Virus record (IMG/VR): IMGVR_UViG_3300047552_000910
Coordinates: 34,930 to 98,929 of that record
Source: a virus
Strand: one strand, 5' to 3'
Length of the DNA: 64,000 bases
The notes beneath the pieces are model-generated. The model did not search any database. It saw only the letters and a program-made list of their open reading frames with translations, and was not told the origin of the DNA. Position numbers and translations under genes: made by a program. The number at the start of each line of letters is the position of its first letter. The stretch's first letter is position 1. Below are positions 1 to 64,000 of the stretch, in pieces.

Positions 1-785
1 ATTGCTGTTTCTATCATTGCTTTATAGGCGTATTCCGGACACAACCCCAACTCCATTTTATAAGCATTAAAACTAATAGAAGCATCGTTGTCGTTGTCTG
101 TTTTCCAATTAGCACTTAATACCCAATTAACTGAATTGTTATTATATTTAAGTTCGCAAAAATCATCAACATCATAAACGCCATCTTTATTTACAACACC
201 ATAATCGGTATCTACGATATTATTGAGATTATGATTTTGTTTATAAGTAAAAGATGTCAGCTCTCCGTTTTTGTAATCAGTTAATGCACAGTAATAACTT
301 AACATGTGAGGAATTAAATCGCGGCTAACTCCGCCGAACGCTAATTCTTTATTAGTAAACCAGCTGCCGGGGTTAGGAATCCTGTTCTTATTATGCCAAG
401 TTACTTTAATAGTTTCGGATAAATTTACTAATTGTTTAAGGTTATTAATCGAACGTCTATATTGGTTGTTCTTAACCATCATAAACCGAGTATCAGGATA
501 ATCTGTTAGCAATCGATGCCACAATTCATGATTTTTTAGACCCGGCTTTTCTATTAACACAATTCGGCACTTGGTACTTATTGCCCTAGCCATATTTTCA
601 TGTAAAAAATTGGGGGCAGCAATAATACCTATGTCGTATTTTTTAATATACGGTACTTGGCTAATTGAAGTATATGTTGGATTTTTAGAAGTATCTGTGT
701 CTACTGTATCTACCTCATACCCTAGCTCGTTGCAAACTGTTTGATATAATTGCCCGATGCCTAATCCGATTATTAAGCAGTTCAT
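1..785 (-). CDS. Gfo/Idh/MocA-family NAD(P)-dependent oxidoreductase (3'-truncated by window edge; not in ORF track)
   Basis: Manual translation from ATG at 785: MNCLIIGLGIGQLY (Rossmann GxGxG)...IIAAPNFLH...VLIEKPG...WFTNKELAFGGVSRDLIPH; no stop before position 1; ATGA overlap with the stop of the upstream TGT-like gene. Confidence 0.8.
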   Translation of the reverse strand, partial: MNCLIIGLGIGQLYQTVCNELGYEVDTVDTDTSKNPTYTSISQVPYIKKYDIGIIAAPNFLHENMARAISTKCRIVLIEKPGLKNHELWHRLLTDYPDTRFMMVKNNQYRRSINNLKQLVNLSETIKVTWHNKNRIPNPGSWFTNKELAFGGVSRDLIPHMLSYYCALTDYKNGELTSFTYKQNHNLNNIVDTDYGVVNKDGVYDVDDFCELKYNNNSVNWVLSANWKTDNDNDASISFNAYKMELGLCPEYAYKAMIETA

Positions 786-2476
786 AGCGAATTCTCCAAT
801 GTATCTAAGTTTTCTTCTTCGTCTGTAGTAAATTCTTCTGAGTGCTCGTCTGCATAAGAAAAAAGTGCATTAAAGCTGGTTGAAGAATTAGTTTCTTTTT
901 TACCTGTTGCGCCACGCGTACCGATAACTTTCGATAATATCCTATCATACTTTTTAATCAATTTTAATGCAGTAGGCATATCAGCAGCAAATATTTGATC
1001 AACTAAGTCACCGATATAAATTCTTTCGTGTACTTCGCTAACTAGCATAGCAGGACAGCTTTGTTTATTTTCATAAACTTGGTTTGCTCGTAATACAGCA
1101 TTCAAGTGGGCATAAACATTATGCCCCATTTGAATTGCATAAGAAAAAGAATCCCAGCTAGTGCTATTTTCTTTTCCTGCTTTATTTAAATCGCCTGGCG
1201 CGTATATACAAACATCTTTTATTTCACATTGGTCTATAACAGGACTAGATTCAAAAATAGGAAAAATGCCGTCTTGAATTACTGCATCTTTAAACAATCT
1301 TGTATCTTTTGCATATTTTTTATCGTCTGCAGACGATACCATTCGATAAACCCACTTCTTTCTATCTTCTAATTCAGTTCGAACATAAATTTGTCCGTTT
1401 GCTGTTGCTAAGAACGGAGATGCACAATCGAAACTAATAGTAAAGTTGGGATTATGATATTTTCTAACGGCTTTTTGAATATCAGTTAAAAAAACAGCCC
1501 ATTCTAATTTAGAAGTACCAAGAAAATGCATCCAATCGTGCTGGCCTTGAATCATTAATCCGTCATCAATAATACGCCTAACCATTTTAATGGCTAATGT
1601 GGGAGAGCACATTAATTGGCCGCCTGCAGCCCACCCATTAAACGCTTTATCACCATATATTTTCGGATCGCAGAAATCTTTCATCTGTACATACCAATTT
1701 TCTGCTTGTGTATGGTTCTCGCCCTGAAGAACATTTAAGAACTTGCAATTACCATTGCGGTTTTTAATAAAGTATTCATTATTATATCGAGTGGCGTTAA
1801 CTGCATCTTGATATGAAGATATGCCCGTTGCGAGCATGCTTGCAGGATCGCGGCAAGTCCATGCAGGAATATCAAGAATCATACCGTAATCCATTAACGA
1901 GTCCATCCATGTTAATACCTGCTCTCGTTTCTTTTGTGCAGAGTCAAGTAGCCCTTGATATGCCTTAGCATGATTAACAGCAGTAGTCTTCACATTACCT
2001 TGCTTAGTAAGAACAACATTGCCAGACTTATCTAAAATCGGTTTTTGCTCGATACCGAGTGCTGCCATTTTAGCCATCTTTTGTTTAACTTCAGTAGAAG
2101 TAGGAGCGCGCCACTCGCCGGCCCAAACACCCTTTCCTATTTGGAACCCACCGGAGTCGCCAATCACAATGGAAGTGTTTTTATTCCTGTTGCGAAACAT
2201 ATCTTCTGTTTGTTCTGGTTTATTTAAATCTAGTTTTGCATGGCCAGCCGAATAGAGGCTCCATTTATAATAAAAAAGACCTTTATCCGGATCTAAGTAG
2301 TTAAGACTTTCCACACCGTTAACAAATGACTTTGGTACTCGTGTATACGGGATATACTCACCAAATCGCTGTTTACCTATAAAAGTGGCGTAAAAGCTTG
2401 ACGTTGCAGGTAAAAAAACAGCATATTTGCTGAGACCATTTTCGTCTAATTGTATTTCAGTTAAGTTAACTTCCAT
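782..2476 (-). CDS. tRNA-guanine transglycosylase (TGT)/DpdA-like base-exchange protein
   Basis: DSGGFQ motif, MILDIP, LNVLQG, HFLG and SFDCASP match the TGT-fold motif order; start placed at MEVNLTE behind a GGAG Shine-Dalgarno (track start 2506). Confidence 0.7.
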   Translation of the reverse strand: MEVNLTEIQLDENGLSKYAVFLPATSSFYATFIGKQRFGEYIPYTRVPKSFVNGVESLNYLDPDKGLFYYKWSLYSAGHAKLDLNKPEQTEDMFRNRNKNTSIVIGDSGGFQIGKGVWAGEWRAPTSTEVKQKMAKMAALGIEQKPILDKSGNVVLTKQGNVKTTAVNHAKAYQGLLDSAQKKREQVLTWMDSLMDYGMILDIPAWTCRDPASMLATGISSYQDAVNATRYNNEYFIKNRNGNCKFLNVLQGENHTQAENWYVQMKDFCDPKIYGDKAFNGWAAGGQLMCSPTLAIKMVRRIIDDGLMIQGQHDWMHFLGTSKLEWAVFLTDIQKAVRKYHNPNFTISFDCASPFLATANGQIYVRTELEDRKKWVYRMVSSADDKKYAKDTRLFKDAVIQDGIFPIFESSPVIDQCEIKDVCIYAPGDLNKAGKENSTSWDSFSYAIQMGHNVYAHLNAVLRANQVYENKQSCPAMLVSEVHERIYIGDLVDQIFAADMPTALKLIKKYDRILSKVIGTRGATGKKETNSSTSFNALFSYADEHSEEFTTDEEENLDTLENSL

Positions 2477-2540
2477 TATTTCTCCGGATATTTCCACTTT
2501 ATTCACAACAAAATATGTTTTTAGTTGTTGACTTACGAGT

Positions 2541-3101
2541 TCATTTCAGTAACTGGGAAGTAAAATCGTCGTACGGAGTATTTTGTTGCGGATCCCCTGC
2601 CCATTCAAACCGAACATTATGCCGCCGGGTTACTGCCCATGCGCAGACAAACACGTAGTCGCTCAAAATATTTAATGCCCGTATATGCAGATCCATATTA
2701 GGATTAGTTTCTTTTAATTTGCAAGCTACTAATTCAGTATGGCGAATAATGCATCTGAGTTGCATTAACTTAGCGTTCTTTTTAGTAGTCCTAATAAAAC
2801 CAGTTAATGGGTTTAGCCGCGGTGCTTCTGCCTTAATTACAGCTTCAAATTGAGCAGCTGACAAATTGATTAAATCTATGTATTTTTGGCTAGTAGGGGA
2901 ATGATGATTTGCACCCAATGCAAACACTAAATCTTGAATCGAATACATATCTGCGGAATAGCTTTGTATCCAATCTAATAGACCAATATATTCGATATTT
3001 AAATCGGTTTTTGGAAATTGTTTATTGCCATTAAACCAAGTAGTGCCATTGTCACCGTATCCTGTTCTAACAACTGTTATTACTTTTTCGGGTTTGTTCA
3101 T
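2541..3101 (-). CDS. Divergent PduO-type ATP:cob(I)alamin adenosyltransferase-like protein
   Basis: TGYGDNGTT (cf. TRTGDxGxT), IQDLVFALGA, RCIIRHTE (cf. RxxxRRAER), LNILSDYVF (cf. LNRLSDxLF). Confidence 0.65.
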   Translation of the reverse strand: MNKPEKVITVVRTGYGDNGTTWFNGNKQFPKTDLNIEYIGLLDWIQSYSADMYSIQDLVFALGANHHSPTSQKYIDLINLSAAQFEAVIKAEAPRLNPLTGFIRTTKKNAKLMQLRCIIRHTELVACKLKETNPNMDLHIRALNILSDYVFVCAWAVTRRHNVRFEWAGDPQQNTPYDDFTSQLLK

Positions 3102-3829
3102 TTGGAATGCGCCGGGAGGATATAATTATAGGTAGTAATGCCGGAATCTACCGTAATTTGTAAGGCACCTGCGTCGGAAATATACATCGTGATATCTCCG
3201 TCTAAATTCAATAAACTTTGAATTCTGTTAATGGGCCAAGCTAGCGTATGCTTCAACGCGCCAGTAATATCACTTTGGAATACAAATTTTCCAGCATGTG
3301 TGGACGCATCACCAAAACTAAACACCAAGTTATTATCACTTGTTGATATTTGGAACACAGTTTCTTCTGTATGCGCAGCCGCTTGATATTTAAACCGAAG
3401 AATACTAGCAGCCGACGGTTTTAATTCGATGTTCCACTTTGCTCCTTTGAATTTTACGGAACGAAGTTTTTCGTTAACAACTTCATGATTCATAAATCGA
3501 TAATCATTCTGGAAATCACCCGAAGCATTCTTAAAATGAATACCTACTGGGACTTCAGTACCATTCTTTTCTCGCGTAATTAAAGAAAGATCAGCAGAAT
3601 CTCGATATTCTCCACACTTTAAATGGAGGTCTAGCTTATTAAGATTAGGCATACCGAAGACGCCGTCGAGTTCTGTAACAGGCTTATGTGTAGTAGCTGT
3701 CATAATAACAGACTTATCTTCGGCCATTGATTCAATCAATGTCTCTGTTGGCGACGCTGTGATTTTAATAAAAGGGAGGAATCCTAAATTGTGAGTGTGT
3801 GTTACTAAATCAAGTAAAAAGTCTTTCAT
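3098..3829 (-). CDS. Putative DNA polymerase sliding clamp-like protein
   Basis: 243 aa, alternating beta/alpha pattern, directly downstream of PolB with a clamp loader in the same window; assignment by size and context. Confidence 0.5.
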   Translation of the reverse strand: MKDFLLDLVTHTHNLGFLPFIKITASPTETLIESMAEDKSVIMTATTHKPVTELDGVFGMPNLNKLDLHLKCGEYRDSADLSLITREKNGTEVPVGIHFKNASGDFQNDYRFMNHEVVNEKLRSVKFKGAKWNIELKPSAASILRFKYQAAAHTEETVFQISTSDNNLVFSFGDASTHAGKFVFQSDITGALKHTLAWPINRIQSLLNLDGDITMYISDAGALQITVDSGITTYNYILPAHSK

Positions 3830-3852
3830 ACAAATGCTCCAAGTTAATGTAC

Positions 3853-3881
3853 AGTATAATTTAATTTATTTTGAATGTCAA
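3853..3881 (-). promoter_or_regulatory. sigma70-type promoter TTGACA-17-TATACT
   Basis: Exact -35, 17-nt spacer, near-consensus -10 upstream of the 3829 start. Confidence 0.75.
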
Positions 3882-3919
3882 ATACTACTTTCTACCGTTA
3901 TATAATAGAAAGTAGTATT
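3881..3919. terminator. 14-bp inverted repeat after the PolB C-terminal gene
   Basis: aatactactttcta ... tagaaagtagtatt immediately after the stop at 3926. Confidence 0.55.
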
Positions 3920-3925
3920 AATTAT

Positions 3926-4909
3926 TTAGGAAAATTCGAATAGAGATTCAAATTCGTTATTTTTCACAGTAGACGCCAAGTCCCAAGATAATACACCAAT
4001 TAGATTATCCAATTTTTTATGAATAATTGCGTTTTCCATTTCGTCGTGTGCAAACGGCAATCCTTTAAACCACGCAGGTAGCCGTAACTCGTCTGTTGGG
4101 TATGCTACACTAGTAAATCCTAAAGGATTATGTTTCAATTTACAAACGATTACTTTTGTTCCGTCTGTAATAGTAGAAGAATATTTGTCGTCGAATAATC
4201 GTTTAAGTGTATTCCAATTAATCGATGCTCTTACATGCCCGGGCATTGTAGATTTACCTACCAATGCTTCTTTATCTTGGTATTTAGTAATGTTATTAGC
4301 TCTCTTTGGGGATCCTTTCTCCCAACCCGGCCGTTCTTTAAATTCTTTTTTGAATTGATTAATATGCTCTAATATCTCAGTTTCTTCGTGCCCTGTTAAA
4401 ACCATCTCCAATACTTCACTCAAGAAATGTTGAATCACTTCTGGGGTATCGGATCTTCTAAGGTCCAGCCCCATTGCTTTAATTTTTCCTGGCTTGCCGT
4501 TTACATCGGTGCGTTTGCCGTCTTTATCGAAATATAAAATAGCATATCGTTTTTTAGTAATAAACAATGCTTTAGAACCCACTAATTCTCTGCCCGCCCT
4601 AATTACTTGTCCTCGAGATAACGGGCAATGAAACGTATTTAACATAAAGTCGGGGAAGCTGTCATTTGTTTCAGAACCAATCTGATCATATAAATTGATT
4701 ACATTTTCTCTGGACCAATTAATTCGTTTAGCATCTATGTCGGTTTTTAAAGTTTGATACGCAGAAAAATAAATGGAATCTGTGTTATGTACTAAAATAT
4801 CATTTGCGAAAAAGAAAGGATCTTGTTCGTCTATGCTTATATCATAAACATAATCATCTACATCGCCTAAACACTCTATACTTTTTATTGTTGTTCTTTC
4901 AATATCCAT
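3926..4909 (-). CDS. polB: Family-B DNA polymerase, C-terminal fragment preceded by C-intein
   Basis: 42-aa IntC ending HN, then TDSIYF (motif C second half), KKRYA and GLDLRRSD. Confidence 0.92.
   Translation of the reverse strand: MDIERTTIKSIECLGDVDDYVYDISIDEQDPFFFANDILVHNTDSIYFSAYQTLKTDIDAKRINWSRENVINLYDQIGSETNDSFPDFMLNTFHCPLSRGQVIRAGRELVGSKALFITKKRYAILYFDKDGKRTDVNGKPGKIKAMGLDLRRSDTPEVIQHFLSEVLEMVLTGHEETEILEHINQFKKEFKERPGWEKGSPKRANNITKYQDKEALVGKSTMPGHVRASINWNTLKRLFDDKYSSTITDGTKVIVCKLKHNPLGFTSVAYPTDELRLPAWFKGLPFAHDEMENAIIHKKLDNLIGVLSWDLASTVKNNEFESLFEFS
4784..4909 (-). mobile_element. Split intein, C-terminal half (IntC, 42 aa)
   Basis: VYDISI...FFANDILVHN/T: intein blocks F and G, His-Asn end, Thr +1 nucleophile. 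Confidence 0.9.
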
Positions 4910-5838
4910 TGTACCACCTTTTCAATAGTAAACTTTTTGTCTAACATAAAGTCTTGTTCCCACACCGTAAGTGCTGAGAATCCTAAATCTGTTACTGTTT
5001 TTATTTTTAACATATCTCTATGTTGTATATCTTTTGCACAACTGCCGCGAATAATTGCAGTATCTGTGTAAATTTTAGGATTTGCGTGCCAATAATCGCC
5101 ATTAAATTCTATTATACAATTTTTATGTTTTATATCATAAATTACATACGTGTTTAATAACGGCGACCATTTTCCGAATGGTTTGTTAAAGCTGGTGTGT
5201 TCTAATTCACCTATGCATTGAATTACTAAGTCAGTAAATTCTTTTTCCATCTTACTAGAATGAGACGTATTTTGCCGGGTTATAATTAGTTGGGCTGCTT
5301 CTTCTTCGGTAATTGCAAGATGCGCCGCTAACAATGCAGGGTTGTGTGGTATTGATTTTTTATGATTAACTTCTAAGTATTTTTGAACCCCAATGTTATT
5401 TCCGTATTTTTTTATAAAATATTCTTTTGTATTTGTGTACCCTTGACGCAAACAATACTTTTCCCATTTTTCGGCGCCAGCAACTTCTCCGTGGCGCGCT
5501 ATCATTTTTTCTAGTGTCTGCGACCTTGATGAGTTATAACTATCGAACTGCTCTTTGCTCCATCCGTATTTTTCTTTTTTATAATCAAAAGAATTTGTTA
5601 TTGCTTGTTTTTCTGTGTATTGCCGCCACCGATCGTTACCGTCAGTGTCCCCGTATTTTTTTATAAAATTTTCTAAAGTTACTGCCTTGGCCTTTGCTGA
5701 TTCCGCGGATATAATTTGTGCGCCAGGGTACGCCAATTTATATTCTCTCCCATTATTAAATCTTCCGGTACATTTATATTTGAAGTGTGTCCATTGGAGC
5801 AGCGGGCTTTCAAATCCGCATTCTAAACATTTAACCAT
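4885..5838 (-). CDS. Free-standing homing endonuclease, Vsr-like (EDxHD-type), between the intein halves
   Basis: C-terminal EKEF...YDIK...IIEFNGDYWHANP...D..K...G...LTVWE; N-terminal CxxC...H...C and repeated (F/K)xxKYG helices; own TAAATA promoter and SD. Confidence 0.8.
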   Translation of the reverse strand: MVKCLECGFESPLLQWTHFKYKCTGRFNNGREYKLAYPGAQIISAESAKAKAVTLENFIKKYGDTDGNDRWRQYTEKQAITNSFDYKKEKYGWSKEQFDSYNSSRSQTLEKMIARHGEVAGAEKWEKYCLRQGYTNTKEYFIKKYGNNIGVQKYLEVNHKKSIPHNPALLAAHLAITEEEAAQLIITRQNTSHSSKMEKEFTDLVIQCIGELEHTSFNKPFGKWSPLLNTYVIYDIKHKNCIIEFNGDYWHANPKIYTDTAIIRGSCAKDIQHRDMLKIKTVTDLGFSALTVWEQDFMLDKKFTIEKVVQWILKEQQ

Positions 5839-5865
5839 ATACTGATACTCCTATCCTTATAGTAT

Positions 5866-8184
5866 TTATGTATTTAAGCAAATTATAAGGTCAGTATCTT
5901 TAATCTCTAGCGGAGTCACTTCTAGCAGGAACCCGGCTCGATCAACCATTACGCTATGATCTTCAGTAACTGTCACAGATTTATCATTTTGCAATGTAAT
6001 TTTATACAACTTCTTTTTAGTTTTGTGCCTCATAACATACGAAATTGTAGACATAACAGGGGAATCTTCAAAAGCATTAAACCCAACTACTTTAGCAAAA
6101 GATTGTACTCCGTATTCTTTTCCGTATTCTATCACATGTTGGCAGCATTGTTCATAGAGCTCTTTAATTGGTATCTGCCCTCCGTCAGTTCTTATCATAG
6201 TGTCGCCAGTAACACTGTCGTTATATTTGACTGATTCCCCTTTATAATCATAAAAGCCTGTTATAATCTCATTAACTTTAGCGGACATGTGCTTAACTAC
6301 CTGTCTGCCAGTAAGAGTAACTGATTGCCCTAACCGTTTGTCAAAGAATCTAGAACCTGCATTGAGTAGCGCGCCGTAAAGGGAATTTAACTGTATCTTG
6401 GTAACCTGTTGGCGTTTATCCCAGTGTTCTTCTGCAACTTTATCTTTCTTTTCAATTGCTTCTTGTAAGTTCTTTTGATATGTTTGCCTATCAGAATACC
6501 ACTTAGTTAATATTCCCGGAATAACTCCTTCCTTGGAATAAGTAAAAATAGTGCCGTTAGCAGAAAGCATATACGGTTGATTCGAGTTATAAATTAGTTC
6601 GTGTATTTCTGCACCTGAAAGGGTATCGGTTGTACCATTCTCCCAGTCTACAGTAATCATTTTACCTTTGTCTTTTTCAAGAACAGCAGTAAATTCTAAC
6701 GATCCAAACAATCCTTCCCATGCGGTTGCAAAGCTTGTACCATTTTCTATTTTATTTTGGATAAAGTTTTCGGTATCGGTTTGTCTAAGTTGTCCTACTA
6801 TTGTTTCGGGACTCATATTCATTGCACGGATAACCGACGGATATAGACTCTTAACATCAAGTAATCCCACCCAATCGTGTAATCCTTTTTTTGGATAAGC
6901 TACATACGCGCCTGCTGCTTGTGTATCTAAATCTTTAGTACGAACACGATCTTTGATACAAAAACCTAGTTTATGAGCTTCGTTGATTATTGCTTGGTCT
7001 GTAGCAGAAACAACGCCCATTGTGGTTGGAATTAATACTCCAATTTCGTGAGCAACCTCGTTAGCAATATCAATAAATTTAAGTTTATTATCAAGTTTAT
7101 TTAGAAGTGCGCAGTCTTGTCGGTTGTATTCGACAAATTTAGCAAAATCATCGTGATACAGTTGATCTAGTGTACCTTCATAAACAGTTTTTCGTTCATG
7201 CAGTTCATATTCTGCAATAGCATCCAATTTATACGAGTGCCGTTCTTCGTAAGTATATTTGCGATACAACTCCAGACTATCTATATGCATTCTTCCTACT
7301 AAGTCGTAAGTAAATGCAGTTCTTCCGTACTTTTCATATTCGCGTTTCTTAGGGAATTGGTCGAATAGACATAACTTCTTAGTATATTCCTTGGATAAAA
7401 TCCGAGTAATCCTATTCACAACATACGGAATATCAAATCCTTCTCCGTTCCAAGCAGAAAGTACATCAACATCTTCGATTAAATCTAGAAATGTCAATAA
7501 CATTTCTTTCTCAGATGTAAAAAGATATGTATTTGGAATATCTTTTATCAATTCAGCAGCAGCTTCCTCAGTTAATGAGGACGGAATCAATGCCAAACAA
7601 ATTAATGCATCGGACCATTGCAGATGAACAGATATTGCAGTAATGGGGAGGAATGCTTCTTGAGAAGCAGCATAGCCAGGTCCTGCTTCTATATAACGGC
7701 ATGTGTTAGCTTGCACCCACTTTTTATCGATATGATCGTAAACTTTATATCGTTCTCTATGAGGAAGTAATCCTAATTCTCGTACAGTAATATCTTTGTC
7801 TGGCGGTGTAATTCTAAGTTTGAAGCCCGACGGAAACGCATACGGTTGGAAATCGGTTTCAATGTCAAAGAAACAGACATTAAGTTTCGGGGTTGGGAGG
7901 TTTGCGTAATATTCCGATAAGCAAGTAAAAATAGGATTTAAATCAGTTTCGAATAACTGCTTAGTAGCGTATGCAGAACGCGCCATTTTAAAATCTTTTA
8001 AGTTTTTGCAAGTAACCTTTCTTACAGCATCTCCATAAATTGATTTATGTTTGCCGTTATGATCTTCTACATAAAAGGAATATTGCACAGGGTGGGTATT
8101 AAAAACACGATTACCATCTTTATCTCTGCCTACTACATGAATAATATCCGTGGTTTTATTGTGCCAGCAATTAACGTAATTCAT
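5866..8184 (-). CDS. polB: Family-B DNA polymerase, N-terminal fragment (3'-5' exonuclease + motifs A/B) ending in N-intein
   Basis: FFDIETD, WNGEGFDIPY, YNRQDC, DVKSLYPS, KIQLNSLYG, then YND/SVTGDT intein start; start moved to MNYVN behind GGAG (track start 8223). Confidence 0.92.
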   Translation of the reverse strand: MNYVNCWHNKTTDIIHVVGRDKDGNRVFNTHPVQYSFYVEDHNGKHKSIYGDAVRKVTCKNLKDFKMARSAYATKQLFETDLNPIFTCLSEYYANLPTPKLNVCFFDIETDFQPYAFPSGFKLRITPPDKDITVRELGLLPHRERYKVYDHIDKKWVQANTCRYIEAGPGYAASQEAFLPITAISVHLQWSDALICLALIPSSLTEEAAAELIKDIPNTYLFTSEKEMLLTFLDLIEDVDVLSAWNGEGFDIPYVVNRITRILSKEYTKKLCLFDQFPKKREYEKYGRTAFTYDLVGRMHIDSLELYRKYTYEERHSYKLDAIAEYELHERKTVYEGTLDQLYHDDFAKFVEYNRQDCALLNKLDNKLKFIDIANEVAHEIGVLIPTTMGVVSATDQAIINEAHKLGFCIKDRVRTKDLDTQAAGAYVAYPKKGLHDWVGLLDVKSLYPSVIRAMNMSPETIVGQLRQTDTENFIQNKIENGTSFATAWEGLFGSLEFTAVLEKDKGKMITVDWENGTTDTLSGAEIHELIYNSNQPYMLSANGTIFTYSKEGVIPGILTKWYSDRQTYQKNLQEAIEKKDKVAEEHWDKRQQVTKIQLNSLYGALLNAGSRFFDKRLGQSVTLTGRQVVKHMSAKVNEIITGFYDYKGESVKYNDSVTGDTMIRTDGGQIPIKELYEQCCQHVIEYGKEYGVQSFAKVVGFNAFEDSPVMSTISYVMRHKTKKKLYKITLQNDKSVTVTEDHSVMVDRAGFLLEVTPLEIKDTDLIICLNT
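5869..6216 (-). mobile_element. Split intein, N-terminal half (IntN, 116 aa)
   Basis: Starts SVTGDTMI (block A, Ser1), contains VTVTEDHS (block B TxxH), ends at a stop codon with no endonuclease in frame. Confidence 0.88.
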
Positions 8185-8195
8185 TCTTCTCTCCG

Positions 8196-8217
8196 CGTGA
8201 CCTTTGCGGCGGCCACA
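8196..8217 (-). promoter_or_regulatory. Hairpin just 5' of the polB Shine-Dalgarno (candidate translational operator)
   Basis: GUGGCC-GCCGCAAA-GGUCAC stem-loop 2 nt before GGAG. Confidence 0.45.
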
Positions 8218-8275
8218 TACCACTCTTTGTGAACCTTTAATTCGTCAGGTATTGTCAGGCAATACCGTCGAATCG

Positions 8276-8533
8276 TCAGATTCGTTTAGTAATATCTAGT
8301 ATAGCTTCAATTTCCTCCCAATCTGAATTATGAGAATCCCAATCACCTTTATGTGCTATTCTAATAGCCTTATTAATAATTGACGGTTTAATTTGGAGTT
8401 CTTCAGCCACTGCTTTTACAGTATCTCTAAGTCCGTCTTGAAGATCTTGCACTTCTCTTAGAACAGTAGAGCCCTCAGTAATTAGTCTTTCTAACTTCTT
8501 TTTTTCTTCTTCGCCATAAGCACGACTAGTCAT
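8276..8533 (-). CDS. T4 DsbA-like small dsDNA-binding protein
   Basis: 85-aa helical protein with L..LI.E...L.E...L...LRD..KA..EEL.IKP.IINKAI.I.HK pattern resembling DsbA. Confidence 0.55.
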   Translation of the reverse strand: MTSRAYGEEEKKKLERLITEGSTVLREVQDLQDGLRDTVKAVAEELQIKPSIINKAIRIAHKGDWDSHNSDWEEIEAILDITKRI

Positions 8534-8636
8534 CGTTTACTGTCTCCTAAATGAATATTTTAAGGCATAACAACTGTTATGTCTATTTATTGTTTGTTTT
8601 TGTAGGAAGTAACCCGTTTAAACAGGTTATATTTGA

Positions 8637-9404
8637 TTAGTTAAGCCATGCAGCAGGAGTCCACTCAACAGCAGGAATATCATTCACAAACATATCGAGT
8701 TTTTCCATAGCATTTCTTACTTGTGCAGTCTTACCAGCAGAAGATGCAGCAGCTTGATCTATTGCAATTCTAGCATCATTTACTAGTTTTTGAATTTCAG
8801 GACTAACGGTTTGCTTTGAAACGGGCTGTGTTGCACTAGATGCAGGTTGTGGGCTTGTTCCAGTAACCGGTGCGGTAGGTGCGCCGCTTCCGCCTTGTTG
8901 TGGGCTTGTGCTTGTAGCCGATTGCGTGCCGGTGCCTAATTTAGAAGTAACGGTGTCTTTGTATTTAACAGCCGCGGTAATAATTCCCGCACCGATTAAT
9001 GCCTTTTTCCAACTAGAATCTTGTATTAAAGTTCTCAATAAAGATAGTCGTGAGATTGGAGGCACTGGAGGCACGGGCGGCCGGGGCGGCGGAGTTGGCG
9101 CGGGAGGCAATTGGGCTCGAGTTACACCTCTTAATGCTGCAGGATCGGTGCCTGCTATTCTGTTATTTTGCGTATCAATCCAATGATTGCCATTCCATTT
9201 ATAATCTATTGAATCGGTGCCTCTTCTTATCTCGCCAACCACCGGAGGGGGTAGTGGCCCGCGAGAAAACAATGATTTAATTTTTCTGCCCGCAGTTCTA
9301 AGAGTGCCTGCTCCAACTTCGTTTAGCACTTCTTTTGATTCAATGTTTCGCAATCTACTTTGCAATAAAGACATCGATTCGGTTAGTGTAGGTTGATTAT
9401 TCAT
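8637..9404 (-). CDS. Hypothetical protein, probable virion/head-internal (Pro/Thr-rich linkers)
   Basis: 255-aa ORF with LTES and LNE motifs near the N-terminus. Confidence 0.5.
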   Translation of the reverse strand: MNNQPTLTESMSLLQSRLRNIESKEVLNEVGAGTLRTAGRKIKSLFSRGPLPPPVVGEIRRGTDSIDYKWNGNHWIDTQNNRIAGTDPAALRGVTRAQLPPAPTPPPRPPVPPVPPISRLSLLRTLIQDSSWKKALIGAGIITAAVKYKDTVTSKLGTGTQSATSTSPQQGGSGAPTAPVTGTSPQPASSATQPVSKQTVSPEIQKLVNDARIAIDQAAASSAGKTAQVRNAMEKLDMFVNDIPAVEWTPAAWLN

Positions 9405-9413
9405 ATGTTAGCT

Positions 9414-10475
9414 TTATACTTCTGCAATCGGCAATTTAACACCGGAATTTATAAACTCTTGTTTTAACGCAGCAACCAATTCCTCAGTTTTAGCAGTCGG
9501 GGGCAGATGCACGTTGTTTGCTGCAAGGAATTGTCGCACAGCTTCGTCTACAACAGGTATAGATCCTGTAATTGGTACATTGGCTGCAGGTTTACCCGAT
9601 GGCATTTTAATCGGTGTAGTATCTGTTGCTGTTTGTTTGGGCAAGTCTTTTAAATTTGGGGTTGGGTTATTTGTAATTGGTTTAGGTTCGTTGGTTTTTA
9701 ATGGTGCAGTTGTTACGGAATTATCTGTCGGTAGTGCTAATGCTTGAATTGTTTCTGGTTGTTTTGCATCTCTATATGCATAATCAACTACTGCTCCTAC
9801 AATTTCTGAAACATCGTCTCCTGCGGCATAATCAGCAGCAAAGCCCCCGGCAATAAATCCAGGCAGGGCACCGATACCACCCCCCAATGCACCGCCAATA
9901 ATTCCGCCAAACACGCCCCCAACCCAAAACACACCATATTCGGCGACTAATTTAGCTATTATTTTAGTAACTTCTTGCTTGTATTGCTGTTTTGTTAATG
10001 TTTTTGGTAATTCTTCTATTTGCGTCCAGCCGGCATATACTCCCATTGCTATTCCAACAGAAGGACCTAACATCTTTTTGCCGCCCCGCTTAATCTTATC
10101 CCACATTCCGGGTTCGTCGGCTTCGTTAATGTCATATCCAAAACTTTCTATTAATTGGTTTGCAATATTGAATTCAAACGACTCATTTGGGTTGTTACGG
10201 ATGGCGGCTTGCAGTTTATTATAAATATTATTCAGCCTAGTAACATGCCTATCCATTTCAGATGAGTTATCAGTTCCTGCTTGCCGTGTCGGCTTACCTT
10301 TATTAGGTGCACGACCGAGTATATACGGGTCAGTCAAATCCGGTTTCCCACCACCACGAGTCATCCATCGTTGATCCTCTGGACTTAATGATTGATAAAT
10401 TCGGGATTGGTCGGGGTCATCCTCGTATGGGTTAGATATTTCGTCTAATTTAGAAATGAGTTGTTTAAAATTCAT
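9414..10475 (-). CDS. Hypothetical virion-associated protein with Gly-zipper/TM segment
   Basis: Start MNFKQLISKLDEI; GGVFGGIIGGALGGGIGALPGFIAGG hydrophobic Gly-rich stretch. Confidence 0.55.
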   Translation of the reverse strand: MNFKQLISKLDEISNPYEDDPDQSRIYQSLSPEDQRWMTRGGGKPDLTDPYILGRAPNKGKPTRQAGTDNSSEMDRHVTRLNNIYNKLQAAIRNNPNESFEFNIANQLIESFGYDINEADEPGMWDKIKRGGKKMLGPSVGIAMGVYAGWTQIEELPKTLTKQQYKQEVTKIIAKLVAEYGVFWVGGVFGGIIGGALGGGIGALPGFIAGGFAADYAAGDDVSEIVGAVVDYAYRDAKQPETIQALALPTDNSVTTAPLKTNEPKPITNNPTPNLKDLPKQTATDTTPIKMPSGKPAANVPITGSIPVVDEAVRQFLAANNVHLPPTAKTEELVAALKQEFINSGVKLPIAEV

Positions 10476-10476
10476 A

Positions 10477-10983
10477 CTATTGTTCCGGTGGCGGTGGCAA
10501 TGCTTTTTGCTCGCCGACAATAGCGTCATATTGATCCATTGTTAAAACATCGTGTTCCTTAGAGAATTCAATTAGTTTATCTGCAACATTATGTAGATCC
10601 ATATCTGTTTCTGCATCTTCTTTTGCATATTCTAATAAACGAATTAATAATGGAACATCTACCCGAACTGTATCAATAGAATCGTTCACTTCTGCTGATT
10701 GAGAATAGTTATCATCTTCTCGTAATTTAATTCGATTGACAATAGCTTTAGCATGTTCGTGTGTTTTAGCTAACTTATTCTGTTTAACAACAGCATTTTC
10801 GTTTTCTATTAGTTTTATATACTTCTTAGTGATACTATTTTTTGGTTTTGCAGCAATATCTGCATTTTGATATTGCTGCATAGCCATTCTAACGGACAAA
10901 CTAGTACCTTCGTGTAACTGACTATTCTTTTTAGCGGGTTTATCACAAGAATCTATTACTTGCAGTAGTTTCTTCAAGTCCAT
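10477..10983 (-). CDS. Hypothetical protein (head-internal-like)
   Basis: 168-aa ORF in tightly packed run; MDLKKLLQVID start. Confidence 0.6.
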   Translation of the reverse strand: MDLKKLLQVIDSCDKPAKKNSQLHEGTSLSVRMAMQQYQNADIAAKPKNSITKKYIKLIENENAVVKQNKLAKTHEHAKAIVNRIKLREDDNYSQSAEVNDSIDTVRVDVPLLIRLLEYAKEDAETDMDLHNVADKLIEFSKEHDVLTMDQYDAIVGEQKALPPPPEQ

Positions 10984-10984
10984 G

Positions 10985-12001
10985 TTACATTCCAGAAAGG
11001 AATCGCATCTCGTCTAATGAAAATTCCTTGGGCGGTAACTTATCGGTAAACTGCTCAGGCGGCACTACGGCTTTTTCCAAGCCGCCATCTCCCATTACAG
11101 GACCTAATCCGTCATTTAGGCGATTTAGTAATGCCTGTATTCGACGTTCTATTTGATCTAAGTGTGCAGTACCTTGATATTTTTGCTTCATATTTAAAAG
11201 CTTTGCCATCTGGTCAACAGATTGTGCCCACTCCTCGGGTGTTTTATCGGCGCCAAATGCTTCGCCCATACCAGAGTCAGCAGGATCAGCAGGTACAGCA
11301 GTATCGCCTGCTGGATTATATGTCGGATAATCGGTATTTTCCTTGATAGCCTTTTGTTTTGCTTTGTTCCAAATAGCCGATCCTGCTACTGACTTTGGGT
11401 CTTTCTTAGGTGCGGTTTTTGATGTTACTGGGGTTTTTGCTAATGCAGTTCTTGCAACGCCTGTCTTCTTTGCTAACGTGTCTTTTGCAGTAGTTAGCTT
11501 CTTTGGAGTTGCAGGTTTCTTTGGCAGTACCTTTGTTGCATTCTCATCTAAATCGTCTTTTTTATCTTTAGTATCGGCCTTAGCTGCGGGCTTTTCTTTA
11601 GTGATTTTATCTGCTTGGGCGATTTTAATCTTAGCTAACTTCTCTTTAGCCTCCGTTAGCTTATTTTTGAGTTCTAGCTTTTGGGATTCGTTATACATAT
11701 CGGAATCTTCAATACGTTTACCGTATTCTGAGAACTTCATCTCGTATTCAAGGTAATGATATACACTAGCGATATAATCCGCCGCTTTTGTGATTTTTGC
11801 TTGTACCCAACCTTCTAATTGGTCTTCATCGTTAATCTTTTCGTATAACTTATAGCTATACTTAGCCAATTTAAATAGATCAGCCTTTGCCATAGCACCT
11901 TCGTCGTCCCGAATTTCGTTATCTAACCCAACATCATCCACTGATACATCAGGCGCTTTTTCGTCAAAATCGAAATCAAAATTTTCAAACTCATTAAACA
12001 T
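10985..12001 (-). CDS. Hypothetical protein (prohead core/scaffold-like)
   Basis: 338 aa, acidic N-terminus, EGWVQAKITKAADYI helical block, Lys-rich linker; GGTAAATA upstream. Confidence 0.55.
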   Translation of the reverse strand: MFNEFENFDFDFDEKAPDVSVDDVGLDNEIRDDEGAMAKADLFKLAKYSYKLYEKINDEDQLEGWVQAKITKAADYIASVYHYLEYEMKFSEYGKRIEDSDMYNESQKLELKNKLTEAKEKLAKIKIAQADKITKEKPAAKADTKDKKDDLDENATKVLPKKPATPKKLTTAKDTLAKKTGVARTALAKTPVTSKTAPKKDPKSVAGSAIWNKAKQKAIKENTDYPTYNPAGDTAVPADPADSGMGEAFGADKTPEEWAQSVDQMAKLLNMKQKYQGTAHLDQIERRIQALLNRLNDGLGPVMGDGGLEKAVVPPEQFTDKLPPKEFSLDEMRFLSGM

Positions 12002-12059
12002 GGTTTACTCCATCCTATATCGTGTATTTACCGTTTTTTACGGTAAAACTACAAAGTTT

Positions 12060-13043
12060 TTACTTGCGTTTAGCAGGCCCACCAAAAATACTAGTGCCTT
12101 TTAAATCAATTCCGTTTTTTGCAACACCGGCCTTTGTTTTTGGTTGAACTACTTTTGGTTGCGGTGGTGATTTGGTACCAGATTGCCCAGGAGCACCAGT
12201 ATAGCTCTTATTTCTTCGTGCAGCACCGGGCGAAATATGCGGATTTGGTATGGAAGCAATGTTAGCAGAGCTAGTTGCGCCTGCTGTAGCAGTTTCTTTA
12301 ATGGGATTGCCCGGAACCGCAGTGTTTACTACTGGTTTTTTGCGAGTCATCGCTCCGGGTGTTGCTACTGTTAGTCCTGGAGCACGTAATCTGTACTTTT
12401 CATTAATATTTTCTACACGAGAGTCAAAAACTAAGTTATAGAATTGTTTATTACCGAGTCTATTTGCTTCTTTAATATAATACCGGCCGTGTTCTATTAA
12501 ACCAGCTGCTAATGCATCGGGTCCAGACATTGAAAATGCATATAATGGGTTTGCAGCACTTGCAAACCTGTCTCTAATAGGTTTAAGTCCGGGTTCTGGG
12601 CCAAACGATAATATAAGTTTTGGTCCTTCAACAATATATGCAAATGTACTTTCAGGATTAGTCACTAACTCAGTAGCAAATTCTACGTTAAAGTTAATTT
12701 GCGAAGGTCGATTACCGGAAACTTTTGCGTACTCTTCCTCTTGGGCTGCTTTTTCTAGTTGTTGTTTCTCTAAGTGCTGATCCACTGCTAAACGAATATT
12801 AGCAGTTGCTTCTTTTCTAGTAGCACCGACTGCCTTAACTATAATTTTACCTTTTGGTGTAATTTTTTGTGCCCACGCATTTACTTGATTATTACTATCT
12901 GGGAACTTTTTGACAAAACAATCAAATTCGTTATACTTACCCAAGTCAATTTTCATCATGTTTTGTGGAACGCTGTCCGGCTTCCATGCAACTTCTTCGA
13001 GGTCGGAATCGATATCCTCTAATAATAGTTCTGATATTTTCAT
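12060..13043 (-). CDS. Hypothetical head-internal protein
   Basis: MKISELLLE N-terminus; low-complexity C-terminal module after IKE. Confidence 0.55.
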   Translation of the reverse strand: MKISELLLEDIDSDLEEVAWKPDSVPQNMMKIDLGKYNEFDCFVKKFPDSNNQVNAWAQKITPKGKIIVKAVGATRKEATANIRLAVDQHLEKQQLEKAAQEEEYAKVSGNRPSQINFNVEFATELVTNPESTFAYIVEGPKLILSFGPEPGLKPIRDRFASAANPLYAFSMSGPDALAAGLIEHGRYYIKEANRLGNKQFYNLVFDSRVENINEKYRLRAPGLTVATPGAMTRKKPVVNTAVPGNPIKETATAGATSSANIASIPNPHISPGAARRNKSYTGAPGQSGTKSPPQPKVVQPKTKAGVAKNGIDLKGTSIFGGPAKRK

Positions 13044-13046
13044 TTA

Positions 13047-13313
13047 TTAAGTCTCCGAGTGGTTTCCAAACCATAGTTCGAACCACTCCGGGCAACCTGG
13101 CTTGATATTTTGTTCTTTTTGAATTTGGCTTTTGTTAGTTACCTTAATTACCGGTAATTGTTGATTTTTATAATCAGCTAACGCTTGTTCAGAACCCAAT
13201 CCGCCTAATTGAGAAACACTTTTTAATTGATGTACAGGATCGTCGGGCGATAAGTAACAATCAGTTGGGTCTTCTTTGTGTAAGTCTGCCGTAGTAATTC
13301 TATATTGTTTCAC
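13047..13313 (-). CDS. Hypothetical protein
   Basis: 88-aa ORF, tightly packed, C-terminal IKPG..EWF.LWF. Confidence 0.6.
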   Translation of the reverse strand: MKQYRITTADLHKEDPTDCYLSPDDPVHQLKSVSQLGGLGSEQALADYKNQQLPVIKVTNKSQIQKEQNIKPGCPEWFELWFGNHSET

Positions 13314-13316
13314 TTC

Positions 13317-14348
13317 TCAGACTCCGTATTTGTTTTTATTTCGTTTTGCAACAGGACTTTTACTATTTGTGCTAGGCAATTCTTTACTGCCGGCAGTAGT
13401 ACAACTTGACGATTTCACACCAAATGACTTTTCTGCACTCTTTCGAATTTCTTTATCTCCATCACTATAATCAATCATTACAAGTTTAGATCCGAGTGGT
13501 CCTTCTTGGGGAAGATTAGAGGCAGGGCTGCGAGCAAGTGCTACACCAAATCGATAAGACAAATACGGATGATTATTATTATCTAAGTGGGAGTATGAAT
13601 GCATACCAGGTGTCGCATCTTTTACGCTATTTTTTAATTGCGTTTTAGCTTCTGATAAAGAAACTTCTAATTCAAGAAATTTGTCTTTTAAAGATGGATT
13701 TGAAGAGATGTCTTCTTGTGCTTTTGCTCTTAGTCTTTCAAAGAACTCGCCTTGTAATCGGGTTTCTAGTGCTTGTTCTAATAAAAATACACCTAGATGA
13801 ATAGTATCGGGATTATTCATCCATTTTTCAAATTGTTTATGTTTTGGAGAGTGGAAACCAACTTTATCAACAAACTTAAACATTTCGGCGAAGCCAATGT
13901 TGGTTGCGTACACTGCTTCCAATAAAGAAAACTTTTTAGTTATTACTTTTTTTGTTTCTTTTATTGAAGGTATTGAATTTGGTGGTTTTTCTTCTTCTTG
14001 ATAGTGTTCTAAAATATCAGCTTTTAACTGCTTGCATACTTTAACTAATATTTTAGTATCTAATTCGTCAGGCAATTCTTTTATTGGGTATTCTCTTGTG
14101 TATTCATTGTAGCTATTAATTACTGCTGATTTAAAGATTGCAGAATTAAAACTTTTTTTACTTTTTAACGCAGCAACACATTTAACTACAACCGGATATA
14201 ATTGATTACGATAAACTTTGTCGTTGTTATTCATGAAATAAACAAGATCATCAACTAAATCATAGTTTATTTCGTTCCCATCGTCTTTTCCCTCAATATA
14301 ATCGGTATCGATAAAATGATTTTCGCGTAATAATTCTATAAGGTTCAT
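13317..14348 (-). CDS. Hypothetical modular head-internal protein
   Basis: MNLIELLRE start; internal LLE/A and LSE/A boundaries; late promoter upstream. Confidence 0.55.
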   Translation of the reverse strand: MNLIELLRENHFIDTDYIEGKDDGNEINYDLVDDLVYFMNNNDKVYRNQLYPVVVKCVAALKSKKSFNSAIFKSAVINSYNEYTREYPIKELPDELDTKILVKVCKQLKADILEHYQEEEKPPNSIPSIKETKKVITKKFSLLEAVYATNIGFAEMFKFVDKVGFHSPKHKQFEKWMNNPDTIHLGVFLLEQALETRLQGEFFERLRAKAQEDISSNPSLKDKFLELEVSLSEAKTQLKNSVKDATPGMHSYSHLDNNNHPYLSYRFGVALARSPASNLPQEGPLGSKLVMIDYSDGDKEIRKSAEKSFGVKSSSCTTAGSKELPSTNSKSPVAKRNKNKYGV

Positions 14349-14362
14349 ATTTAATCCGTGAA

Positions 14363-14428
14363 GTAACGAACTTGCAAGTCAGCAGTTTAAGTATTTACCT
14401 GTTTATAAAAATCTTGCAAGTTCGTTAC
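14363..14428. repeat. Perfect 16-bp inverted repeat enclosing a late promoter
   Basis: gtaacgaacttgcaag (14363-14378) / cttgcaagttcgttac (14413-14428). Confidence 0.9.
14392..14403 (-). promoter_or_regulatory. Putative late promoter AACAGGTAAATA
   Basis: Identical 12-mer at four intergenic sites upstream of - strand genes; TAAATA core like the T4 late TATAAATA. Confidence 0.7.
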
Positions 14429-14435
14429 ATCCGAA

Positions 14436-15080
14436 TTAGTTGATAATAGTATTGATTTTTTTAATAGACTCGCCTAGTTGTAATTTTACCAATAAAAGTG
14501 TTTTTTCGTCTGAAACATAAAAGTATTTGCCATAAGTCAAATGCGGGTAATTTAATTGAAGAATGCTGCTTTCGGTCATTCTAATATTTTTATTATTCTT
14601 AGCCCAGTTAACAAATGTTTCGTTATTTGATTTCAAAGATTTCAAAGTTACTTTATAACCGAATGGTACATTTGGCATTCTAATGGTGTCGGGCGATAGT
14701 GTTATTCCGTCTTCTGGTTTATGTATTTCTCTTACTCGATTTTTACACAAATCCATTAATTCTAAAATATCATCGTATGAATTAGTATAAACCGACACAT
14801 ATCGTTCAACCCGCAAATCTATATCTTTAAATCCTTTCAAACAACGGAGGAATTTTAATGCAAATTCTTTATCAGCTGCGGTATTAATATGATTATATTT
14901 CCAAATACTTAATTGGAGCGGCTTAGGATTGTATACGGTGGTGGCTAATAACCGTTCTATTGAATCGAAATCTGGCTTTTTGTTAACCTTTGAACGAAAT
15001 ATTCTAGAGCCAGGACAATCGATTACAATTTTAAATTGATATTGATTCTTGTACAGTCGTCTCATCGGAAAAAATTTCAT
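14436..15080 (-). CDS. Hypothetical protein
   Basis: 214-aa ORF overlapping the clpA 3' end. Confidence 0.55.
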   Translation of the reverse strand: MKFFPMRRLYKNQYQFKIVIDCPGSRIFRSKVNKKPDFDSIERLLATTVYNPKPLQLSIWKYNHINTAADKEFALKFLRCLKGFKDIDLRVERYVSVYTNSYDDILELMDLCKNRVREIHKPEDGITLSPDTIRMPNVPFGYKVTLKSLKSNNETFVNWAKNNKNIRMTESSILQLNYPHLTYGKYFYVSDEKTLLLVKLQLGESIKKINTIIN

Positions 15081-17334
15081 GTGGTACCTTATTAAGTTGT
15101 GGTTTAATTCTTTTAGCCTTTCCGACTAATATTAGTTTATTGTTAGATGCATCGGTAGTAATATTCAACACCCCTCCATTTTTAAGATTGCCGTAGAGGA
15201 GCATTTTAGCCAATTCACGCTTAATTTCCTTGTCAATAACGCGGCCCAACGGCCTTGCTCCCATTTTAGGATCAAATCCTTTTTCTAAAAGCCAGTTAGT
15301 TGCTTCGTTGGTAAGTTTGATAGTAACACCTTTACTCTTTACTTGCCCTCTTAGTTCATTAATAAATTTTTCAGTAATAAGTTTCATTGTATCAACATCG
15401 AGCTTGTTAAACTGAATAATGCCGTCTAATCTATTTCTAAACTCTGGCGGGAAAAATTGTTTTAATTCAGTATCTTCGTAAGTAGCTTCGAAGTTAGTAA
15501 ATCCGATATGATTCTTTTCAGAAGCTTGCGCGCCTGCATTAGTTGTAAGAATAATAATAAGATTTCGGCAATCTGCTTTCTTGCCATTCGATCCAGTGAT
15601 TGACCCAGTATCCATCATTTGCAGCAAAATGGTTGATACATCCGGATGACTTTTTTCAATTTCGTCTAGTAGCAAAACTGCATTAGGATGTTCTTGAATT
15701 TGTGTAATCAGTACTCCGGCATTATCATCGAATCCAATATATCCGGGCGGACTACCTAATAATTTACTAATACTGTGTTTTTCTTGGTATTCCGACATAT
15801 CTAACCTAATTAGTTCGACGCCAAGATGTTTAGCTAATGTTTTTGCAAGGATTGACTTTCCAGTACCTGTTTGGCCGGAAAATACAAAACTACCAACTGG
15901 TTTATGTTCTGGTTTTAATCCTGCTTGTGATATAGTAATAATGTTAACCAATTCGTCGATAGCAGTTGCTTGTCCGAATACTTCCGATTCTAACTTCTCC
16001 TTCAATGTTTCAATTTTATTATCTTGAGTCTCCATAATTTGCTCTTTGGGCAAATTGACCATTTTTGACAGTTCGTATTGGATATCTTCTTCTTCTATCA
16101 CACGATGTTCTGTTGTTTTTAAATTAAACCTAGAACATGCGCAATCGATTAAATCGATTGCTTTATCGGGTAATTTTTTATCAGCTTGATACTTTACAGA
16201 AAGATCGATTGCTGCTTGCAGTGCAGCAACTTTAATTTTAACTTTATGAAATTGTTCGTAGTACTTCTTAATACCTTTAAGTATTTCCAATGTCATTTCG
16301 GGGGACGGTTCATTTATTGTAACACGCTGGAATCTCCGCATTAATGCACGGTCTTTTTCGAAGTGTTTACGATATTCTTCCCATGTAGTAGACGCGATTA
16401 CTTTGATATTGCCTTTACTCAATGCAGGCTTCATCATATTCGCTAGGTCGTTTGATGAGTTGCTGCCCGCACCTGCTCCGCTCATCATATGAGCTTCGTC
16501 TATTGCTAATATCGTTTTCCCTTGCTTTTGTAATGCAGCCAATACCGCTTTAAATCGTTCTTCAAATTCACCTCGGTATTTGGATCCTGCTAATAATGCA
16601 GATATATCTAAATTGTATACAGTATAATTTGTTAAAAATTCAGGTACCAGTTTATTAACAATATTATAAGCAAGCCCTTCTAAAATTGAAGATTTGCCTG
16701 TACCTGGGTCGCCAACTAAAATAATAGAATTTTTAGTTCGTCTGCCCATAACTAATGCCACAGCAGTGAGTTCTTCTTCTCTGCCAATAACAGGATCAAT
16801 TTTTTTGTCTTTAGCTAATTGGTTTAAGTTTGTAGTAAACGCCATTAATGCTTTTGAACTTCGGGCATCTACTTGGTTATTATCAGTATCGCCCGTATCA
16901 TTATTTGTAATACCTTCAATATAATCGTTAAATTTTGCCTTATCGATATTTGCGGGAGAGATATAATAATGAGCCCAAGTTTTTGTTTCGCTCATGATAG
17001 ACAATAATACATCCAATGTTTCAATTTCTTGTCGGCCATTGAATAGTACTCGAGTAAATGCTCGATTTAGTACCCTAGCAACTGCTTGGGTTTTTTTAGG
17101 CTTAACTACTTCGGTTACTGTGATTTCACTACATTGCGTTTTTAAATAATTAAGTACCGTGTCACTTAATTCTTGGGGATTTATTCCAAATTCTTGTACA
17201 GAGTCAATCACAGTTGACTCTGTTAATGATGCAAATAACAAATGTTCTACGGTAACATATTCATGATGTAAGTTTTGTGCAGTATCGATTGCTTTATCAA
17301 AAACTGCCTGTACATTTTCACTGAGTTTAACCAT
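15031..17334 (-). CDS. clpA: ATP-dependent Clp protease ATP-binding subunit (ClpA-like)
   Basis: Clp N-domain (HEYVTVEHLL), two AAA+ modules (GDPGTGKS, GQTGTGKS), DKKLPDKAID, IGF loop, MGARPL. Confidence 0.93.
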   Translation of the reverse strand: MVKLSENVQAVFDKAIDTAQNLHHEYVTVEHLLFASLTESTVIDSVQEFGINPQELSDTVLNYLKTQCSEITVTEVVKPKKTQAVARVLNRAFTRVLFNGRQEIETLDVLLSIMSETKTWAHYYISPANIDKAKFNDYIEGITNNDTGDTDNNQVDARSSKALMAFTTNLNQLAKDKKIDPVIGREEELTAVALVMGRRTKNSIILVGDPGTGKSSILEGLAYNIVNKLVPEFLTNYTVYNLDISALLAGSKYRGEFEERFKAVLAALQKQGKTILAIDEAHMMSGAGAGSNSSNDLANMMKPALSKGNIKVIASTTWEEYRKHFEKDRALMRRFQRVTINEPSPEMTLEILKGIKKYYEQFHKVKIKVAALQAAIDLSVKYQADKKLPDKAIDLIDCACSRFNLKTTEHRVIEEEDIQYELSKMVNLPKEQIMETQDNKIETLKEKLESEVFGQATAIDELVNIITISQAGLKPEHKPVGSFVFSGQTGTGKSILAKTLAKHLGVELIRLDMSEYQEKHSISKLLGSPPGYIGFDDNAGVLITQIQEHPNAVLLLDEIEKSHPDVSTILLQMMDTGSITGSNGKKADCRNLIIILTTNAGAQASEKNHIGFTNFEATYEDTELKQFFPPEFRNRLDGIIQFNKLDVDTMKLITEKFINELRGQVKSKGVTIKLTNEATNWLLEKGFDPKMGARPLGRVIDKEIKRELAKMLLYGNLKNGGVLNITTDASNNKLILVGKAKRIKPQLNKVPHEIFSDETTVQESISI

Positions 17335-18182
17335 TAATTTTTCCCTAAGTAGCTGTTAAGTTCTAGATTTAACGTTTGGAGCTTATCTAACATCGTTTTA
17401 TCTGTAATTTGCGGAGTTTTAATTTTTACAACACACACCATTCTACCTATTTGATTATTGTGTGGGTTTTTAAACCCGTAGTTTGGCACTGCTAATTTTG
17501 TGCCTGTTTCCGCACCAGGGTGGACTTTTAACAAAATAGTTTTATTGGTTATAGTTTTAATTTCTTTACTAGTGCCGATAATTGCTTCTATTGGATTAAT
17601 CGTTACTTCGGTGTATATGTCGTCATCGTGCCGAGCAAAATTTGTGTCAGGCAATACCAGAATTGTTAAATTAAGATTTCCTCTGGGGATATTTGGTATA
17701 GTGTCGTCACCAAGTCCATTGTATCTAACTGTTTCGCCGTGCGAAACTCCAGGAGGGATAGTAACATTGACAGTATGCTGTTTATTAAACAGTTGGAATG
17801 TTGCTTCTATTTCTTTTCCTAAATAAGAGTCGAGTAATGATATTTGGCACCTAATATTCACATCCCTATTACGTGGTGCTCGATTATTCTGCCGGCGAAT
17901 ATTTCCGAAGATATCGCCAAACGGGTTGTGGCCGTTAAATAAATCTTCGAAATTAATATTAGAAGTATTAAATTGTGAATAACCGCCAGCCCGCATTGCA
18001 TCATATTGCGCTCGCTTATTAGAATCACTAAGTGTTTCGTAAGCATGGTTAACACTTTTAAATGTTGCTTCGTCGCCGCCCCTGTCAGGATGATGTTTCA
18101 TTGCTGCGGACTTAAATGCTTTTTTAATTTCTTCTTGCGAAGCAGACGGTTGTACGCCTAATGTTTCGTAAAAATTATCCAT
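17334..18182 (-). CDS. dnaJ: DnaJ/CbpA-type J-domain co-chaperone (no Zn finger)
   Basis: FYETLGV...HHPDRGG J-domain, G/F region, DnaJ C-terminal domain. Confidence 0.88.
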   Translation of the reverse strand: MDNFYETLGVQPSASQEEIKKAFKSAAMKHHPDRGGDEATFKSVNHAYETLSDSNKRAQYDAMRAGGYSQFNTSNINFEDLFNGHNPFGDIFGNIRRQNNRAPRNRDVNIRCQISLLDSYLGKEIEATFQLFNKQHTVNVTIPPGVSHGETVRYNGLGDDTIPNIPRGNLNLTILVLPDTNFARHDDDIYTEVTINPIEAIIGTSKEIKTITNKTILLKVHPGAETGTKLAVPNYGFKNPHNNQIGRMVCVVKIKTPQITDKTMLDKLQTLNLELNSYLGKN

Positions 18183-18271
18183 ATTTGTAAACCGTAGATT
18201 TTGAAAATGCAAAGTATGTTAAGTATATAAACATATGATATAACATACAAAGAAAAAAGTCAAGAGTAGTA

Positions 18272-18499
18272 TTACTTGCCCGATACTGGGGTGCCTTCGT
18301 GTTTTTGGTGCAGTTTTATTGTTTTACACTGTTCAACTAATTGACCTTGTTTATTTTTTACTGTTTCACAAACTTGTTTTGTGGAAGATGCATTAGTTGG
18401 AGATTGTTTAGTATTAGTTGGCGGAGTGTTGCCAGTATCTTCTACACAGCCCGTCAAAAGCAGCATAGTTATTAATAGAATTTTCAAAGTTGAAGCCAC
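18272..18499 (-). CDS. Putative lipoprotein
   Basis: Hydrophobic signal and LLTGC lipobox. Confidence 0.5.
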   Translation of the reverse strand: MASTLKILLITMLLLTGCVEDTGNTPPTNTKQSPTNASSTKQVCETVKNKQGQLVEQCKTIKLHQKHEGTPVSGK

Positions 18500-18504
18500 T
18501 GATA

Positions 18505-18918
18505 TTAATCCTCCTGCGTCGGTTCGTATTTTACATGTTTTCGTGGAGAGTCGCGTTGCTCGTCGTGATATGCTCTATAATCCGCGTCTTCGTCATCTTT
18601 ATCTTTACTTAATGCTTTACCAATGAGGGCATTAGCAACCCATGCCCCCATGTAGCCAATAAAATACCATTCTGATAAGTTATCAGATATTATCAAATAT
18701 ACAAAACCCCAGGTACTAACAATCCATGCTCCGAACCTAGAAATTTTTCTTTCGTTTAATTTACCGTTAACTGCTATTAAATCTATTACTTCTATATCGT
18801 TTTTATTGTTTCTGTTTTGTGCCCATAAAAAAATGATTGTTCCTAGGACAAAAAAACCTAAAATAATATACATTATATCATTTGAGGTTAATAGTCCGTT
18901 GACGATTTTATCGAACAT
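18505..18918 (-). CDS. Putative holin
   Basis: Multiple TM segments, charged C-terminal tail, within lysis cluster. Confidence 0.5.
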   Translation of the reverse strand: MFDKIVNGLLTSNDIMYIILGFFVLGTIIFLWAQNRNNKNDIEVIDLIAVNGKLNERKISRFGAWIVSTWGFVYLIISDNLSEWYFIGYMGAWVANALIGKALSKDKDDEDADYRAYHDEQRDSPRKHVKYEPTQED

Positions 18919-19181
18919 TATTTAACAGAATCGAATATTTTCTTTTGTTCTTTATGCCAGGCAATCCAAGCATCGACTTTTAAACTGCATTCATAGTATT
19001 TAGAATAGTTTATAGTAACTACATCTAATACTTCACTTAACTTTGTTGTTTTATTATCAGTTAATACCAATTCTCCGCACGGAGCAGTTAAACTAGGCGG
19101 AATATCTGGAAAATTTCTATTAACAGGGGCAGTTAGGCACCCACTTAATAGCATACACGGTAAAATGATTAAATATTTCAT
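18918..19181 (-). CDS. Putative o-spanin (Rz1-like lipoprotein)
   Basis: LLSGC lipobox, Pro-rich N-part, C-terminal Y.EC...W; follows i-spanin. Confidence 0.7.
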   Translation of the reverse strand: MKYLIILPCMLLSGCLTAPVNRNFPDIPPSLTAPCGELVLTDNKTTKLSEVLDVVTINYSKYYECSLKVDAWIAWHKEQKKIFDSVK

Positions 19182-19612
19182 TTCTTTTTTGGTTTTTTTG
19201 CCGAAGAATTAAGAATATCAACTACTTCGGGTGAAATTGTACATTTAGCATCTATTTTTGAAGAAACGTTTCGTATTTGTGCCTGGAGAGACTGCCGCAT
19301 TTCTGTAACAGACTGTAAAGCAGCCATAAATTCATGATCTATCCTAGAATTAGCCTCCTCGGCTTGTTTTTCCGATATTGCAATCTTTAATTCTAATTCT
19401 GCAATCGCTGCTTTATATTCAGCGTCTTTTGCAATGCCGCCTTCGTACCACACGCTAATAACAGTCAGTAAAATTCCTAAGAGTTGAATTGGTAAGTTAT
19501 ACGTCGAAATAAAAGGTACAAATGTTAGTACAATGCTAGCAATTATCAGCAAAATGCCAATAATTAACATTATATGAACTACAAAAGCAGGTAAAAAGTT
19601 TAAAATCCACAT
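19178..19612 (-). CDS. Putative i-spanin (Rz-like)
   Basis: N-terminal TM helices then coiled coil; between endolysin and lipoprotein. Confidence 0.6.
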   Translation of the reverse strand: MWILNFLPAFVVHIMLIIGILLIIASIVLTFVPFISTYNLPIQLLGILLTVISVWYEGGIAKDAEYKAAIAELELKIAISEKQAEEANSRIDHEFMAALQSVTEMRQSLQAQIRNVSSKIDAKCTISPEVVDILNSSAKKPKKK

Positions 19613-19613
19613 T

Positions 19614-20243
19614 TTAAGCAAGTATTTGTTTAATTTTTTGATACAATTCCAATCTAGAATTGAGTCCAATTGTGCCACCGTTAATTTTCTTTGTTAACCC
19701 GAGCATATCTCCCTTGTCAGCTAATGGATTTAAGTTATTTTCCTCCCAAAACCAAGCTGCTGCTTGTATTGCTCCTTCGTATGTGCCTAAATAAGCAGGT
19801 ATTTCTTCTAATGGAGTATCGATTGATTGTGCAAACGCTTTATAATTATTTTTGCCTGTTATTTGTAAAATACCTCGCCCACGATATCGATATCCATCTC
19901 CGGATGCTTCATCACCATTACCCATTCTATTACTGTATACTTTATTAGCAATTTTTTCTGGTTTATGAGCATATCGATTTGCGTCTGCTAATGTAGGAAA
20001 ATACTTAGGGAATACTTTTCTTAACGTTTCTGCCCGATAATTTAAATTTTCTGATAATACTGTGAAATTTATGCTTTCATGCGCAGTTTGCGCTAAAAAT
20101 GCTGAGACCCGTGGTTTAGTATTGATCTCATAATCAGGTAATATTTTGATTAGCGCAATATACCATTTATCTACATTATTATTACCCGCTAAAATTTTTG
20201 ATAAATCAGCAATGCTAAAATCGAAGTCAAATTCCGTAGTCAT
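19614..20243 (-). CDS. Endolysin, glycoside hydrolase family 19
   Basis: FLAQTAHES, ENLNY, DGYRYRGRGILQITGKNNY, TKKINGG. Confidence 0.9.
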   Translation of the reverse strand: MTTEFDFDFSIADLSKILAGNNNVDKWYIALIKILPDYEINTKPRVSAFLAQTAHESINFTVLSENLNYRAETLRKVFPKYFPTLADANRYAHKPEKIANKVYSNRMGNGDEASGDGYRYRGRGILQITGKNNYKAFAQSIDTPLEEIPAYLGTYEGAIQAAAWFWEENNLNPLADKGDMLGLTKKINGGTIGLNSRLELYQKIKQILA

Positions 20244-20974
20244 ACTTTCTCCAATGCTACTGCATAATTATTTGTTTCAAAGATGTATGTATTATTAATT
20301 TTATTAATATTATACGGACCAATATATTTGGTTAGATATAGTACATCAGCTATATCTTTATGTTCTAACATAATAGGTCCTTTAATTTTACTGTATACTT
20401 CTTTTGATGTGCCGCTTGTAATTATATTAAACATTATTGGTGATTTATTACCGTTTCTAAATATAATAGACTCGTCTAATAGTGTAATATCATCGACAAA
20501 GCTATTATCAAAGAAATTAATAAAATTTTCTAATACATTACGATTAGTAGCATCTTCATATTGGTTTTTATCTAAAGGAACTACTTTTATTAAATTTTCC
20601 TTAGTGGCTGCATGGCTTTTAAAATTTTTGAAGTATCTAAACCGCATATCTTCGATACCTGTTAGTTGTTCAATACCTTTTAGTAGTTTTAAGATATAAT
20701 CAACTGCATGACGATTTCGTTCAAGCTCGACAAATACAATATAATCACCGTCATCTGTTTCCCCGGCACTAACATCGGCATCCAATACAAAATCATACCC
20801 CATTTCTATAAAGTTTTCTAGATCCTTAGCAGGATCTTCGTATTGAACTATAAAGTTCAGCACCATAATATCTTCATCATCGCCAATTTTGCTCTTATAA
20901 GCATCTATGCCAAAAACTTTTTTGACTAAATTATTAAGATCGTTTGCTCGTAAGTTTTCTACAATTTTTGTCAT
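20240..20974 (-). CDS. Hypothetical protein
   Basis: 244-aa ORF, coupled to neighbours. Confidence 0.65.
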   Translation of the reverse strand: MTKIVENLRANDLNNLVKKVFGIDAYKSKIGDDEDIMVLNFIVQYEDPAKDLENFIEMGYDFVLDADVSAGETDDGDYIVFVELERNRHAVDYILKLLKGIEQLTGIEDMRFRYFKNFKSHAATKENLIKVVPLDKNQYEDATNRNVLENFINFFDNSFVDDITLLDESIIFRNGNKSPIMFNIITSGTSKEVYSKIKGPIMLEHKDIADVLYLTKYIGPYNINKINNTYIFETNNYAVALEKV

Positions 20975-21562
20975 TTACATCATTCCTGGAACTGGTGTGG
21001 GCGGCATGCCTCCTGCAACGGGCGCGCCGGTTGGAGAAGGTGGCATTCCTGGTACAGGCGGCGTGGGTGGTACTGGTGCATTTCCAGGAGCCGCGATATT
21101 ATCAACAGGTGTACCCAACGATTCTTCGTTGTCATTGCGTAATTTGTCCATATAGCCTTTATACATATCAAATGCCAACTTTTTAGGCATCATAATATTA
21201 ACAAGCCAAATTGGCTTACGTTCTAATTTTCCTTTTTTAGTTCCTGGCCTAAAATCGTTTTCGGTTTTAATCGGAACTGGTTCTATCAGGTGTGATTGTT
21301 CGTACTTAACCTTGCAGCCGATATCTAGTAACCGTTCGGCACCTGTAGGGTCAGGCATTTTTAATTTTGGCCACATAAATGCTACAGATATCCAATGTCT
21401 GTCTACTTGCGGACCATATGCCAATTCACCGTCTTCCCAGTTATCATAAGCATAAATATCCATTTCATCTAATACTCGTTCGAAGTCTTTTAAAACAGCG
21501 AGATTAGAGTTGTTTTCGTATAAATCTTGTATATTTTCAATTACATCTAGAATGTCGTGCAT
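20975..21562 (-). CDS. Hypothetical protein with Pro-rich C-terminus
   Basis: 195-aa ORF behind a late promoter. Confidence 0.65.
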   Translation of the reverse strand: MHDILDVIENIQDLYENNSNLAVLKDFERVLDEMDIYAYDNWEDGELAYGPQVDRHWISVAFMWPKLKMPDPTGAERLLDIGCKVKYEQSHLIEPVPIKTENDFRPGTKKGKLERKPIWLVNIMMPKKLAFDMYKGYMDKLRNDNEESLGTPVDNIAAPGNAPVPPTPPVPGMPPSPTGAPVAGGMPPTPVPGMM

Positions 21563-21587
21563 AATTAATCCTGTTGAGCATTATGAG

Positions 21588-21599
21588 TATTTACCTGTT
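21588..21599 (-). promoter_or_regulatory. Putative late promoter AACAGGTAAATA
   Basis: Second identical copy, 26 nt before the ATG. Confidence 0.7.
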
Positions 21600-21618
21600 T
21601 CGACACGCTAGTCGTGGA

Positions 21619-21646
21619 AAAAGGTGAATGTATGCATTCACCTTTT
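21619..21646. terminator. Intrinsic terminator
   Basis: aaaaggtgaatg-tatg-cattcacctttt hairpin with A/T tails after the clamp loader. Confidence 0.75.
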
Positions 21647-21652
21647 AATTTG

Positions 21653-22576
21653 CTAGTTCAAGTAACTTAATTTTATCAAGCAAGCTGCCATATTTATTTC
21701 AGAATCTGCACAAATAACATGATCCACTAATGCTTGTTTAATGATAAGGGTTGCTTTATTTTGTTTCTCTTCGTCTCCAAATAAGGAAATATTATTGTAG
21801 AGCCATACATAGATATCTTGCATTTCTTCCGGGCGAGCAGTCCCGCAAATTAGTTTTCTTGCTTCGGTAATCTTGCCTGCCTTAAATAATTCAACCATTT
21901 TAATCTTATAATCGGCCGTAGTATTATCCGATGATTCTGGAACCATCAGTTTCTTATTAACGCTATTCAATTGTACATTATTAATACATTTGCGTAAATC
22001 TGGGTAAGTACCTTTAACAAAAGTATCGAGTGTATCTAAATCAAATTCGATATCTTCAGAAATCAATATCTGTGCTGTTCGTGCAGTAAATTCATTTAAA
22101 TCTAATTTTTCTATATGAAACCCTTGACAACGAGAATGTATAGCAGGAATAACCCTATTAGGATAATTTGCTGTGAATATGAATCTAGTAGTAGCGTGAT
22201 GCGCTTCCATAACTCCGCGCAGTGCCGCCTGAGCCGCAGTTGATAAAAAATCGCATTCGTCCAAAAAGATTACATTAAAATCACCAAACGGTATCAGTTG
22301 TGCAAAATTTACAATTTTATTACGGACATCATCAACCGAATTAGTTCTACTAGCATTTATTGCTAATACATCTAGGTTATTAATTTGTAATTCGTTAATT
22401 AATATTTGGGCAAGACAAGATTTTCCTGTTCCTTGAACACCCGAAAAAATACAATTCGGAATTGACTGTTGTGTAATCCATTCCATTATTTGAGCTTTTT
22501 GTTGTTCATCTTTAAAAACATACTCGTCGATTGTTTTGGGTCTGTATTTTTCAACCCAAAGATCTTTAATTGCCAT
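21653..22576 (-). CDS. Clamp loader subunit (RFC small subunit / T4 gp44-like AAA+)
   Basis: LWVEKYRP, GVQGTGKS, INAS, LDECD, SRC motif, PDLRKCIN. Confidence 0.9.
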   Translation of the reverse strand: MAIKDLWVEKYRPKTIDEYVFKDEQQKAQIMEWITQQSIPNCIFSGVQGTGKSCLAQILINELQINNLDVLAINASRTNSVDDVRNKIVNFAQLIPFGDFNVIFLDECDFLSTAAQAALRGVMEAHHATTRFIFTANYPNRVIPAIHSRCQGFHIEKLDLNEFTARTAQILISEDIEFDLDTLDTFVKGTYPDLRKCINNVQLNSVNKKLMVPESSDNTTADYKIKMVELFKAGKITEARKLICGTARPEEMQDIYVWLYNNISLFGDEEKQNKATLIIKQALVDHVICADSEINMAACLIKLSYLN

Positions 22577-22608
22577 GACGGCTCCTGATAATTGATTTAT
22601 TGTTTAGA

Positions 22609-22642
22609 AAAAGTATTGAGGTCTTAAGACCTCAATACTTTT
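22609..22642. terminator. Perfect 34-bp palindrome, probable bidirectional terminator
   Basis: aaaagtattgaggtctt|aagacctcaatactttt. Confidence 0.7.
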
Positions 22643-22928
22643 ATAGGCTATTTAATTGTGAAAATAATTCTTTAATTCGGCTAGTGTGTTCGTCAAGTGT
22701 ACCCGAGGAACAAATCGCCCAAGTTGTTGGGACTTTAAAACAGTTCTTAATATTTCGATTTCCTGTAGTAAACACTTGCATTTCTACCGAATAAGTAGAA
22801 GAAATTATTAATTTTCTACAACTTCCAGCCCGTTGGCGTTTCCATTCGTAACTAAGTAATTGGCAGCCAAGCCAACCATGTGATTGATAATAAACATTAT
22901 CGACTACATATAATATACGATTAATCAT
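22641..22928 (-). CDS. Hypothetical protein
   Basis: 95-aa ORF filling the gap between neighbours. Confidence 0.4.
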   Translation of the reverse strand: MINRILYVVDNVYYQSHGWLGCQLLSYEWKRQRAGSCRKLIISSTYSVEMQVFTTGNRNIKNCFKVPTTWAICSSGTLDEHTSRIKELFSQLNSL

Positions 22929-22929
22929 A

Positions 22930-23793
22930 TTAGAACCAACTAGTTACAAACAAGTATAGCACACCACCAATACTTTGTACATACAAGCTCACAGTTTCGT
23001 TAGTTCTTGGGCTAATTGACAAGTTATATCCGTCTGCCCATTTTAACGGTGCCGCGGAATCTACCGTTATGGTATTTGTTCCGTTAGTTGACGAAGTTAA
23101 CAATAATAAGCATTCCCCGTATTGGCTAGCACCTAATGCATTTATTGAAATCGCGCCACCTGTGTATATCACATTGGCTGTATAAACATTGATACCAGTT
23201 AATGCAGGTGTAATTTCAACCCCGCCAACATTGCCAAGGTTAGTCACTAACCGTGTATATTGCGGCCCAACTACTCCTTGAATTCCTTGTAAGCCGATTG
23301 ACCCTTGCGAGCCTAGTACTCCTTGAATTCCTTGCAAGCCAGAGGGCCCAGTTGTGCCGGTGTTGCCGGTTTGCCCAAAGAATCCTTGAAGTCCTTGCAA
23401 GCCCATTGCTGCATATTCTCCAGCAATGCCTTGTGCACCGGCTGGCCCAGTTTCTCCGAAGAATCCTTGAAGTCCTTGCAAGCCTATTGCTGCATATTCT
23501 CCAGCAATGCCTTGAGCACCCATTATGCCTTGCGCACCGTCTGCGCCCATTGCTGCATATTCTCCAGCAATGCCTTGTGCGCCGGCTGGCCCACGTTCAC
23601 CAGGCAAGCCTTGCTGGCCAGTAGCACCTTGCAATCCAGTTTGAAAAAGCTGTAACTCTGAAATTTCAGTTTTAGCTGCGGAAAATGCTGTTTTAATTGA
23701 TTGAAAATTACTTCTAAAACCAGCCGACGAGTTATCTCTGCCTTCTATTGGAAATGCTTCATCTATATCATCATAATTAATTTGGCTTGCCAT
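22930..23793 (-). CDS. Collagen-like virion protein
   Basis: N-terminal FP..G.DN.S.GFR.NF..IK.....AK.EI..LQ anchor, Gly-X-Y repeats with three GAQGIAGEYAA units. Confidence 0.75.
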   Translation of the reverse strand: MASQINYDDIDEAFPIEGRDNSSAGFRSNFQSIKTAFSAAKTEISELQLFQTGLQGATGQQGLPGERGPAGAQGIAGEYAAMGADGAQGIMGAQGIAGEYAAIGLQGLQGFFGETGPAGAQGIAGEYAAMGLQGLQGFFGQTGNTGTTGPSGLQGIQGVLGSQGSIGLQGIQGVVGPQYTRLVTNLGNVGGVEITPALTGINVYTANVIYTGGAISINALGASQYGECLLLLTSSTNGTNTITVDSAAPLKWADGYNLSISPRTNETVSLYVQSIGGVLYLFVTSWF

Positions 23794-23801
23794 GGTATTT
23801 C

Positions 23802-24131
23802 CTAAATTCTAATTTGGCTAGGGTGAACTTTCGATGATATTAGGATACTATTTGTATCAACTTTTCTAATAGTAATGTCGTTGTTATTTTCTTCTACCAG
23901 AATGCCTCGTGACCATCTGCCGTGTTCAATTAAAACCCAGTCATTAACCTCTAAATCTTTTTGCGCAGGACCAATTGCCCACACTCGCCCCCATCGAGGA
24001 CGTATTCCTTCAGTTTTCCCGTCATCACTTCTTATAATAATACCAGATGCGGTAATTACTTCCCCGAAGTGCATATCAGCCACCAGAACAGTATCATTCA
24101 GCGGCTTGATTTTTCCTTTTATTGGTAACAT
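23802..24131 (-). CDS. groES: GroES-like co-chaperonin
   Basis: IKPLNDTVLV, TASGII, GRVWAIGP, V.DWVL. Confidence 0.75.
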   Translation of the reverse strand: MLPIKGKIKPLNDTVLVADMHFGEVITASGIIIRSDDGKTEGIRPRWGRVWAIGPAQKDLEVNDWVLIEHGRWSRGILVEENNNDITIRKVDTNSILISSKVHPSQIRI

Positions 24132-24393
24132 TTGCTATATTCTCTCGGATAGGTTGGTTTGTAACATTATTAGCAGGTGCGGATGTTCTAACATTTGATT
24201 GGGCAGGAATAACATTCTTATCACGTGTTACTTCTTCTCGCTTTCTAATAATTCTACCACCAGGACCTAGCTCGTCGCCGCGAGCATTAACGCGGGCATT
24301 TCCAATAGCCACTGTCATTTCATTTTGATTTAAAAGCTTATTCATGTCAATCTCTTTGCCTTGCATTGACCTATGAATTGTATGTACTTCCAT
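24094..24393 (-). CDS. Hypothetical protein
   Basis: SMQGKEIDM...AIGNARVNARGDELGPGG; late promoter upstream. Confidence 0.6.
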   Translation of the reverse strand: MEVHTIHRSMQGKEIDMNKLLNQNEMTVAIGNARVNARGDELGPGGRIIRKREEVTRDKNVIPAQSNVRTSAPANNVTNQPIRENIANVTNKRKNQAAE

Positions 24394-24412
24394 ATTTTTT
24401 CTCCGTATTTGA

Positions 24413-24424
24413 TATTTACCTGTT
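24413..24424 (-). promoter_or_regulatory. Putative late promoter AACAGGTAAATA
   Basis: Third identical copy. Confidence 0.7.
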
Positions 24425-24431
24425 AAGGTGC

Positions 24432-24932
24432 TTACCGTAAAAATTCTCTATAATCAAGATTATATTTTAAGCTATTAATTTTGTGAACGCCGATTTTATA
24501 TAAAACAAACGAACTAACGCTACTTCCTCGGCCAACTCCTATAATAATATTTCTTTTATTACAAGAATCTACAAAATACTTTAACCAGCGTAATAAGTCG
24601 ATCATATTTCTTTTTTCGAATTCTACCAACTCTTGATTGGCTCTAATAATTTCATCTGGTGAGGTACATTGTTGTATAACCCATTTTCGTATATTAAATG
24701 ATTTATATTCATCAGGAATAAACCAGTTATCTTGTCTTTCTTTATCAGACGAATATTGTAATATGTTTGTTTCATCGAATATGTCAAATTGAATATTCGA
24801 TACTTGCACCAATCTTTGAATATCTTCCGATGAAACTACTGTCAGTTGATTTAACTCCACATTATTTTGATATAATGCATTAAATATATCCGCCTCTTCG
24901 AAGACAACCGTATTATATTCATTTGTATACAT
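24432..24932 (-). CDS. DNA polymerase III alpha (DnaE)-like fragment
   Basis: R...EL.......M..LL.....FVD......I..GVGRGSSVSSFVLYKIGVH.I..LKY.L...EFLR matches the DnaE GRGS region. Confidence 0.75.
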   Translation of the reverse strand: MYTNEYNTVVFEEADIFNALYQNNVELNQLTVVSSEDIQRLVQVSNIQFDIFDETNILQYSSDKERQDNWFIPDEYKSFNIRKWVIQQCTSPDEIIRANQELVEFEKRNMIDLLRWLKYFVDSCNKRNIIIGVGRGSSVSSFVLYKIGVHKINSLKYNLDYREFLR

Positions 24933-24970
24933 TTATGTATTTTAAATGACTAATGTAAAAATATCAAATA

Positions 24971-25201
24971 TTAAGATATATGAATAAGATTATCGAGATC
25001 TTTGTTACGGCTATCAAATGATTTTTGTAGATCGATTTTACTTCGCTCATTTCGATGTTCCGTGTATGTTTGGAGTAATAATGCTATTTGCGACTTAACT
25101 CCTTGGTTGGTTGCCATAAAATACTTCGATGTGAGATCTGATATCTTAGCTTCCAATTGGGAGTCTTTAAGTTTTTCTAGATTTTCTATTAGAGGATGCA
25201 T
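24971..25201 (-). CDS. Hypothetical protein
   Basis: 76-aa helical ORF. Confidence 0.55.
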   Translation of the reverse strand: MHPLIENLEKLKDSQLEAKISDLTSKYFMATNQGVKSQIALLLQTYTEHRNERSKIDLQKSFDSRNKDLDNLIHIS

Positions 25202-25202
25202 T

Positions 25203-26399
25203 TTAATTGATAGTAATTATATCGTTTTTAAATATAATATGGTCGTCTACAACATACCGATTAACAACAAAATCTAATTGATTAAATGTAAATTTAGTAT
25301 CGGCCATATGTTTTTGTATATTTTTAACAATTTTAGTGCCACTTCCTGGCAAGCAATAGCATAATACCACGGAAGGAGTAAAACCCATTTCTTGTTTTGC
25401 TGTAAGTTGCGAGCTTCGCATCCAATACGGCAAATAGTTACGTTCAACATTTAATACTTCGTCGTTATTTCGCCAATCTCTAATTCTATTACGCCAATTA
25501 GTAATAGAATTAACGGAATATACAGTGGGTAGCGGATCTGATACTAAGTATTCTCCGTTATCTACACTTAAATAAACATTAGCTTTAACATTATTTCGAC
25601 TTGCGTCATTTAATTCATCAAAATCTCTAGTCCAGTATATATCACAATCGTTGTCTGCAGAAATTGGAGAGGTCACCATTGATGATAGTTTAACTCTATC
25701 AGGTAATGCAATGTTATTATATTCTAAAGAATCTTTCATTATTAGATAAACAACTTCGTATATTCCTATAGCAGGATTTGTTTGCGGTAAAACTGCTCTA
25801 GCTACTTTAAGTTGGCCGAATGTAAATCTCTTTGTTCTATTACCAGCCCGCATTGCACTAATATACTTTATTACATTAGTTTTTTCAACGCCCGCTAACA
25901 CTAACATATTAAGTTCTCGTTGAATACCGAATTGTTTATTATCTGGCTCGTATATATATTTTGGCGGGAAAATGTAATTGTTATTTATAAATTCATTCCA
26001 TATATTTCGTTGTTCTTTAGATAACAGCGGTTTAGCTATAACATTTTTATATGCAATGTTAATTACCGTGAACACAAATTCTTTATTAGCCGATTCGAAA
26101 TTATTAGGATCAATTGCTGTAACAGTAAATGTAAAGGTTGCATCTATATTAGTTGAGCTGTTGTCAAATGTAGTATTTCCTGAATCGAATTTAGTTATGC
26201 CTTCAGTATCATAATCATAAATTAAGTTTACTTCGCCGGAAATAATACCGTAAAGACTTAAATCTAAACCTGGAGGTAATTTGCCTGCTGCAATAGTATA
26301 AAAAACTAACCCGCTATTTGAAGTAGCAGTTAATATTTTAGTAACCGCCGTATTTGGCGTTAATATGCCTAAATCGGAATTAGTGATCCAAGATATCAT
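25203..26399 (-). CDS. Virion structural protein with putative Ig-like domain
   Basis: G.LPPGL.LS..G.ISG and TFTFTVTA.D Ig-like signature; T.FD...TTFD repeat. Confidence 0.6.
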   Translation of the reverse strand: MISWITNSDLGILTPNTAVTKILTATSNSGLVFYTIAAGKLPPGLDLSLYGIISGEVNLIYDYDTEGITKFDSGNTTFDNSSTNIDATFTFTVTAIDPNNFESANKEFVFTVINIAYKNVIAKPLLSKEQRNIWNEFINNNYIFPPKYIYEPDNKQFGIQRELNMLVLAGVEKTNVIKYISAMRAGNRTKRFTFGQLKVARAVLPQTNPAIGIYEVVYLIMKDSLEYNNIALPDRVKLSSMVTSPISADNDCDIYWTRDFDELNDASRNNVKANVYLSVDNGEYLVSDPLPTVYSVNSITNWRNRIRDWRNNDEVLNVERNYLPYWMRSSQLTAKQEMGFTPSVVLCYCLPGSGTKIVKNIQKHMADTKFTFNQLDFVVNRYVVDDHIIFKNDIITIN

Positions 26400-26419
26400 T
26401 AATAAGTTTACTCCAGCAA

Positions 26420-27910
26420 TTAACCGCGAATTACATAAAATGTAGCAGGGTCGGGTGTCGGTATAGCATCATATAGTGCTTGTGTTAATGAAATAATATT
26501 TGTAATTCTTGTTGCACCAGGCACCGAAGATATATCTGATACCACTTTTGTATCATTTAATATTTTACCTTGTGCTGCAGACAGTGCAGCTACAATGGAC
26601 GTACTGTCAAGTGAATTAATTACCGATATGGTAACTCCTTGGATGCCTTGTGTACCTTGTATGCCCTGAACACCTTGCGAACCAACGCCAGCATTGCCAG
26701 TTCTGCCGGTGCTACCTTGGATTCCTTGCATGCCATCGGCACCCTGTATACCAATACTGCCAGTGTCTCCGGTTGTTCCTTGTGTTCCTTGAAGTCCTTG
26801 TGTTCCTTGGAAACTTCTACCTTGCGTGCCTTGATTTCCTTGTAAACCTTGAATGCCTTGGACTCCTTGCAATCCGATTACACCGGATGTGCCAATTAAT
26901 CCTTGTAAGCCAATTAGTCCTTGTGTGCCGTCTATTCCTTGAATGCCTTGCCCTGCAAATAAGCCATCTATGCCTTGTAAGCCAATTAATCCTTGGAGTC
27001 CTTGGAGTCCAAGTTCTCCTTGGAGGCCAGTTTCGCCGGTATAGCCTTGTATTCCTTGTACGCCCTGTATGCCAGCTTGTCCGGTAGACCCGTCCAAACC
27101 TTGAAGTCCTTGAATACCTTGTCCTGCAAATAACCCATTAATACCTTGGGCACCGTCAAATCCCTGGACACCTTGCTCTCCTTGGAGTCCTTGTGTCCCT
27201 TGTCTTCCTTGGAGTCCTTGTGTCCCCTGCCTTCCTTGAATACCTTGAATACCTTGAATACCTTGAATACTTTGCGTTCCTTGCGTGCCTTGCGTTCCTT
27301 GCGTTCCTTGTAATCCTTGTCTGCCTTGCGTCCCTTGTAATCCTTGCCTACCTTGAACTCCAGTAAAGCCCTGAATACCTTGAATGCTTTGATTTCCTTG
27401 TACGCCCTGAACTCCTTGCGTACCTTGTGTTCCTTGCCTTCCTTGTACGCCCTGGCGACCTTGAATACCTTGTAACCCTTGTATGCCTTGAATACTTTGA
27501 ACACCTTGAATTCCTTGTATACCTTGTATACCCTGTATACCTTGGTTGCCGCGAGCACCTTGCGCACCTTGTTTTCCTTGAATGCCTTGTACACCTTGAT
27601 TACTTGATAACCCTTGCAAGCCTTGCAAGCCTTGTAGTCCGTACAAGCCTTGTAATCCTTGTATGCCTTGTATGCCTTGCAGTCCTTGTATGCCTTGTAT
27701 GCTTTGTATGCCTTGGAATCCTAATAACCCCTGGAGACCTTGGATTCCAAATACACCTTGCAAGCCTTGCGGCCCGGGTATTAGATGAACCCCGTCAATT
27801 ATGCCTTGCATTGATAAAAAATTATTATTAACCTTTTGGAATGCGGCGCGAACATTGTCGCCTGTGCCATCATTTGCATAATTGCCGATAAGAATAGGGT
27901 CTATTGTCAT
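26420..27910 (-). CDS. Long collagen-like fibre protein (Gly-X-Gln repeats)
   Basis: ANDGTGD.VRAAF.KVN.NF anchor; roughly 380 aa of G-X-Q; C-terminal AALSAAQGK.L and LTQA.YDA.....P.TFYVI. Confidence 0.8.
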   Translation of the reverse strand: MTIDPILIGNYANDGTGDNVRAAFQKVNNNFLSMQGIIDGVHLIPGPQGLQGVFGIQGLQGLLGFQGIQSIQGIQGLQGIQGIQGLQGLYGLQGLQGLQGLSSNQGVQGIQGKQGAQGARGNQGIQGIQGIQGIQGVQSIQGIQGLQGIQGRQGVQGRQGTQGTQGVQGVQGNQSIQGIQGFTGVQGRQGLQGTQGRQGLQGTQGTQGTQGTQSIQGIQGIQGIQGRQGTQGLQGRQGTQGLQGEQGVQGFDGAQGINGLFAGQGIQGLQGLDGSTGQAGIQGVQGIQGYTGETGLQGELGLQGLQGLIGLQGIDGLFAGQGIQGIDGTQGLIGLQGLIGTSGVIGLQGVQGIQGLQGNQGTQGRSFQGTQGLQGTQGTTGDTGSIGIQGADGMQGIQGSTGRTGNAGVGSQGVQGIQGTQGIQGVTISVINSLDSTSIVAALSAAQGKILNDTKVVSDISSVPGATRITNIISLTQALYDAIPTPDPATFYVIRG

Positions 27911-27935
27911 GGTATATCCTGAAATTCACTTATAG

Positions 27936-27947
27936 TATTTACCTGTT
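27936..27947 (-). promoter_or_regulatory. Putative late promoter AACAGGTAAATA
   Basis: Fourth identical copy. Confidence 0.7.
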
Positions 27948-27972
27948 ATTGGATAAAGCTAATTTTCTAATC

Positions 27973-28000
27973 AAAAAAATACCGCAAATGATTGCGGTAT
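27973..28000 (-). terminator. Intrinsic terminator of the queD unit
   Basis: ataccgcaa-atga-ttgcggtat stem followed by a U-run on the - strand. Confidence 0.75.
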
Positions 28001-28007
28001 GTTATAA

Positions 28008-28172
28008 TTAATTTGACCAGTGTTGAATAATTCCGGCAATAATAGTCAAGTTAGTAATTAAATATATTAGAATTATCATAGTTCGGACGATAGCAATTTT
28101 ATCGGCTTCGGCATCATCCGAACTTGCTTTTTCACCAAGGGACTTGGCCCATATTCTCCAAATTTGTTTCAT
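28008..28172 (-). CDS. Small membrane protein, 54 aa (not in ORF track)
   Basis: MKQIWRIWAKSLGEKASSDDAEADKIAIVRTMIILIYLITNLTIIAGIIQHWSN; ATGA-coupled to the queD stop. Confidence 0.7.
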   Translation of the reverse strand: MKQIWRIWAKSLGEKASSDDAEADKIAIVRTMIILIYLITNLTIIAGIIQHWSN

Positions 28173-28720
28173 TCGCCTGTATATTTACAATGCGATTTTG
28201 CAGTTTCCCACAATTCTACTGATACAACAGTAGCAAAGTCTTTAATTTGCGATTGCACATATTGTTTAATATGTTTACAAATATTTTCAGAAGTAGGAAC
28301 AAAATCAACCAATACAAACGAATCAACAAATTCATCCATTAGCGTATCTGCATCTAACGGTAATGCTCCGGAGCACAACTCTCCGAGATTTGTAAAATTT
28401 AACAACGGACCAGGAGCCCATTTCATCCCTGTAATTGTACGGAATAACGGATCGTTAACATCGATCATAAACTTATGATCTAGTACTTCGTCGACAAACT
28501 TTTTTACGAAGTTTAAGTTCTTAAAATCTGTAACCATTCCAGACTGATCTAATTTATCCGATCCAAGATGCACTTTAATCGTATAGCTGTGGCCGTGAAG
28601 ATGTTTGCATTTTGTGTACGTATCGATACTAAGCTCTGGATTATTTAGTTGTTGTGCCCAAACACGATGCCCCATTTCAAAATTAAAACTTTTTGATATT
28701 GTCCACTTATAGTCGTTCAT
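28169..28720 (-). CDS. queD: 6-carboxy-5,6,7,8-tetrahydropterin synthase (QueD/PTPS)
   Basis: F.FEMGH, KC.HLHGHSY, GMV.DF, LDH, PTSENI, ELWET. Confidence 0.9.
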   Translation of the reverse strand: MNDYKWTISKSFNFEMGHRVWAQQLNNPELSIDTYTKCKHLHGHSYTIKVHLGSDKLDQSGMVTDFKNLNFVKKFVDEVLDHKFMIDVNDPLFRTITGMKWAPGPLLNFTNLGELCSGALPLDADTLMDEFVDSFVLVDFVPTSENICKHIKQYVQSQIKDFATVVSVELWETAKSHCKYTGE

Positions 28721-28741
28721 TTAACGCTCCTTAAAATATAT

Positions 28742-28781
28742 ATTTTATACGAAATAAAAAAGAAAAGCAAATTTATAAATA
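28742..28781. promoter_or_regulatory. Back-to-back promoters: TTGCTT-17-TAAAAT (-, queD) and TATAAATA (+, endonuclease)
   Basis: Motifs read at 28742-28770 and 28774-28781. Confidence 0.6.
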
Positions 28782-28841
28782 ATGGTGTAGTTCGCGGAAC
28801 ACCCATTCCCAACTACCCTAACAATATGGAGCATTGCCAGC

Positions 28842-29504
28842 ATGAATATTTATTATGTTTACGCATATTTACGAAACAAATCTTCCCAAATAGCAGAAAT
28901 TGGAACGCCTTATTACATCGGCAAAGGTAAAAATAATAGAGCGTATCAGAAACACCGAACTGGTTCACGCGGCATTTCGCTTCCTTTAGACAAATCTAAT
29001 ATTGTAATATTAGAAAGAAATTTAACCGAAGTTGGTGCACTTGCATTAGAGCGCAGAATGATAAGATGGTATGGCCGGAAAGATTTAGGAACCGGTATAT
29101 TGCTAAACTTAACAGACGGCGGAGACGGTGCTCCAAATGTTATAATTACAGAAAATAAAAGGTTAAAACTGCAAGCTGCGGCCCGCCACCGCCCGCCGTT
29201 ATCAGCAGAAACCAGAGAAAAAATAGGTAGAAAACATGCTGGTATGAAAAAATTTTCAGAAGAGCAAAAAATTGAAATGTCATCTAATCGGGCATTATGC
29301 AGGTGGTGGAATAACGGTATAATTCAATTTTTTGTTCCGACTCCGCCCGATTCTTCTTTTATTCGAGGAAGACTGCCTTTTAATAACATAGGAGCTAAAA
29401 TAGGTTCTGACATAAACAAAGAAAAAAGGTGGTGGACTAATGGAAGCACTCAGGTATTTTCTAAAGGCTGTCCTAACGAAGAATTTAGACCAGGACGAAA
29501 ATAA
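28842..29504 (+). CDS. GIY-YIG-like free-standing homing endonuclease with NUMOD3-like motif
   Basis: YYVYAY...PYYIGKG..R, LALE..MI..YGR...[16 protein letters not shown], two WW.NG repeats; opposite strand to neighbours. Confidence 0.82.
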
Positions 29505-29506
29505 AA

Positions 29507-29605
29507 TTATACAATATCAAGCTCTGGGTTATTTAATTGCTGTGCCCACACCCGGTGGCCCATTTCGAAATTAAAACTTTTTGATATTGTCCACTTGTAA
29601 TCCAT
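29507..29605 (-). pseudogene. queD: Orphaned 5' fragment of queD (32 codons)
   Basis: MDYKWTISKSFNFEMGHRVWAQQLNNPELDIV*: 28 aa identical to QueD residues 3-30. Confidence 0.9.
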
Positions 29606-29610
29606 AATTT

Positions 29611-30855
29611 TTAGCCTGTTTTTAATAGAATGATATTATCGTTCATTCTGCCTGTTGCTCGAATGTCGACTGTAGTAACGTCGTCTAGAAACTTACGTAG
29701 TGCTACTTTATTAGCTGCTTTAAACGCAGCAATCTGCACTACTGGTTGCCTTAATGTTTTACCGATGCTTCTAGTTTCATCAAATCCAATAATACTAGTT
29801 CCTTTGACTGACAATGTAGAATTATCTGATGTTACGTATTTAAACAATTTTCGAGTATTAGTATCGTATGCCCACAATTCTTTAGCACCAATAATATCAA
29901 CAGGGTTGATACTTACTAGCTTGAGGAATTCATCTATTTTCTTGTATTTCAAAGAAGCCACTATTTTATCTTTAGGAACAACCTTGGAAATAGTCTTACG
30001 AACTGTTGGTTTACGAACAACTTTAGCTTCTTCAGTTAAGATTTTGCAAGCAGACATAATTTCTTGGTAGAAAGTAATCAACCCTCGAATTTGCTTTTTA
30101 CTACGAGTATTATATCCTTCTCTTAACTGAGGATCGGCATTACTAGAAGCAAGTTCCAATAATTCAGTTAAAGGAGAAGTATAGAAATCTGTAATAATAC
30201 GAGCATGCGCAGGTTTTACTTGCTTACCTTTCAAATAGTTTAGTACTTTGAACGCACTAAATAATTGTTCGTCGCCAGAAACCCAATAATCTTCAATCAA
30301 TTCATCGATGTCTACCACCATATTTAGAGCAATGTCTTTAACTCGTTCTTGAATAGAAACTACAGGTTTAGAAACTGCTTTGGTTATTGGTGTAACTGGT
30401 TGTTGCGTATCGGTACTAACTTCGTCTACTAGTAGTAAGTCATTTTTCCCGTCTTGAATAGCTTGATTCACCATCTTAAGGAGCCATTCAGAGCAATCCT
30501 TACCGTTATTAAAGTCGTCTCGTTGGGGAGTCATTCCTTTAATTAAAGAAGAAGCAATAGCACCCATAGTAACAGAGCATCGCCAATCTTTAGTTTTCTT
30601 AAACTTAGCAATATCAGTTGATTCTGCACCGATATTAGTAAGCCACTTAATAACAATTGGCTTTAAGTCTTTACCGGAGTATTTAAGATTATAATAATTC
30701 AGTGCCTTATAGAAGTTAGAAGAAAACTCGTCTACCTCCCACATATCGCATCCGTCCCAAGACGGCGAGTTATCTACCTTAGACGATGCACGATGCTTAT
30801 CGATTTGCTTTGCTGTGACCCGCGTCCGTGTTGCTACTTTTGCACGTAATGCCAT
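29611..30855 (-). CDS. Hypothetical phage protein
   Basis: 414-aa ORF with own sigma70 promoter; LVSINPVDIIGA..LW.Y.T..RKL...L.VKGT C-terminal domain. Confidence 0.7.
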   Translation of the reverse strand: MALRAKVATRTRVTAKQIDKHRASSKVDNSPSWDGCDMWEVDEFSSNFYKALNYYNLKYSGKDLKPIVIKWLTNIGAESTDIAKFKKTKDWRCSVTMGAIASSLIKGMTPQRDDFNNGKDCSEWLLKMVNQAIQDGKNDLLLVDEVSTDTQQPVTPITKAVSKPVVSIQERVKDIALNMVVDIDELIEDYWVSGDEQLFSAFKVLNYLKGKQVKPAHARIITDFYTSPLTELLELASSNADPQLREGYNTRSKKQIRGLITFYQEIMSACKILTEEAKVVRKPTVRKTISKVVPKDKIVASLKYKKIDEFLKLVSINPVDIIGAKELWAYDTNTRKLFKYVTSDNSTLSVKGTSIIGFDETRSIGKTLRQPVVQIAAFKAANKVALRKFLDDVTTVDIRATGRMNDNIILLKTG

Positions 30856-30887
30856 GTTATGATGCCTTTAAAATAGACTGTATATAC

Positions 30888-30916
30888 ATTATACACGGTA
30901 TCACATAACTAGTCAA
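30888..30916 (-). promoter_or_regulatory. sigma70-type promoter TTGACT-17-TATAAT
   Basis: Direct motif match. Confidence 0.75.
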
Positions 30917-31740
30917 GTCCAAAGTGCTCGTCTAATGTTAATTAACCGAATCAACATTTCGGTATCTTCATTATGATAATCTTGTTCGATTATATTAGTC
31001 TTATTTAATGCCGCAGCAGTTAGTTCTTGCTCTTCGGGGGTTTCGTCACCAATTCCTCCAAGAGAAAACCCCCTTTGGTCGCAAATAGCAGACCACCCGC
31101 TAGTATCGTGAGGATCTTCTCTTTCCGGACGAATTCTAGTCCACCAGTTATACAGCTCAAGAATCTCTTTCGCTTGAATTGCTTGGGGTGTTGGTTGTCC
31201 ATAATTTGGATCATCTTTGTCCGCCCACTCGTCGTCCATTACCAAGCTAGAAGCCCACTTTAAATGGTCGACGCCTGCTTTTTCACATCTCCAAGTGCGC
31301 CACCTAAACCAGCCTGTTGCATACCAAGGAGTATTGTACTCTTTTTCGGCGGTCTCGGAAAAAACCACGGACATCCATGCTTGTTCAATTGTCACAAAGT
31401 TGACTAATTCGTCAAATAAACAATGTAGCATTCGTTCATCAAACTCGTGCCATTCTCCTTTTTTCAAGGAAAAAGAAGTTAGTGTGTGAGTTTTAGTAAC
31501 AAATCTGTTATTAATCCAATATTTAACGGTATACAACCTATCTAATGGCCAATAAACAGTGTTTTGCAGCATATCCAAAAACTCTTCAGCAATCCAAAAG
31601 CGTAACGGGTGTGCCTTCTTTGCAACAGCATCCCATTCGCGCCAGCCTTTGCTTGTTTCTGCTTTAGGTTTAACTGTTCCGCGAATCCTATTAGCTAAGT
31701 CGGAATTACTCCAGTAATGAACTCTCATATTGGCCACCAT
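30913..31740 (-). CDS. Hypothetical Trp-rich protein
   Basis: 275-aa ORF. Confidence 0.65.
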   Translation of the reverse strand: MVANMRVHYWSNSDLANRIRGTVKPKAETSKGWREWDAVAKKAHPLRFWIAEEFLDMLQNTVYWPLDRLYTVKYWINNRFVTKTHTLTSFSLKKGEWHEFDERMLHCLFDELVNFVTIEQAWMSVVFSETAEKEYNTPWYATGWFRWRTWRCEKAGVDHLKWASSLVMDDEWADKDDPNYGQPTPQAIQAKEILELYNWWTRIRPEREDPHDTSGWSAICDQRGFSLGGIGDETPEEQELTAAALNKTNIIEQDYHNEDTEMLIRLINIRRALWT

Positions 31741-32027
31741 TTATTGAATTTTAAATAATATAGATTATACAGTTTTTTGTGAAGCCAAATCGGCTTCTTA
31801 AATTTGAAGAAATTTTCTGATTTAAAATCATACGAAAAATGCGACCCTACGCATAATTCAAACAATTTCCACCGAAAAACCCATTTACATTTTTCGAAAA
31901 ATGTTAATTGGTACAAATTGTACCCGTCCTCTTCGTATTCGGCAGTATATTTATACAACTTTCCGCGATATTCACATAAACCGCGTAACGGTTTATCGTA
32001 AAAATCCGAAATGAATAGTAGTTTCAT
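31725..32027 (-). CDS. Hypothetical protein
   Basis: 100-aa ORF in operon. Confidence 0.5.
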   Translation of the reverse strand: MKLLFISDFYDKPLRGLCEYRGKLYKYTAEYEEDGYNLYQLTFFEKCKWVFRWKLFELCVGSHFSYDFKSENFFKFKKPIWLHKKLYNLYYLKFNKWWPI

Positions 32028-32033
32028 GGTTTG

Positions 32034-32495
32034 CTATTGTTTAGTGGACCCGAAACCATTTTCTCCCCGAATAGTATTATTAGAAAACTCGTTTACTATA
32101 GAAAAATCAGCTTTTGCAGTATACAACAGCATTGCTTGGGCGATATATTCACCCGGTTCGATGACAATCGGTCCTAATGTTCTATTATAGACACAAGCTG
32201 TTAATTGACCTTGATAGTCGGAGTCTATCACGCCTGAACTATTCCCTAATACTACACCTTTTTTACAACCTTTACCTGACCTAGGAACCATTAACAAAAC
32301 ATAAGACGGGTCTTTAATCCAAATAGATAGTCCAGTTGATATAAATGCAGTATTAAACGGTGCAATGTAAACTGGTTGGTCCGTTGCTGCTAATAAATCA
32401 AATGCAGCAGACCCGTCTGTAGCATAAGTAGGTGATTCCCAAACTCCATTTAAAAAGTTAGGATGTAAAAGTTTTAATTCGACTGGTAATTTCAT
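32034..32495 (-). CDS. dut: Trimeric dUTPase
   Basis: SAAFDL, PRSG, GVIDSDYQG, IAQ, RGENGFGST. Confidence 0.93.
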   Translation of the reverse strand: MKLPVELKLLHPNFLNGVWESPTYATDGSAAFDLLAATDQPVYIAPFNTAFISTGLSIWIKDPSYVLLMVPRSGKGCKKGVVLGNSSGVIDSDYQGQLTACVYNRTLGPIVIEPGEYIAQAMLLYTAKADFSIVNEFSNNTIRGENGFGSTKQ

Positions 32496-32503
32496 GATGT
32501 TCC

Positions 32504-32809
32504 TTATTGTAATTCAGTTTCTATTGCGTTAACTTCTTTATCATCGGTGCAAGGAACCACTTCTCCTTTTTCATTTAGGAAAATAGTTCCCCATACTTGA
32601 TTATCTTCTCTAAATTCAACAAATACTCGTTTATATATACAAAACAGCCGAGCATACGCAACAATATCTTCTTTTTCTTCATTTGTTTGAGCTTCTACTG
32701 TTTCTTTTTTACAGCTTCGTTCGGTGCCGTTGAGAGTAAAGATAAAAAATATCAAAATTAACGAGTAGATAGTCATCATAACCAAAAAAGTAATATCAGA
32801 CTTGTTCAT
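32504..32809 (-). CDS. Hypothetical membrane-anchored protein
   Basis: N-terminal TM helix. Confidence 0.5.
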   Translation of the reverse strand: MNKSDITFLVMMTIYSLILIFFIFTLNGTERSCKKETVEAQTNEEKEDIVAYARLFCIYKRVFVEFREDNQVWGTIFLNEKGEVVPCTDDKEVNAIETELQ

Positions 32810-33027
32810 CTAAGTAAATCCATAGTTAATTCTTGCCCATAAACATGAGCAACTGGTTTAATCCAGCCGTTTAGTAGAGCTTGCCGAATAATCGTATCAT
32901 ATTCTGGAGGACAACTATCTGATATTTGAAAGCCTGCTCGTGGACAAATAGTATTTCCGCTTCTTAATAGGAATTGCGGGTGATCTTGCTGAATAGTCCT
33001 GATATTACATAGTTTAGTTTTAATCAT
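32806..33027 (-). CDS. Hypothetical protein
   Basis: 73-aa coupled ORF. Confidence 0.55.
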   Translation of the reverse strand: MIKTKLCNIRTIQQDHPQFLLRSGNTICPRAGFQISDSCPPEYDTIIRQALLNGWIKPVAHVYGQELTMDLLR

Positions 33028-34361
33028 TACAGCTTTTCACCTGGTTGGAAGCCACGAAAACGAGAAAATCTCGGAAATCTAATACTATATGTGTTGTCTT
33101 GGTTTTGCGTTACAGCATCCCCATAGCACTCGATAATTTGCCCAATAAGGTCGCGCTTATGCTGCCAAAAATCAATACGATCATTGTCAGACAATCCACT
33201 GCCAACGTTAACTTGAATAAGTCTTCCTTCATCAATGCCCTTGCAAACCATTGCTCCAAGTCGTCCTGCATTCTTACCTGTGCCTTCTTCAACATCTATT
33301 ATCTCCAAATCTACAGAAATTACTGGCTTTAGCTTTAGCCATGCTGTACTTCTTTTACATTCATACGGAGCAGTTGGATCTTTAATTAGCAATCCTTCGT
33401 ATCCGTTGTCTAATGCTAGCTTGTTTATTTCCGTAAACTTAGTTTTACCGTCTTCAGTATCAAGATTTACTGTTTCTTGCCCTAACAGTTGGACATTAGG
33501 CAGTTGTTCTGATAGCGGAGTGTACCAATCTCTCAAATCATTAGAACGTTGTGTTTGTGATACTTCGTAAACACCACGTTTAAACTCAGTTAATGGAATC
33601 ATGTCAAACAAGTGAAGTACTGCGTCGCTTGTTTCTACGTTTTCTTTTCGTCTAAGTTGTTTCATTAAATCCTGGAAAGAACTTGACATAATTTCGCCGT
33701 CGAATACCATTGGTTCTTTAATAGTATCACTAATCGTACGAAATTGCTCCGTAATCTTATTAAAGTTTACTAATTCTTTTCCATTACGAGAAAATTGCAT
33801 AACATTATCAGGATACACAATAGTCAATACTCGTGTTCCGTCAAGCTTGGTTTCAATAATCTTTTCACCACTTAGCTTTGATTCGTGCTTTTTAGAATCA
33901 AACGCGAGTTGACATTCGAACACTGGAATAGTGTAGTTAGGATTGATATTCTTAACTACCTTATTTATAGTAACCTCGCTTAGTCCCGCCCGCAAGTCTT
34001 TAATAAGAATACGGCGATACCAATCGTTCCATTGTTCAATAGTTGATAGTTTCATTGAAACGTTAATTAAGTCGCGAGCAGCATTGCCCGTAACGTCCCT
34101 GTTACTTAGTGCTCGCAGTTCCTTTAAAAACAATGCCCAGTTATATCCAGGGCCGCTTGGTCCTTTATGGACTGGGATTTGCTTAACACCAAATGTTACT
34201 AACGAGTCTAATGCCAGTTTAAAACCGAGAAACAATTCGTTATTGTTTGCAATTGCTTCTCGTTCAATAATAGCCTCTTTAGCCAAACGAGAAGAAGTAC
34301 TTTCTAGTTCTTGGATAACAGACCATGCTTGTTGCATTTTAAAATCTCGATTTAGTTTCAA
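33027..34361 (-). CDS. lig: ATP-dependent DNA ligase
   Basis: ETKLDGTR (motif I), FDGE, EGLLIK, WLKLKP, VGSG, RFPRF. Confidence 0.92.
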   Translation of the reverse strand: MKLNRDFKMQQAWSVIQELESTSSRLAKEAIIEREAIANNNELFLGFKLALDSLVTFGVKQIPVHKGPSGPGYNWALFLKELRALSNRDVTGNAARDLINVSMKLSTIEQWNDWYRRILIKDLRAGLSEVTINKVVKNINPNYTIPVFECQLAFDSKKHESKLSGEKIIETKLDGTRVLTIVYPDNVMQFSRNGKELVNFNKITEQFRTISDTIKEPMVFDGEIMSSSFQDLMKQLRRKENVETSDAVLHLFDMIPLTEFKRGVYEVSQTQRSNDLRDWYTPLSEQLPNVQLLGQETVNLDTEDGKTKFTEINKLALDNGYEGLLIKDPTAPYECKRSTAWLKLKPVISVDLEIIDVEEGTGKNAGRLGAMVCKGIDEGRLIQVNVGSGLSDNDRIDFWQHKRDLIGQIIECYGDAVTQNQDNTYSIRFPRFSRFRGFQPGEKL

Positions 34362-34569
34362 TTACAGCAGGACCATTTGAAATAAATGACCTACCTCCCA
34401 TTTTACCTTCAAAGACTTTACCGTTCCATTGAAGGTTTAATCTCACTGCTTTTCCAAGGCTAACTGACAAAAAAGCTTTTTCCTTGAAAGAAAGTAAATC
34501 TGCGAGGACGCGTTTATTGTTGTCCTCGCAGACAACTTCACATGTGTCTGCTACATGCCTTGCCATCAA
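34339..34569 (-). CDS. Hypothetical protein
   Basis: 76-aa ORF. Confidence 0.5.
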   Translation of the reverse strand: MMARHVADTCEVVCEDNNKRVLADLLSFKEKAFLSVSLGKAVRLNLQWNGKVFEGKMGGRSFISNGPAVIETKSRF

Positions 34570-34829
34570 GAAGCAAATTCAACTTCTTCGATGCGATCCA
34601 TACGGAAGCTACGCCAATCATTAACATCGACATCAAAAACAGTTACCACATCAGCATTGTTATTGGTGATTGGGGCAGGGATTACTTCCGGGTTCGTAGT
34701 ACACTTCATTACCCGAGTAGACCCATTTACCTTCTTAAAAGTAACAGTGACTACACCAGCAACTAGTTGCTTAGTAAGCGTGTTCTTAAAATTCATAAAT
34801 TCTACGTTATTCATCTTTTCAATCTTCAT
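34566..34829 (-). CDS. WYL-like/SH3-barrel small phage protein
   Basis: V.VTF.KVNGSTR.M.CT...VFDVD...WRSFR.D.I. Confidence 0.65.
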   Translation of the reverse strand: MKIEKMNNVEFMNFKNTLTKQLVAGVVTVTFKKVNGSTRVMKCTTNPEVIPAPITNNNADVVTVFDVDVNDWRSFRMDRIEEVEFAS

Positions 34830-34885
34830 TTTTAATGCCCTTAGTTAAGTTTAAGTATATATTTTACTGCGTTTTAGGTTCTGCG

Positions 34886-35749
34886 TCAAACTTCAATAAT
34901 CATATGTTCGTCCCATCCTGTATTTTCAGATTCAGTATAGTGATCTGATTGATATCCTCGGGGATTACACACAACCTTTGTTGTACCAACATCATATTGA
35001 CATGCGGTATGCATGTGACCATGTGTCCATAGTACAATTTCTGGATAATCGAGTATAAATTCGCTTAATTCGGAACGATACCCTCCATTCATTATCGTTT
35101 GATCCGCATACATCGGCGGAACACTTTTACCGGTCGGTGCGTGATGACCAATTATTACTACTTTTTCTTTATTGGAATCGGCTCTTAATGTGTTAAGTTC
35201 TTTTTTGAAATAGGAAAGTGTGTCTCGATGCCGTATAGCAACATCTTCAGGCGTAACTACACGATAACCAGCTCCGTCGTGCCTGATAAGACGAAAATCA
35301 TTCATCATATTCTTGATGGCATGCATTGTGATAGGATCGTGCTTATTCATGTTAGTCCACAACGTTGCTCCTATAAACGTAACATCGTTTATTTTCACTG
35401 TGTTATTTTCTAAAAAATGAATATTTGGATATTTTGCGTATTCTTCCCTAAGATAATCTAATCCAAGTACCCATTTACCGTTATAAAACTCATGGTTGCC
35501 TGCAATTGCGCAAACAAATTCAAACTCTTCAGAACACTGCTTTAAGAAGCGACGATAATCGCTTGCTCTTTGGTGCTTTGTTGGAACAGAATATGGGGAG
35601 TACAAGTTTTCACCGTTCGGATCAGAATCATGCAACTCTTGTGAGAGCATGATATCACCGGATAGAATTAATCCGTCGGCTTTTTGCGTATTTCTTATAT
35701 CATAGAAAGAAAATTCTAGATGGACATCTGATACTAATGATAATTTCAT
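34886..35749 (-). CDS. Calcineurin-like metallophosphoesterase
   Basis: SDVHLE, LSGD, AGNHEFY, GHHAP, HGHMH, NPRGY. Confidence 0.88.
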   Translation of the reverse strand: MKLSLVSDVHLEFSFYDIRNTQKADGLILSGDIMLSQELHDSDPNGENLYSPYSVPTKHQRASDYRRFLKQCSEEFEFVCAIAGNHEFYNGKWVLGLDYLREEYAKYPNIHFLENNTVKINDVTFIGATLWTNMNKHDPITMHAIKNMMNDFRLIRHDGAGYRVVTPEDVAIRHRDTLSYFKKELNTLRADSNKEKVVIIGHHAPTGKSVPPMYADQTIMNGGYRSELSEFILDYPEIVLWTHGHMHTACQYDVGTTKVVCNPRGYQSDHYTESENTGWDEHMIIEV

Positions 35750-35780
35750 TGGATTTTTTTACTAAAAAGTTAATGTAAAA

Positions 35781-36482
35781 CTATTGTACGGCTTTAACGT
35801 AGTTAAGTCTAGCAGACGGAACTTTAAAAAGCCAATGTGTGGAGTAATCTTTAATATTCGCTCGAACAACCACACAATTACCAACAACAAATTTATGTTT
35901 AGAGGACCACGTGGCTAAAAAGGAATTATCGATAATAGCAGTAACATTCCACCCGTCGTATGTCGTTGCTTTACTAACATCTAGAATGTCACAGTCTCTA
36001 TCGAAAATAGTAGACCCAACAGTACCTAAGTTTTTAGGATCAAATTCGGCAGCTAATTTCTTAATTCGAGATTCTGCTTTAGCTCTATTGTATGATGTGG
36101 GTAAACAAGCAATAAATGCCATATCGTTCGCTTTAACTGTGTCGCCTTCAAGAATCTTAAACAACTTAGTTTGGAATTCGTTTGTTCCGATAATTGCCGC
36201 AAAAATTAACCTACGAAAATAGTTTTTAATCTCCGTAGCAAATTCTACATCTTCCGGAAGAAGTTCTATCGGTGCCGGAGTAAACTCATCCGGGTTGTTA
36301 TACGGATTGAGTGTTGCTATGATAATTGACTTGTTATTGTATATCCAGCCGCGTTGAGTATTGCCTTCATAGGCAGGTTCCATTTGTTTAATATAACCGC
36401 CGTTGTGGCGATATGCTGCACAAGATGCAACTACTGCGTCTTCTACTCGAAATGAGGTTGCTGGTTCCTTATACATAGTCAT
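35781..36482 (-). CDS. Hypothetical protein
   Basis: 233-aa ORF; C-terminus possibly OB-fold-like. Confidence 0.6.
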
Positions 36483-36706
36483 AGTCTGTATACAATTCTG
36501 CCTCGAGTTATATCATAAGCAGATACTTCTATCTTTACAGTATCGCCCATAATTATTCTAATTTTATTTTGTTTAAGTCTGCCAGAAATATAGCAAAGTA
36601 GTAAATGGTCAATGTTATCTACTTTTACCTTAAACATACTGCCTGGAAGTGCGTCTGCTATAACGCCTTCTAATTCTATAATATCGTCTCTGCTCGATGG
36701 TGTCAT
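36479..36706 (-). CDS. infA: Translation initiation factor IF-1
   Basis: [18 protein letters not shown]....[10 protein letters not shown]....[20 protein letters not shown]. Confidence 0.92.
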
Positions 36707-36983
36707 TATTAGTTTTCTTACTTACTAAAATGGTACAGGTATTTACCTCCGGGCTAAGAGACCAAAAAGCACAGCCAGCCACGGTATATTTATACTTGCC
36801 GAATCCTGCTTTTTGACTGTACTTATTGCATTCAGTATCAATATTGCCCTCTACCGTAATCACCGTAATTGTAGTGGTCATAGTAGTAATAGGCAACGTC
36901 CAAAGCTCGGTTGGAGACTTTTCTAGTCTAGCAGAAACAGTAAACGAAGACGCAAGCAATGCAGTTAGAAGTAGTTTACGCAT
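36630..36983 (-). CDS. Secreted hypothetical protein, 3' end apparently truncated and running out of frame into infA
   Basis: Signal peptide [13 protein letters not shown]; abnormal Arg-rich tail overlapping infA by 77 nt. Confidence 0.5.
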
Positions 36984-36990
36984 GGCAATC

Positions 36991-37452
36991 TCAGATGATA
37001 ATAATTTCGTTAAATCCTTCATCGAGCGAAGGGACTGTAAATTGGTTAATCATTTGTTTTAGAACAAATCCAGGAATATGCTTCCCAGGACGAGTTCGTA
37101 ATCTTCTAGAAAGTTCTTCGTCCGGCGGTGTAAAAAATACTACAGCAATTGTATAGTAATCGTCTAATAATCTTAATTTTTTCGCTCGTGCTTTTCTCGA
37201 AGTGGACGTTTGGTCCCAGATAATATTTTTATTATTATCCGTAGCATTTTTCAACGCACGAAACATTAATCTGATTGCACGATGTATCACTGAATCAAAG
37301 ATTTCAGAATAAGTAGTATTCAATCTACGAGCAAATTTTTCAACATAATTGTCAGTTGAAATAATTTTATAATCTGATAATGTTGGTTGTTTAGCGATCC
37401 AAGTACTTTTGCCGGATCCAGGTACACCTACTAAAATATATGCAGTCTTCAT
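36991..37452 (-). CDS. P-loop kinase (polynucleotide-kinase-like, AAA_33 type)
   Basis: ILVGVPGSGKSTW, ISTD, IIWDQT....R, R...R. Confidence 0.8.
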   Translation of the reverse strand: MKTAYILVGVPGSGKSTWIAKQPTLSDYKIISTDNYVEKFARRLNTTYSEIFDSVIHRAIRLMFRALKNATDNNKNIIWDQTSTSRKARAKKLRLLDDYYTIAVVFFTPPDEELSRRLRTRPGKHIPGFVLKQMINQFTVPSLDEGFNEIIII

Positions 37453-37544
37453 ATCGGAAAATGAGAAACCCGGTGAAATTGTTAACATCTTAATACTTGT
37501 CTAGTTAATTGTTATAGTTATTATAACAAGTTCTGTGGAGTAAA

Positions 37545-38048
37545 TCAAGCATACAATAGTTGTTTGGCAAATGTATAAAGCGTGATGTTGCCGTCAGCCA
37601 ATACATCCAATAGTAGCTTACTTTCTCCTACATAAACTTTGGCGAAGTCGGGGTCATTTTTTTTAATATCGATTACATTCGAAATAATGTCGGCCAATTT
37701 TACAGTTTTTGCATCAGCCGATGCTCTACTAATGTGTTCTCTGTCGAGCTTTTTCCTGGTAGCACGATTGCCGTCTTCTTTACAAGAAACATCAGTAAGC
37801 CAATACACCAAATCGCCAACAACATCGCCGAATTCATCTCGAATTAGTTCGAGTGTTACTTTGGTATCTTCCACAACATCATGTAAGTATGCAGCAGCTA
37901 CCATTTCGTCTGTGTGATCAACGGATTCTACTAATTGTGCTACCGCAATGGGATGAACCCAATACGGTTGATGCGTATATTTTCTTGTTTGTCCTATTGC
38001 AGAATGTGCTGCAATAGCAAATGCTTTTGCTTTGTCTCTAAGAATCAT
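37545..38048 (-). CDS. HD-domain hydrolase, Mesh1/SpoT (p)ppGpp-hydrolase-like
   Basis: A..AH..Q.RK....PY..HP..VA, AAYLHDVVEDT, FG..V..LV..LT, VKLAD..SN. Confidence 0.85.
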   Translation of the reverse strand: MILRDKAKAFAIAAHSAIGQTRKYTHQPYWVHPIAVAQLVESVDHTDEMVAAAYLHDVVEDTKVTLELIRDEFGDVVGDLVYWLTDVSCKEDGNRATRKKLDREHISRASADAKTVKLADIISNVIDIKKNDPDFAKVYVGESKLLLDVLADGNITLYTFAKQLLYA

Positions 38049-38571
38049 TGATTGGCCTGCTCATAACTAAATCTAAAACATCATCCAATAATTTAATTTC
38101 TTTTTGGGCATCAATGCCCACATCGCATGCTCGGTATTTTTCTAAGCCGGTAGGTTTACCATGCACATGCCCGTAAAAATGGCAACTGCCGTAATGCATC
38201 CGATTCCATCTAAGAATTGGATAATGGCACATTATGATATTAGCCTTATTATGCTTAATTTCATAATAATTATACACTGCTTCAAATTTTCTATTGAATG
38301 CTTCGTGCTTTATAAGTTTTGCATCATGATTGCCTTGTATTAGGAACTTTTTGCCGTTTAATTTATTTGCTATTGCAGTTGCGGTTTCTACATTAGTAAA
38401 TGCAAAATCGCCGAGATGATAAACAGTATCGGTAGTAGCTACTTTTGAGTTCCAATCTTCGATTAATGCCGTAGTCATCTCTTCAGATGTAGCAAACGGT
38501 CGAGTATCGGGCGAATACTTCAAAATATTCGCATGGAGAAAGTGGGTATCTGCGGTAATCCAAATCTTCAT
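38038..38571 (-). CDS. Calcineurin-like metallophosphoesterase (phage type)
   Basis: ADTHF.H.NI, YHLGDF, GNHD, CHYP, GHVH. Confidence 0.88.
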   Translation of the reverse strand: MKIWITADTHFLHANILKYSPDTRPFATSEEMTTALIEDWNSKVATTDTVYHLGDFAFTNVETATAIANKLNGKKFLIQGNHDAKLIKHEAFNRKFEAVYNYYEIKHNKANIIMCHYPILRWNRMHYGSCHFYGHVHGKPTGLEKYRACDVGIDAQKEIKLLDDVLDLVMSRPINDS

Positions 38572-38573
38572 TT

Positions 38574-39650
38574 TTAAAAACTCTTATTATAAACACATCT
38601 GAGATTATATGTAGGTAAATAATTCTTTCGCCAAAACTTTACATAATCAACATCGCGTTTATTGTATTCTCCCATAATCAATCCAAAAAGAATGTGGTCT
38701 TTATACATCAACGCAACATCTTTAGCGGACATTGCTTTACTAACACAATCTTGTGCTATCTGTTCTGCTTGCTCTCGCAATGCCGACAGTTCAGACACAA
38801 CTTGATGCTCGATTCGAAGAACTGGCTCCATATCGAGCCCTTCTTCGGTGATAGAAATCTTAATATCGTCAATTTTTTCGTCTGCTACCAATTCTGCCAC
38901 ATCTCGTTCTCTTAGTTCTGTCTTAAGGCGATGATTTGCCAAATACCAAGCTGTTTTTACTTTAACACGCGACCCGTCTTTTAAAATAAGTACATATCCT
39001 TCAAAGTTTTTCAAATTAGCTTGGTCTGCTAATACATCGGCAAATAGTTTATCAAACTTAACAACAGTGGGCACATTGTATGTTTCAGCCACGTATTCGA
39101 CAACATTCCAGCGTGAATATTCCCCGGTTTCATTATGCCTAATAGCTAACAAAGTAAACGGGTTAGCATTATCATAATGTAAAACAATAGGGAACTCGTC
39201 GCAAGTAAATTCAAAAATAGGTGTTTGATTTAAGCTACAGCAAATCTTGCAAAATTCTTTAATATTATCAGGAATACGAGCATTTGCTAAGTTAGCAACA
39301 TCGCTAAAGAAGCTTTTCTTAGTCTTGAATACAATTTCGTCACCGATTAGTACAGGAGTAGCAAGCGACCCGTCTCGTTTTTCAAACACCTCTACAACAT
39401 TGTCTTTTACATTGTGTAAAAGGTTTTTTTCATTTTCTCCGAGAGAAAAGAATTTCTCAAACGGACGAGAAACACAGATTCCAGCAGAGTTGAACGTAAT
39501 ACCTCGGCATTCTGTTGCAAGAGGTAATTTCCAAAGTTCGGTGTCTGCAATCATATAAGACACAATAGTAAATAATTGTTCATTTACTATTTCTTCTTTA
39601 AATTTAATTCTTTTATCGTTACGGAGATGGATAAGTTCAGAAATATGCAT
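38574..39650 (-). CDS. RNA ligase, T4 Rnl1-like
   Basis: ECRGITF, RPFEKFF, EKRDGS, FEF, EGYV, KVKT.WY. Confidence 0.87.
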   Translation of the reverse strand: MHISELIHLRNDKRIKFKEEIVNEQLFTIVSYMIADTELWKLPLATECRGITFNSAGICVSRPFEKFFSLGENEKNLLHNVKDNVVEVFEKRDGSLATPVLIGDEIVFKTKKSFFSDVANLANARIPDNIKEFCKICCSLNQTPIFEFTCDEFPIVLHYDNANPFTLLAIRHNETGEYSRWNVVEYVAETYNVPTVVKFDKLFADVLADQANLKNFEGYVLILKDGSRVKVKTAWYLANHRLKTELRERDVAELVADEKIDDIKISITEEGLDMEPVLRIEHQVVSELSALREQAEQIAQDCVSKAMSAKDVALMYKDHILFGLIMGEYNKRDVDYVKFWRKNYLPTYNLRCVYNKSF

Positions 39651-39673
39651 ATTAAAAAGTCTCTAAGTGAGCG

Positions 39674-39871
39674 TTAGTCCGTATTATACAGTATATTTTG
39701 TGAGTTGTCAACTTTCTCCACCCAAGTTGGGCAATATTCGCCATTATATCGATATACATTATGTTGCTCGATCCAAAGCCACTCTGGAACTTTATTTACC
39801 TGGGAGAATAACCAATCGCACGACGAATGTTGACCATTAAAGAACTTGCAAGACTTGCAGTTTTTTTTCAT
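39674..39871 (-). CDS. Small Cys-rich hypothetical protein
   Basis: CKSC...C...C pattern. Confidence 0.45.
   Translation of the reverse strand: MKKNCKSCKFFNGQHSSCDWLFSQVNKVPEWLWIEQHNVYRYNGEYCPTWVEKVDNSQNILYNTD
39683..39711 (-). promoter_or_regulatory. sigma70-type promoter TTGACA-17-TATAAT (perfect consensus)
   Basis: Direct motif match upstream of the RNA ligase. Confidence 0.85.
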
Positions 39872-40128
39872 TCAGCTTTTCATGAAATTAACGTAAGTCA
39901 TACTAGTTATCATGTCAAACAGCAACGATAATAGAACACTAATTAAAACAACTGTACCTATTAGTAAAAACGTCGCCGTAAAAATTATTATTTTTATAGG
40001 CAGAAGCATTGAAAAAACAACAAGTTGAAACATAGACATGTTTTTGATCCTTTTGTGAAGTATAAAGTATTTACCAGCAAATAATTTCTGTATTTTTAAT
40101 ATTCGCTCCAAAATAGGTAAATAATTAC

Positions 40129-40467
40129 ATGGCGAGCACATTTCAATTTAAACGAGGCGATACATTTTCACTTGTTTTCGAAATAAAAACAAATGACGGC
40201 GGCGTTGTTGACTTGAACGATTATACTGCACGATTACAACTCAAGCCTGGTAATAAGAATAATATTGTATTGACTGCATTATCTGAAAATAACGATTTAA
40301 TAATAATTGGAGATTCAGGGTTTGTATATTTAGATGTAGATTACAACAAGACTGAACACATACCTCCAGGACTATATCGTGCAGACTTAGAACTTACTTC
40401 AGTGGAAGGTATCAGAACGTCTACGGAAACGTTCATGATACGAATAGTAGAAGATATAACAGTATGA
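40129..40467 (+). CDS. Virion adaptor-like (BppU-like) protein, paralog 1
   Basis: KRGDTFSL...DL..YTARL...YRADLE....S.ETF...IV.DITV; paralog at 45867. Confidence 0.65.
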   Translation: MASTFQFKRGDTFSLVFEIKTNDGGVVDLNDYTARLQLKPGNKNNIVLTALSENNDLIIIGDSGFVYLDVDYNKTEHIPPGLYRADLELTSVEGIRTSTETFMIRIVEDITV

Positions 40468-40512
40468 ATATGCCAAATAACATTATTTGTAGACATATTT
40501 TGGTAATATAAT

Positions 40513-41595
40513 ATGAGTAAACTTTCATCACTTTTTCCTGTAACAATAAAACAAGATACTGATAGTAATATTTTAGCAGTAACGACGACTAAACCTGTTG
40601 CTATTTTACAAGGAATACAAGGAATACAAGGCATTGGTGCGTCTGGCATACAAGGGTTGCAAGGTCTCCAGGGAATTGGGTCTCCTGGCGTACAAGGTAT
40701 ACAAGGGTTGCAAGGCGCAGGAGTTAACCTTAGTAGTTTATATCAAGATCAGAATAATTCGATTTATATTGGTTCGACCACCAATGCTGTTACTGTAGAC
40801 ACTACTGGATCTGTTGAACTTATTGGTTCGGCTATTGTGTGGGAGCGTATTCGCGCTCGATTAATTACTTCTCCGAATTCTCCGTTAACTGAAAAATATG
40901 AACTAGCTAATTCAACATTTGGATTATACTTGCATTCGTTTGATGCAGGATCTACTAATGAATTAATTTTTGATTTACAACTTCCAACAACATGGCAACC
41001 AGGCAGTACAATTTATCCGTATATTCACTGGTCACCAAAAACAAGTGGCGTTGCAGATACGTTGATTGGTTGGAGTATGGAATATAGTAAAGCAGGGCCA
41101 GGTACTGTTTTCCCTTCACCCACCACTATAGTTGCTGATAATATAAAAATTGGAAATATTACCCAACAAAATTCTCATATAGTATCATCTTTTGATAGTA
41201 TTACAATGACCGGTGAAACGGCAGATACTTTATTAGTTGGTAAAATATACAGAAGTGCAGGGGATACTGCATTAATCACGGGCGGAGTTTTATCGATTGA
41301 TTTTGATATTGCTATTTCAAAACTAGGAAATGCTGCTCGATTAATAAACCAAGTTGCTCCAATAGATCAGGTGTTTAGTAACGGCATATGGAATGATGTT
41401 GGCACATGGGATGATACTGCTTTATGGTACGACGGCGGAGTGAATATTCTTGCTACAGGTGTTTGGAATGATACCGGTATTTGGTCCGACGCGGCGTTGT
41501 GGAGTGATGGCACAGGGTCTTCGATTTTTGATTCTGGAGCATGGAGCGATACAACAGCATGGCTTGATGAAACTAATTGGAATGACGGAGCATAA
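40513..41595 (+). CDS. Virion protein with short collagen segment and C-terminal Trp-Asp repeats
   Basis: GIQ repeats, QLP..W..G...YPYIHW domain, three G.W.D...W.D...W.DG units. Confidence 0.65.
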   Translation: MSKLSSLFPVTIKQDTDSNILAVTTTKPVAILQGIQGIQGIGASGIQGLQGLQGIGSPGVQGIQGLQGAGVNLSSLYQDQNNSIYIGSTTNAVTVDTTGSVELIGSAIVWERIRARLITSPNSPLTEKYELANSTFGLYLHSFDAGSTNELIFDLQLPTTWQPGSTIYPYIHWSPKTSGVADTLIGWSMEYSKAGPGTVFPSPTTIVADNIKIGNITQQNSHIVSSFDSITMTGETADTLLVGKIYRSAGDTALITGGVLSIDFDIAISKLGNAARLINQVAPIDQVFSNGIWNDVGTWDDTALWYDGGVNILATGVWNDTGIWSDAALWSDGTGSSIFDSGAWSDTTAWLDETNWNDGA

Positions 41596-41597
41596 GA

Positions 41598-43700
41598 ATG
41601 CCGATAGCTAATATTGAAAATAATGAAATAGGTCTGTCTGTAAGGACTAAAATAAATAGTGCGTTTGCGAAGCTTGTACCGGCTGTTGCGTATGTTGATG
41701 TAAATAACGTCGGTTCAGAAGGTTTAATTACTGCACAAGATTTGGATAAGTTAGTAAACTTATCTCCTGCTAGTATAGGCGCTGCTACAGCAGCCCAAGG
41801 TGCGCTCGCTGACACAGCAGTTCAACCAGCTGCATTAGGTACGGCAGCAGCTCAAAACGTTGCAGCTTTTGCTACAGCAGCCCAAGGTGCGCTCGCCGAT
41901 ACAGCAGTTCAACCTGCTGCATTAGGTACAGCAGCAGCGGCCGCAACAACTGATTTTGCTACAGCAGCCCAAGGTGCGCTCGCTGACACAGCAGTTCAAC
42001 CTGGTTCATTAGGTACTGCCGCTTACGCTAATTTTAATGACTTCGCATTCGCGGACCAAGGAATTAAAGCAGACACCGCAGTTCAACCTGGCGCGTTGGG
42101 TACGGCAGCAGCGGCCGCAACAACTGATTTTGCTACAGCAGCCCAAGGTGCGTTAGCTGACACAGCAGTTCAACCTGCTGCATTAGGTACAGCAGCAGCT
42201 CAAAACGTTGCAGCTTTTGCTACAGCAGCCCAAGGTGCGCTCGCCGATACAGCAGTTCAACCTGCTGCATTAGGTACAGCAGCAGCGGCTGCAATAACTG
42301 ATTTTGCCACAGCAGCCCAAGGTGCGTTAGCTGACACAGCAGTTCAACCTGCAGATGTAGCAACTACCATAAATTTAGCAGCAACTGCGCTACAGCCAGA
42401 ATCAACATCGTCTATAGACCGAACTAGTTTTACGGTTGGCGCGGGGTTGGTAAATCCCATTATAGGTATTGCTGGAGATTCTATACATAACCTAATGTCC
42501 AGGCTTGATTATACTGGATCATTATTGACTTGGCGTACATTTTTAACTGGGCGTCGATTAGGAATACAATGGAGTCCGCTCGCATATTCAAGCGGCGGAT
42601 ATGTTTATGCAATTGGCGGTAAAACAACAGCCCAAATTTACTCTGAGCAACTGCCACAAATAATAGCCCGCCCGCCTGATATTTTATTTCTAAATGGAGG
42701 CACAAATAATGCGTATACAACCATTGCAGATTTAGATCAAGCAGCTACTGATTTACAGAATGTTGCTGCTGGTGCAATCGGTGCAGGAGTTAAAGAAGTA
42801 TTCATATATCCTATTTTACCGAAAACGACCAATCAATGGTCAACAGTAATGGGTACTACTGGTTTAACTGTAGCGCAAGGACACCAGTATATCAACATGA
42901 AAATGTCGGCTTACGCTAAAAACACTGCTAAAGTTTATTACGTTAACCCCGATCCGTTCATGACAATGAACAACAACATTTATTACACGTCTAAGTTGGG
43001 CTATTTAATAGACGGCACACACGTAGCTACACTGGGTGCGTATGCACAACGTGATTTATATCAATTCCCATTATTTAATAGAGTAAGATTAGTAACAAAC
43101 CCATCAAATTCTTGGAATTCTCAGATGATGTACGGCAACGTATTAGGAACTTCGGGCAGTATGTGGGCCACCGGCGGATCTTTAGAAGGAGTGAGCGGAA
43201 ATAGCGCCATTGCATTAGATTGGAATTTAACTAACAACACTGGATTAACTGTCGTTCCGTCTATTGTAACAGTGGACGGCGTTAAAAAACAGAGATTAAC
43301 TATTTCAGGAACTCCAACATTAAACACAGGTACGGTAAGATTTTCGATAACTAAATTAAATTCTGCGTATTTTACAGGAGCAAATTCCACATGGGACGGT
43401 GAGATTCAATTAGATATAACTAATTTTACTAATTTATTCACGCCTAGTTTTGTATTTAGTGCTCTTGGCGGAACTACATATACAGTTAATGGCATTGGAC
43501 CGTCAACGGGAAGTACTCCCCAATATAACTTTGCTCCTGCTAATACAACTTTTACATTATATCCGTATAATACCACAACAGTATCTGCCACATCTGCTTG
43601 TACTGGGTTTACGTTATATATAGAACTTAATGGATTAGTGGGGTATGAAGCATCAGGTACCATTGATATAAGTTCTGCTGGTATCTTTAAAATTACTTAA
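41598..43700 (+). CDS. Tail fibre/spike with 29-aa repeat stalk and SGNH hydrolase domain
   Basis: GDS, GG.TT, GGTNN and DGTH SGNH blocks after ATAAQGALADTAVQP repeats. Confidence 0.78.
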   Translation: MPIANIENNEIGLSVRTKINSAFAKLVPAVAYVDVNNVGSEGLITAQDLDKLVNLSPASIGAATAAQGALADTAVQPAALGTAAAQNVAAFATAAQGALADTAVQPAALGTAAAAATTDFATAAQGALADTAVQPGSLGTAAYANFNDFAFADQGIKADTAVQPGALGTAAAAATTDFATAAQGALADTAVQPAALGTAAAQNVAAFATAAQGALADTAVQPAALGTAAAAAITDFATAAQGALADTAVQPADVATTINLAATALQPESTSSIDRTSFTVGAGLVNPIIGIAGDSIHNLMSRLDYTGSLLTWRTFLTGRRLGIQWSPLAYSSGGYVYAIGGKTTAQIYSEQLPQIIARPPDILFLNGGTNNAYTTIADLDQAATDLQNVAAGAIGAGVKEVFIYPILPKTTNQWSTVMGTTGLTVAQGHQYINMKMSAYAKNTAKVYYVNPDPFMTMNNNIYYTSKLGYLIDGTHVATLGAYAQRDLYQFPLFNRVRLVTNPSNSWNSQMMYGNVLGTSGSMWATGGSLEGVSGNSAIALDWNLTNNTGLTVVPSIVTVDGVKKQRLTISGTPTLNTGTVRFSITKLNSAYFTGANSTWDGEIQLDITNFTNLFTPSFVFSALGGTTYTVNGIGPSTGSTPQYNFAPANTTFTLYPYNTTTVSATSACTGFTLYIELNGLVGYEASGTIDISSAGIFKIT
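41784..42350 (+). repeat. Tandem 87-bp (29-aa) repeat, 6.5 copies
   Basis: ATAAQGALADTAVQPAALGTAAA..xxF units. Confidence 0.9.
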
Positions 43701-43716
43701 TTTCGGAGTTTAAATA

Positions 43717-44511
43717 ATGGCTATTCAACAAATCATGGATGGGGATACTGGACTATCCATTCGTACCAGAATAAATGCTGCGTTCGACAAATTAATCCCG
43801 GCTACTACTTCAATCGAAGGGTTGCTTTCTCCTGCAGACAAAACGCGCATCGATAATATTGAAACGATCGGTGGCGGATCTGGCGCCGGGGTTCAAGGCA
43901 TCCAGGGTATAATTGGACCAACAGGGCCGGGCGGCGGGGAGCCGGGCATTCAAGGAATTCAAGGTGTATACGGCGTGCAAGGACTCCAAGGCTCTGTTGG
44001 TGCTGGAACTAACGGCGCGCAAGGAATTCAAGGAATTATTGGGCCAACAGGGCCGGGCGGCGGGGAGCCGGGCATTCAAGGAATTCAAGGAATTCAAGGA
44101 TCTGGTTCTGACGGCGCGCAAGGAATTCAAGGAATTCAAGGATCTGGTTCCGATGGAATTCAAGGAATTCAAGGTGTATTTGGTTTACAAGGAATTCAAG
44201 GTGGGCTTGGTTCTGGCGAAGCAGTTCAAGGAATTCAAGGAATTCAAGGATCTGGTTCTGACGGCGCGCAAGGAATTCAAGGAATTCAAGGTGCTCTTGG
44301 CTCTGGAGAGGCCGTTCAAGGAATTCAAGGGTTGTTTGGCTTACAAGGAATTCAAGGAATTCAAGGAAACATTCCTACAGTAGCGTTAGCGACTACAACA
44401 ACGGACGGGTTACTATCTGCTGCCGACAAGGTTAGAATTGATAGTATAGAAAGCATAATCGACACTGCGTTGACACCCATTAATAATGCGCTAACTTCGA
44501 TACTAGGATAA
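43717..44511 (+). CDS. Collagen-like virion protein
   Basis: CAAGGAATT tandem repeats (QGI); GLLS.ADK.RID.IE at both ends; N-terminus shared with the 41598 gene. Confidence 0.75.
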
Positions 44512-44515
44512 TATC

Positions 44516-45802
44516 ATGACAATAGCACAAGAAATTGCAGCCAAATTTACTACAATGGACGGATACCTGACAAATATCCGCAACTCATTAACAACTAAAT
44601 CGGGATCTTCGCAAAGCAGCACACCAATGAGTGGAATGTCTGCTGTGATAGACAATATTTCTCCTGCATGGGACCGACCAGCTGATTGGTATGCTATGCC
44701 TACTATACCAACAAATGATCAGAAATGTATAATATTGTATAATATTACTCAACAAATGTATCATGCATCATTTACTTGCGCTGCGGCATATACTGTTGAT
44801 TGGGGTGATAGTGTGGTTGAAAACTTTAGCTCCGGGGTTACTGCTCAACACACATATACCTTTGCTAATCTTACGCAAACATTAGCAAACGGCCAAAAAC
44901 AAGCTCTTATTTCAATAACACCGCAAGCAGGACAAAACCTCACATCGATTGATTTAACTTCGTTACATTCAGCATATCCAGCAAAATCGTGGATATCTGG
45001 CGCTGTCGAGGTTTCAATTAATGCACAATTCCTTACTACACTAACATTACAAACTGTTACAGCAAATCGTTCAAAGTTATTTTGGTTACAATCGTTTGGG
45101 TTACATCGCAGTGCTCTCACCACAGCAAATCAATTATTTTCTGAATGTTACAACTTAAAACACGTTTCGGCTATGGCAATACCAAATACTGTTACTAATT
45201 TTAGTTATATGTTTAGGAAATGCTACAGTTTAACAAGTATGCCGTTGTTTGATACATCTGGCGGCACAACTTTTTCAAACATGTTTAATTCTTGCTATTC
45301 ATTGACTACTATTCCACAACTTAATACATCAAATGGTACAGATTTTAGTAGCATGTTTAGTCAATGCTATTCGTTAAAAACTATTCCGTTAATAGACACT
45401 GCTAAAGGACTTAATTTATCTTCAATGTTTGGAACTTGTTCGTCCTTAATATCGGTGCCGCAATTAAACACAATACTATGTACAAACTTTTCTTCTATGT
45501 TTAGCTTGTGCCCGATAATAGTAGAAGTACCAATATTAAATATGATTGCTGCTACTAATGTTACATCAATGTTCTCTACATGTACTTATTTACAAGGGGG
45601 TAGAATGTTAAATACTCCAATTAGTATTAGCTATGCAAGTTGTAATTTATATCGAGATGGTATAGTTGATATCTTTAATGGTTTGCCTACCGTAACAAAT
45701 AGTTCTACAATTACAATAACAGGCAACCCTGGTGTCAGTTCATTGACTGGGCCGGATAATGCTATTGCTACAGGCAAAGGTTGGACTATTATTACTGTAT
45801 AG
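44516..45802 (+). CDS. Putative receptor-binding protein with BspA/DUF285-like leucine-rich repeats
   Basis: TVDWGD domain followed by about seven MF..C.SL..IP.L.T repeats; ends A..KGWTI. Confidence 0.72.
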   Translation: MTIAQEIAAKFTTMDGYLTNIRNSLTTKSGSSQSSTPMSGMSAVIDNISPAWDRPADWYAMPTIPTNDQKCIILYNITQQMYHASFTCAAAYTVDWGDSVVENFSSGVTAQHTYTFANLTQTLANGQKQALISITPQAGQNLTSIDLTSLHSAYPAKSWISGAVEVSINAQFLTTLTLQTVTANRSKLFWLQSFGLHRSALTTANQLFSECYNLKHVSAMAIPNTVTNFSYMFRKCYSLTSMPLFDTSGGTTFSNMFNSCYSLTTIPQLNTSNGTDFSSMFSQCYSLKTIPLIDTAKGLNLSSMFGTCSSLISVPQLNTILCTNFSSMFSLCPIIVEVPILNMIAATNVTSMFSTCTYLQGGRMLNTPISISYASCNLYRDGIVDIFNGLPTVTNSSTITITGNPGVSSLTGPDNAIATGKGWTIITV

Positions 45803-45866
45803 TTGATTAATTAAATTATGTCGTTTGCATATCTTTTTAAAGGTATGCAAACTGATAAATATATAC

Positions 45867-46205
45867 ATGTCCGGAATACTACAATGCAAACGCGGAGACA
45901 CCTTTTCTTTAACTATTGAATTTAAAGACGGGGCTGGTACGCCGCTTGATCTGGCGGGGTGTTCTGCGCGATTACATTTTAAATTAATTAATAGTGGCGT
46001 TACTGCTTTATCGTTATCTTCATCTGGCAACGAAATATCATTTAACGAGCTAGCTGGAACGGTTTTAATAGAAGCAAATTATAATAAAACCGAATATTTA
46101 AAAATTGGTAGGTATCGTGCAGATTTAGAAATTACATTTCCTGACAATACACGAGTTTCGTCTGAAACATTTTTTGTTGATATCGTTAACGATATCACAG
46201 TATAG
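45867..46205 (+). CDS. Virion adaptor-like (BppU-like) protein, paralog 2
   Basis: MSGILQCKRGDTFSL..., clear paralog of 40129; start moved from 45825. Confidence 0.65.
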   Translation: MSGILQCKRGDTFSLTIEFKDGAGTPLDLAGCSARLHFKLINSGVTALSLSSSGNEISFNELAGTVLIEANYNKTEYLKIGRYRADLEITFPDNTRVSSETFFVDIVNDITV

Positions 46206-46228
46206 AAGTTTAAGCTTGGAGTAATGTA

Positions 46229-48253
46229 ATGGCGGGTAAGAAAATTTCAGCATTAATACCGGTTGATTTATTAACAGGTGACGAGTTTTTACCGGTAGTG
46301 CAAGCTGGTGTTACTAAAAAAGTTACCGCAGCCGAATTAAAAACACTTGCTGTTAGTGATTTAGGTACTGCTGCGTACGAAGATGTTGAATATTTCGCAA
46401 CTGCCGCACAAGGCGCGTTAGCAGACACTGCACTCCAACCAGACACAGGTGTTTCTTCCACCACTGTTGCTACTATCACTTCTTCCGAAACAGAACCTGC
46501 TTTAAAAGCAATTGGTGACCTTTGGATTGACGAATCGGTTATCACAATTCATGAGTTTGTAAGTGATGCTGCATACGGCGCCGAATGGAACGGTATTGCC
46601 GATATGGCGCCTTCTAAGAATGCAGTATATGATAAAATCCAAGGGATGTATACCGACTTAGTTTCTGTTGCTAATATTGACGATGTGCCGATTGTTGGGG
46701 CAATATCAGATCCAATATCTTCTAACTGGGCATATAATCATATACTAACAAAACATGTTTCTTTAAACGATATTGGTGTACCAGGGCAGTTAGGATTTGG
46801 TGTAGGCGTGTATCCTACAACGTTGCCTGCAGGGTATTCTACTTTGCCAGGAACCAACGACACTGCATCCGACAATTACGGGAATTATCAATACAACGAC
46901 GGGTCTGTTATGTGCTGGATTCCAGCATTTTATTATCGTATTGGCCACGTCGATAACTTGACTTATGCGACATATTTGTTAAACAGCATCGATATTAAAT
47001 CGTTTGATTCGTTTGTTAATGTTGCTGCTGCCAATGCTGCTGGATATGCTTTACATCGAGCATTTTATGACGGCGGAACAATTAATCTTGGTTTTTTTGT
47101 AGACAAATATCTTTGCTCTAATAATGCAGGCGTTGCGTCGTCTATTCGTAATGGCAATCCGCTAAGTACACTATCTTTACATAATCCAATTGGTGCTTTA
47201 ACAGGGGAAGGAATTACACCGACTAATTCGCTAGGCGGTTGCATTGATGCTGCCAAAACAAGAGGTGCAGATTTTTTTTGTTGTTCTCGATTTATTCATG
47301 CTGCGTTAGCATTACTAGCAACTGCACACGGCCAGTCTGCAAATGGATCTGCTTTTTGCGCTTGGTATCTTGTTAATAAAAACTACCCGAAAGGTTGCAA
47401 TAATAATGCATTAGCAGATTCAGATGATATTACTGTTACATTCCAAACGGACGGTTATTTTACTTGTAATAAAACCGGATCTGGTAATTTATTTGCTAAA
47501 ACCACGCACAACGGGCAAAACTCCGGAGTTACAGACCTAAATGGAACTTTATGGGAAGTATCATTGGGTATAACTTGCGTTGCTACAGCAACGGCTGTTA
47601 CAGGAGCAACTAAAAGCAACCCGTGCCAAGTTACAGTGGCAGGGCACGGATATACCACTGGGGATATCGTACTCCTTTCGTCGATTGTTGGAATGACACA
47701 ACTTAATAATAAATTATATCAAATTAGTGTCGACGGGCTCGACACTTTTACACTTAACGGTATCAATAGTTTGAGTTATACTGATTTTATTTCGGGTGGC
47801 CTTTCCACAAAAGGAACATTTTACTCTGCCACACCAGACGTTGCCATGAAAACTTTTACATCGGGTAATACTCTTACAACAGACCACTGGGGATCTGCTG
47901 GTGTTTCTGCCAACATGGCAACACTCCCATTAAATTTTATAACAGGATCTGGTGTTAACGGCGTTACTCAACGATATGGTAGCATAGCCAACCAAGTACT
48001 TAGCAATGCTGTTAGCGGAAATAATTGGGTTTTAACTGGTGCAGGCTTAACAACTAGCACAGGGCTAAGTGTTGCTGGTACTAATTTATTTGGATTAGAT
48101 TATTATTATCAGTATATCAGAGATGAATTATGCTTGACTACAGGGGGGCATTGGGGTTTTACTACCAGTGCAGGTATATGGGCCACGGACTTGTATAATT
48201 ATCGCACCACTGCTAGCAATAATATCGGGTTCCGATCAGCTGCGTATGTTTAA
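46229..48253 (+). CDS. Tail fibre/adhesin with C-terminal C-type-lectin (FGE/Mtd-like) fold and inserted FCCH-like domain
   Basis: KISAL..V.......LPVVQ.GVTKK anchor; GFFVDKY; DLNG.LWE; C-terminal GG.W.....AG........R..ASNNIGFRSA. Confidence 0.72.
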   Translation: MAGKKISALIPVDLLTGDEFLPVVQAGVTKKVTAAELKTLAVSDLGTAAYEDVEYFATAAQGALADTALQPDTGVSSTTVATITSSETEPALKAIGDLWIDESVITIHEFVSDAAYGAEWNGIADMAPSKNAVYDKIQGMYTDLVSVANIDDVPIVGAISDPISSNWAYNHILTKHVSLNDIGVPGQLGFGVGVYPTTLPAGYSTLPGTNDTASDNYGNYQYNDGSVMCWIPAFYYRIGHVDNLTYATYLLNSIDIKSFDSFVNVAAANAAGYALHRAFYDGGTINLGFFVDKYLCSNNAGVASSIRNGNPLSTLSLHNPIGALTGEGITPTNSLGGCIDAAKTRGADFFCCSRFIHAALALLATAHGQSANGSAFCAWYLVNKNYPKGCNNNALADSDDITVTFQTDGYFTCNKTGSGNLFAKTTHNGQNSGVTDLNGTLWEVSLGITCVATATAVTGATKSNPCQVTVAGHGYTTGDIVLLSSIVGMTQLNNKLYQISVDGLDTFTLNGINSLSYTDFISGGLSTKGTFYSATPDVAMKTFTSGNTLTTDHWGSAGVSANMATLPLNFITGSGVNGVTQRYGSIANQVLSNAVSGNNWVLTGAGLTTSTGLSVAGTNLFGLDYYYQYIRDELCLTTGGHWGFTTSAGIWATDLYNYRTTASNNIGFRSAAYV

Positions 48254-48300
48254 TACCAACTTAATTTATTAGCTCGAATAATTTGAAATTAGGAATTTAA

Positions 48301-48735
48301 ATGACTGTATATAGATATCAACCTGTTATTACACCAGGCCCGTCCGGCACAGATTATCGCCCGTTTTGCTTAGACCAAGAATTAACCGATTTATGTTTGC
48401 TTGATAATTATCGATATGTGTTTGTTACAGATATTTCTGCTATTATTGTGCCGGACGAAATTACATTCGAAGAAGTGACTATAACTCCTGAATTGAGAGA
48501 GATTATTAAAATAAATAGTCCGCATACTCAATTAATAGCGCAACGAGTCATTGATCAAATACGGGCTAAATATCCGTTGGATGAAGAGTTATATTTTGCT
48601 AGAATCGCAGTAGGAGCACTTCAAGGCTCTTATCAATTATTGCCGGGAGAAGCCGAAGCAATAGCACAGTACCAAACTGATGTGGAGGCTGCTCGGGAAT
48701 GGGGGCGTGTCGAAAGAGCAAAGATAGGACTTTGA
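48301..48735 (+). CDS. Putative tail fibre assembly/chaperone protein
   Basis: IRAKY..DEE...Y...VE..REWGR.E.AKIGL C-terminus, downstream of the fibre gene. Confidence 0.55.
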   Translation: MTVYRYQPVITPGPSGTDYRPFCLDQELTDLCLLDNYRYVFVTDISAIIVPDEITFEEVTITPELREIIKINSPHTQLIAQRVIDQIRAKYPLDEELYFARIAVGALQGSYQLLPGEAEAIAQYQTDVEAAREWGRVERAKIGL

Positions 48736-48788
48736 ATTAGCAGGTTGCTAGAAGACTGTAATACATTATAATCAGGAAGTGAAAGTAC

Positions 48789-49136
48789 ATGGCTTTATTA
48801 AAACAATGGAATGGCACTAATTGGGTTGAAGTTGCCGTCGAAACTACACCGGTATTAGTACATGATACTCCACAAGACGGAGCAACCGCTGCTGCTATTT
48901 CTTCTAATTGGGCATTTGATTTAGCAGCTAGCTTGGGCACTGCTGCGGTCGCAGCCACAACCGATTTTGCCACTGCGGCGCAAGGGGGATTAGCAGATAC
49001 TGCACCTCAACTAGTGGCTGTGCCTGCTACTGCTACTGCTGTTGGCATAGCTGGCCAACTGGCGTATGCTGACGGCTTTCTGTATGTTTGTATTGCAGAA
49101 AATACATGGCAGCGGGCAATTTTGGCAACTTGGTAA
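48789..49136 (+). CDS. Small virion protein sharing fibre repeat motifs
   Basis: LKQWNGTNW, ISSNWA, FATAAQGGLADTA, G..GQLAY..G.LYVC...NTW.R. Confidence 0.6.
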   Translation: MALLKQWNGTNWVEVAVETTPVLVHDTPQDGATAAAISSNWAFDLAASLGTAAVAATTDFATAAQGGLADTAPQLVAVPATATAVGIAGQLAYADGFLYVCIAENTWQRAILATW

Positions 49137-49154
49137 GCTTAGCCGGAGAGGCAG

Positions 49155-49358
49155 TTAGCTTATAGTAATCGGTTTAATTTCCATTGTTTCTGTGTCTACC
49201 TTAAATGCAACAAATATAGACGTTTGCCCTTCGTGCAGATGATCCAATTGATATTGTAGCCCGTCAACAGTAGAAAACTTGCCGCCAATATCCTGCGGAA
49301 AGTCTACACAATTCCCGCCCCATAATTCAGTTACTTTTTTAATTGTTTGATGCATCAA
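49155..49358 (-). CDS. Hypothetical protein
   Basis: 67-aa ORF, last in the Ro-like operon. Confidence 0.45.
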   Translation of the reverse strand: MMHQTIKKVTELWGGNCVDFPQDIGGKFSTVDGLQYQLDHLHEGQTSIFVAFKVDTETMEIKPITIS

Positions 49359-50250
49359 AAAACTCTCTAATATAATTCAATCTTTCTTGTTCTGAAAAAG
49401 TAGAAAACAACTCTATATCTTTTTGAACTTGGTCTACTAAAGGATAATACTCTTCGTCTAACTTAGACTTAATATTTAATTTTGAAAGTTTATCTGTACG
49501 AGTTCTTGCTAACAACTTTGAAACTAGGTAATACGGACTTTTTAGTTTAGCAGAAACCCTGTCGTTAGTGTAAAAGACATATCCTTCATGCTTAACAGTC
49601 TTAATAGACTTGATTAATTCGTCCAATGTAGTTTCAATTTTTTCTGGTACTTTACAATCAAATCCGTCTTTAGCAGATAAGTTTTCTAAATTTTCAGTTT
49701 CAATCGGCGAATTCCAATTATTAAATCGATATCCTAATAGGTACAGCCCTGCTTCTTCTGGAATAATATGCGGGTCGTCTGGATGCACGACTTCAAACAT
49801 AAACGTATACCAAGCATACAAGCTGCAAACTTCTTCAACTTTCTTTAAGTCCATTAGTTCCTTGGCCATATCTGCATATTTAGAATCTAACGACCCCGTA
49901 GTAGAAACTAATAAACTATCGTGCATCGAAGCTGCTGCCATAAATCCGTTTACTTTTCTAAAAGCAGTGACAGGAGTTTTAAGGGAAACACGCGGTGCAT
50001 TGTGTTCGATACCGTAATTAAAGATCTTAGTAAACGGATAAGAAACGATATTAAAATCTTTGTCTACTATAGTGCCTCGACAATTCTCCAACAAATTATT
50101 CCATCGACCTGTATAAAATACTTTTCTAGTATATTTTAAAACATACAAGCCGGGATAAGCAGGTGATTCTTTCATTGTCACCAACTTAGGATTATCTTCA
50201 ATAAACTTTTTAAGATTGTTAGTTAATTGCATTCCTGTTAATGGTTTCAT
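49339..50250 (-). CDS. RNA ligase (second Rnl1-like)
   Basis: LKY...VFY...W...L..CRG, YPFTKIFN, RKVNGF, STTGS, FEVVH..DPHI, HEGYV, KLKSPYY. Confidence 0.82.
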   Translation of the reverse strand: MKPLTGMQLTNNLKKFIEDNPKLVTMKESPAYPGLYVLKYTRKVFYTGRWNNLLENCRGTIVDKDFNIVSYPFTKIFNYGIEHNAPRVSLKTPVTAFRKVNGFMAAASMHDSLLVSTTGSLDSKYADMAKELMDLKKVEEVCSLYAWYTFMFEVVHPDDPHIIPEEAGLYLLGYRFNNWNSPIETENLENLSAKDGFDCKVPEKIETTLDELIKSIKTVKHEGYVFYTNDRVSAKLKSPYYLVSKLLARTRTDKLSKLNIKSKLDEEYYPLVDQVQKDIELFSTFSEQERLNYIREFFDASNN

Positions 50251-50259
50251 TTTTATGAC

Positions 50260-50709
50260 TCAGAGTAGAGGCAAATGCCTGGTTAGAGGATCTAATACTG
50301 TTGGATAATCTGGACCTATTGCTATCGCGGTGTATGTAGCAACACCATCGAATTCAGTTAACCCAGCATCTTTAATCAACGCAACATTAATTCCTTTTCC
50401 GACTGCGGCACTATATAAATCTAATAATTCTTTTTCAGAATTAACAGCAACACACACTTTAGTAAATTTACCATTAAGCCAATGACTTAGTGGCCATTTA
50501 GTTCCTGTTTCATCTGTCAACGGTATAACAATAGATTCTCGATTAGGTGAATGATCTGTTGCATTTTCCAACACCGCTGCCATTGCAGCGTGTGCTAATT
50601 GAGCTGCGACTTTGCCTGTACGAACTTTCTGTCCTTTTGAATTTCTTAAATCAGCCCGCCAAACTAAAATCATTTTTGGTTCTTGATTCATCTGCATGCC
50701 CTCAGACAT
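50260..50709 (-). CDS. pth2: Peptidyl-tRNA hydrolase, Pth2 family
   Basis: R.DL....GK.AAQLAHA, W....FTKVCV, I.DAGLTEF, T.IAIGP, LT.HLPLL. Confidence 0.9.
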   Translation of the reverse strand: MSEGMQMNQEPKMILVWRADLRNSKGQKVRTGKVAAQLAHAAMAAVLENATDHSPNRESIVIPLTDETGTKWPLSHWLNGKFTKVCVAVNSEKELLDLYSAAVGKGINVALIKDAGLTEFDGVATYTAIAIGPDYPTVLDPLTRHLPLL

Positions 50710-52129
50710 TATATCGGTCTATCATTACAGTCGACATCATAATACTCATCGGAGTAAACTGTTCCATGTCAGCAGACAAAATACCTTTTAGCAATGCAGG
50801 GCTGAAGCCCGACACTAGTGCTACTCCGCTCTTATCTGCCTTAACAGGAAAGTTGTCGTACCAATGAAGATTCCAAAAAACTACTAGCGGGCACTTGTAT
50901 CCTGCATCGTTGAACTTACGAGTAATCATCTCCATTCCTGTTTCGTCCACGGTAGGGCAACCTTGATCGAACTGCATATCAGAAAGTATCAACAGGATCT
51001 TAGGCATGTCTTCTTGAGAAACATTGCCTTCAATTGCAGTCTTTAGGATCTTATTCATTGCAGAATGCAGATTAGTAGACATGGACCACTTTGAGGTAGA
51101 CATTTGATTCATCTTTTCTACAATGTTACCTTTGAGGTGAAGCAATTGCGGTTCGGTTGAGAATGTAAGGAATGTATCCTTAAATACACCTTTATTCTTT
51201 TCTGCCACGTACAAACCGAGAGAAACAGCAACATCCATACAAGACAAGTTACGTTTGACAGAACCAGCCGGGCACATCATAGAACCTGATACGTCGACTA
51301 ACGGCAAAATCGACGCATCGCCAACGTAATCAGGAAGTGCATCCCATTGTGCAATGATATGATTTAGTTCAGTAAAATCATATGAGTATTTGTGCATTGG
51401 GAACGTTGAAATCATACCCTTCAATACATCATACGGATATACAGCATTGGCATTAACTTTAACAGAAGGATCTCCGTTAACAAGAGACAGCACATACTCC
51501 GCAAACTTTTCGGTATTCCTATTAAATGCCTTCTTGTAACGAGCAGCAGCAACCGACGGAACTTGGGAGAAATTGATATTATCCCAGTCCTTAGCACACA
51601 TCTGCGTCTCAACAACATGAGTGAGACCCACAATATACTTTCGATATTCGCGCGGAGTCATCTTCAAATAATTGCGCAGTTCGGCTGCAACTTTGCCAGT
51701 TCTCGGGCACCACTTCGCGGCTAGGCTATTGCCTGCTTCGAGATTTTTCTTGATGATAGAAAATGCAACATCTTTAAGCTTACGGGTTTGAACCGCAAAC
51801 AAATCATCAAACCTGCCGAGTTCAGGAATCTTGTACAGCAACTTTTCTGCTGAAGCAGGATCTACTGTTTCGAGATACTTAACGATATCCTTAAAAATTT
51901 GACGCTCTCCAGATCCGCCGCGGATATCACGACACCATTGAGCAATACGAAGAGCAAGCTCCTTATTCTCTACAAAAGCCGCAACAAACTTAGGAATAAT
52001 ATTTTGTCCGCGAGCAGCGCCAATTCCAAAGAAAAGGTCAACATTTGCATCAGTGGTGCTTTGGAGAGCTTTCATACCGTTCAAGGTACGAGCAGATTGA
52101 TTTTGCACGGCGTTAGTAAAGGTAGTCAT
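50702..52129 (-). CDS. Ro60/TROVE-like protein (DUF2828 + C-terminal vWA domain)
   Basis: RDIRGGSGER, G.FDDL, AAKWCPR, VVETQMC, I.FS.VPS.A, vWA MIDAS DVSGSM, SDMQFD, VFWNL, VSGFSP. Confidence 0.82.
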   Translation of the reverse strand: MTTFTNAVQNQSARTLNGMKALQSTTDANVDLFFGIGAARGQNIIPKFVAAFVENKELALRIAQWCRDIRGGSGERQIFKDIVKYLETVDPASAEKLLYKIPELGRFDDLFAVQTRKLKDVAFSIIKKNLEAGNSLAAKWCPRTGKVAAELRNYLKMTPREYRKYIVGLTHVVETQMCAKDWDNINFSQVPSVAAARYKKAFNRNTEKFAEYVLSLVNGDPSVKVNANAVYPYDVLKGMISTFPMHKYSYDFTELNHIIAQWDALPDYVGDASILPLVDVSGSMMCPAGSVKRNLSCMDVAVSLGLYVAEKNKGVFKDTFLTFSTEPQLLHLKGNIVEKMNQMSTSKWSMSTNLHSAMNKILKTAIEGNVSQEDMPKILLILSDMQFDQGCPTVDETGMEMITRKFNDAGYKCPLVVFWNLHWYDNFPVKADKSGVALVSGFSPALLKGILSADMEQFTPMSIMMSTVMIDRYNV

Positions 52130-52142
52130 TTTGATTGTCCTA

Positions 52143-52180
52143 TCGGGTTAGTGGTTTGATTGTTGCTGAATCTAATCCAA
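52143..52180 (-). promoter_or_regulatory. Short hairpin with UUCAGCAAC motif abutting the SD of the Ro-like gene
   Basis: UUGGAUUAG / CUAACCCGA stem with one mismatch; loop AUUCAGCAACAAUCAAACCA. Confidence 0.55.
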
Positions 52181-52192
52181 GAAATTAAAAAC

Positions 52193-52399
52193 GGGATGGT
52201 TGGCTTGAGTGTTTAATTTAATTAGCAGACTCGATACAAGCCAACTGCATTTGTTACCTTTGATTTAGCTGTAACCGCATAGTAGTCTTTCCTACGTCAC
52301 CTATTCCATAAGCGTCTACTCTGGGAAGTAGATAAAGGCATCCGACCCACCGTCTATAGTTGTTGTTGGATAAGCTATTTAAGTTGCTGAACCCATCCC
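52193..52399 (-). ncRNA. Candidate ~207-nt structured ncRNA (Y-RNA-like context)
   Basis: No ORF; 5' GGGAUG pairs with 3' CAUCCC; internal stems GUUGGCUU/AAGCCAAC, GAGU/ACUC, UCUACU/AGUAGA, GUAG/CUAC, GUUAC/GUAAC; followed by a U-run; promoter immediately upstream. Confidence 0.6.
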
Positions 52400-52414
52400 T
52401 AACTTTAAGTTTAT

Positions 52415-52443
52415 ATTATACTAGCTCTGTATAACTAAGTCAA
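52415..52443 (-). promoter_or_regulatory. sigma70-type promoter TTGACT-17-TATAAT driving the ncRNA/Ro-like operon
   Basis: Direct motif match; predicted start about 9 nt before GGGAUG. Confidence 0.8.
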
Positions 52444-52486
52444 CTATTTAGTCTTACTAGGATAAATATTTAAAACCGGAAGTAAT

Positions 52487-53011
52487 ATGAAGATTTTAGA
52501 AATCATTATAGAAAATCACGAAGAGCACGGAAGAGCATTACAAGACACTGGCTTCTGGGGTCGAGCAGGTGCAGGTTGTCTTTTCCTTTCTTTAAAAACC
52601 GGTAGAATTTGTATAGCGCATCGTTCAGATGATGTACAAGAACCGCATACATGGGGAACTTGGGGCGGAGCAATCGATTCGAATGAAAGTCCACAAGCTG
52701 CTGCGCAAAGAGAAGTTCAAGAAGAAGCTGGTTATTTTGGACCATTAAAGATTGTTCCATTATTTATTTTCTCACATCCGTCCGGTTTTAAATATTATAA
52801 TTTCTTAGCAATAGTAAAAGACGAGTTCTCTCCGGAACTTGACTGGGAAACACAAGGTTTCACTTGGGTCGAGTTTGGTAAATGGCCTCGTCCGTTACAT
52901 CCGGGATTAGCATCGTTATTATCTGATTCGGCTTCCGTTAATACTATCAGAACTTATGTAGAAGTAGCTAAAAAATTAATACAGCAAAGAAACATGAAAT
53001 CTGCTTATTGA
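52487..53011 (+). CDS. Nudix hydrolase with capsid-targeting-like N-terminus
   Basis: Nudix box GGAIDSNESPQAAAQREVQEEAG; MKILEIIIE start; TAAATA at 52463. Confidence 0.85.
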   Translation: MKILEIIIENHEEHGRALQDTGFWGRAGAGCLFLSLKTGRICIAHRSDDVQEPHTWGTWGGAIDSNESPQAAAQREVQEEAGYFGPLKIVPLFIFSHPSGFKYYNFLAIVKDEFSPELDWETQGFTWVEFGKWPRPLHPGLASLLSDSASVNTIRTYVEVAKKLIQQRNMKSAY

Positions 53012-53037
53012 TTATGGGGGCTTGCGCCCCCATAATC
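53010..53037. terminator. 12-bp hairpin between convergent genes
   Basis: gattatgggggc-ttgc-gcccccataatc. Confidence 0.75.
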
Positions 53038-53040
53038 TAA

Positions 53041-53412
53041 TTAGCCCAAATCCTCCAATTCCTTAATAAGTTCGTCTCGAGTCTTAGCACGAAGACTTTC
53101 TGATTCCTTTTCGTGCAGGATCGAAATCAGTTCCGCACGGCGTGCTTGCTTTGCTGCGCGATCCTTAGCAAGCTTTGCTTCTGCTAGCTTAGATGAAATG
53201 ATATGTTTAACGATATCAAAGCTCAACGAAAGTGTCTTATTACCGGAAGACCGTTCTTCGATAAAACTTTCTTCAGTATCTTTAAGTTGCTTATTAAGGT
53301 TCTTAGCAACAGTATCTAGAGAAGTTAATGACAGATCCCAAAGATCTTCGGTAGACAACACCCCGCGAGGGGTAACAAAACGCAACTTATTTTTTGAAGC
53401 AGCTTCAAACAT
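53041..53412 (-). CDS. Hypothetical phage protein
   Basis: FE.A...KLRF...RG.LS.EDLWDL; adjacent to the 661-aa gene. Confidence 0.65.
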   Translation of the reverse strand: MFEAASKNKLRFVTPRGVLSTEDLWDLSLTSLDTVAKNLNKQLKDTEESFIEERSSGNKTLSLSFDIVKHIISSKLAEAKLAKDRAAKQARRAELISILHEKESESLRAKTRDELIKELEDLG

Positions 53413-53429
53413 TATATTTCTCCAGTTAG

Positions 53430-55415
53430 TTAAAATTCAATATTAATAGTTCTAGTAAACTTAGAATGGACTTTTACTACTAAGTTATTCCGTTGTGTAT
53501 CAGAAAATCCAAGACCTGATACTTGCCTGTCGGCATAAGGAACAACTAGTTTATTGCCCAATATTTCAAATACTTTTCGATGTTCGTTTAGTTCGTTTTT
53601 AAGCATCTCATTAAACAAACCTCGAGCAGGGGTTGGATTCTTTACATCGTTCAGTACGAAGAACAAATGTTTATTTCCAATCTTATTATTTCCCCAATAA
53701 TTCGGCGAACGCATGATAGCAGACACCTTATGGAATTTATTTGTGGTAATGCCCCACTCTTCTTTAATTGCCGACTGAGTTGAAATATTCTTAGCAGGTT
53801 TAATTTCAGAAATGCCGTTTGCTTTAGAAAATTCAAAAGTAACTACGTCTACCATACCGGACACTGGGCTCGAATAACTAAACGAGTGAGTAACTCCACG
53901 ATTCTCAACTTCCACATTAAAGCCGACATCGATATTCTCGCGCTTTTTAAAATTATTCACCCGAACAGTATACATTCCTTCTTTCATCTTTGCCTTGGAT
54001 GCATAGATTATGTTTTCAACTGCATCTCGACGGAGATTGGTAGATGCAACATTCATATCTACGTCTAATACACCGCCAGAAGACGAAAACTTATTTCCAT
54101 AATAAATATATTCGCCTTTTGGTTCGATTAAATGTATGTCCAAGTCATCAGAGTTAAACCAACCCAGCGACACCCTGAGCTCTCCTGACACCGTGCCGCC
54201 CATTGACTTAACACGTTCCTTAATAGAATCTGCCAAGCCGCCGTTGTAATCCCAACTAAATGGATTATCCCACTTTAAAATATTTGGAGCATCAGTATGT
54301 TCTGGTCCAATAAGACTAACAAGATTACCTGTGTGCTTATGTTCGAACAACACTTCAATTTCTGAAGCAGTCGGCAATACCTTTTCAATAAAATCATTTA
54401 CTGAAACAGTTTCTACCTTAGCCAAAGAAGCAGAATTAACTACAACTTCCTTTTTAAGGATTCCAAAGATATCTCCCTTCTCGCCAATAACATTTCGATT
54501 GATATGAATCAGATTCTCTACAGAAATGTCATCAAAAGTAGCATGGCGCCGTTGGAGGGCATTTTCTATACCAAGAGACTTAATTGCTTTTTCAGCAGTT
54601 GCAATCATGCTCGTAGTAATGAGCGCAGTTGGCCGTTTGTAATTAGTCGGAGCAACAATACGTTCAAATTGGGTAACCGCTACATCGAGCGCCTTGCCTT
54701 CAGACAAGTCGATAAGCAACGTTCCAATAGCCGTGTTTCTAATCCTTCCGCCGTTTTTATAGTTGGCCCATGCGTAGATATCTTGCTCTTTAGCTTGAAG
54801 CTTACTATACGCCTTTTTATGCTTCATAAACTCTGTCAACATAGGCTTAAACTCTGTTCCACGATACAGCGAGTTCTGCCCAATTAATTCCAGTACAATT
54901 TCGATTGACTCTAGAGAGAGTTCGTCCAACGAACGCTTAAACACTTGTTTAGTGGAAGCTGCATTTCCAAGCAAAGTATCAATAGATAAGCCCTTGCCTA
55001 TACGCTTATTCCGCGGAACATCGCAAGACAAATGTTCCCACTTAATTGTAGTCTTATCAGCCAATAACTGAACATTATGATCAACACCTAGCCGAGCTTC
55101 GTGGGTAGCGAAAATGTTTCGAATACTTGCTTCTTTCACAAGCTTCGACAAAGCTGCGACAACCGGCTTGTATACACCATCAATCTTAAAATCCCAGATT
55201 GAAGTAAGCTTATTACCTTTTATTTCAACAATACCACCGTAATTACGAATAAACTGCTTACAAGAATTACAAGTATGTTCTTGGCGAACTTCATCAGGCA
55301 TCGAATTAAGATACGTAGCGTACAAAATATCTGGATCTAGATCCACTCTAAACAAATCATTAGTAGCCATTACATCAAATTGATCTGACACTTTCTGTTT
55401 TAGTGTGTGAAACAT
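53430..55415 (-). CDS. Large hypothetical phage protein with YfaP-like domain
   Basis: H.CNSC, LRVSLGW.N.DDLDIH..EP, G.LDVDMN, VENI. Confidence 0.65.
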   Translation of the reverse strand: MFHTLKQKVSDQFDVMATNDLFRVDLDPDILYATYLNSMPDEVRQEHTCNSCKQFIRNYGGIVEIKGNKLTSIWDFKIDGVYKPVVAALSKLVKEASIRNIFATHEARLGVDHNVQLLADKTTIKWEHLSCDVPRNKRIGKGLSIDTLLGNAASTKQVFKRSLDELSLESIEIVLELIGQNSLYRGTEFKPMLTEFMKHKKAYSKLQAKEQDIYAWANYKNGGRIRNTAIGTLLIDLSEGKALDVAVTQFERIVAPTNYKRPTALITTSMIATAEKAIKSLGIENALQRRHATFDDISVENLIHINRNVIGEKGDIFGILKKEVVVNSASLAKVETVSVNDFIEKVLPTASEIEVLFEHKHTGNLVSLIGPEHTDAPNILKWDNPFSWDYNGGLADSIKERVKSMGGTVSGELRVSLGWFNSDDLDIHLIEPKGEYIYYGNKFSSSGGVLDVDMNVASTNLRRDAVENIIYASKAKMKEGMYTVRVNNFKKRENIDVGFNVEVENRGVTHSFSYSSPVSGMVDVVTFEFSKANGISEIKPAKNISTQSAIKEEWGITTNKFHKVSAIMRSPNYWGNNKIGNKHLFFVLNDVKNPTPARGLFNEMLKNELNEHRKVFEILGNKLVVPYADRQVSGLGFSDTQRNNLVVKVHSKFTRTINIEF

Positions 55416-55450
55416 TTTTAATCTCGTTAAGAAGTAGTTAATAAAGTATT

Positions 55451-55479
55451 ATTATACAGTTAAGGCAGTAACAAGTCAA
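55451..55479 (-). promoter_or_regulatory. sigma70-type promoter TTGACT-17-TATAAT
   Basis: Direct motif match. Confidence 0.8.
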
Positions 55480-55787
55480 CTATCAGGATCGGGCAATGCA
55501 GCAGTAAGTAATTTAATCAGTTGCTTGACTGCTTCAGCGTTCATTTTTAACACAATGGAATAATCTGCTCCGACAGATAAATGGACATTTCCTACTGAAT
55601 CTGCTCCTACTTTATAATAGCATCTTTCGTCGGCGATAACTGGAGCGCAGTATTCTTCTTTAACATAATGTTCGCTTGTCGGCGAAGATTCAGCTGGCAA
55701 GTCTGCCAGTTCCGGGTTGGCACTACATCCGCCGATCGGACGATAATCTGTATTGTTGTCAGTCATTTTAGTCTTATTCCAAAACAT
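55476..55787 (-). CDS. Hypothetical protein
   Basis: 103-aa ORF. Confidence 0.5.
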   Translation of the reverse strand: MFWNKTKMTDNNTDYRPIGGCSANPELADLPAESSPTSEHYVKEEYCAPVIADERCYYKVGADSVGNVHLSVGADYSIVLKMNAEAVKQLIKLLTAALPDPDS

Positions 55788-55791
55788 AGCA

Positions 55792-56109
55792 TTAATCTTT
55801 CTTTTCTTTAGTGAGTAAGTCGATTGCTTTTTGAGTTTTTTCTATAGCAGTTTTATAATCGTTGATATAACCAGTTAGTAACTCAACATCTACCGCCAGT
55901 GCGTCGCTTTCAGCTTCGTTAAAGCTATTATTTGGCACTAAACGAAACTTGCCGTGTTCTGAACTAATTAATCGAGGCAGCCCTTGGTATTCTACAACAT
56001 ACCCGTAATTGTCTAATTCCCAGCCGGAATATAAAAAATTAAATTCGTGGAGGATTGGCGCTTTGATTCCATCAATATAACAGCACTTTTCTGTAGAAAA
56101 GGTAATCAT
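55792..56109 (-). CDS. Hypothetical protein
   Basis: 105-aa ORF. Confidence 0.5.
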   Translation of the reverse strand: MITFSTEKCCYIDGIKAPILHEFNFLYSGWELDNYGYVVEYQGLPRLISSEHGKFRLVPNNSFNEAESDALAVDVELLTGYINDYKTAIEKTQKAIDLLTKEKKD

Positions 56110-56225
56110 TTAATTCACCGCAAGAAATAATCTATTGCAACAATTAAAAACACAAAAACAAACCAAAAAATAACCACAGTATTCCAGCGCCTCGACATCA
56201 TGTTAATTTCCTTTAAATTTTAAAT

Positions 56226-56254
56226 ATTATAGTACAAGTTAATAAAGTTGTCAA
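56226..56254 (-). promoter_or_regulatory. sigma70-type promoter TTGACA-17-TATAAT
   Basis: Perfect consensus. Confidence 0.85.
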
Positions 56255-56865
56255 TTTAATCCGGGATGATTAAATTGTATGGAGCTTTGAGTTATGAGTG
56301 ATTCAATTTTATCAACGATTCGATTTTTAGAAGTTGCTGCTTTCATGAAAACAACAACTGAAATTAACTCACCAAGTACAGAACGATAATTCACTTGTTT
56401 AGATTCGAAAAAAGTTTTTACCTTATTACCAAACAAAGTAATAAACATTTCATCATCCCTTGCAATACCAACAGACAACCCAACTAAAGAAGGAATAATT
56501 TCATCTTTATATTTGGTTGCAATTTTAAATGCAAACTGATCCCAAGTATCCAGCCACCTTGTAAATTCTGTAGGAGAAACTCGAGAAATATCTGTACGAA
56601 GAAAAAGAACCATTGATGCTACGTTCTTACTTAACGTTTCACATTTAGTCTTTTTCAATTTACAAAGAATTCTAGTATGATGATCTACACAATGTTGACA
56701 TTGATAATACACCGCCAAAGATAATGATATACATTCTTTTTGTTCGAGTGTGAGAAACTGTTCCCATTCTTCTTCTCCGTCTGATCCATTGAAAACAACA
56801 GAGTGAAATTGATTCAAAAAATCTGAAACATGTTGCGGAAAGATTTTTTCTTTAGATTTAGCCAT
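56251..56865 (-). CDS. AhpD/carboxymuconolactone-decarboxylase-like protein
   Basis: L....KE.I.L.LA....C..C...H signature (CQHCVDHH). Confidence 0.6.
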   Translation of the reverse strand: MAKSKEKIFPQHVSDFLNQFHSVVFNGSDGEEEWEQFLTLEQKECISLSLAVYYQCQHCVDHHTRILCKLKKTKCETLSKNVASMVLFLRTDISRVSPTEFTRWLDTWDQFAFKIATKYKDEIIPSLVGLSVGIARDDEMFITLFGNKVKTFFESKQVNYRSVLGELISVVVFMKAATSKNRIVDKIESLITQSSIQFNHPGLN

Positions 56866-56894
56866 AATAATCCTTTAACTGCATAGATATTCGA

Positions 56895-57230
56895 TTATAC
56901 TGGTATCGACAAATAATATGTAGATAACAAGCATGTCAAGTGTAGCGCCTGGTCTAACCCAATCGTTATAAAAAACCAATGTCGTTCATCGTGTGCCCAT
57001 AAAACAGAAGTTACTCGTGAAGTAATATAATCTACCACAAAGTGTAACATAGCATTAATTACTGCAAAATAAAACGATATTGGAATAAACAATACGCCGT
57101 AAATTAAAACATGTTGCAATAATATCATATTACTCTTTGATTTATTAATTGCAACAGTATTAGATTGTAGTACAAAATCTGCAACAAAATGAATCCAAAC
57201 CAATAAAATTATTATATGAAGTGATATCAC
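56895..57230 (-). CDS. DUF3307-like membrane protein
   Basis: HFVADFVLQ...A..K, H..IY, HF.VD, GLDQALH. Confidence 0.75.
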   Translation of the reverse strand: MISLHIIILLVWIHFVADFVLQSNTVAINKSKSNMILLQHVLIYGVLFIPISFYFAVINAMLHFVVDYITSRVTSVLWAHDERHWFFITIGLDQALHLTCLLSTYYLSIPV

Positions 57231-57949
57231 ATCAATTTACCATTTAATAGTTTAATAGAATTGTCTATGAATTCGTTGATACTTACTAATTCTTTTTGCC
57301 ATTTTCCCGTTAAAAACTTATGAGTATCTCCGTCGTATGGATATTTCCAAGATTTAGATATTTCTTCGTGGGTTCTATTGCCAAAGTACTCTTCTTGTTC
57401 ACGCACAATACGATCATTATTGTCATTATCTTTTGGAAAAGCATAATGATATAATCCGGGGGTAGATTTGAAGAATTCTTTACATTGCTCATAAAACCAA
57501 ATAGCTTCCGTAATCCAATTCTTTTCTAACGAAAGAAAAAGCGGACACTTATATGCCAGTGAATATTCTTTCTTAAAATTAGGGTACGGATCAAATTGGC
57601 TAATTGGCATGCTTGTTAAAATCTTATTTCTTTCGAAAAGCATTTTAGGTTTCCACTTAGAAACATCTTCAGCTAACATCGAAGTTGGCGCACCTAATTT
57701 AATTTCTTCGTCCGCGACATAATAAATTTCTTGTTCAAAATACTTAGACGAGTAGCTTTTCCAATCAGAGTTATACTCAAGGGTGTTTAGCAAATCATCG
57801 TCATCAAGGATGCCGTTGCCTATAACATTAAACAATTGATCCATTATACGAACACGGGCAATTTCGTAAGTAGTACCTACTCCACTAAAAAGTGCCGGGT
57901 ATTTGACTATCTGATATTTAGTGTACTGCTCTGGTGTGAAAAGTTTCAT
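57227..57949 (-). CDS. Hypothetical protein
   Basis: Start moved to MKLFTPEQ because the track's extension overlaps a separate upstream gene. Confidence 0.6.
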   Translation of the reverse strand: MKLFTPEQYTKYQIVKYPALFSGVGTTYEIARVRIMDQLFNVIGNGILDDDDLLNTLEYNSDWKSYSSKYFEQEIYYVADEEIKLGAPTSMLAEDVSKWKPKMLFERNKILTSMPISQFDPYPNFKKEYSLAYKCPLFLSLEKNWITEAIWFYEQCKEFFKSTPGLYHYAFPKDNDNNDRIVREQEEYFGNRTHEEISKSWKYPYDGDTHKFLTGKWQKELVSINEFIDNSIKLLNGKLM

Positions 57950-57950
57950 A

Positions 57951-58130
57951 TTACGTTGCATCGATCCATTCAAACTTTCCATTTTCTGGATTAAATCTAC
58001 CACAATTATGGTCAATTGCTTGTTTAACAGTCAACGTATGTTCTATATACATCGCTACTGAACAAGTGGATAATCCTATAATTATCCCTAGAAGAATTAA
58101 CAAAAGCGTACCATCATATAATAATTTCAT
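57951..58130 (-). CDS. Small membrane protein, 59 aa (not in ORF track), paralog of 58130-58315
   Basis: MKLLYDGTLLLILLGIIIGLSTCSVAMYIEHTLTVKQAIDHNCGRFNPENGKFEWIDAT. Confidence 0.75.
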   Translation of the reverse strand: MKLLYDGTLLLILLGIIIGLSTCSVAMYIEHTLTVKQAIDHNCGRFNPENGKFEWIDAT

Positions 58131-58315
58131 TAAGGTTTCGACTCGTTAGTCCATTCAAAATTGCCAGTTTCTTTATTAATGTTTCCGCAATTATGTTTAA
58201 TTGCTGAAGAGGTAATTATGGAATTTTCAATATACATTCCTACAAATATTCCGCCTAATGTCATTAATAGCATAATGGTAATTACTAATACAGTACTATC
58301 GCAAACTAGTTTCAT
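58130..58315 (-). CDS. Small membrane protein
   Basis: TM helix + AI.HNCG..N.E.G.FEW. Confidence 0.7.
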   Translation of the reverse strand: MKLVCDSTVLVITIMLLMTLGGIFVGMYIENSIITSSAIKHNCGNINKETGNFEWTNESKP

Positions 58316-58658
58316 TTTTTAAATCCCGTGCTTTCCGTGCAATCTTTACAAAAAGTTCTAACGCATGACTATCAGTTAATGATGAATTATTTTCGTAAGA
58401 CGTCAACAAATCAACAACCGTATCTAATATTAGTTTGCTTTGTTCTAACTGAGAAACATAGTTTCCATATCCAAAATATATAAATCGGCAATCTGGGTTA
58501 TTACATATAAAATCTGCAGTTTCCCAGTTTACTGAATTTAAGTAAACACCTTTTCTTCTAAGCGCAGTTTTGTTTAATCGGTGGTAAAACTGCCCGGGAG
58601 CAGTAATAGACGCCGCAACTTGCATCGTTGTTGTGCTATTGCACTTTATACAATTCAT
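58296..58658 (-). CDS. Hypothetical Zn-ribbon-like protein
   Basis: CxxC ... CxxxxC. Confidence 0.5.
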   Translation of the reverse strand: MNCIKCNSTTTMQVAASITAPGQFYHRLNKTALRRKGVYLNSVNWETADFICNNPDCRFIYFGYGNYVSQLEQSKLILDTVVDLLTSYENNSSLTDSHALELFVKIARKARDLKNETSLR

Positions 58659-58940
58659 TTACGATTCCGTCTTAAAATTTGATGGTAAAAGCCTATGTTT
58701 TAGTTCTTCGAACTCCTCATCAGAATAGTAATTAGTATACAACTCGATTAAATATTTACGAGCTTGCACTAGTAGTTCTTCAAAGGAATACTCGTTTAGA
58801 AACTCTTCAGTTTGTTCTCTTGAGAAATAATCTCTAATAGAAAAACAAGCCCACGACACAATCTGATTATAAGTGCCAGCAGCCAATTGCAAATCTACTA
58901 ACTTATTAACAAGTTCGGAATCGCGGTTCATTATAGTCAC
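58659..58940 (-). CDS. Hypothetical protein
   Basis: Coupled ORF. Confidence 0.5.
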   Translation of the reverse strand: MTIMNRDSELVNKLVDLQLAAGTYNQIVSWACFSIRDYFSREQTEEFLNEYSFEELLVQARKYLIELYTNYYSDEEFEELKHRLLPSNFKTES

Positions 58941-59215
58941 TTCACAAATTCAATTAATACTTCATGTTTTGATAATTTAGATACAGACAGAAATCGTTCT
59001 TTAACAACACCGTCTAAAATACCAATATGGGTTAATGACCACGGATAAGAATGGCCGTGATCATCATCATATCCACTAACTGTCTTATACACTGCATCAT
59101 ATCGTTTATTTTCGATAATTAACGTAGCTTTTGGCTTTTTACTAGTATCAAAATTGGTTCCGTTAATAGTAAACTTTCCGCCTACCCACCCGCCTTCATA
59201 TTTTAAAATATTCAC
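58937..59215 (-). CDS. Hypothetical protein
   Basis: Coupled ORF. Confidence 0.5.
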   Translation of the reverse strand: MNILKYEGGWVGGKFTINGTNFDTSKKPKATLIIENKRYDAVYKTVSGYDDDHGHSYPWSLTHIGILDGVVKERFLSVSKLSKHEVLIEFVK

Positions 59216-59760
59216 TTTATTTCTTTTGTAATAGAATATGACGTTTCGTCGTTAAATTCGGAAACTTGCTCGCAAGTAAATTCGGCAGCAACTAACCACG
59301 GTGCTAAGTCTTCTTTGATTTTAGCAGACACTGCGTCTTCAATATAATTGGAGATTGTATCAAAAATTCGCTCTTCAACTCTATCATAGATTTTATTCAG
59401 TACGCGATCAGTTAAATCTCTAATAAAAGTCTTAGTAATATTCTTGGGCAACTCTGCTGTGACGGACTCAACAAGTTTATCTTCTATACTTTTCAACAGT
59501 TCTTGATCTAGTTTTTGTATAGTTTCTTTAGTGCGAAATTCAGATACTTGAACATCTCCAAAAGAATCAACTTTGAAGCCTAGCACTTTGCGAGCTAATT
59601 CTCTTGCAACATTTGTTTGATCTTTAATCATATCGCACTTGACGCCGTCAAGTACTTCTTGAATATATTCTGCTGGAGTAGGAACGGGCGATCTTTTCAT
59701 TAAAGAAATCTCGTTAATTAAATTAGAGTTTATTATAGCAGAATCAAGCGAAGGTATCAA
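59212..59760 (-). CDS. Hypothetical helical protein
   Basis: 182-aa ORF. Confidence 0.5.
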   Translation of the reverse strand: MIPSLDSAIINSNLINEISLMKRSPVPTPAEYIQEVLDGVKCDMIKDQTNVARELARKVLGFKVDSFGDVQVSEFRTKETIQKLDQELLKSIEDKLVESVTAELPKNITKTFIRDLTDRVLNKIYDRVEERIFDTISNYIEDAVSAKIKEDLAPWLVAAEFTCEQVSEFNDETSYSITKEIK

Positions 59761-59954
59761 GTTTCATCAACAACGCCGATAATTTTGCAATGCTTATTGC
59801 GAGGGAGATCCTTTTCGCAAGTTTCTATAGCGGATTTTATAATATTTCTGGAAGATCCGTTCCAAGTTATGTTAATTATACTAATTGTGTTTAGTGCAAT
59901 AGCTGCACCGATAAACATATAAAAGATATTTGGCATATTAACTTTCCTGCCCAT
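59757..59954 (-). CDS. Small membrane protein
   Basis: TM + CEKDLPRN.HC. Confidence 0.5.
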   Translation of the reverse strand: MGRKVNMPNIFYMFIGAAIALNTISIINITWNGSSRNIIKSAIETCEKDLPRNKHCKIIGVVDET

Positions 59955-60423
59955 TCATTAAGTCGTTTCTGACTTTTGTCAATGCTAACCCTAGCCAATT
60001 TTTACCGGGCCAGTTTTTTGACGGAGTTCGTTTCGCATCAGTTTCATCTAATCCAATTCCCCATATCTTATCATAAGGAGATGCTTCTACTAGAGTTTTC
60101 GGTGCAGTATCGATAAGAATCTTCTTTAAATCTTTATTTTGAGAAAACTTACAATGATTACCTAATACAACAATATCCCTTGCTCGATTATTCCATTTGT
60201 TTTCATCGAAATTAGATACTTTTCTTCCTAGTGCTTTTTGTTGACGCGGGTTATTAGTTTTTAATATCTGAAGGGCAATTTTCTTATCTTCAAATAAAAT
60301 TGCCTTATGATACATCATAAACTGTTCTGCTGTACAAAACTTAATTCCGAAATTATGAAAAATAGAAGGGTACCATTGCGAAAATGGTCCGGACCAGAAA
60401 AATTCATATTGCTCTTCGTTCAT
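59938..60423 (-). CDS. NADAR (YbiA-like) family protein
   Basis: FSQWY, TAEQFMM.HKA.LF.D, K.LGR.V..FD...W, KFSQN..L...L..T, LVEASPYD.IWGIG, G.N.LG..L..VR. Confidence 0.9.
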   Translation of the reverse strand: MNEEQYEFFWSGPFSQWYPSIFHNFGIKFCTAEQFMMYHKAILFEDKKIALQILKTNNPRQQKALGRKVSNFDENKWNNRARDIVVLGNHCKFSQNKDLKKILIDTAPKTLVEASPYDKIWGIGLDETDAKRTPSKNWPGKNWLGLALTKVRNDLMNGQES

Positions 60424-60437
60424 TAGAAACTCCTTAG

Positions 60438-60632
60438 TTAGCAGCCGTCGTCATTAGACCAATCATAACCTTCAATTTTTCTTCCCCATGCGCCACAAAC
60501 GCATTCATGTGCTCCGTGTGCTGCACAAATGCAAATATAAGATAGGATAGGTTCGTTATATTCATCGAGCAATAATAATCCGTCATCGTCGGTATGATAC
60601 TGCATACCGTCAATTATCGTAGTGCCGAGCAT
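60438..60632 (-). CDS. Small Cys/His-rich hypothetical protein
   Basis: CICAAHGAHECVCG. Confidence 0.45.
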   Translation of the reverse strand: MLGTTIIDGMQYHTDDDGLLLLDEYNEPILSYICICAAHGAHECVCGAWGRKIEGYDWSNDDGC

Positions 60633-60667
60633 TTTTTTAGATCCTTTTAAGATTACATCAATCGATG

Positions 60668-61390
60668 TTATGTTTTTTTCTTAGCTTTAGTTGGGCGTGT
60701 ACGAAAACCGTACTTATGGTCGAACCCGTGTTTTTTTATTTTAGAAGAGTCTTCCACTTCTATCATTATATTCTGCGGGTATGACAAGATTCCGGATAGC
60801 CACATGTCTAACTCTTGGAATGCTGAATAAGGGTCTAGTGCTTTATATAATTGATAATCACTAAGGTTGTCGTTAATAGTAATTGCATTTTCAAATAATA
60901 CAAAATTAGTTATTTTATTTTGTATAAGAAAATCAACATCTTCGTTTGTTAGTTTAATATCAAAGAATCTTTTTGTTGAATTTTCCAAAGAATTAGTGGC
61001 CATCACTAAGCCATTTTCTTCTAAGTATTCAGAATACGAGTCGTAATCATAAAAATGAAATGATTCTCTTGCCATAAACTCGGTGTGATCTTCGCGGATC
61101 ACTTCTATAGTCGGATATGCTTTACCACAAAAAACAATTAGATAGTTATTATGACTATACGTGTATTTTCTAAATTTCGACTTTGCATCTATTGTGGTTT
61201 TATAATACCAGTAATGACTGCCGATTAATTTTTTGATAAAACGAGAAATAATTTCTTCAACTAGTGGAGGTTTTGTGGTTTTAAACTCAACGCCAAACGC
61301 TTTCGGTTCGCGGAGATAAACAATATCGGAATTAGTATCGTAAGCGAGTCCAATGTCATAATAATCATGAAATGGAGAAACAATCTTCAT
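60668..61390 (-). CDS. Hypothetical phage protein
   Basis: MKI.S.FHDYYD start; L.D.Q....LDPY.AFQE..M.L...K...HGFD...FR end. Confidence 0.65.
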   Translation of the reverse strand: MKIVSPFHDYYDIGLAYDTNSDIVYLREPKAFGVEFKTTKPPLVEEIISRFIKKLIGSHYWYYKTTIDAKSKFRKYTYSHNNYLIVFCGKAYPTIEVIREDHTEFMARESFHFYDYDSYSEYLEENGLVMATNSLENSTKRFFDIKLTNEDVDFLIQNKITNFVLFENAITINDNLSDYQLYKALDPYSAFQELDMWLSGILSYPQNIMIEVEDSSKIKKHGFDHKYGFRTRPTKAKKKT

Positions 61391-61398
61391 ACTGTTAC

Positions 61399-61857
61399 CT
61401 AATTAGAAAGTTCGTTGTCTAAATTCCAAATTCCGTGATGAGCAATCCATTTACAAATACCCGGTAATGGTTTCATTTTGCGTTTCTTTGCGCACCAAAC
61501 AATTGGTCCGTAATCTGGATCTTTTTCGTAATGTTTAAACAAGTCTTCGAATTCGGAATAAAGAACTTCCTCCGCATCCGCCCCATAATTAAAGCAATCA
61601 TTAACATTTAAGTTAATAGAAAATAACTGTTTTTGGTGTTCGGAGAATTCTTTCTCGAACCAATGATTGTTGATGAAGAGAACTTGATGGGACAGCAATA
61701 ATGCTAATGCATCATTCTCTTCGAACTCGGTTTTAGTTTCCCCTGCCGCCGTTGTGTACGTAGTCCAAGGAGAAACGTTAATATTATATTCTTGATCTTT
61801 CATTATTTTCCTGTATGCAACCGGCGTAAGTTTAACATGCCAGTTGCATACAGTCAA
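61399..61857 (-). CDS. Hypothetical protein
   Basis: 152-aa ORF. Confidence 0.55.
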   Translation of the reverse strand: MTVCNWHVKLTPVAYRKIMKDQEYNINVSPWTTYTTAAGETKTEFEENDALALLLSHQVLFINNHWFEKEFSEHQKQLFSINLNVNDCFNYGADAEEVLYSEFEDLFKHYEKDPDYGPIVWCAKKRKMKPLPGICKWIAHHGIWNLDNELSN

Positions 61858-62147
61858 CCTTACTTCGTTATCGAAGTATCTTCGTGTGGCGAAATAGGAG
61901 CTGCTGTATTATGGTTTTCCGCTACAACAACACCACCGGCTAGTAAAACTACAATGATTCCTACGACTGCAAACATTTTCTTTCTCCTGTTATGTTTAAG
62001 TAAGTATATTATACTATACTTATATATCATAATCAAGACAAAAACTAGTGGCAGCAATTTTTAGAAAAGATTGCGTATATAAAGAACAGAAATAGTCCTC
62101 CTAAAGAAGCAATTGCAGAGTAGAGTAAAAAGTAAGAAACAAGAGCA

Positions 62148-62363
62148 TTAATCATTATTTTTCCTAATAGTATTTCTATATTTGTTTTGCGACCTACGAA
62201 CTTGCCTCTTTGTGTCTTGGTCGTCGCACCGACAGATATCGTCCCACGAATTAGGGAGATTCTTAATTCGTCGTTTTGGACGAATTAAATCTTGGATTTC
62301 AGTATCTGCATTAAACTTCATTTCGTTATGAGACTTTGGATTTCTATAATAAGAAAGTGCCAT
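62148..62363 (-). CDS. Small basic hypothetical protein
   Basis: YR.PK..NE...R.KR....LP.SWDDI. Confidence 0.55.
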   Translation of the reverse strand: MALSYYRNPKSHNEMKFNADTEIQDLIRPKRRIKNLPNSWDDICRCDDQDTKRQVRRSQNKYRNTIRKNND

Positions 62364-62496
62364 ATTATACGTGATCCAATATTAAAAATATTAAAGTTAA
62401 CGCACTAGCCCAACACAAAATGACACACAATTCGAGCATCCTTGGTTTTTGTTTCAAGTTAAACATTAAAATTCCTGTTAATGTTAATATTTACTA

Positions 62497-62555
62497 ATTA
62501 TAAACAATATCTAGCTAATTGTCAACTCCTTATCAAAAATCATAAATATTAAATA
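62497..62555. promoter_or_regulatory. Back-to-back promoters: TTGACA-17-TATAAT (-) and TAAATA x2 (+)
   Basis: Motifs at 62497-62525 and 62543-62555. Confidence 0.75.
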
Positions 62556-62571
62556 CCAGTAGGATACTTTT

Positions 62572-64000
62572 ATGTTCGATTTTCGATATTATCTTGATAT
62601 TTTAACAGAAGCGCAATATGATTCTTTTGTCGATGCTATTAAACGACAATTTCCTGATCAAATAGAATCTATTGCTAATCATGTTAACTGGGCAAAACAA
62701 AATCTTAAGAAAGCAGATCGCATCACTTGGTATCTTAAAATTCTTCGTGTATTCCTTTCGAATGAAATGACTCCTGCAATAACTGGCACATATCAATTTT
62801 CTTCTATGGAGCAACTCCAACAAGACTTACTTCATTTTTACGGCTACAACGATGCTGCTATCGAGAATTATCAATTCTCTAGGCAAACAATTTCCAATTT
62901 AATACAAGATCTTAGTATATTGGAGCAGCAATTTCAAAAGAAGCAAAATGCAGAGAAGGGCGTGGCTCAGCAAGAAGGAGATTATAAGTTATTTGAATTT
63001 TCGGACGGGTCTGCTTGGTGGTATGTAAACCGAGCATTTTGCGATGAGGAGGGCAGGAGTGGTAAACATTGTGGTAATGTAGTAGGGAAACATAAACAAG
63101 ATCAACGTATATTATCTCTTCGTAACTCACAAAACCAAGTAATACTGACTTTCATCTTAGAACCGGAAAATACACTTGGCGAAATGAAAGCCAAAGGCAA
63201 CCGTAAACCCGATGAACGATATCATCCGCACATAATGAAGTTATTATTATGGGACAGGATTATAGGAATATCTGGCGAGGGGTATTTAGCAGAGGCCAAT
63301 TTCTCTATATTTGATTTAAACGAGAAAAACCTTAGCATTGTTTATCAAAACAAATCTAAATTGATATCTGATCAAATCTCAGTTAACCCGCAAGAAATAT
63401 TAACTGCTCCTAAATTTATACAAGACCAATATAAAGACATTGCGGTGTCTAAAATGCCCGGATTAAATCATTTAATCGATAATGGAATGGACATTGGTGC
63501 ATGGGAGCAAGCCGTAAGAGCAACACCTCAATTACTAATTTACCTCCCTGAACAATTATATCAATCTTATCCTAATTTCGAACGTAAAGTAATCGACGTC
63601 ATTGCATCTGATTCTGACGGGAAGATTTTATTAAAGACACCAAGTAGATTATCTAAGAATCCAGAATTTCTTAAGAAATTATTATATAGGAATGCAGAGT
63701 TAATACAAGCAATTGTACCCACGGTTCGTAATTATAAAGAATTAGCAGCAATTGCTTTCGAAGAAAATCCAGATGTGTTTATGTTCATCGACGATTCTGC
63801 TAAAACAAAAGAAATGTGTTGGGATGCGGTAGAATTCTCATATGATAATCTTGGAGTTGTGCCTACTACTATCGAATCATATGAACAACTGGCCTTAAAT
63901 ACCTTAAGGGAACATCCTACTATGATGTCTGCTATTCCGGAAGAATCACAAACTTTACAAATGGTATTACTTGCGCTTCGCGGATCTGTTACTTTTATTT
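62572..64000 (+). CDS. Large hypothetical protein with PcfJ-like domain and helical repeats (3'-truncated; not in ORF track)
   Basis: MFDFRYYLDILTEAQ...C.EEG..G.HCG...ILSLR...LTF...LGEMKAKGN.KP...YHPHI..LL; appears open to the window end. Confidence 0.7.
   Translation, partial: MFDFRYYLDILTEAQYDSFVDAIKRQFPDQIESIANHVNWAKQNLKKADRITWYLKILRVFLSNEMTPAITGTYQFSSMEQLQQDLLHFYGYNDAAIENYQFSRQTISNLIQDLSILEQQFQKKQNAEKGVAQQEGDYKLFEFSDGSAWWYVNRAFCDEEGRSGKHCGNVVGKHKQDQRILSLRNSQNQVILTFILEPENTLGEMKAKGNRKPDERYHPHIMKLLLWDRIIGISGEGYLAEANFSIFDLNEKNLSIVYQNKSKLISDQISVNPQEILTAPKFIQDQYKDIAVSKMPGLNHLIDNGMDIGAWEQAVRATPQLLIYLPEQLYQSYPNFERKVIDVIASDSDGKILLKTPSRLSKNPEFLKKLLYRNAELIQAIVPTVRNYKELAAIAFEENPDVFMFIDDSAKTKEMCWDAVEFSYDNLGVVPTTIESYEQLALNTLREHPTMMSAIPEESQTLQMVLLALRGSVTFI

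Follow-up and report, generated by a model that had tools for sequence, protein, structure and literature searches.

A predicted DpdA-like DNA guanine transglycosylase in a 7-deazaguanine gene island of an uncultured giant phage

The DNA analysed here (the window, 64,000 nucleotides) comes from an uncultured giant phage, IMG/VR record IMGVR_UViG_3300047552_000910, which is 98.9 kb long and 28% complete. It encodes a 574-amino-acid protein that we consider, with a probability of roughly 70%, to be a DpdA-type enzyme that exchanges guanine in DNA, docked to the replisome and serving a 7-deazaguanine pathway whose product may be further decorated. The genes of the window that bear on this reading are:

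782-2506, minus strand: predicted TGT-fold, DpdA-like DNA guanine transglycosylase (P0001), from AF2 model, Foldseek and hhalign
3-785, minus strand: putative Gfo/Idh/MocA-family oxidoreductase, 288 aa in total, running off the window and ending 81 bases to its left
3098-3829, minus strand: 243-aa protein, located between PolB and the TGT-like gene; a presumed clamp
3926-4909, minus strand: C-terminal PolB gene (IntC plus extein), ending EFESLFEFS
28172-28702, minus strand: canonical QueD (CKHLHGH), 26 kb from the transglycosylase

A large predicted transglycosylase subfamily with a TGT barrel

The transglycosylase measures 574 amino acids if translated from a GTG and 564 if translated from the ATG at 2476. 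A GGAGA Shine-Dalgarno sequence precedes the ATG, which is the likelier start, and the 565 amino acids given in a preliminary description of this DNA were about right. Sequence and profile searches of Pfam, PHROG, NCBIfam and PDB returned no match, and the Pfam TGT family (PF01702) found nothing even at E 10. Clustering of this large, unannotated subfamily gives at least 7,900 clusters at a 90% identity threshold and 847 at a 50% threshold. Because none of Pfam, PHROGs and NCBIfam detects it, annotation misses what would be a major means of DNA modification in aquatic and jumbo phages.

Structure prediction gave a confident AF2 model (pLDDT 91.6) with a (beta/alpha)8 TGT barrel, the fold proposed earlier for this protein. 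Foldseek against the PDB revealed 185 matches at E<=0.001, and all 50 matches listed were tRNA-guanine transglycosylases; the best structural matches of the model were tRNA enzymes. The VIA match to 2ash had Z 18.5 and rmsd 4.3 over 304 aligned residues. Four segments of the protein deserve mention:

2141-2158, minus strand: DSGGFQ motif, residues 117-122, aligned by hhalign to DSGGFQ of E. coli TGT
1937-2110, minus strand: clade-specific insert, residues ~133-190, helix plus beta-hairpins (AF2 model, length comparison)
1865-1876, minus strand: LDIP motif with D212, aligned to the base-recognising Asp (FDE) of E. coli TGT
1415-1432, minus strand: FDCASP motif with D360, aligned to the nucleophile Asp (FDC) of TGT

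Conservation was scored on 94 representatives of the family (50% clustering). D117, S118, G120 and D360 were invariant, and D212 was conserved in at least 90%. D117 aligned with the general acid/base Asp of E. coli TGT and would, by analogy, be the counterpart of Asp95 in Salmonella DpdA. None of the 94 carries the zinc site CxCxxC. This motif is also absent from 9g DpdA1, VH7D DpdA2, ACP17 and phiST DpdA3, so that its loss does not exclude membership of the phage DpdA proteins.

The spacing from Q122 to W200 is 77 residues here, compared with 18-39 in 91 of the 94 representatives, which shows that the insert of ~40-55 aa is real; three representatives have it. It is modelled as a folded element (pLDDT 96-98). 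The insert had been described as ~55 aa and basic; its length holds, while its basicity is only mild (10 K/R versus 5 D/E in 66 aa).

Kinship with known DpdA proteins

Profile comparison by hhalign linked the transglycosylase to the DpdA2 profile at 97.9% (E 4.5e-13, 188 columns), and tblastn against nt-1/VH7D DpdA2 found nothing in either direction. Against E. coli TGT, hhalign reached only 90.8%, and against phiST DpdA3 (CGPG_00065) a weak 85.7% over just 83 columns (BFVD rank 30, E 0.03). All links to known DpdA and TGT proteins are remote, seen by hhalign and not by BLAST. By these profile scores, DpdA2, a family of phage DNA transglycosylases, is its nearest known kin, which bears out the DpdA kinship suggested earlier.

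DpdA2 proteins (Vibrio phages VH7D, nt-1 and KVP40, Acidovorax phage ACP17 ASD50403; hhalign 96-98%) share with the protein studied here the TGT barrel, the DSGG, LD/FDE, QG and (S/F)(Y/F)D motifs, the lack of CxCxxC and a setting among FolE, QueD and QueE. In ACP17, X1 and BUCT-ZZ01 the partners are also the same, namely DpdL and a GT-B-like protein, joined in ACP17 by a 166-aa protein. The transglycosylase differs from DpdA2 in being 100-150 aa longer, in its own insert after DSGGFQ and in a polymerase-like tail peptide. VH7D DpdA2 modifies plasmid DNA with deazaguanines (PMC10516641). Bacterial DpdA (Salmonella Montevideo; PMC10164549) and TGT have the same fold and the same three aspartates, which suggest that the double-displacement chemistry of these enzymes also operates here. 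In contrast to them, the structural zinc site CXCX2CX22H is absent from the subfamily (0/94) and there is no DpdB partner.

A tail peptide shared with the polymerase

The disordered tail of the transglycosylase contains a short peptide that resembles the C-terminus of PolB:

860-877, minus strand: SFNALF peptide

An F-x-x-L-F peptide is common to the transglycosylase tail and the PolB C-terminus in ~45 distinct loci, including that of phage PA5oct. Within this genome, two ORFs carry the tail motif compared with 1.9 expected by chance, so the weight of the peptide comes entirely from its conservation across loci. The shared peptide suggests that the enzyme acts on DNA at the replication fork. 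Such a polymerase-type tail would couple modification to replication, which suggests a route to complete replacement of G.

PolB itself is interrupted by an intein and a homing endonuclease (3926-8223). The 243-aa gene always separates PolB from the TGT-like gene and often shares 4 bases with the latter. It has no Pfam match, its PHROG is of 'unknown function', and neither the PDB profile search nor hhalign against T4 gp45 and the 9g clamp gave evidence of a sliding clamp. Of the two replication genes earlier placed beside the transglycosylase, the polymerase is there, although split by the intein, whereas the clamp identity of the 243-aa gene found no backing in these searches.

A conserved 7-deazaguanine gene island

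The preliminary description had noted queD in the window, where it indeed lies, and proposed looking to the left for folE, queE, queC and sugar enzymes. We found FolE (E 1e-47), a QueE-like radical-SAM enzyme matching five QueE models and a DpdL-type T-fold protein left of the window, within 11 kb of the transglycosylase, together with candidate sugar enzymes. QueC was not found on the 28%-complete record. The DpdL-type protein has the motif LGYPHRHIF and is 53% identical to ACP17 DpdL and 36% to phiST DpdL. DpdL has been proposed to decarboxylate 7-carboxy-7-deazaguanine (CDG) to 7-deazaguanine; phiST and ACP17 DpdL, each co-expressed with its own DpdA in E. coli, yielded no dDG (PMC10516641). 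The DpdA3/DpdL system of Cellulophaga phage phiST, which makes dDG, follows the same logic as the island, with FolE, QueD, QueE, DpdL, a very divergent transglycosylase and no QueC (PMC10516641). Its transglycosylase, at 259 aa, is weakly related to the 574-aa protein.

Related loci were gathered by a single-protein scan of viral contigs (IMG/VR). Across 80 related phage loci the gene order was PolB, 243-aa, TGT-like, Gfo plus MDR (in about one third), 166-aa, DpdL, GT-B-like, FolE and QueE. In 57-72 loci the position of the GT-B-like and 166-aa genes, between transglycosylase, DpdL and FolE, is constant.

PA5oct, a cultured phage-therapy candidate, carries the system. In this Pseudomonas jumbo phage (Wroclawvirus), EST35_0316-0322 and 0362-0364 form an orthologous set in which the gene order is kept: PolB, the 243-aa protein, the TGT-like protein (29% identical to the one here), GT-B, DpdL and then QueE. 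A Gfo-MDR-166-aa block is also present, 27 kb from the transglycosylase, and a PduO-like gene is not. Apart from QueE, the genes of the set are annotated as hypothetical, and PA5oct is not among the entries of the 2019 DpdA tables. Its DNA resists restriction enzymes at G sites, an experimental sign of modified G (PMC12191111).

Based on this gene content, FolE, QueD and the QueE-like enzyme would convert GTP to CDG. We assign the conversion of CDG to the DpdL-type protein because there is no QueC on the record; its putative step would be decarboxylation to 7-deazaguanine. The transglycosylase would then exchange guanine in new phage DNA for 7-deazaguanine by double displacement, with D360 as nucleophile and D117 as acid/base, and would probably reach its substrate by docking to the replisome through the F-x-x-L-F peptide of its flexible tail. 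The product is most likely 7-deazaguanine in DNA, possibly decorated with a sugar.

Candidate tailoring genes

A GT-B-like glycosyltransferase gene (365 aa), left of the window and outside the stretch covered by the preliminary description, is the candidate, among the conserved genes, for a step that involves a sugar. Its Atlas structural neighbours (TM 0.88-0.96) are named GT1. All Pfam GT matches of the protein were below cut-off, with PF00534 in 5 of 28 members; there was no PDB sequence match, and hhalign against T4 beta-glucosyltransferase found none. GT-B accompanies DpdL in ACP17, X1, BUCT-ZZ01 and PA5oct, whereas the QueC-type loci of pf16, Moby and VH7D lack it. For the 166-aa protein, the AF2 model (pLDDT 87) has three QueE structures as best structural matches, at Z of only 5.9-6.0; hhalign gave no support and Atlas was uninformative, so we treat the modelled likeness to QueE as a lead only.

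The Gfo protein has a GLGIGQ glycine motif. Its own Pfam GFO_IDH_MocA matches are below cut-off (E 1.5e-4; 22.8 and 19.9 bits versus 24 and 27), and most of its listed relatives (1433 relatives) carry PF01408. An ATGA overlap joins the transglycosylase gene to the Gfo gene, as described earlier, but this coupling is particular to this genome: ORFs of 71-171 aa lie between the two in other Gfo-bearing loci, and in PA5oct they are 27 kb apart. Gfo and an MDR dehydrogenase form an optional pair, present in 26 of 81 loci. The MDR matches span the N-terminal domain only, and the PA5oct homologue has changed Cys and His zinc ligands. The optional, block-wise behaviour of this pair is new, as is the dismissal of the PduO-like gene described below.

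The GT-B-like protein and the enzyme-like 166-aa protein, here with the optional Gfo and MDR, would probably make or modify a substituent, with a sugar as the simplest case, so that the final base may not be plain dDG. The sugar- or cyclitol-derived substituent suggested earlier is conjecture. To our knowledge, all described 7-deazaguanine DNA bases carry small C7 groups, and glycosylated DNA bases have so far been found on pyrimidines; a base outside the described set is possible. 7-Deazaguanine offers no obvious C7 handle for a sugar, which counts against sugar decoration. Only tentatively do we entertain the fuller version, at odds well short of even, in which the island writes an undescribed purine hypermodification: a 7-deazaguanine with a sugar or sugar-derived, possibly cyclitol-like, group. 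The base would be inserted behind the replication fork by a replisome-tethered member of a new DpdA subfamily, while the group would be attached by the GT-B-like protein and varied between lineages by the optional Gfo, MDR and 166-aa genes.

Alternative explanations

FolE, QueD, QueE and DpdL without QueC are the dDG set of phiST (PMC10516641), and the island could likewise stop at plain 2'-deoxy-7-deazaguanosine, with the GT-B-like, Gfo, MDR and 166-aa proteins acting on a host envelope sugar, a metabolite or another nucleic acid. The dispensability of Gfo and MDR in two thirds of the related loci fits such an outcome, as does their distance from the transglycosylase in PA5oct. The fixed position of GT-B and the 166-aa gene, however, argues for a role in the pathway, and GT-B recurs beside DpdA2 in ACP17, X1 and BUCT-ZZ01 (with the 166-aa protein in ACP17). 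Moreover, within the 12-kb stretch compared, homologues of GT-B, the 166-aa protein, Gfo and MDR are all missing from phiST, the sole phage with measured dDG. We regard an undecorated product as possible but rather doubtful.

Modification could also precede replication. The island contains PRTase (PF00156, xanthine PRTase-like, E 1e-12) and HIT genes, and a PRTase is also found in BUCT-ZZ01. A Gpt-like phosphoribosyltransferase (PRTase) might make the nucleotide of CDG or 7-deazaguanine, as TubE does in tubercidin synthesis, for reduction and phosphorylation to a dNTP and incorporation by PolB, leaving proofreading or salvage to the TGT-like protein; tubercidin clusters are analogous in combining a PRTase and CDG without QueC (bioRxiv 10.64898/2026.04.15.718813). 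This is improbable, since many loci that cover its position have no PRTase, nor does the 19.5-kb stretch of PA5oct, whereas the transglycosylase occurs throughout, with all its catalytic residues intact and a replisome-type tail. That the transglycosylase modifies host or phage tRNA is more improbable still, even though its fold, catalytic residues and best structural matches are those of tRNA enzymes: there is no tRNA gene on the 98.9-kb record, the transglycosylase gene has replication genes on its flanks, PolB has the tail peptide too, the closest kin, DpdA2, act on DNA, the zinc motif of tRNA TGTs is absent, and in PA5oct the G sites of the DNA withstand restriction enzymes (PMC12191111).

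The PduO-like gene

One further gene precedes the transglycosylase and had been linked to it:

2541-3101, minus strand: PduO-type adenosyltransferase-like gene, 186 aa (Pfam Cob_adeno_trans)

The gene is genuine, matching PF01923 at E 2.5e-17 (63.9 bits versus a cut-off of 24) with the ATP motif T-x-x-G-D-x-G-x-T present as RTGYGDNGTT; it falls below the NCBIfam equivalog cut-off (42.5 versus 108). A B12-dependent ribonucleotide reductase as its client was sought with PF02867, which finds none on the 28%-complete record. The partner role did not survive comparison. The gene occurs in 0 of 83 related loci, its protein has seven relatives besides itself among 5.8 billion proteins, none of them in phage or IMG/VR, and its slot holds other small genes or none in other phages. 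We therefore rejected it as a partner of the system; it is an accessory chance insertion, an unrelated passenger.

Organization of the locus

The source, an IMG/VR phage record, is 98,929 bases long, with an estimated completeness of 28%, and the window covers its bases 34930-98929. The gene under study, a DpdA-like candidate, lies in the following arrangement.

Window 3926-8223, minus strand: split family-B DNA polymerase (PolB) with an intein and a homing endonuclease
Window 3098-3829, minus strand: 243-aa gene
Window 2541-3101, minus strand: PduO-type gene, 186 aa (Pfam Cob_adeno_trans, E 2.5e-17)
Window 782-2506, minus strand: transglycosylase-like gene, 574 aa
From an ATGA overlap with the 574-aa gene's stop codon to beyond the window edge, minus strand: Gfo/Idh/MocA-like gene, 288 aa
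Window 28172-28702: canonical QueD (CKHLHGH)

Genes left of the window, in transcription order after the 574-aa gene
1: Gfo/Idh/MocA-like (Gfo), 288 aa
2: MDR zinc-dehydrogenase-like, 306 aa (ADH_N, E 1e-11; GVCRSD and GHEGLG motifs)
3: 166-aa protein, genome 33456-33956, minus strand
4: dCMP-deaminase-like, genome 33061-33450, minus strand
5: T-fold protein, 126 aa, with LGYPHRHIF, the DpdL signature LxxxHRHxF; 53% identity to ACP17 DpdL
6: 254-aa gene, opposite strand
7: 83-aa ORF
8: GT-B-like protein, 365 aa
9: 109-aa ORF
10: Gpt-like phosphoribosyltransferase (PRTase)
11: HIT protein
12: FolE (E 1e-47)
13: nuclease
14: radical-SAM protein, 297 aa, genome 26463-27356, minus strand, matching five QueE models
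15: methyltransferase
16: FEN/RNase H

At the left end of the record, genome 4-13689 forms one open frame of 4,561 codons.

A probable new DpdA-type transglycosylase subfamily

The core of the locus is a new and very common DpdA-type subfamily, situated in a DpdL-type, QueC-less deazaguanine island with a conserved glycosyltransferase-like gene. The preliminary description, which reported a gene with a TGT fold joined by an ATGA overlap to a Gfo-like gene, was confirmed in these respects. An ATG ten codons past the GTG start of the 574-aa frame is preceded by GGAGA, which makes 564 aa the likelier length. Neither the single protein nor a 94-member family profile matched Pfam, PHROGs, NCBIfam or PDB sequences, and a search of the whole record with PF01702 was also empty at a cut-off as loose as E 10. 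A word-indexed search scored 7,951 relatives and an exhaustive search gave 847 clusters at 50% identity; none of the relatives found carried a name or Pfam domain.

The fold was revealed by a confident AlphaFold2 model built with 94 relatives (pLDDT 91.6, pTM 0.90). All 50 of the PDB matches listed by Foldseek were tRNA-guanine transglycosylases, with 185 matches at E<=0.001, and VIA-align superposed 304 residues (Z 18.5, rmsd 4.3), covering nearly the entire Thermotoga enzyme. Alignment of the family profile with E. coli TGT (hhalign, 90.8%) matched DSGGFQ (D117) and LDIP (D212) to TGT motifs, and also paired NVLQG, AAGG, HFLG and FDCASP (D360). Two of these aspartates, D117 and D360, never vary among the 94 relatives, and D212 almost never does. 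In TGT and Salmonella DpdA the aspartate matching D117 is the acid/base, that matching D212 recognises the base, and that matching D360 is the nucleophile (PMC10164549). The structural zinc motif is missing from all 94 family members, as it is from 9g DpdA1, VH7D and ACP17 DpdA2 and phiST DpdA3. The basic insert of ~55 aa described after DSGGFQ is real, making the protein ~40-55 residues longer there than 91 of the 94 representatives; it is well folded in the model but only mildly basic.

To place the family among the phage enzymes that insert 7-deazaguanines in DNA, we compared its profile with single sequences by hhalign. This gave 96.6% for ACP17 ASD50403, listed as DpdA2 in the 2019 DpdA tables, 96.3% for VH7D DpdA2, 85.7% for phiST DpdA3 and no match for 9g DpdA1. 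Against a six-member DpdA2 profile the value rose to 97.9% (E 4.5e-13, 188 columns), whereas BLAST between the transglycosylase and DpdA2 gave no match in either direction. Given this tie, visible to profiles and not to BLAST, we treat the protein as a putative separate subfamily with DpdA2 as its nearest neighbour, not as a DpdA2 member. VH7D DpdA2 puts preQ0 and preQ1 into plasmid DNA (PMC10516641).

A conserved deazaguanine island without QueC

We then searched by tblastn for the island proteins in 80 related IMG/VR loci (transglycosylase identity 52-69%). The order was stable: DsbA-like, PolB, 243-aa, TGT-like, [Gfo-MDR], 166-aa, DpdL, 83-aa, GT-B-like, 109-aa, [PRTase and/or HIT], FolE, QueE, 139-aa and FEN, brackets marking optional genes.

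Occurrence of island genes in 83 loci, many of them incomplete
243-aa protein: 79/83
166-aa protein: 72/83
DpdL: 65/83
GT-B-like: 57/83
FolE: 37/83
Gfo: 26/83
MDR: 25/83
HIT: 23/83
PRTase: 21/83
QueE: 20/83
PduO-like: 0/83
dCMP-deaminase-like: 0/83

The genes expected left of the window were partly recovered: folE, a QueE-like gene and a GT-B-like candidate glycosyltransferase gene are there, while queC was not found on this partial (28% complete) record. The queD reported inside the window is canonical. The phiST system for 2'-deoxy-7-deazaguanosine (dDG) follows the same gene logic, with FolE, QueD, QueE and DpdL and no QueC (PMC10516641). In the QueE-like protein the cluster cysteines are spaced C31-x3-C35-x38-C74, a ~38-aa insert relative to the CxxxCxxC of canonical QueE.

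Expression of phiST or ACP17 DpdL with DpdA in E. coli yielded no dDG, and extra enzymes were considered possibly required (2023 study, PMC10516641). The GT-B-like gene and the 166-aa gene are evident candidates for such additional enzymes. The Atlas clusters structurally nearest to the GT-B-like protein (TM 0.88-0.96) bear the name glycosyltransferase family 1. Six different GT families were matched by several members of its family, all below the curated threshold, and one conserved stretch, QETLGIS..YEG (E-x8-E), is reminiscent of EX7E in GT4. Among cultured DpdA2 phages, the gene accompanies DpdL in ACP17, X1 and BUCT-ZZ01; the QueC-bearing phages pf16, Moby and VH7D lack it. None of the papers searched described a glycosylated deazaguanine in DNA. 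The 166-aa protein, conserved in the related loci, PA5oct and ACP17, includes 28 invariant positions, a large share of which are polar. Its confident AF2 model (pLDDT 87) best matched three QueE structures, at only Z ~6 and with no sequence support; the 166-aa protein has no Fe-S cysteines.

The cultured Pseudomonas jumbo phage PA5oct carries an orthologous set: PolB, a 243-aa homologue, a small ORF and the transglycosylase EST35_0316 (29% identity), followed by EST35_0317 (GT-B-like), 0318 (DpdL) and 0322 (QueE). Gfo, MDR and the 166-aa gene form a contiguous block 27 kb away (EST35_0362-0364), which suggests a unit of the system that does not need adjacency to the transglycosylase. A modified G has been inferred for PA5oct, which is restricted by modified-G-sensing nucleases; that study noted QueE and PTPS and left both the base and the transglycosylase unnamed (PMC12191111).

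Accessory and genome-specific genes

The pathway originally proposed is partly supported: the DpdA-type transglycosylase in a deazaguanine island stands, the PduO-like partner falls, and Gfo, paired with MDR, is downgraded to an optional tailoring module. Gfo and MDR always occur together at the same position, in about one-third of loci; both are missing from the nearest relatives of this transglycosylase (66-67% identity). Other Gfo-bearing loci have further ORFs between Gfo and the transglycosylase, so the ATGA coupling of this genome is not conserved. The Pfam scores of Gfo itself fall slightly below cut-offs, and most of its 1,433 relatives contain PF01408. MDR has the Cys/His-Glu signature of catalysis, and GSGFLA as its nucleotide motif. 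In its PA5oct homologue (5867-6769 of the fetched stretch) GVCRSD is replaced by GVSNND and GHEGLG by GCESVG, with loss of the catalytic-zinc Cys and His, which suggests that the family is perhaps not a standard zinc alcohol dehydrogenase. The simplest reading is that Gfo and MDR tailor a sugar donor pathway; the substituent may also be a cyclitol, as first proposed. Stenotrophomonas phage Moby has an annotated inositol-3-phosphate synthase between FolE and QueC/DpdA2 in its deazaguanine cluster (520-1770 of the fetched stretch), which places a cyclitol enzyme beside DpdA2 and makes a curious parallel to the cyclitol reading.

In this genome the PduO-like gene fills a slot that many loci leave empty, their flanking 243-aa and transglycosylase genes overlapping by 4 bases (at least 20 loci); elsewhere the slot holds unrelated ORFs of 41-317 aa. 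The PduO-like gene has seven relatives besides itself in a set of 5.8 billion proteins, and none were found in phage or IMG/VR collections. With its absence from every related locus, we rejected it as a pathway partner and regard it as a passenger. The dCMP-deaminase-like gene between the 166-aa gene and DpdL is likewise missing at that position in all 83 loci and is therefore another genome-specific insertion.

A shared tail peptide

No tRNA genes were found on the 98.9-kb record. The PolB C-terminal gene ends in NNEFESLFEFS, and the transglycosylase carries STSFNALFSY in a tail left disordered by AlphaFold (residues 531-557). In T4 and RB69 the polymerase docks on the gp45 clamp via such a C-terminal peptide. 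Across ~45 distinct related loci, including PA5oct, T/S-F-x-x-L-F is kept in both tails while the rest varies, and in transglycosylases of the 560-aa form it is the extreme C-terminus. Within this genome, F-x-x-[LF]-F occurs in the last 45 residues of 2 of 120 ORFs (PolB and the transglycosylase), with ~1.9 expected by chance; conservation across loci, not this count, therefore carries the argument for DNA at the replication fork as the probable target.

The sliding-clamp assignment of the 243-aa neighbour was not borne out, as a PDB profile search and hhalign against T4 gp45 and the 9g clamp were all negative. In PA5oct the homologue is listed as a structural protein of the virion, identified by mass spectrometry, an odd fit with a clamp role.

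Follow-up and report, generated by a model that had tools for sequence, protein, structure and literature searches.

A GIY-YIG endonuclease gene between a 5' stub and an intact copy of queD in an uncultured giant phage, and its possible origin by one-sided repair

In the genome of an uncultured giant phage, of which a stretch of 64,000 nucleotides was analysed (hereafter the window), a plus-strand GIY-YIG endonuclease gene is flanked by two minus-strand queD sequences, an intact gene on one side and a 5' stub on the other. The intact queD (28169..28720, minus strand) encodes a protein of 183 aa matching PHROG 2389 at 8e-38 and Pfam PF01242 at 6e-31, with 107 bits for a gathering cut-off of 22.4 and coverage of profile positions 1-121 of 121. 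Its stop codon overlaps the start of a downstream gene of 54 aa (28008..28172, minus strand) in the sequence ATGA; a hairpin terminator is found after this small gene, at 27979-28000. The stub (29507..29605, minus strand) is a 32-codon ORF, the second queD match in the phage's own genome, and its ATG lies 5 nt past the stop of an upstream gene of 414 aa (29611..30855, minus strand) that belongs to PHROG 11903, a family to which no function is assigned. The initial annotation had described the first ~30 codons of queD as present twice, with the orphan copy 5 nt behind the upstream gene and closing 3 codons past the breakpoint, and both the re-alignment and the coordinates agree with this description. 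Codons 2-29 of the stub (29519-29602) align with 28631-28714 of the intact gene over 28 codons (84 nt), of which 10 differ, all 10 by synonymous changes. After the common ...NNPEL the stub continues with D-I-V-stop, and the junction between the end of the stub homology and the endonuclease stop codon (29505..29518) retains no queD similarity. The intact gene starts one codon longer than the stub (MNDYKW vs MDYKW). The residues H18, C38, H42 and H44, which we take to be the zinc-binding His triad and the catalytic Cys of QueD, are invariant in the queD alignment, and the stub contains H18 only. FolE is also encoded by the phage, outside the window; neither QueC nor TGT was found in a search covering 28% of the phage genome.

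The space between the endonuclease gene and the intact queD is occupied by several putative signals. A sigma-70-like putative promoter for queD (28742..28770, minus strand) consists of TTGCTT (28770..28765), a spacer of 17 nt and TAAAAT (28747..28742), followed by an AAGGAG ribosome-binding site. That the intact copy has a promoter of its own, as had been annotated, is strengthened by the hexamers and by the conservation of their position in four lineages (window, L011, L105 and L154), but not by the consensus scan, where the pair scores 8/12 and stays below threshold. A putative motif resembling a T4 late promoter, TATAAATA (28774..28781, plus strand), was read from the sequence; it faces the endonuclease gene, and its ATAAATAAT core is kept in L011, L105 and L154. 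Next to it, between the endonuclease gene and the queD promoter, lies a conserved stem-loop (28783..28820; GTAGTT...AACTAC with an inner 4-bp stem), for which RNAalifold on 4 sequences gives 14 pairs, 4 of them with compensatory changes. This motif has 2 matches in the window for 0.08 expected, the second stem copy being located at 33933-33959, and more stem copies occur elsewhere in L105 and L011. The arrangement recalls the PeSL cassettes of T4-type phages (PMC2839356, PMC4122927), in which a conserved stem-loop followed by a sigma-70-like promoter stands between genes, is repeated within the genome and in relatives, and is tied to gene shuffling. The stem sequence differs, however, and in the phage studied here the element is tied to endonuclease leaders, with putative promoter and terminator activity.

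The endonuclease gene (28842..29504, plus strand) encodes 220 aa and matches PHROG 314 at 3e-11. Its reading as a GIY-YIG gene on the opposite strand is borne out by the profile, the residues and the model fold. The positions Y5, Y7, Y25, G27, R33, E70 and N89 of the GIY-YIG catalytic motif are invariant in 38 relatives, and the catalytic residues of the window enzyme are intact. The 38-sequence profile matches the solved GIY-YIG protein 9u75 at E 2.3e-5 and the relative L017 matches the LEM-3 GIY-YIG model at 7.5e-9; the window protein alone gave no match against Pfam even at E 10. In the structure model, residues 1-92 have a pLDDT mostly >83 and the C-terminal 65 residues one of <50. The top three structural matches among 48,161 chains are all GIY-YIG domains with middling Z values, namely 9u75 (Z 6.5, rmsd 3.5, 76 aligned), the UvrC N-domain (Z 5.3) and the I-TevI catalytic domain 1ln0 (Z 5.0, 75/92 aligned). 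Foldseek on the same model returned nothing below E 0.001, the best hit (E 0.09) being to a GIY-YIG protein. A NUMOD3 domain is significant in the relatives L025 (1e-11) and L017 (2e-12) and not in the window protein. Nine full-length relatives have 57-84% identity.

From its sequence, the window enzyme belongs to a queD-linked subfamily. At queD loci this subfamily is present in the window, L011, L105-L107 and L154, and absent from 20 loci for which 900 nt or more of upstream sequence was available; no member was found in species-representative prokaryote genomes. For the endonuclease family as a whole, G001 contains at least 5 copies and the complete relative G002 essentially none. The description of the element as intron-less and intein-less also stands: the gene is a free-standing ORF between the stub and the complete gene, on the strand opposite to queD, with no intein, and no match to intron families was found in 27500-30500 at E up to 1.

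The order stub, endonuclease, promoter and queD is found again in two uncultured phage contigs, L011 and L154, with a different upstream neighbour in each. L011 comprises a stub (9104..9205), an endonuclease 66% identical to that of the window, a TTGCTT-17-TATAAT promoter and an intact queD. The stretch separating the endonuclease stop codon from the end of the stub homology measures 1 nt in L011 and 12 nt in L154, and the stubs of the window and L011 end at the same codon, within 2 nt. In L154 the stub is shorter (~24 codons vs 31) and the whole downstream queD comes from a different clade than the stub. A second layout is seen in L105-L107, which have the endonuclease and queD together with the same stem-loop and promoter but no stub; here the endonuclease lies between genes, its 3' end overlapping a convergent exonuclease gene. 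Between L011 and L105, nucleotide homology (75%) begins at the 3' end of the endonuclease gene and goes no further than the queD stop, and in every relative the working gene start and the promoter adjoin the endonuclease. A third, naive layout is seen in L127, where queD stands ~16 nt behind a homologue of the 414-aa gene with neither endonuclease nor promoter, in agreement with the proposal that the stub occupies the native operon position; homologues of the 414-aa gene are located upstream of queD in L119, L125 and L140 as well. The initial annotation had further proposed that the element carries a substitute gene start and promoter. The contiguity with the endonuclease in every relative supports carriage, but since the stub-less L105-L107 have the same endonuclease, promoter and queD, this "replacement start" is the ordinary front of the module and not a special cargo. 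DNA and protein scans of ~110 loci of the wider endonuclease family revealed flanking duplications, besides the window, only in L011 and L025/L030, so the family does not generally have the stub layout. One further candidate, a slot in which L017 and L018/L019 differ by the presence or absence of a different endonuclease, was rejected as a swap of intergenic inserts with no duplication.

To the exclusive synonymous divergence of the two window copies, pairs of functional queD alleles with 7-12 synonymous and 0 non-synonymous codon differences offer a parallel, consistent with the earlier suggestion that both starts were functional alleles. In L011, 2 of the 14 codon differences between stub and intact gene are non-synonymous. 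The intact 5' end of L011 encodes exactly the L105-type protein sequence and has L105 as its closest neighbour at the nucleotide level (66/75); for the L011 stub the closest is another lineage, L017 (66/75), and the two L011 copies agree with each other at 62/75. Each of the window copies has the other as its closest relative (67/75, with 60/75 for the next best). Close relatives of the window gene were sought in several ways: in 50,697 phage records, a DNA search matched nothing but 92 nt of queD from Pseudomonas jumbo phages, at 75%; IMG/VR had no hit to a degenerate DNA pattern encoding the exact N-terminal peptide; and a search of 5.8 billion proteins gave no queD above 68% identity to that of the window. 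Polarising the 10 synonymous differences by outgroups failed because third positions are saturated.

A second difference between carrier and other alleles lies outside the duplication, at codons 35-39 (28604..28618, minus strand), 7–21 nt past the stub end, where the window reads Y-T-K-C-K and endonuclease-free alleles read D/E-C-A-C-K. These codons are altered in 3/3 endonuclease-linked lineages, and C-A-C-K is kept in 25/25 distinct other alleles, of which 23 have no recognised endonuclease homologue in as much upstream sequence as was available and 2 stand next to unrelated endonucleases. Codon 37 (Ala) is altered in the window, L011 and L105-L107, three lineages of which two are related, and is GCN in 25/25 distinct other alleles. 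More widely, C-A-C-K-H is present in 98 of the 120 queD cluster representatives. The association of the changed codons with the endonuclease, read from the alignment of alleles, is new here. It suggests that the conserved active-site DNA is the enzyme's recognition site, with cleavage near codon 31/32, and that carrier alleles would be immune through amino-acid changes outside the duplication, the stub being left by one-sided repair. Protection against recutting had been tentatively attributed to the sequence differences between the two copies; the non-synonymous changes at codons 35-39 are the more likely source and the synonymous differences a less likely one.

Taken together, we regard it as reasonably probable that the free-standing GIY-YIG gene moves as one module and that the stub is the scar of one-sided repair. 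The module would comprise the endonuclease gene, the conserved stem-loop leader, the sigma-70-like promoter and a queD allele resistant to cutting by the enzyme. In the ancestor of the phage, queD would have stood directly behind the 414-aa gene, and the enzyme would have recognised the DNA for the C-A-C-K-H-L-H-G-H active-site motif of this naive gene, cutting 10-20 nt upstream of it. The break would have been repaired off a module-carrying relative, by homologous recombination in or beyond queD on the 3' side and by an illegitimate join on the 5' side, because the two genomes are proposed to share no synteny there. The resident ~31 first codons would then stay as a stub against the endonuclease stop codon, and the donor promoter, gene start and immune codons 35-39 would now serve the working gene. 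In T4, experiments have demonstrated one-sided homing in which illegitimate repair takes place at microhomologies (review PMC2988022). In favour of this scar are the 10/10 synonymous differences, the recurrence in L011 and L154, the stub-less L105-L107, the naive layout of L127, the L011 copies being nearest to other lineages, the shared stub end and codon 37. Several points speak against it. The window copies are each other's nearest relatives, as a local duplication would also predict; the endonuclease stop lies within 0-14 nt of the stub in three lineages, tighter than independent illegitimate joins predict; and the GC3 signals are opposite, the stub standing at 0.46 and the intact 5' end at 0.25 in the window (genome 0.29), with the reverse in L011 (0.29 against 0.39). 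Moreover, with the best relative at 68% protein identity, donor and recipient alleles are indistinguishable for the window, and since the downstream queD of L154 is of another clade, recombination inside queD cannot explain that locus.

The tightness of the junction would be better accounted for if the stub were a working part of the element, which we consider unlikely but worth weighing. The element would be a self-contained cassette of single origin (left arm, opposite-strand endonuclease, leader, promoter and immune gene front) that enters naive queD by two-sided homing, the stub serving as left homology arm and the queD body as right arm. Each transfer would swap the outer stub for recipient sequence, so that the stub would always resemble the local functional allele. 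The same orientation, the breakpoint within 2 nt and the tight junction in the window and L011 are consistent with this, as is the decay of the stub only at its junction-proximal end in the window and L154. Stubs are also intact across endonuclease lineages 58-68% identical, too old for neutral DNA unless it is renewed. However, the window stub has residues specific to the window lineage up to the breakpoint, so the co-conversion tract would have to be <10 nt, and an arm of 84 nt is short; each lineage has junction sequences and an endonuclease C-terminal tail of its own, and L105-L107 do without the stub. If true, such a cassette would enter coding genes without intron or intein and would recur at other targets in the endonuclease family, the targets being queD here and the DNA polymerase 5' region in L025/L030.

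The close relationship of the window copies invites another explanation, a local duplication in one genome with later divergence, either by nuclease-driven segmental amplification or by Campbell-type integration of a mini-circle, an excised circle on which the promoter and the 5' end of queD accompany the endonuclease. Precedents exist for both routes: in T6, SegB causes a tandem amplification in which the 3' end of segB and the 5' end of the tRNA share microhomology (PMC13096335), and mini-circles form between promoter-stem-loop cassettes (PMC2839356). Comparable events may be seen in L161, which has a partial queD duplication without endonuclease, and in L025/L030, with 59-nt promoter repeats around a related endonuclease. 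A dead copy should nevertheless gain non-synonymous changes, and 0/10 were found in the window and 2/14 in L011; the stub follows the 414-aa gene at a distance of 5 nt, in the naive position, rather than a copy of the leader, and both L011 copies are nearer to other lineages than to each other. We therefore hold this origin to be improbable.

It seems very improbable that the stub benefits the phage, for instance through a translated peptide of 32 aa, by providing the upstream operon with a ribosome landing or termination device, or as an antisense start damping the endonuclease: three lineages do retain its start codon, ribosome-binding site and frame, and the invariant F-E-M-G-H-R-V-W is intact in all three stubs, but the stub is without the C-x-x-x-H-G-H half of the active site, its length varies (~24 codons in L154 vs 31) and L105-L107 manage without it. 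Finally, the source is a contig from a metagenome, and the differences between the two copies are of an allelic kind, as if alleles of co-existing strains had been collapsed or chimerically joined, but the duplication is almost certainly not an assembly artefact, because the same layout and junction geometry are found in independent assemblies from other samples (L011 and L154).

The locus shares features with several known systems. As in the intronless homing of T4 SegA-G (PMC2988022, PMC2330249), a stand-alone GIY-YIG gene that some relatives have and others lack lies beside its target, the allele of the carrier is different at the presumed target site, and neighbouring sequence is co-inherited. 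The T4 seg genes, however, lie between intact genes with no gene fragment, whereas the present element adjoins a 5' stub of its target gene; in addition, the enzyme described here is without a Pfam match of its own and its cleavage is predicted. In one-sided T4 homing there is likewise homology on one side and a microhomology join on the other, and this was proposed as a route to ectopic sites. That is an engineered laboratory system with an intron, whereas the loci reported here would be natural products in uncultured phages, with junction sequences too diverged for microhomology to be identified. In fungal mitochondria, partial C-terminal duplications of atp6 and cob with GIY-YIG/LAGLIDADG ORFs at their flanks (e.g. 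PMC6279837) likewise link endonuclease insertion with a duplicated gene end, of which one copy makes the working gene complete and the other is left over; those cases concern 3' ends in organelles and need no promoter, whereas the phage locus involves a 5' end, an opposite-strand endonuclease, and a promoter and ribosome-binding site for the working copy. In mobE of Aeh1 nrdA and mobA of T4 gene 39/60 (PMC2988022), a free-standing endonuclease also lies within a formerly single coding sequence whose function is kept. There, both halves work and reassemble as subunits; here, one gene is complete and the stub is redundant.

To our knowledge, homing endonuclease genes are thought to persist inside genes only by way of an intron, an intein or a split into two working halves. 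The queD loci would represent a fourth natural outcome, in which the element brings a promoter and an uncuttable gene front and the old start is left as a stub. One-sided illegitimate repair, put forward as a route to new sites on the strength of T4 laboratory crosses, would also find natural examples in these loci. The stub end is the probable cut site and the changed active-site codons the probable recognition site; as these two features mark the sites, they give a precise, cheap and testable target prediction for an uncultured enzyme. The changed codons further suggest that pressure from an endonuclease may have forced an amino-acid change beside the catalytic cysteine of a metabolic enzyme.

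The queD start duplicated on either side of an opposite-strand gene, as described in the initial annotation, proved correct in every particular. In minus-strand order, a 414-aa gene (29611..30855) is followed 5 nt later by a 32-codon ORF (29507..29605), the stub, which repeats the first codons of queD, and then by a complete 183-aa gene (28169..28720) of the QueD/6-pyruvoyl-tetrahydropterin synthase family (Pfam PF01242, 6e-31; PHROG 2389); the start of a 54-aa gene overlaps the queD stop, and a hairpin terminator comes after it. Between stub and queD lies, on the plus strand, an ORF of 220 aa (28842..29504). Collagen-like G-x-x triplets (GIQGLQG...) make up nearly all of a 496-aa ORF (26420-27910), also on the minus strand, whose N-terminal 26 residues are kept beside the queD loci of many relatives. 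The IMG/VR record holding the window is 98.9 kb long with a completeness estimate of 28%, so that it represents part of a phage genome of approximately 350 kb; among related records, those that are complete or nearly so measure 259–372 kb. A GTP cyclohydrolase I gene is located outside the window (G000:C1:28171-28698), and the 99 kb of this 28% complete record yielded neither a QueC nor a TGT-family gene.

The plus-strand gene encodes a GIY-YIG endonuclease. By itself the protein has no Pfam match; it matches PHROG 314 "homing endonuclease", and over 1,100 relatives were found at E < 1e-30. The GIY, YIG, Arg, Glu and Asn positions do not vary among its relatives, where NUMOD3 DNA-binding motifs are also found, and a profile of 38 of them matches a solved GIY-YIG protein (E 2e-5). 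For the N-terminal 92 residues of the AlphaFold model, the best three of 48,161 chains are GIY-YIG domains (Z 6.5, 5.3 and 5.0), the I-TevI catalytic domain being one of them. Only nine relatives are full-length (57–84% identical mutually, 58–69% to the window enzyme), and queD adjoins the endonuclease in all of those with visible context. No intron family was detectable at the window locus. The genome of the related 259-kb contig L011 (G001) carries at least five endonucleases of this family, and the complete 372-kb genome G002 one weak match only.

The layout recurs, in the same order, in L011, which comes from another sample: a 33-codon stub, an opposite-strand endonuclease (66% identical to that of the window), TTGCTT-17-TATAAT and an intact queD. 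Of the changes between its two queD starts, 12 are synonymous and 2 conservative. In the 318-kb contig L154 (3137-4588), the stub spans about 24 codons and is of the queD type seen in the window. It precedes an endonuclease 58% identical, and the complete queD, with the motif K-A-K-C-R-H-I-H-G-H, belongs to a different clade (37% identity), which implies a whole-gene replacement. The gene upstream of the stub is different in each of the three lineages. Three further contigs (L105–L107) carry the endonuclease (68% identical), leader, promoter and queD without the stub; here the endonuclease 3′ end overlaps the stop codon of an exonuclease gene in convergent orientation. Since the nucleotide homology between L011 and L105 (75%) is bounded by the endonuclease 3′ end and the queD stop, the shared unit comprises endonuclease, leader and queD. 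The intergenic leader, kept in four lineages, has a stem-loop in which 4 of 14 pairs show compensatory changes, then a ATTATTTAT block, and after it the promoter; on the endonuclease strand this block reads TATAAATA in the window and L154 and departs from that by one base in L011 and in L105. Further GTAGTT...AACTAC stem-loop copies occur at other intergenic sites (window 33933-33959; L105:1278-1333; L011:12328-12381), so that the stem-loop is a repeated regulatory cassette rather than a queD-specific element. The layout predicted before invasion was observed in contig L127, where queD, 61% identical in protein to the window's, lies about 16 nt behind a homologue of the 414-aa gene with neither endonuclease nor promoter.

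Stub and intact 5′ end can be aligned over 28 codons, where all 10 differences are synonymous; the intact gene has one extra codon. Of the promoter proposed for it, TTGCTT-17-TAAAAT, the hexamers are present, but the score is 8/12 and a consensus scan missed it. A non-functional copy diverging in place should gather mostly non-synonymous changes, unlike the window copies. Functional queD pairs with 7–12 synonymous codon differences in this segment mostly differ at 5–6 amino acids as well; the few without any such difference (e.g., L011 versus L105–L107) lie within sub-lineages, and the window pattern is therefore that of two functional alleles of one sub-lineage, in agreement with the earlier proposal. 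The intact 5′ end of L011 is identical in protein to the L105 type and has L105 as nearest nucleotide neighbour, the stub being nearest to another lineage; this gives modest support to donor and recipient origins for its two copies. The window's two copies are nearest neighbours of each other, and no queD closer than 68% to the window's was found in the databases searched. In L161 (404-1017), the queD start occurs twice around a 73-aa ORF without endonuclease; its first copy has 54 codons fused to a duplicated C-terminus of the upstream gene, and the copies show just 2 synonymous changes in 25 aligned codons.

A candidate target is the sequence TGy-GCn-TGy-AAr-CAy, which encodes C-A-C-K-H, part of the active-site motif. 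It is present in all 25 distinct queD sequences unlinked to the endonuclease subfamily (23 whose available upstream sequence contains no recognised endonuclease homologue, 2 beside unrelated endonucleases) and altered in 3/3 linked lineages: Y-T-K-C-K-H in the window, V-C-H-C-R-H in L011 and D-C-Q-C-R-H in L105–L107. Among 120 queD cluster representatives, 98 have C-A-C-K-H and only 4 have C-[QH]-C-R-H, two of these four being on contigs as long as those of subfamily endonucleases. The altered codons span 7–21 nt beyond the end of queD resemblance in the window and L011 stubs. We infer that the endonuclease recognises the conserved motif DNA and cuts slightly upstream of it, where the stub ends, in an I-TevI-like arrangement, and that carrier alleles are probably protected by amino-acid changes at the motif. 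The initial annotation had suggested that sequence differences in the replacement gene start may give protection; the presumed protection would now fall outside the duplication, beyond the stub end, and the donor tract would then reach at least codon 39.

The simplest route would be a double-strand break repaired through homology on one side and joined illegitimately, at microhomology, on the opposite side; the start of the resident queD, as far as the cut, would then lie directly against the incoming DNA. Such repair has been shown in T4 crosses (PMC2988022), and for SegB a duplication has been demonstrated that depends on the endonuclease and has a junction where the endonuclease gene ends, at its 3′ side (PMC13096335). 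The stub-bearing form may have arisen once and spread using the stub as homology arm, as the tight junctions (0–14 nt) and the common breakpoint suggest, or separately in each lineage, as suggested by stub residues that are specific to their lineage all the way to the breakpoint and by the differing neighbour genes and endonuclease tails.

The stub layout is not shared by the endonuclease family at large: among approximately 110 of its loci, a resemblance to the window was limited to L011 and to the promoter repeats of L025/L030. In L025 (3751-4668) and L030, a related opposite-strand endonuclease (53% identical, with NUMOD3 motifs) lies directly upstream of a T4-like DNA polymerase gene. The promoter/5′ leader of the polymerase is present on both sides of this endonuclease as a 59-nt direct repeat (90% identity between the copies), and the outer copy encodes the endonuclease C-terminus. 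The gap before queD is an insertion hot spot. An unrelated GIY-YIG/NUMOD3 endonuclease (29% identical) overlaps the queD start on the same strand in L017 (3917-4603), L112, L114, L115 and L165, and L018/L019 have another insert, of 480 nt, at its position. Free-standing GIY-YIG endonucleases, co-conversion, split genes and one-sided repair are already known, as are endonuclease-associated duplications in fungal mitochondria (PMC6279837); there 3′ gene ends are duplicated, whereas the window has a 5′ stub in a phage and a promoter-equipped copy. Our literature search found no description of such a stub-endonuclease-promoter-gene arrangement. What is new is the combination, in a phage, of an endonuclease with a 5′ stub on one side of it and, on the other, a promoter-equipped, putatively immune gene copy.

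What the first reader, a model, noticed from the sequence alone, without database searches (positions are those of the whole stretch)
52143..52399. Repeated GGAU..G(A)UUCAGCAAC stem motif: one copy opens the ncRNA, the other sits on the Ro-like gene's ribosome-binding site
Seen: GGAUGGGUUCAGCAAC (52383-52398) and GGAUUAGAUUCAGCAAC (52162-52178) each form the 5' strand of a stem followed by an identical unpaired UUCAGCAAC. The stems differ in sequence but both pair. The second, 38-nt copy ends 1 nt before the AGGA SD. Inference: this is the protein's recognition element, and the mini-copy is an autoregulatory operator that balances protein against RNA, or a second minimal Y-like RNA.
Basis: partly seen in the sequence, partly recalled or inferred. 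Interest (0 to 1): 0.8.

Follow-up and report, generated by a model that had tools for sequence, protein, structure and literature searches.

The report
Shared handle of phage Ro-partner RNAs
The repeated "stem plus CAGCAA" motif is real: it is the conserved handle of a widespread, uncatalogued family of small phage RNAs that travel with a Ro60-shaped RNA-binding protein, and here a stripped-down copy sits next to that protein gene's ribosome-binding site, where it could let the protein limit its own synthesis.

Summary
Observation confirmed. Both copies (52383-52398 and 52162-52178, minus strand) are there. Each is the 5' strand of a terminal stem followed by unpaired UUCAGCAAC.

The motif is a family feature, not a local repeat. 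In 67 related phage loci, AGR-N6-9-CAGCAA is about 10 times denser upstream of the homologous gene than downstream. 119 of 146 sites have a perfect 7-nt partner strand, against 3-9 in controls, with 38 different stems. A covariance model built without the window ranks the window's mini copy first in the whole 99-kb record.

The same handle lies beside DUF2828 genes in Vibrio, Cronobacter, Synechococcus, Listeria, Campylobacter and Mycobacterium phages, often inside tRNA arrays. T4 has neither the gene nor the RNAs. The protein model matches Ro60/TROVE structures.

Some relatives' units carry a YrlA-like tRNA mimic. The small units resemble Dictyostelium Class I RNAs. No Rfam family reaches its gathering score.

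The window's long RNA belongs to a conserved ~210-260-nt family. A copy next to the ribosome-binding site recurs in 39 of 59 related loci, which fits an autoregulatory operator but does not show one.

This scan has found the system before on other DNA (at least 32 genomes). I found no paper defining the RNA family.

The parts
52415..52443 (-). sigma-70-type promoter (TTGACT, 17 nt, TATAAT) driving the long RNA, the mini unit and the operon
   Evidence: 11 of 12 matches, the best site in 50500-53200. No other promoter-like site lies between it and the gene.
52192..52400 (-). long handle-bearing ncRNA (~209 nt). Closing stem 52399-52393 with 52199-52193. Member of a conserved ~210-260-nt RNA family.
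   Evidence: nhmmer finds relatives in at least 14 other phage contigs. Alignment A6 shares GGGAUG..CAGCAW...CAUCCCGUUUA. 13 of 28 RNAalifold pairs keep pairing through changes on both sides.
52383..52391 (-). UUCAGCAAC box of the long RNA, 1 nt after the 5' strand of the closing stem
   Evidence: CAGCA is invariant in alignment A6.
52187..52191 (-). U5 run after the closing stem. Counterpart of the GUU(G)UUUU tail of related units; possible partial terminator or processing site.
   Evidence: In relatives the tail GUU follows 98 of 119 closing stems. Function not tested.
52143..52180 (-). cargo-less 38-nt mini unit: stem 52180-52172 with 52151-52143, 20-nt loop starting AUUCAGCAAC
   Evidence: Best hit of model R1 (built without the window) in the window and the whole record, 19.6 bits. 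The closest relatives L005 and L008 have 34-nt units at the same place.
52162..52170 (-). UUCAGCAAC box of the mini unit
52138..52141 (-). Shine-Dalgarno AGGA of the DUF2828 gene, 1 nt after the mini unit and 8 nt before the ATG
   Evidence: Relatives read ...AACCUGAAAGGA....
50702..52129 (-). Ro60-like protein gene (DUF2828 + DUF7788/vWA, 475 aa)
   Evidence: Pfam PF11443 and PF25043. PHROG 850, 'RNA-binding protein'. AlphaFold model with pLDDT 78.7. The 12 best Foldseek PDB matches listed are all Ro60/TROVE, E 2e-7 to 6e-5, TM 0.36-0.58. The MIDAS-type D-x-S-G-S motif is invariant.
50260..50709 (-). peptidyl-tRNA hydrolase PTH2, overlapping the end of the Ro-like gene
   Evidence: PF01981, 2.4e-25
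49339..50250 (-). T4 Rnl1-type RNA ligase
   Evidence: PF09511; phrog_562

Best explanation
The motif is the conserved 'handle' of a family of Y-RNA-like small RNAs that accompany Ro60-shaped DUF2828 proteins in phages.

A handle has three parts. First, a roughly 7-bp helix formed by the two ends of the RNA; its sequence varies but it always pairs. Second, an unpaired CAGCAA box 2-3 nt after the 5' strand. Third, a 3' ...C(U/C)G tail. Between the strands sits interchangeable cargo: nothing, an anticodon-arm-like hairpin, a permuted tRNA mimic of the YrlA type, or, as in this window, a conserved ~200-nt domain.

Most likely the Ro-like protein binds the handle, as Ro60 binds the stem and CGAA-type motif of Y RNAs. 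The cargo then brings in RNAs or enzymes for tRNA care. In this window the operon continues with a peptidyl-tRNA hydrolase and an Rnl1-type RNA ligase.

One promoter here transcribes the long RNA, then a cargo-less handle, then the protein gene. The second handle ends 1 nt before the Shine-Dalgarno sequence, so bound protein would block the ribosome. That would be feedback matching protein to RNA.

Shown: the sequences, the covarying stems, the family-wide link to the gene, the Ro60 fold, and the recurrent SD-adjacent position. Inferred: the binding itself, the repression, and the function in tRNA care.
For: Enrichment: the motif is 0.95 per kb upstream of the gene on the coding strand. It is 0.09 per kb in the gene and downstream, and 0.04 per kb on the other strand.

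Structure: 119 of 146 sites have a perfect 7-nt partner, against 2.6 with permuted and 9.4 with swapped strands. There are 38 distinct stems, and 98 of 119 are followed by GUU, which was not imposed. On alignment A2, 90.7% of cells are paired against 72.6% in shuffles, and 55 cells changed on both sides against 15. RNAalifold predicts the same 7-bp helix.

Window membership: model R1's top hit is the window's mini copy.

From the motif side: 42 of 83 motif sites in IMG/VR have a DUF2828 gene within 3 kb downstream. The rest lie in tRNA arrays. All three complete genomes among those encode DUF2828 elsewhere.

Distant lineages: handles lie beside or near DUF2828 genes in KVP40, Cronobacter S13, Synechococcus BUCT-ZZ01, Listeria List-36, Mycobacterium LeBron, Campylobacter CP8, a Felixounavirus and Serratia BF. 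T4 has neither the gene nor the RNAs.

Protein: Ro60/TROVE fold.

Cargo: YrlA-like tRNA mimic at 38-40 bits in L018, L032 and LeBron.

Precedent: Thermus phage Ro60 binds two upstream Y-like RNAs through a CGAA motif beside the terminal stem (PMC12135203).

Operator idea: in 39 of 59 loci the nearest unit ends within 40 nt of the ATG. 61 of 70 SD-adjacent units precede DUF2828 genes. 51 of 70 SD-adjacent units are 70 nt or shorter, against 124 of 346 elsewhere.
Against: There are no binding, expression or processing data for any member.

The window's two handles depart from the consensus. They end CCG rather than CUG, the mini stem has an A/C mismatch, and R1 scores them only 19.6 and 13.2 bits.

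Handles also sit many kilobases from the gene inside tRNA arrays. Part of the linkage could therefore reflect shared residence in tRNA clusters.

In Listeria, Mycobacterium, Felix O1-like and KVP40 phages no unit abuts the start codon, so autoregulation is at best clade-specific.

The loci used for the SD-adjacency count were partly chosen through the gene, which inflates the 61 of 70.

Bas63 gp130 works against the Ppl defence when moved alone into T7 (PMC11482910), so the protein can act without its own RNAs.
Confidence: 0.6

Rival explanations
1. The SD-proximal copy is simply the last, minimal member of the RNA array: a small decoy or spare Y-like RNA cut from the same transcript. It has no effect on translation, and its position next to the SD is a by-product of tight packing.
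For: Units are packed 4-12 nt apart and next to tRNAs throughout. Cargo-less and small units also occur away from any start codon (124 units of 70 nt or less are not SD-adjacent). Distant lineages lack an SD-adjacent unit.
Against: The nearest unit ends 12-36 nt from the ATG in 39 of 59 loci across several sub-clades and in Campylobacter CP8. SD-adjacent units are enriched for short ones. When a unit abuts a start codon, the gene is DUF2828 in 61 of 70 cases.
Confidence: 0.25
2. The handle is a processing or stability signal for tRNA-cluster transcripts. It would be a substrate or guide for an RNase, or a protective terminal helix, and the Ro-like protein does not read it. Its linkage to DUF2828 arises only because both live in tRNA regions.
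For: Many units are flanked directly by tRNAs. The tail GUU(G)U-run is conserved. A terminal helix at the 5' end of the mRNA could protect it.
Against: In this window there are no tRNAs at all, yet two handles precede the gene. In Mycobacterium phage LeBron no tRNA gene is annotated or detected in the 4.4-kb stretch examined, and the three units abut the gene. T4 has a tRNA cluster but no handles and no DUF2828. An invariant single-stranded hexamer beside a stem of free sequence is typical of a protein site.
Confidence: 0.1
3. The two copies are a chance or recent local duplication without function.
For: 13 of 100 shuffles of the window contain at least 2 copies of the 9-mer somewhere. The whole region does not fold better than shuffles.
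Against: Both copies lie in one 260-nt intergenic stretch on one strand, each beside a pairing stem. The same grammar recurs in hundreds of loci with different stems.
Confidence: 0.01

Closest known systems
Ro60/Rsr with Y RNAs, especially bacterial and phage YrlA/YrlB (Chen et al. 2014, PMC4201824; Rfam RF02553) and Thermus phage phiLo Ro60 with Yrl1/Yrl2 (PMC12135203)
   Same: The small RNAs are encoded on the same strand next to a gene for a ring-plus-vWA protein. Their two ends form a stem, with a short conserved single-stranded motif beside the 5' strand. There are several tandem copies. Some relatives carry a permuted tRNA-like domain (T arm, closed acceptor stem, D arm). The neighbourhood holds RNA-repair genes.
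   Different: The protein is DUF2828/DUF7788, not Pfam TROVE, and is recognisable as Ro60-like only by fold. The box is CAGCAA, not GNCGAAN0-1G or CGAA. No unit reaches YrlA's gathering score (best 39.8 against 69). The window's own RNAs have no tRNA-like domain. Many units are embedded in tRNA arrays. A cargo-less copy abuts the SD.
Class I RNAs of dictyostelid social amoebae (Rfam RF01414; Kjellin et al. 2021, PMC7919456)
   Same: The RNA grammar is nearly the same. Length is about 55-60 nt, with a 6-7-bp stem joining the ends. A conserved box follows the 5' strand and contains ..U..CAGCAA. The 5' end is (A/U)AG and the 3' end CUGU. The rest is variable. The Dictyostelium model picks the phage units as its best hits (up to 33.8 bits, E about 1e-5 per genome).
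   Different: All scores are below the gathering score of 41.5, and the window's own copies are not hit. Class I RNAs are eukaryotic genes, each with its own promoter element. Their reported direct partner is the RRM protein Rnp1A. I could not show a DUF2828 protein in any dictyostelid.
Translational operators that mimic a protein's main RNA ligand (ribosomal-protein operons, MS2 coat protein hairpin, T4 gp32/RegA; from general knowledge)
   Same: A copy of the presumed binding element lies in the 5' leader of the protein's own mRNA, right at the ribosome-binding site.
   Different: Neither binding nor repression has been shown, and no Ro-type protein is known to autoregulate in this way.
Bas63 gp130, a Ro60-like counter of the Ppl defence (PhageMaP preprint, PMC11482910)
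   Same: It is a Ro60-shaped phage protein encoded at the head of a tRNA array. The authors guessed that some annotated 'tRNAs' are Y RNAs.
   Different: That work defines no RNA family or motif. gp130 acted alone when moved into T7. I did not align gp130 to the window protein; only Felixounavirus homologs at about 37% identity were seen.
T4 stable RNAs rnaC and rnaD in the tRNA cluster
   Same: They are small stable RNAs of unknown function co-located with phage tRNA genes.
   Different: They have no stem-plus-CAGCAA handle and no R1 hit, and T4 has no DUF2828 gene.

Membership tests
   Long copy: 7 Watson-Crick pairs. Mini copy: 8 of 9 positions paired. In the family, 119 of 146 sites have a partner strand and there are 38 different stems.
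   Both copies read UUCAGCAAC. CAGCAA is invariant in alignment A2.
   The window has CCC-G-U5 (long) and CCC-G-A (mini). So G is kept while U becomes C. The long-RNA family A6 also reads CAUCCCG.
   The mini copy scores 19.6 bits, E 0.024, and ranks first of 64 kb. The long copy matches only in its 5' half, 13.2 bits, E about 1.
   The gene starts 14 nt after the mini unit.
Y RNA / YrlA (RF02553) | Encoded near a Ro60-family gene on the same strand | tested here: met
   Adjacent to a protein with the Ro60 fold.
Y RNA / YrlA (RF02553) | GNCGAAN0-1G (CGAA) motif near the 5' end | tested here: not met
   The box is CAGCAA. The motif definition is from PMC4201824.
Y RNA / YrlA (RF02553) | tRNA-like domain (T arm, closed acceptor stem, D arm) | tested here: not met
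   There is no YrlA or tRNA match in window 51900-52600 even at E 10. The domain is present in relatives' units at 38-40 bits.
Y RNA / YrlA (RF02553) | Rfam gathering score (69 bits) | tested here: not met
Y RNA / YrlA (RF02553) | Bound by the Ro protein | not testable with these tools
   Needs EMSA or co-purification.
Dictyostelid Class I RNA (RF01414) | 42-65 nt, a short stem joining the ends, and an 11-nt box after the 5' strand with U3, C6, C9, A10, A11 | tested here: inconclusive
   The grammar is met by relatives' small units. The window's mini copy has the box and stem but is only 38 nt. The feature list is from PMC7919456.
Dictyostelid Class I RNA (RF01414) | Rfam gathering score (41.5 bits) | tested here: not met
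   The best phage unit scores 33.8 bits. The window is not hit.
Dictyostelid Class I RNA (RF01414) | Dictyostelid gene context (upstream DUSE element) and the Rnp1A partner | not testable with these tools
   No eukaryotic genomes are at hand, and the phage context clearly differs.
Ro60/TROVE proteins | HEAT-repeat ring plus vWA domain | tested here: met
   The 12 best Foldseek PDB matches listed are all Ro60/TROVE, over the full length.
Ro60/TROVE proteins | Pfam TROVE sequence signature | tested here: not met
   Only DUF2828 and DUF7788 are found. A phmmer search of PDB sequences finds nothing.
Ro60/TROVE proteins | MIDAS-type metal site (D-x-S-x-S) in the vWA domain | tested here: met
   D279, S281, G282 and S283 are invariant in 29 homologs.
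Autoregulatory translational operator | A copy of the ligand motif at the ribosome-binding site of the protein's own mRNA | tested here: met
   The unit ends 1 nt before the SD. The arrangement recurs in 39 of 59 loci.
Autoregulatory translational operator | The protein represses translation through the site | not testable with these tools
   Needs a reporter assay.

The most novel reading that the evidence does not exclude
The stem-plus-CAGCAA handle may be an ancient, portable tag read by DUF2828 Ro-like proteins, and the Class I RNAs of social amoebae may be members or close analogues of the same RNA class. Those RNAs are so far described as unique to Dictyostelia and have no known mechanism. 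If so, Class I RNAs would work as Y-RNA-like partners of a Ro-type particle. In phages like this one, a cargo-less tag has additionally been placed on the protein's own ribosome-binding site as a feedback operator.
Probability: 0.2. Interest if true: 0.85.

Novelty: new variant of a known kind. Interest (0 to 1): 0.7.

Why it matters
Ro60 and Y RNAs form a conserved but poorly understood RNA-surveillance particle. DUF2828 proteins are a large sister group, found in hundreds of phages and in plants, fungi, protists and giant viruses. No RNA partner has been defined for them.

A sequence-defined handle would make the partner RNAs findable in any genome. It would explain unannotated gaps in phage tRNA arrays, including in the well-studied phage KVP40. 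It would also give a direct test: bind, mutate CAGCAA, and measure.

A near-relative protein already counters a bacterial defence (Ppl). The RNAs may therefore matter for phage-host conflict and for tRNA repair.

The SD-adjacent cargo-less copy would be the first proposed case of a Ro-type protein regulating its own translation. The likeness to Dictyostelium Class I RNAs offers a testable lead on a long-standing unknown.

Tried and rejected
1. Rfam 15 at gathering score on the window and on 20 related loci returned only tRNAs for these elements. Scans at an E-value cut-off gave sub-threshold YrlA and Class I matches in relatives and nothing meaningful in the window.

2. A pseudoknot between the loop's CAAC and the 3' tail GUUG was considered. 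I dropped it because SD-proximal and window units lack the GUUG tail yet keep the box.

3. T4 rnaC and rnaD as homologs: no handle is present.

4. My first stem finder picked G-U-rich or distant false partners. I replaced it with strict 7-mer matching plus controls.

5. I tried to show a DUF2828 protein in Dictyostelium. This used three protein searches, one profile search of 1.84 billion representatives, a composition screen and one cluster look-up. They found plants, Naegleria, Willaertia, Chromera, zoopagomycete and ascomycete fungi and Pacmanvirus, but no dictyostelid. This is not evidence of absence.

6. DDB_G0281243, an unnamed protein pulled down with a Class I RNA, could not be identified from the papers or supplements held. 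Avesson et al. 2011 is not in the library.

7. Sequence search of the protein against PDB found nothing. Only the fold search worked.

8. megablast of the region against known phages found no match.

Full report
**What is in the window**

On the minus strand a near-consensus sigma-70 promoter (52443-52415) is followed by about 280 nt without an ORF. Then comes a tightly packed operon. It encodes a 475-aa DUF2828/DUF7788 protein (52129-50702), a PTH2 peptidyl-tRNA hydrolase and a T4 Rnl1-type RNA ligase. The window is part of a 98.9-kb IMG/VR phage contig estimated to be 28% complete. It contains no tRNA genes.

UUCAGCAAC occurs only twice in 64 kb, both times here.

In the long copy, GGGAUGG (52399-52393) pairs with CCAUCCC (52199-52193). 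G and U5 follow. In the mini copy, UUGGAUUAG (52180-52172) pairs with CUAACCCGA (52151-52143) with one A/C mismatch. It ends 1 nt before the Shine-Dalgarno (SD) sequence AGGA.

Folding energy alone is unremarkable (z -0.26). The case therefore rests on comparison with relatives.

**The motif is a family feature**

The search for related loci returned 80 phage loci whose homologs are 50-64% identical in protein. In nearly all of them the region upstream of the gene holds one to five copies of the same grammar:

(U)AGGAUnn - n(UU) - CAGCAA(c) - variable interior - nnAUCCU - GUU(G).

The 5' motif is about ten times denser upstream of the gene on the coding strand (0.95 per kb) than in the gene and downstream (0.09 per kb). 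On the other strand it is 0.04 per kb.

Of 146 motifs within 900 nt upstream, 119 have a perfect Watson-Crick 7-mer partner within 460 nt. Controls gave 2.6 when the five inner letters were permuted and 9.4 when strands were swapped between sites. Thirty-eight different 7-mers are used. In 98 of 119 cases the partner is followed by GUU, which the search did not require.

An alignment of 29 small units (A2) gives an invariant CAGCAA and a 7-bp helix. Four of its positions change on both sides while keeping the pair. No shuffle of 500 reached the observed pairing or covariation score.

**The window's copies are members**

Covariance model R1 was built from those 29 units, with the window left out. 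Its best hit in the window and in the whole 98.9-kb record is 52137-52184, at 19.6 bits and E 0.02-0.04. The 5' half of the long copy ranks fourth in the window.

Both window handles are slightly off consensus. They end CCG instead of CUG, and the mini stem has one mismatch.

The two closest relatives, L005 and L008, have 34-nt cargo-less units in the same position, ending ...CCUGAAAGGA. L005 also has the same order as the window: promoter, long unit, mini unit, gene.

**The long RNA**

nhmmer with the window's long RNA finds relatives in many loci. Fourteen aligned sequences (A6) share several blocks:
- GGGAUG..CAGCAW at the 5' end
- internal blocks such as GGAAAGAC and CAGACACAA
- CAUCCCGUUUA at the 3' end

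RNAalifold predicts 28 pairs. Thirteen of them keep pairing through changes on both sides. The 'ncRNA' is therefore a conserved structured RNA of about 210-260 nt. It is one cargo type carried on the common handle.

**Other cargo types**

Many 50-65-nt units enclose a hairpin with a 7-nt CU-NNN-AA loop, like an anticodon arm.

Units of about 115 nt carry a T arm, a closed acceptor-like stem and a D arm. This is the permuted tRNA mimic described for YrlA by Chen et al. 2014 (PMC4201824). They match Rfam YrlA at 38-40 bits, below the gathering score of 69.

**Link to the protein, tested from the RNA side**

The exact pattern TTAGGATNNNTTCAGCAAC occurs in at least 120 stretches of IMG/VR. Of the 83 sites examined, 42 have a DUF2828 homolog starting within 3 kb downstream on the same strand. 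Most of those lie 77-87 nt away.

Most of the other sites are genuine units inside phage tRNA arrays, often 4-10 nt from a tRNA. Among their contigs, all three complete genomes encode DUF2828 elsewhere, as do 8 of 14 contigs overall. The rest are fragments or stemless chance matches.

**Range across phages**

R1 or direct reading finds handles in the following phages.
- **Vibrio phage KVP40:** two unannotated gaps in its tRNA cluster.
- **Cronobacter phage S13**.
- **Synechococcus phage BUCT-ZZ01:** three units upstream of the gene.
- **Listeria phage List-36:** three tandem units upstream.
- **Mycobacterium phage LeBron:** three units just downstream of gp53, the middle one with a YrlA-like domain.
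- **Campylobacter phage CP8:** two units upstream, the second ending about 12 nt before the SD.
- **A Felixounavirus and Serratia phage BF:** units in tRNA arrays (for the last five entries).

The proteins in these phages are only 31-46% identical to the window's, yet CAGCAA is unchanged. T4 has a tRNA cluster but no DUF2828 gene and no handle.

**The protein**

Sequence search against PDB finds nothing. An AlphaFold model built on 29 homologs has pLDDT 78.7 and pTM 0.80. Its 12 best PDB matches listed are all Ro60/TROVE proteins: Xenopus and human Ro60, Deinococcus Rsr and Thermus phage phiLo Ro60. They score E 2e-7 to 6e-5 with TM 0.36-0.58 over the full length. The MIDAS-type D-x-S-G-S motif is invariant.

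**What the literature holds**

Canonical Ro60 partners carry GNCGAAN0-1G (PMC4201824). Thermus phage phiLo Ro60 binds two upstream Y-like RNAs through a CGAA motif beside the terminal stem, and point mutations there weaken binding 3-4-fold (PMC12135203).

The PhageMaP preprint shows that Ro60-like gp130 of the Felix O1-type phage Bas63 counters the Ppl defence. Its authors guess that some neighbouring 'tRNAs' are Y RNAs (PMC11482910). That lead came from earlier notes of this scan.

Searching 'DUF2828' in the library gave only unrelated papers. I found no description of the CAGCAA handle. Rfam 15 has no family that reaches its gathering score on these units.

**Resemblance to Class I RNAs**

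The Rfam model of Dictyostelium Class I RNAs (RF01414) picks phage small units as its best hits:
- 33.8 bits for L005:4534-4587, a unit between two tRNAs of a complete 355-kb phage
- 28.5 bits in L047
- 27.4 bits in KVP40
- 23.1 bits in Listeria List-36

The gathering score is 41.5.

Kjellin et al. 2021 (PMC7919456) list the conserved features of Class I RNAs:
- a length of 42-65 nt
- a 6-bp stem joining the ends
- an 11-nt box next to the 5' strand, with U3, C6, C9, A10 and A11 near-universal
- a start of AAG and an end of CUGU
- an otherwise variable sequence

Each of these has a counterpart in the phage units. The authors report the class as unique to Dictyostelia.

I could not show a dictyostelid DUF2828 protein. 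I also could not identify DDB_G0281243, an uncharacterised protein pulled down with a Class I RNA. The likeness is therefore a lead, not a finding. The window's own copies are not hit by RF01414.

**The SD-adjacent copy**

In 39 of 59 related loci with enough upstream sequence, the nearest unit ends 12-36 nt before the ATG. A typical reading is ...AACCUGAAAGGA.

Across all loci fetched, 416 distinct strict units were found. Seventy of them lie 5-45 nt before an SD and an ORF of at least 80 aa. Sixty-one of those ORFs are DUF2828. One of the others is a phosphoesterase.

SD-adjacent units are mostly short: 51 of 70 are 70 nt or less, against 124 of 346 elsewhere.

This fits a handle-only copy used as an operator. 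A protein bound to a helix ending 1-4 nt from the SD would hinder 30S binding. Three caveats apply. Part of the locus set was chosen through the gene. Related loci are not independent. Several distant lineages have no SD-adjacent unit. I put autoregulation at about one in three.

**Verdict**

The element is best described as the handle of a new, widespread variant of the Ro/Y-RNA theme. It is not a member of YrlA or of the Class I RNAs as Rfam defines them. Binding, processing and regulation all remain inferred.

The same system has been noted by this scan in at least 32 other genomes. I reached the points above independently before reading those notes, except for the PhageMaP reference.

Noticed in passing
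L213:84-520 (Listeria phage List-36, NC_024364.1 about 102420-102856): A ROOL RNA (RF03087) match at 84.2 bits, E 6e-16, below the gathering score of 99.1. It lies just upstream of a tRNA-Met, the three handle units and the DUF2828 gene.
   Followed up: no
L211:1157-1229 and 1838-1939 (Vibrio phage KVP40, NC_005083.2 176657-176728 and 177338-177438, minus strand): Two handle units (AGCAAUC..CAGCAA..GAUUGCUGUUU and AGCUUGC..CUGCAA..GCAAGCUGUUG) sit in unannotated gaps of the KVP40 tRNA cluster, next to annotated pseudo-tRNAs.
   Followed up: partly
L214:2950-3230 (Mycobacterium phage LeBron, gap between gp53 and gp54): Three handle units lie in a GC-rich actinophage, directly downstream of the DUF2828 gene. 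The middle one carries a YrlA-like tRNA mimic (39.8 bits).
   Followed up: partly
small units in L008, L012, L013, L017, L023, L046, L058 and others (listed): The interiors of many 50-65-nt units form a 4-5-bp hairpin with a 7-nt CU-NNN-AA loop. It resembles an anticodon arm, with triplets UGU, UCU, CAU, GUU, UUU and GUA. They could be decoys or baits for anticodon nucleases, but this is untested.
   Followed up: no
L032:3695-3766, L046:843-917 and 1898-1969: ARAGORN calls tRNAs with anticodons CUA and UCA (reported as Pyl and SeC) in these phage tRNA arrays. They may be suppressor tRNAs.
   Followed up: no
L058:5587-5693 (minus strand): A match above the gathering score to the Rhizobiales sRNA Atu_At1 (70.8 bits against 60), beside a tRNA-Ser in a phage tRNA array. 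It is probably a tRNA-related false positive.
   Followed up: no
window 52487-53011 (+): A NUDIX hydrolase gene is transcribed divergently from the Ro-operon promoter region.
   Followed up: no
L103:6025-6579: One of the few non-DUF2828 genes with a handle unit just before its ribosome-binding site is a phosphoesterase (phrog_547). This may hint at a small regulon.
   Followed up: partly
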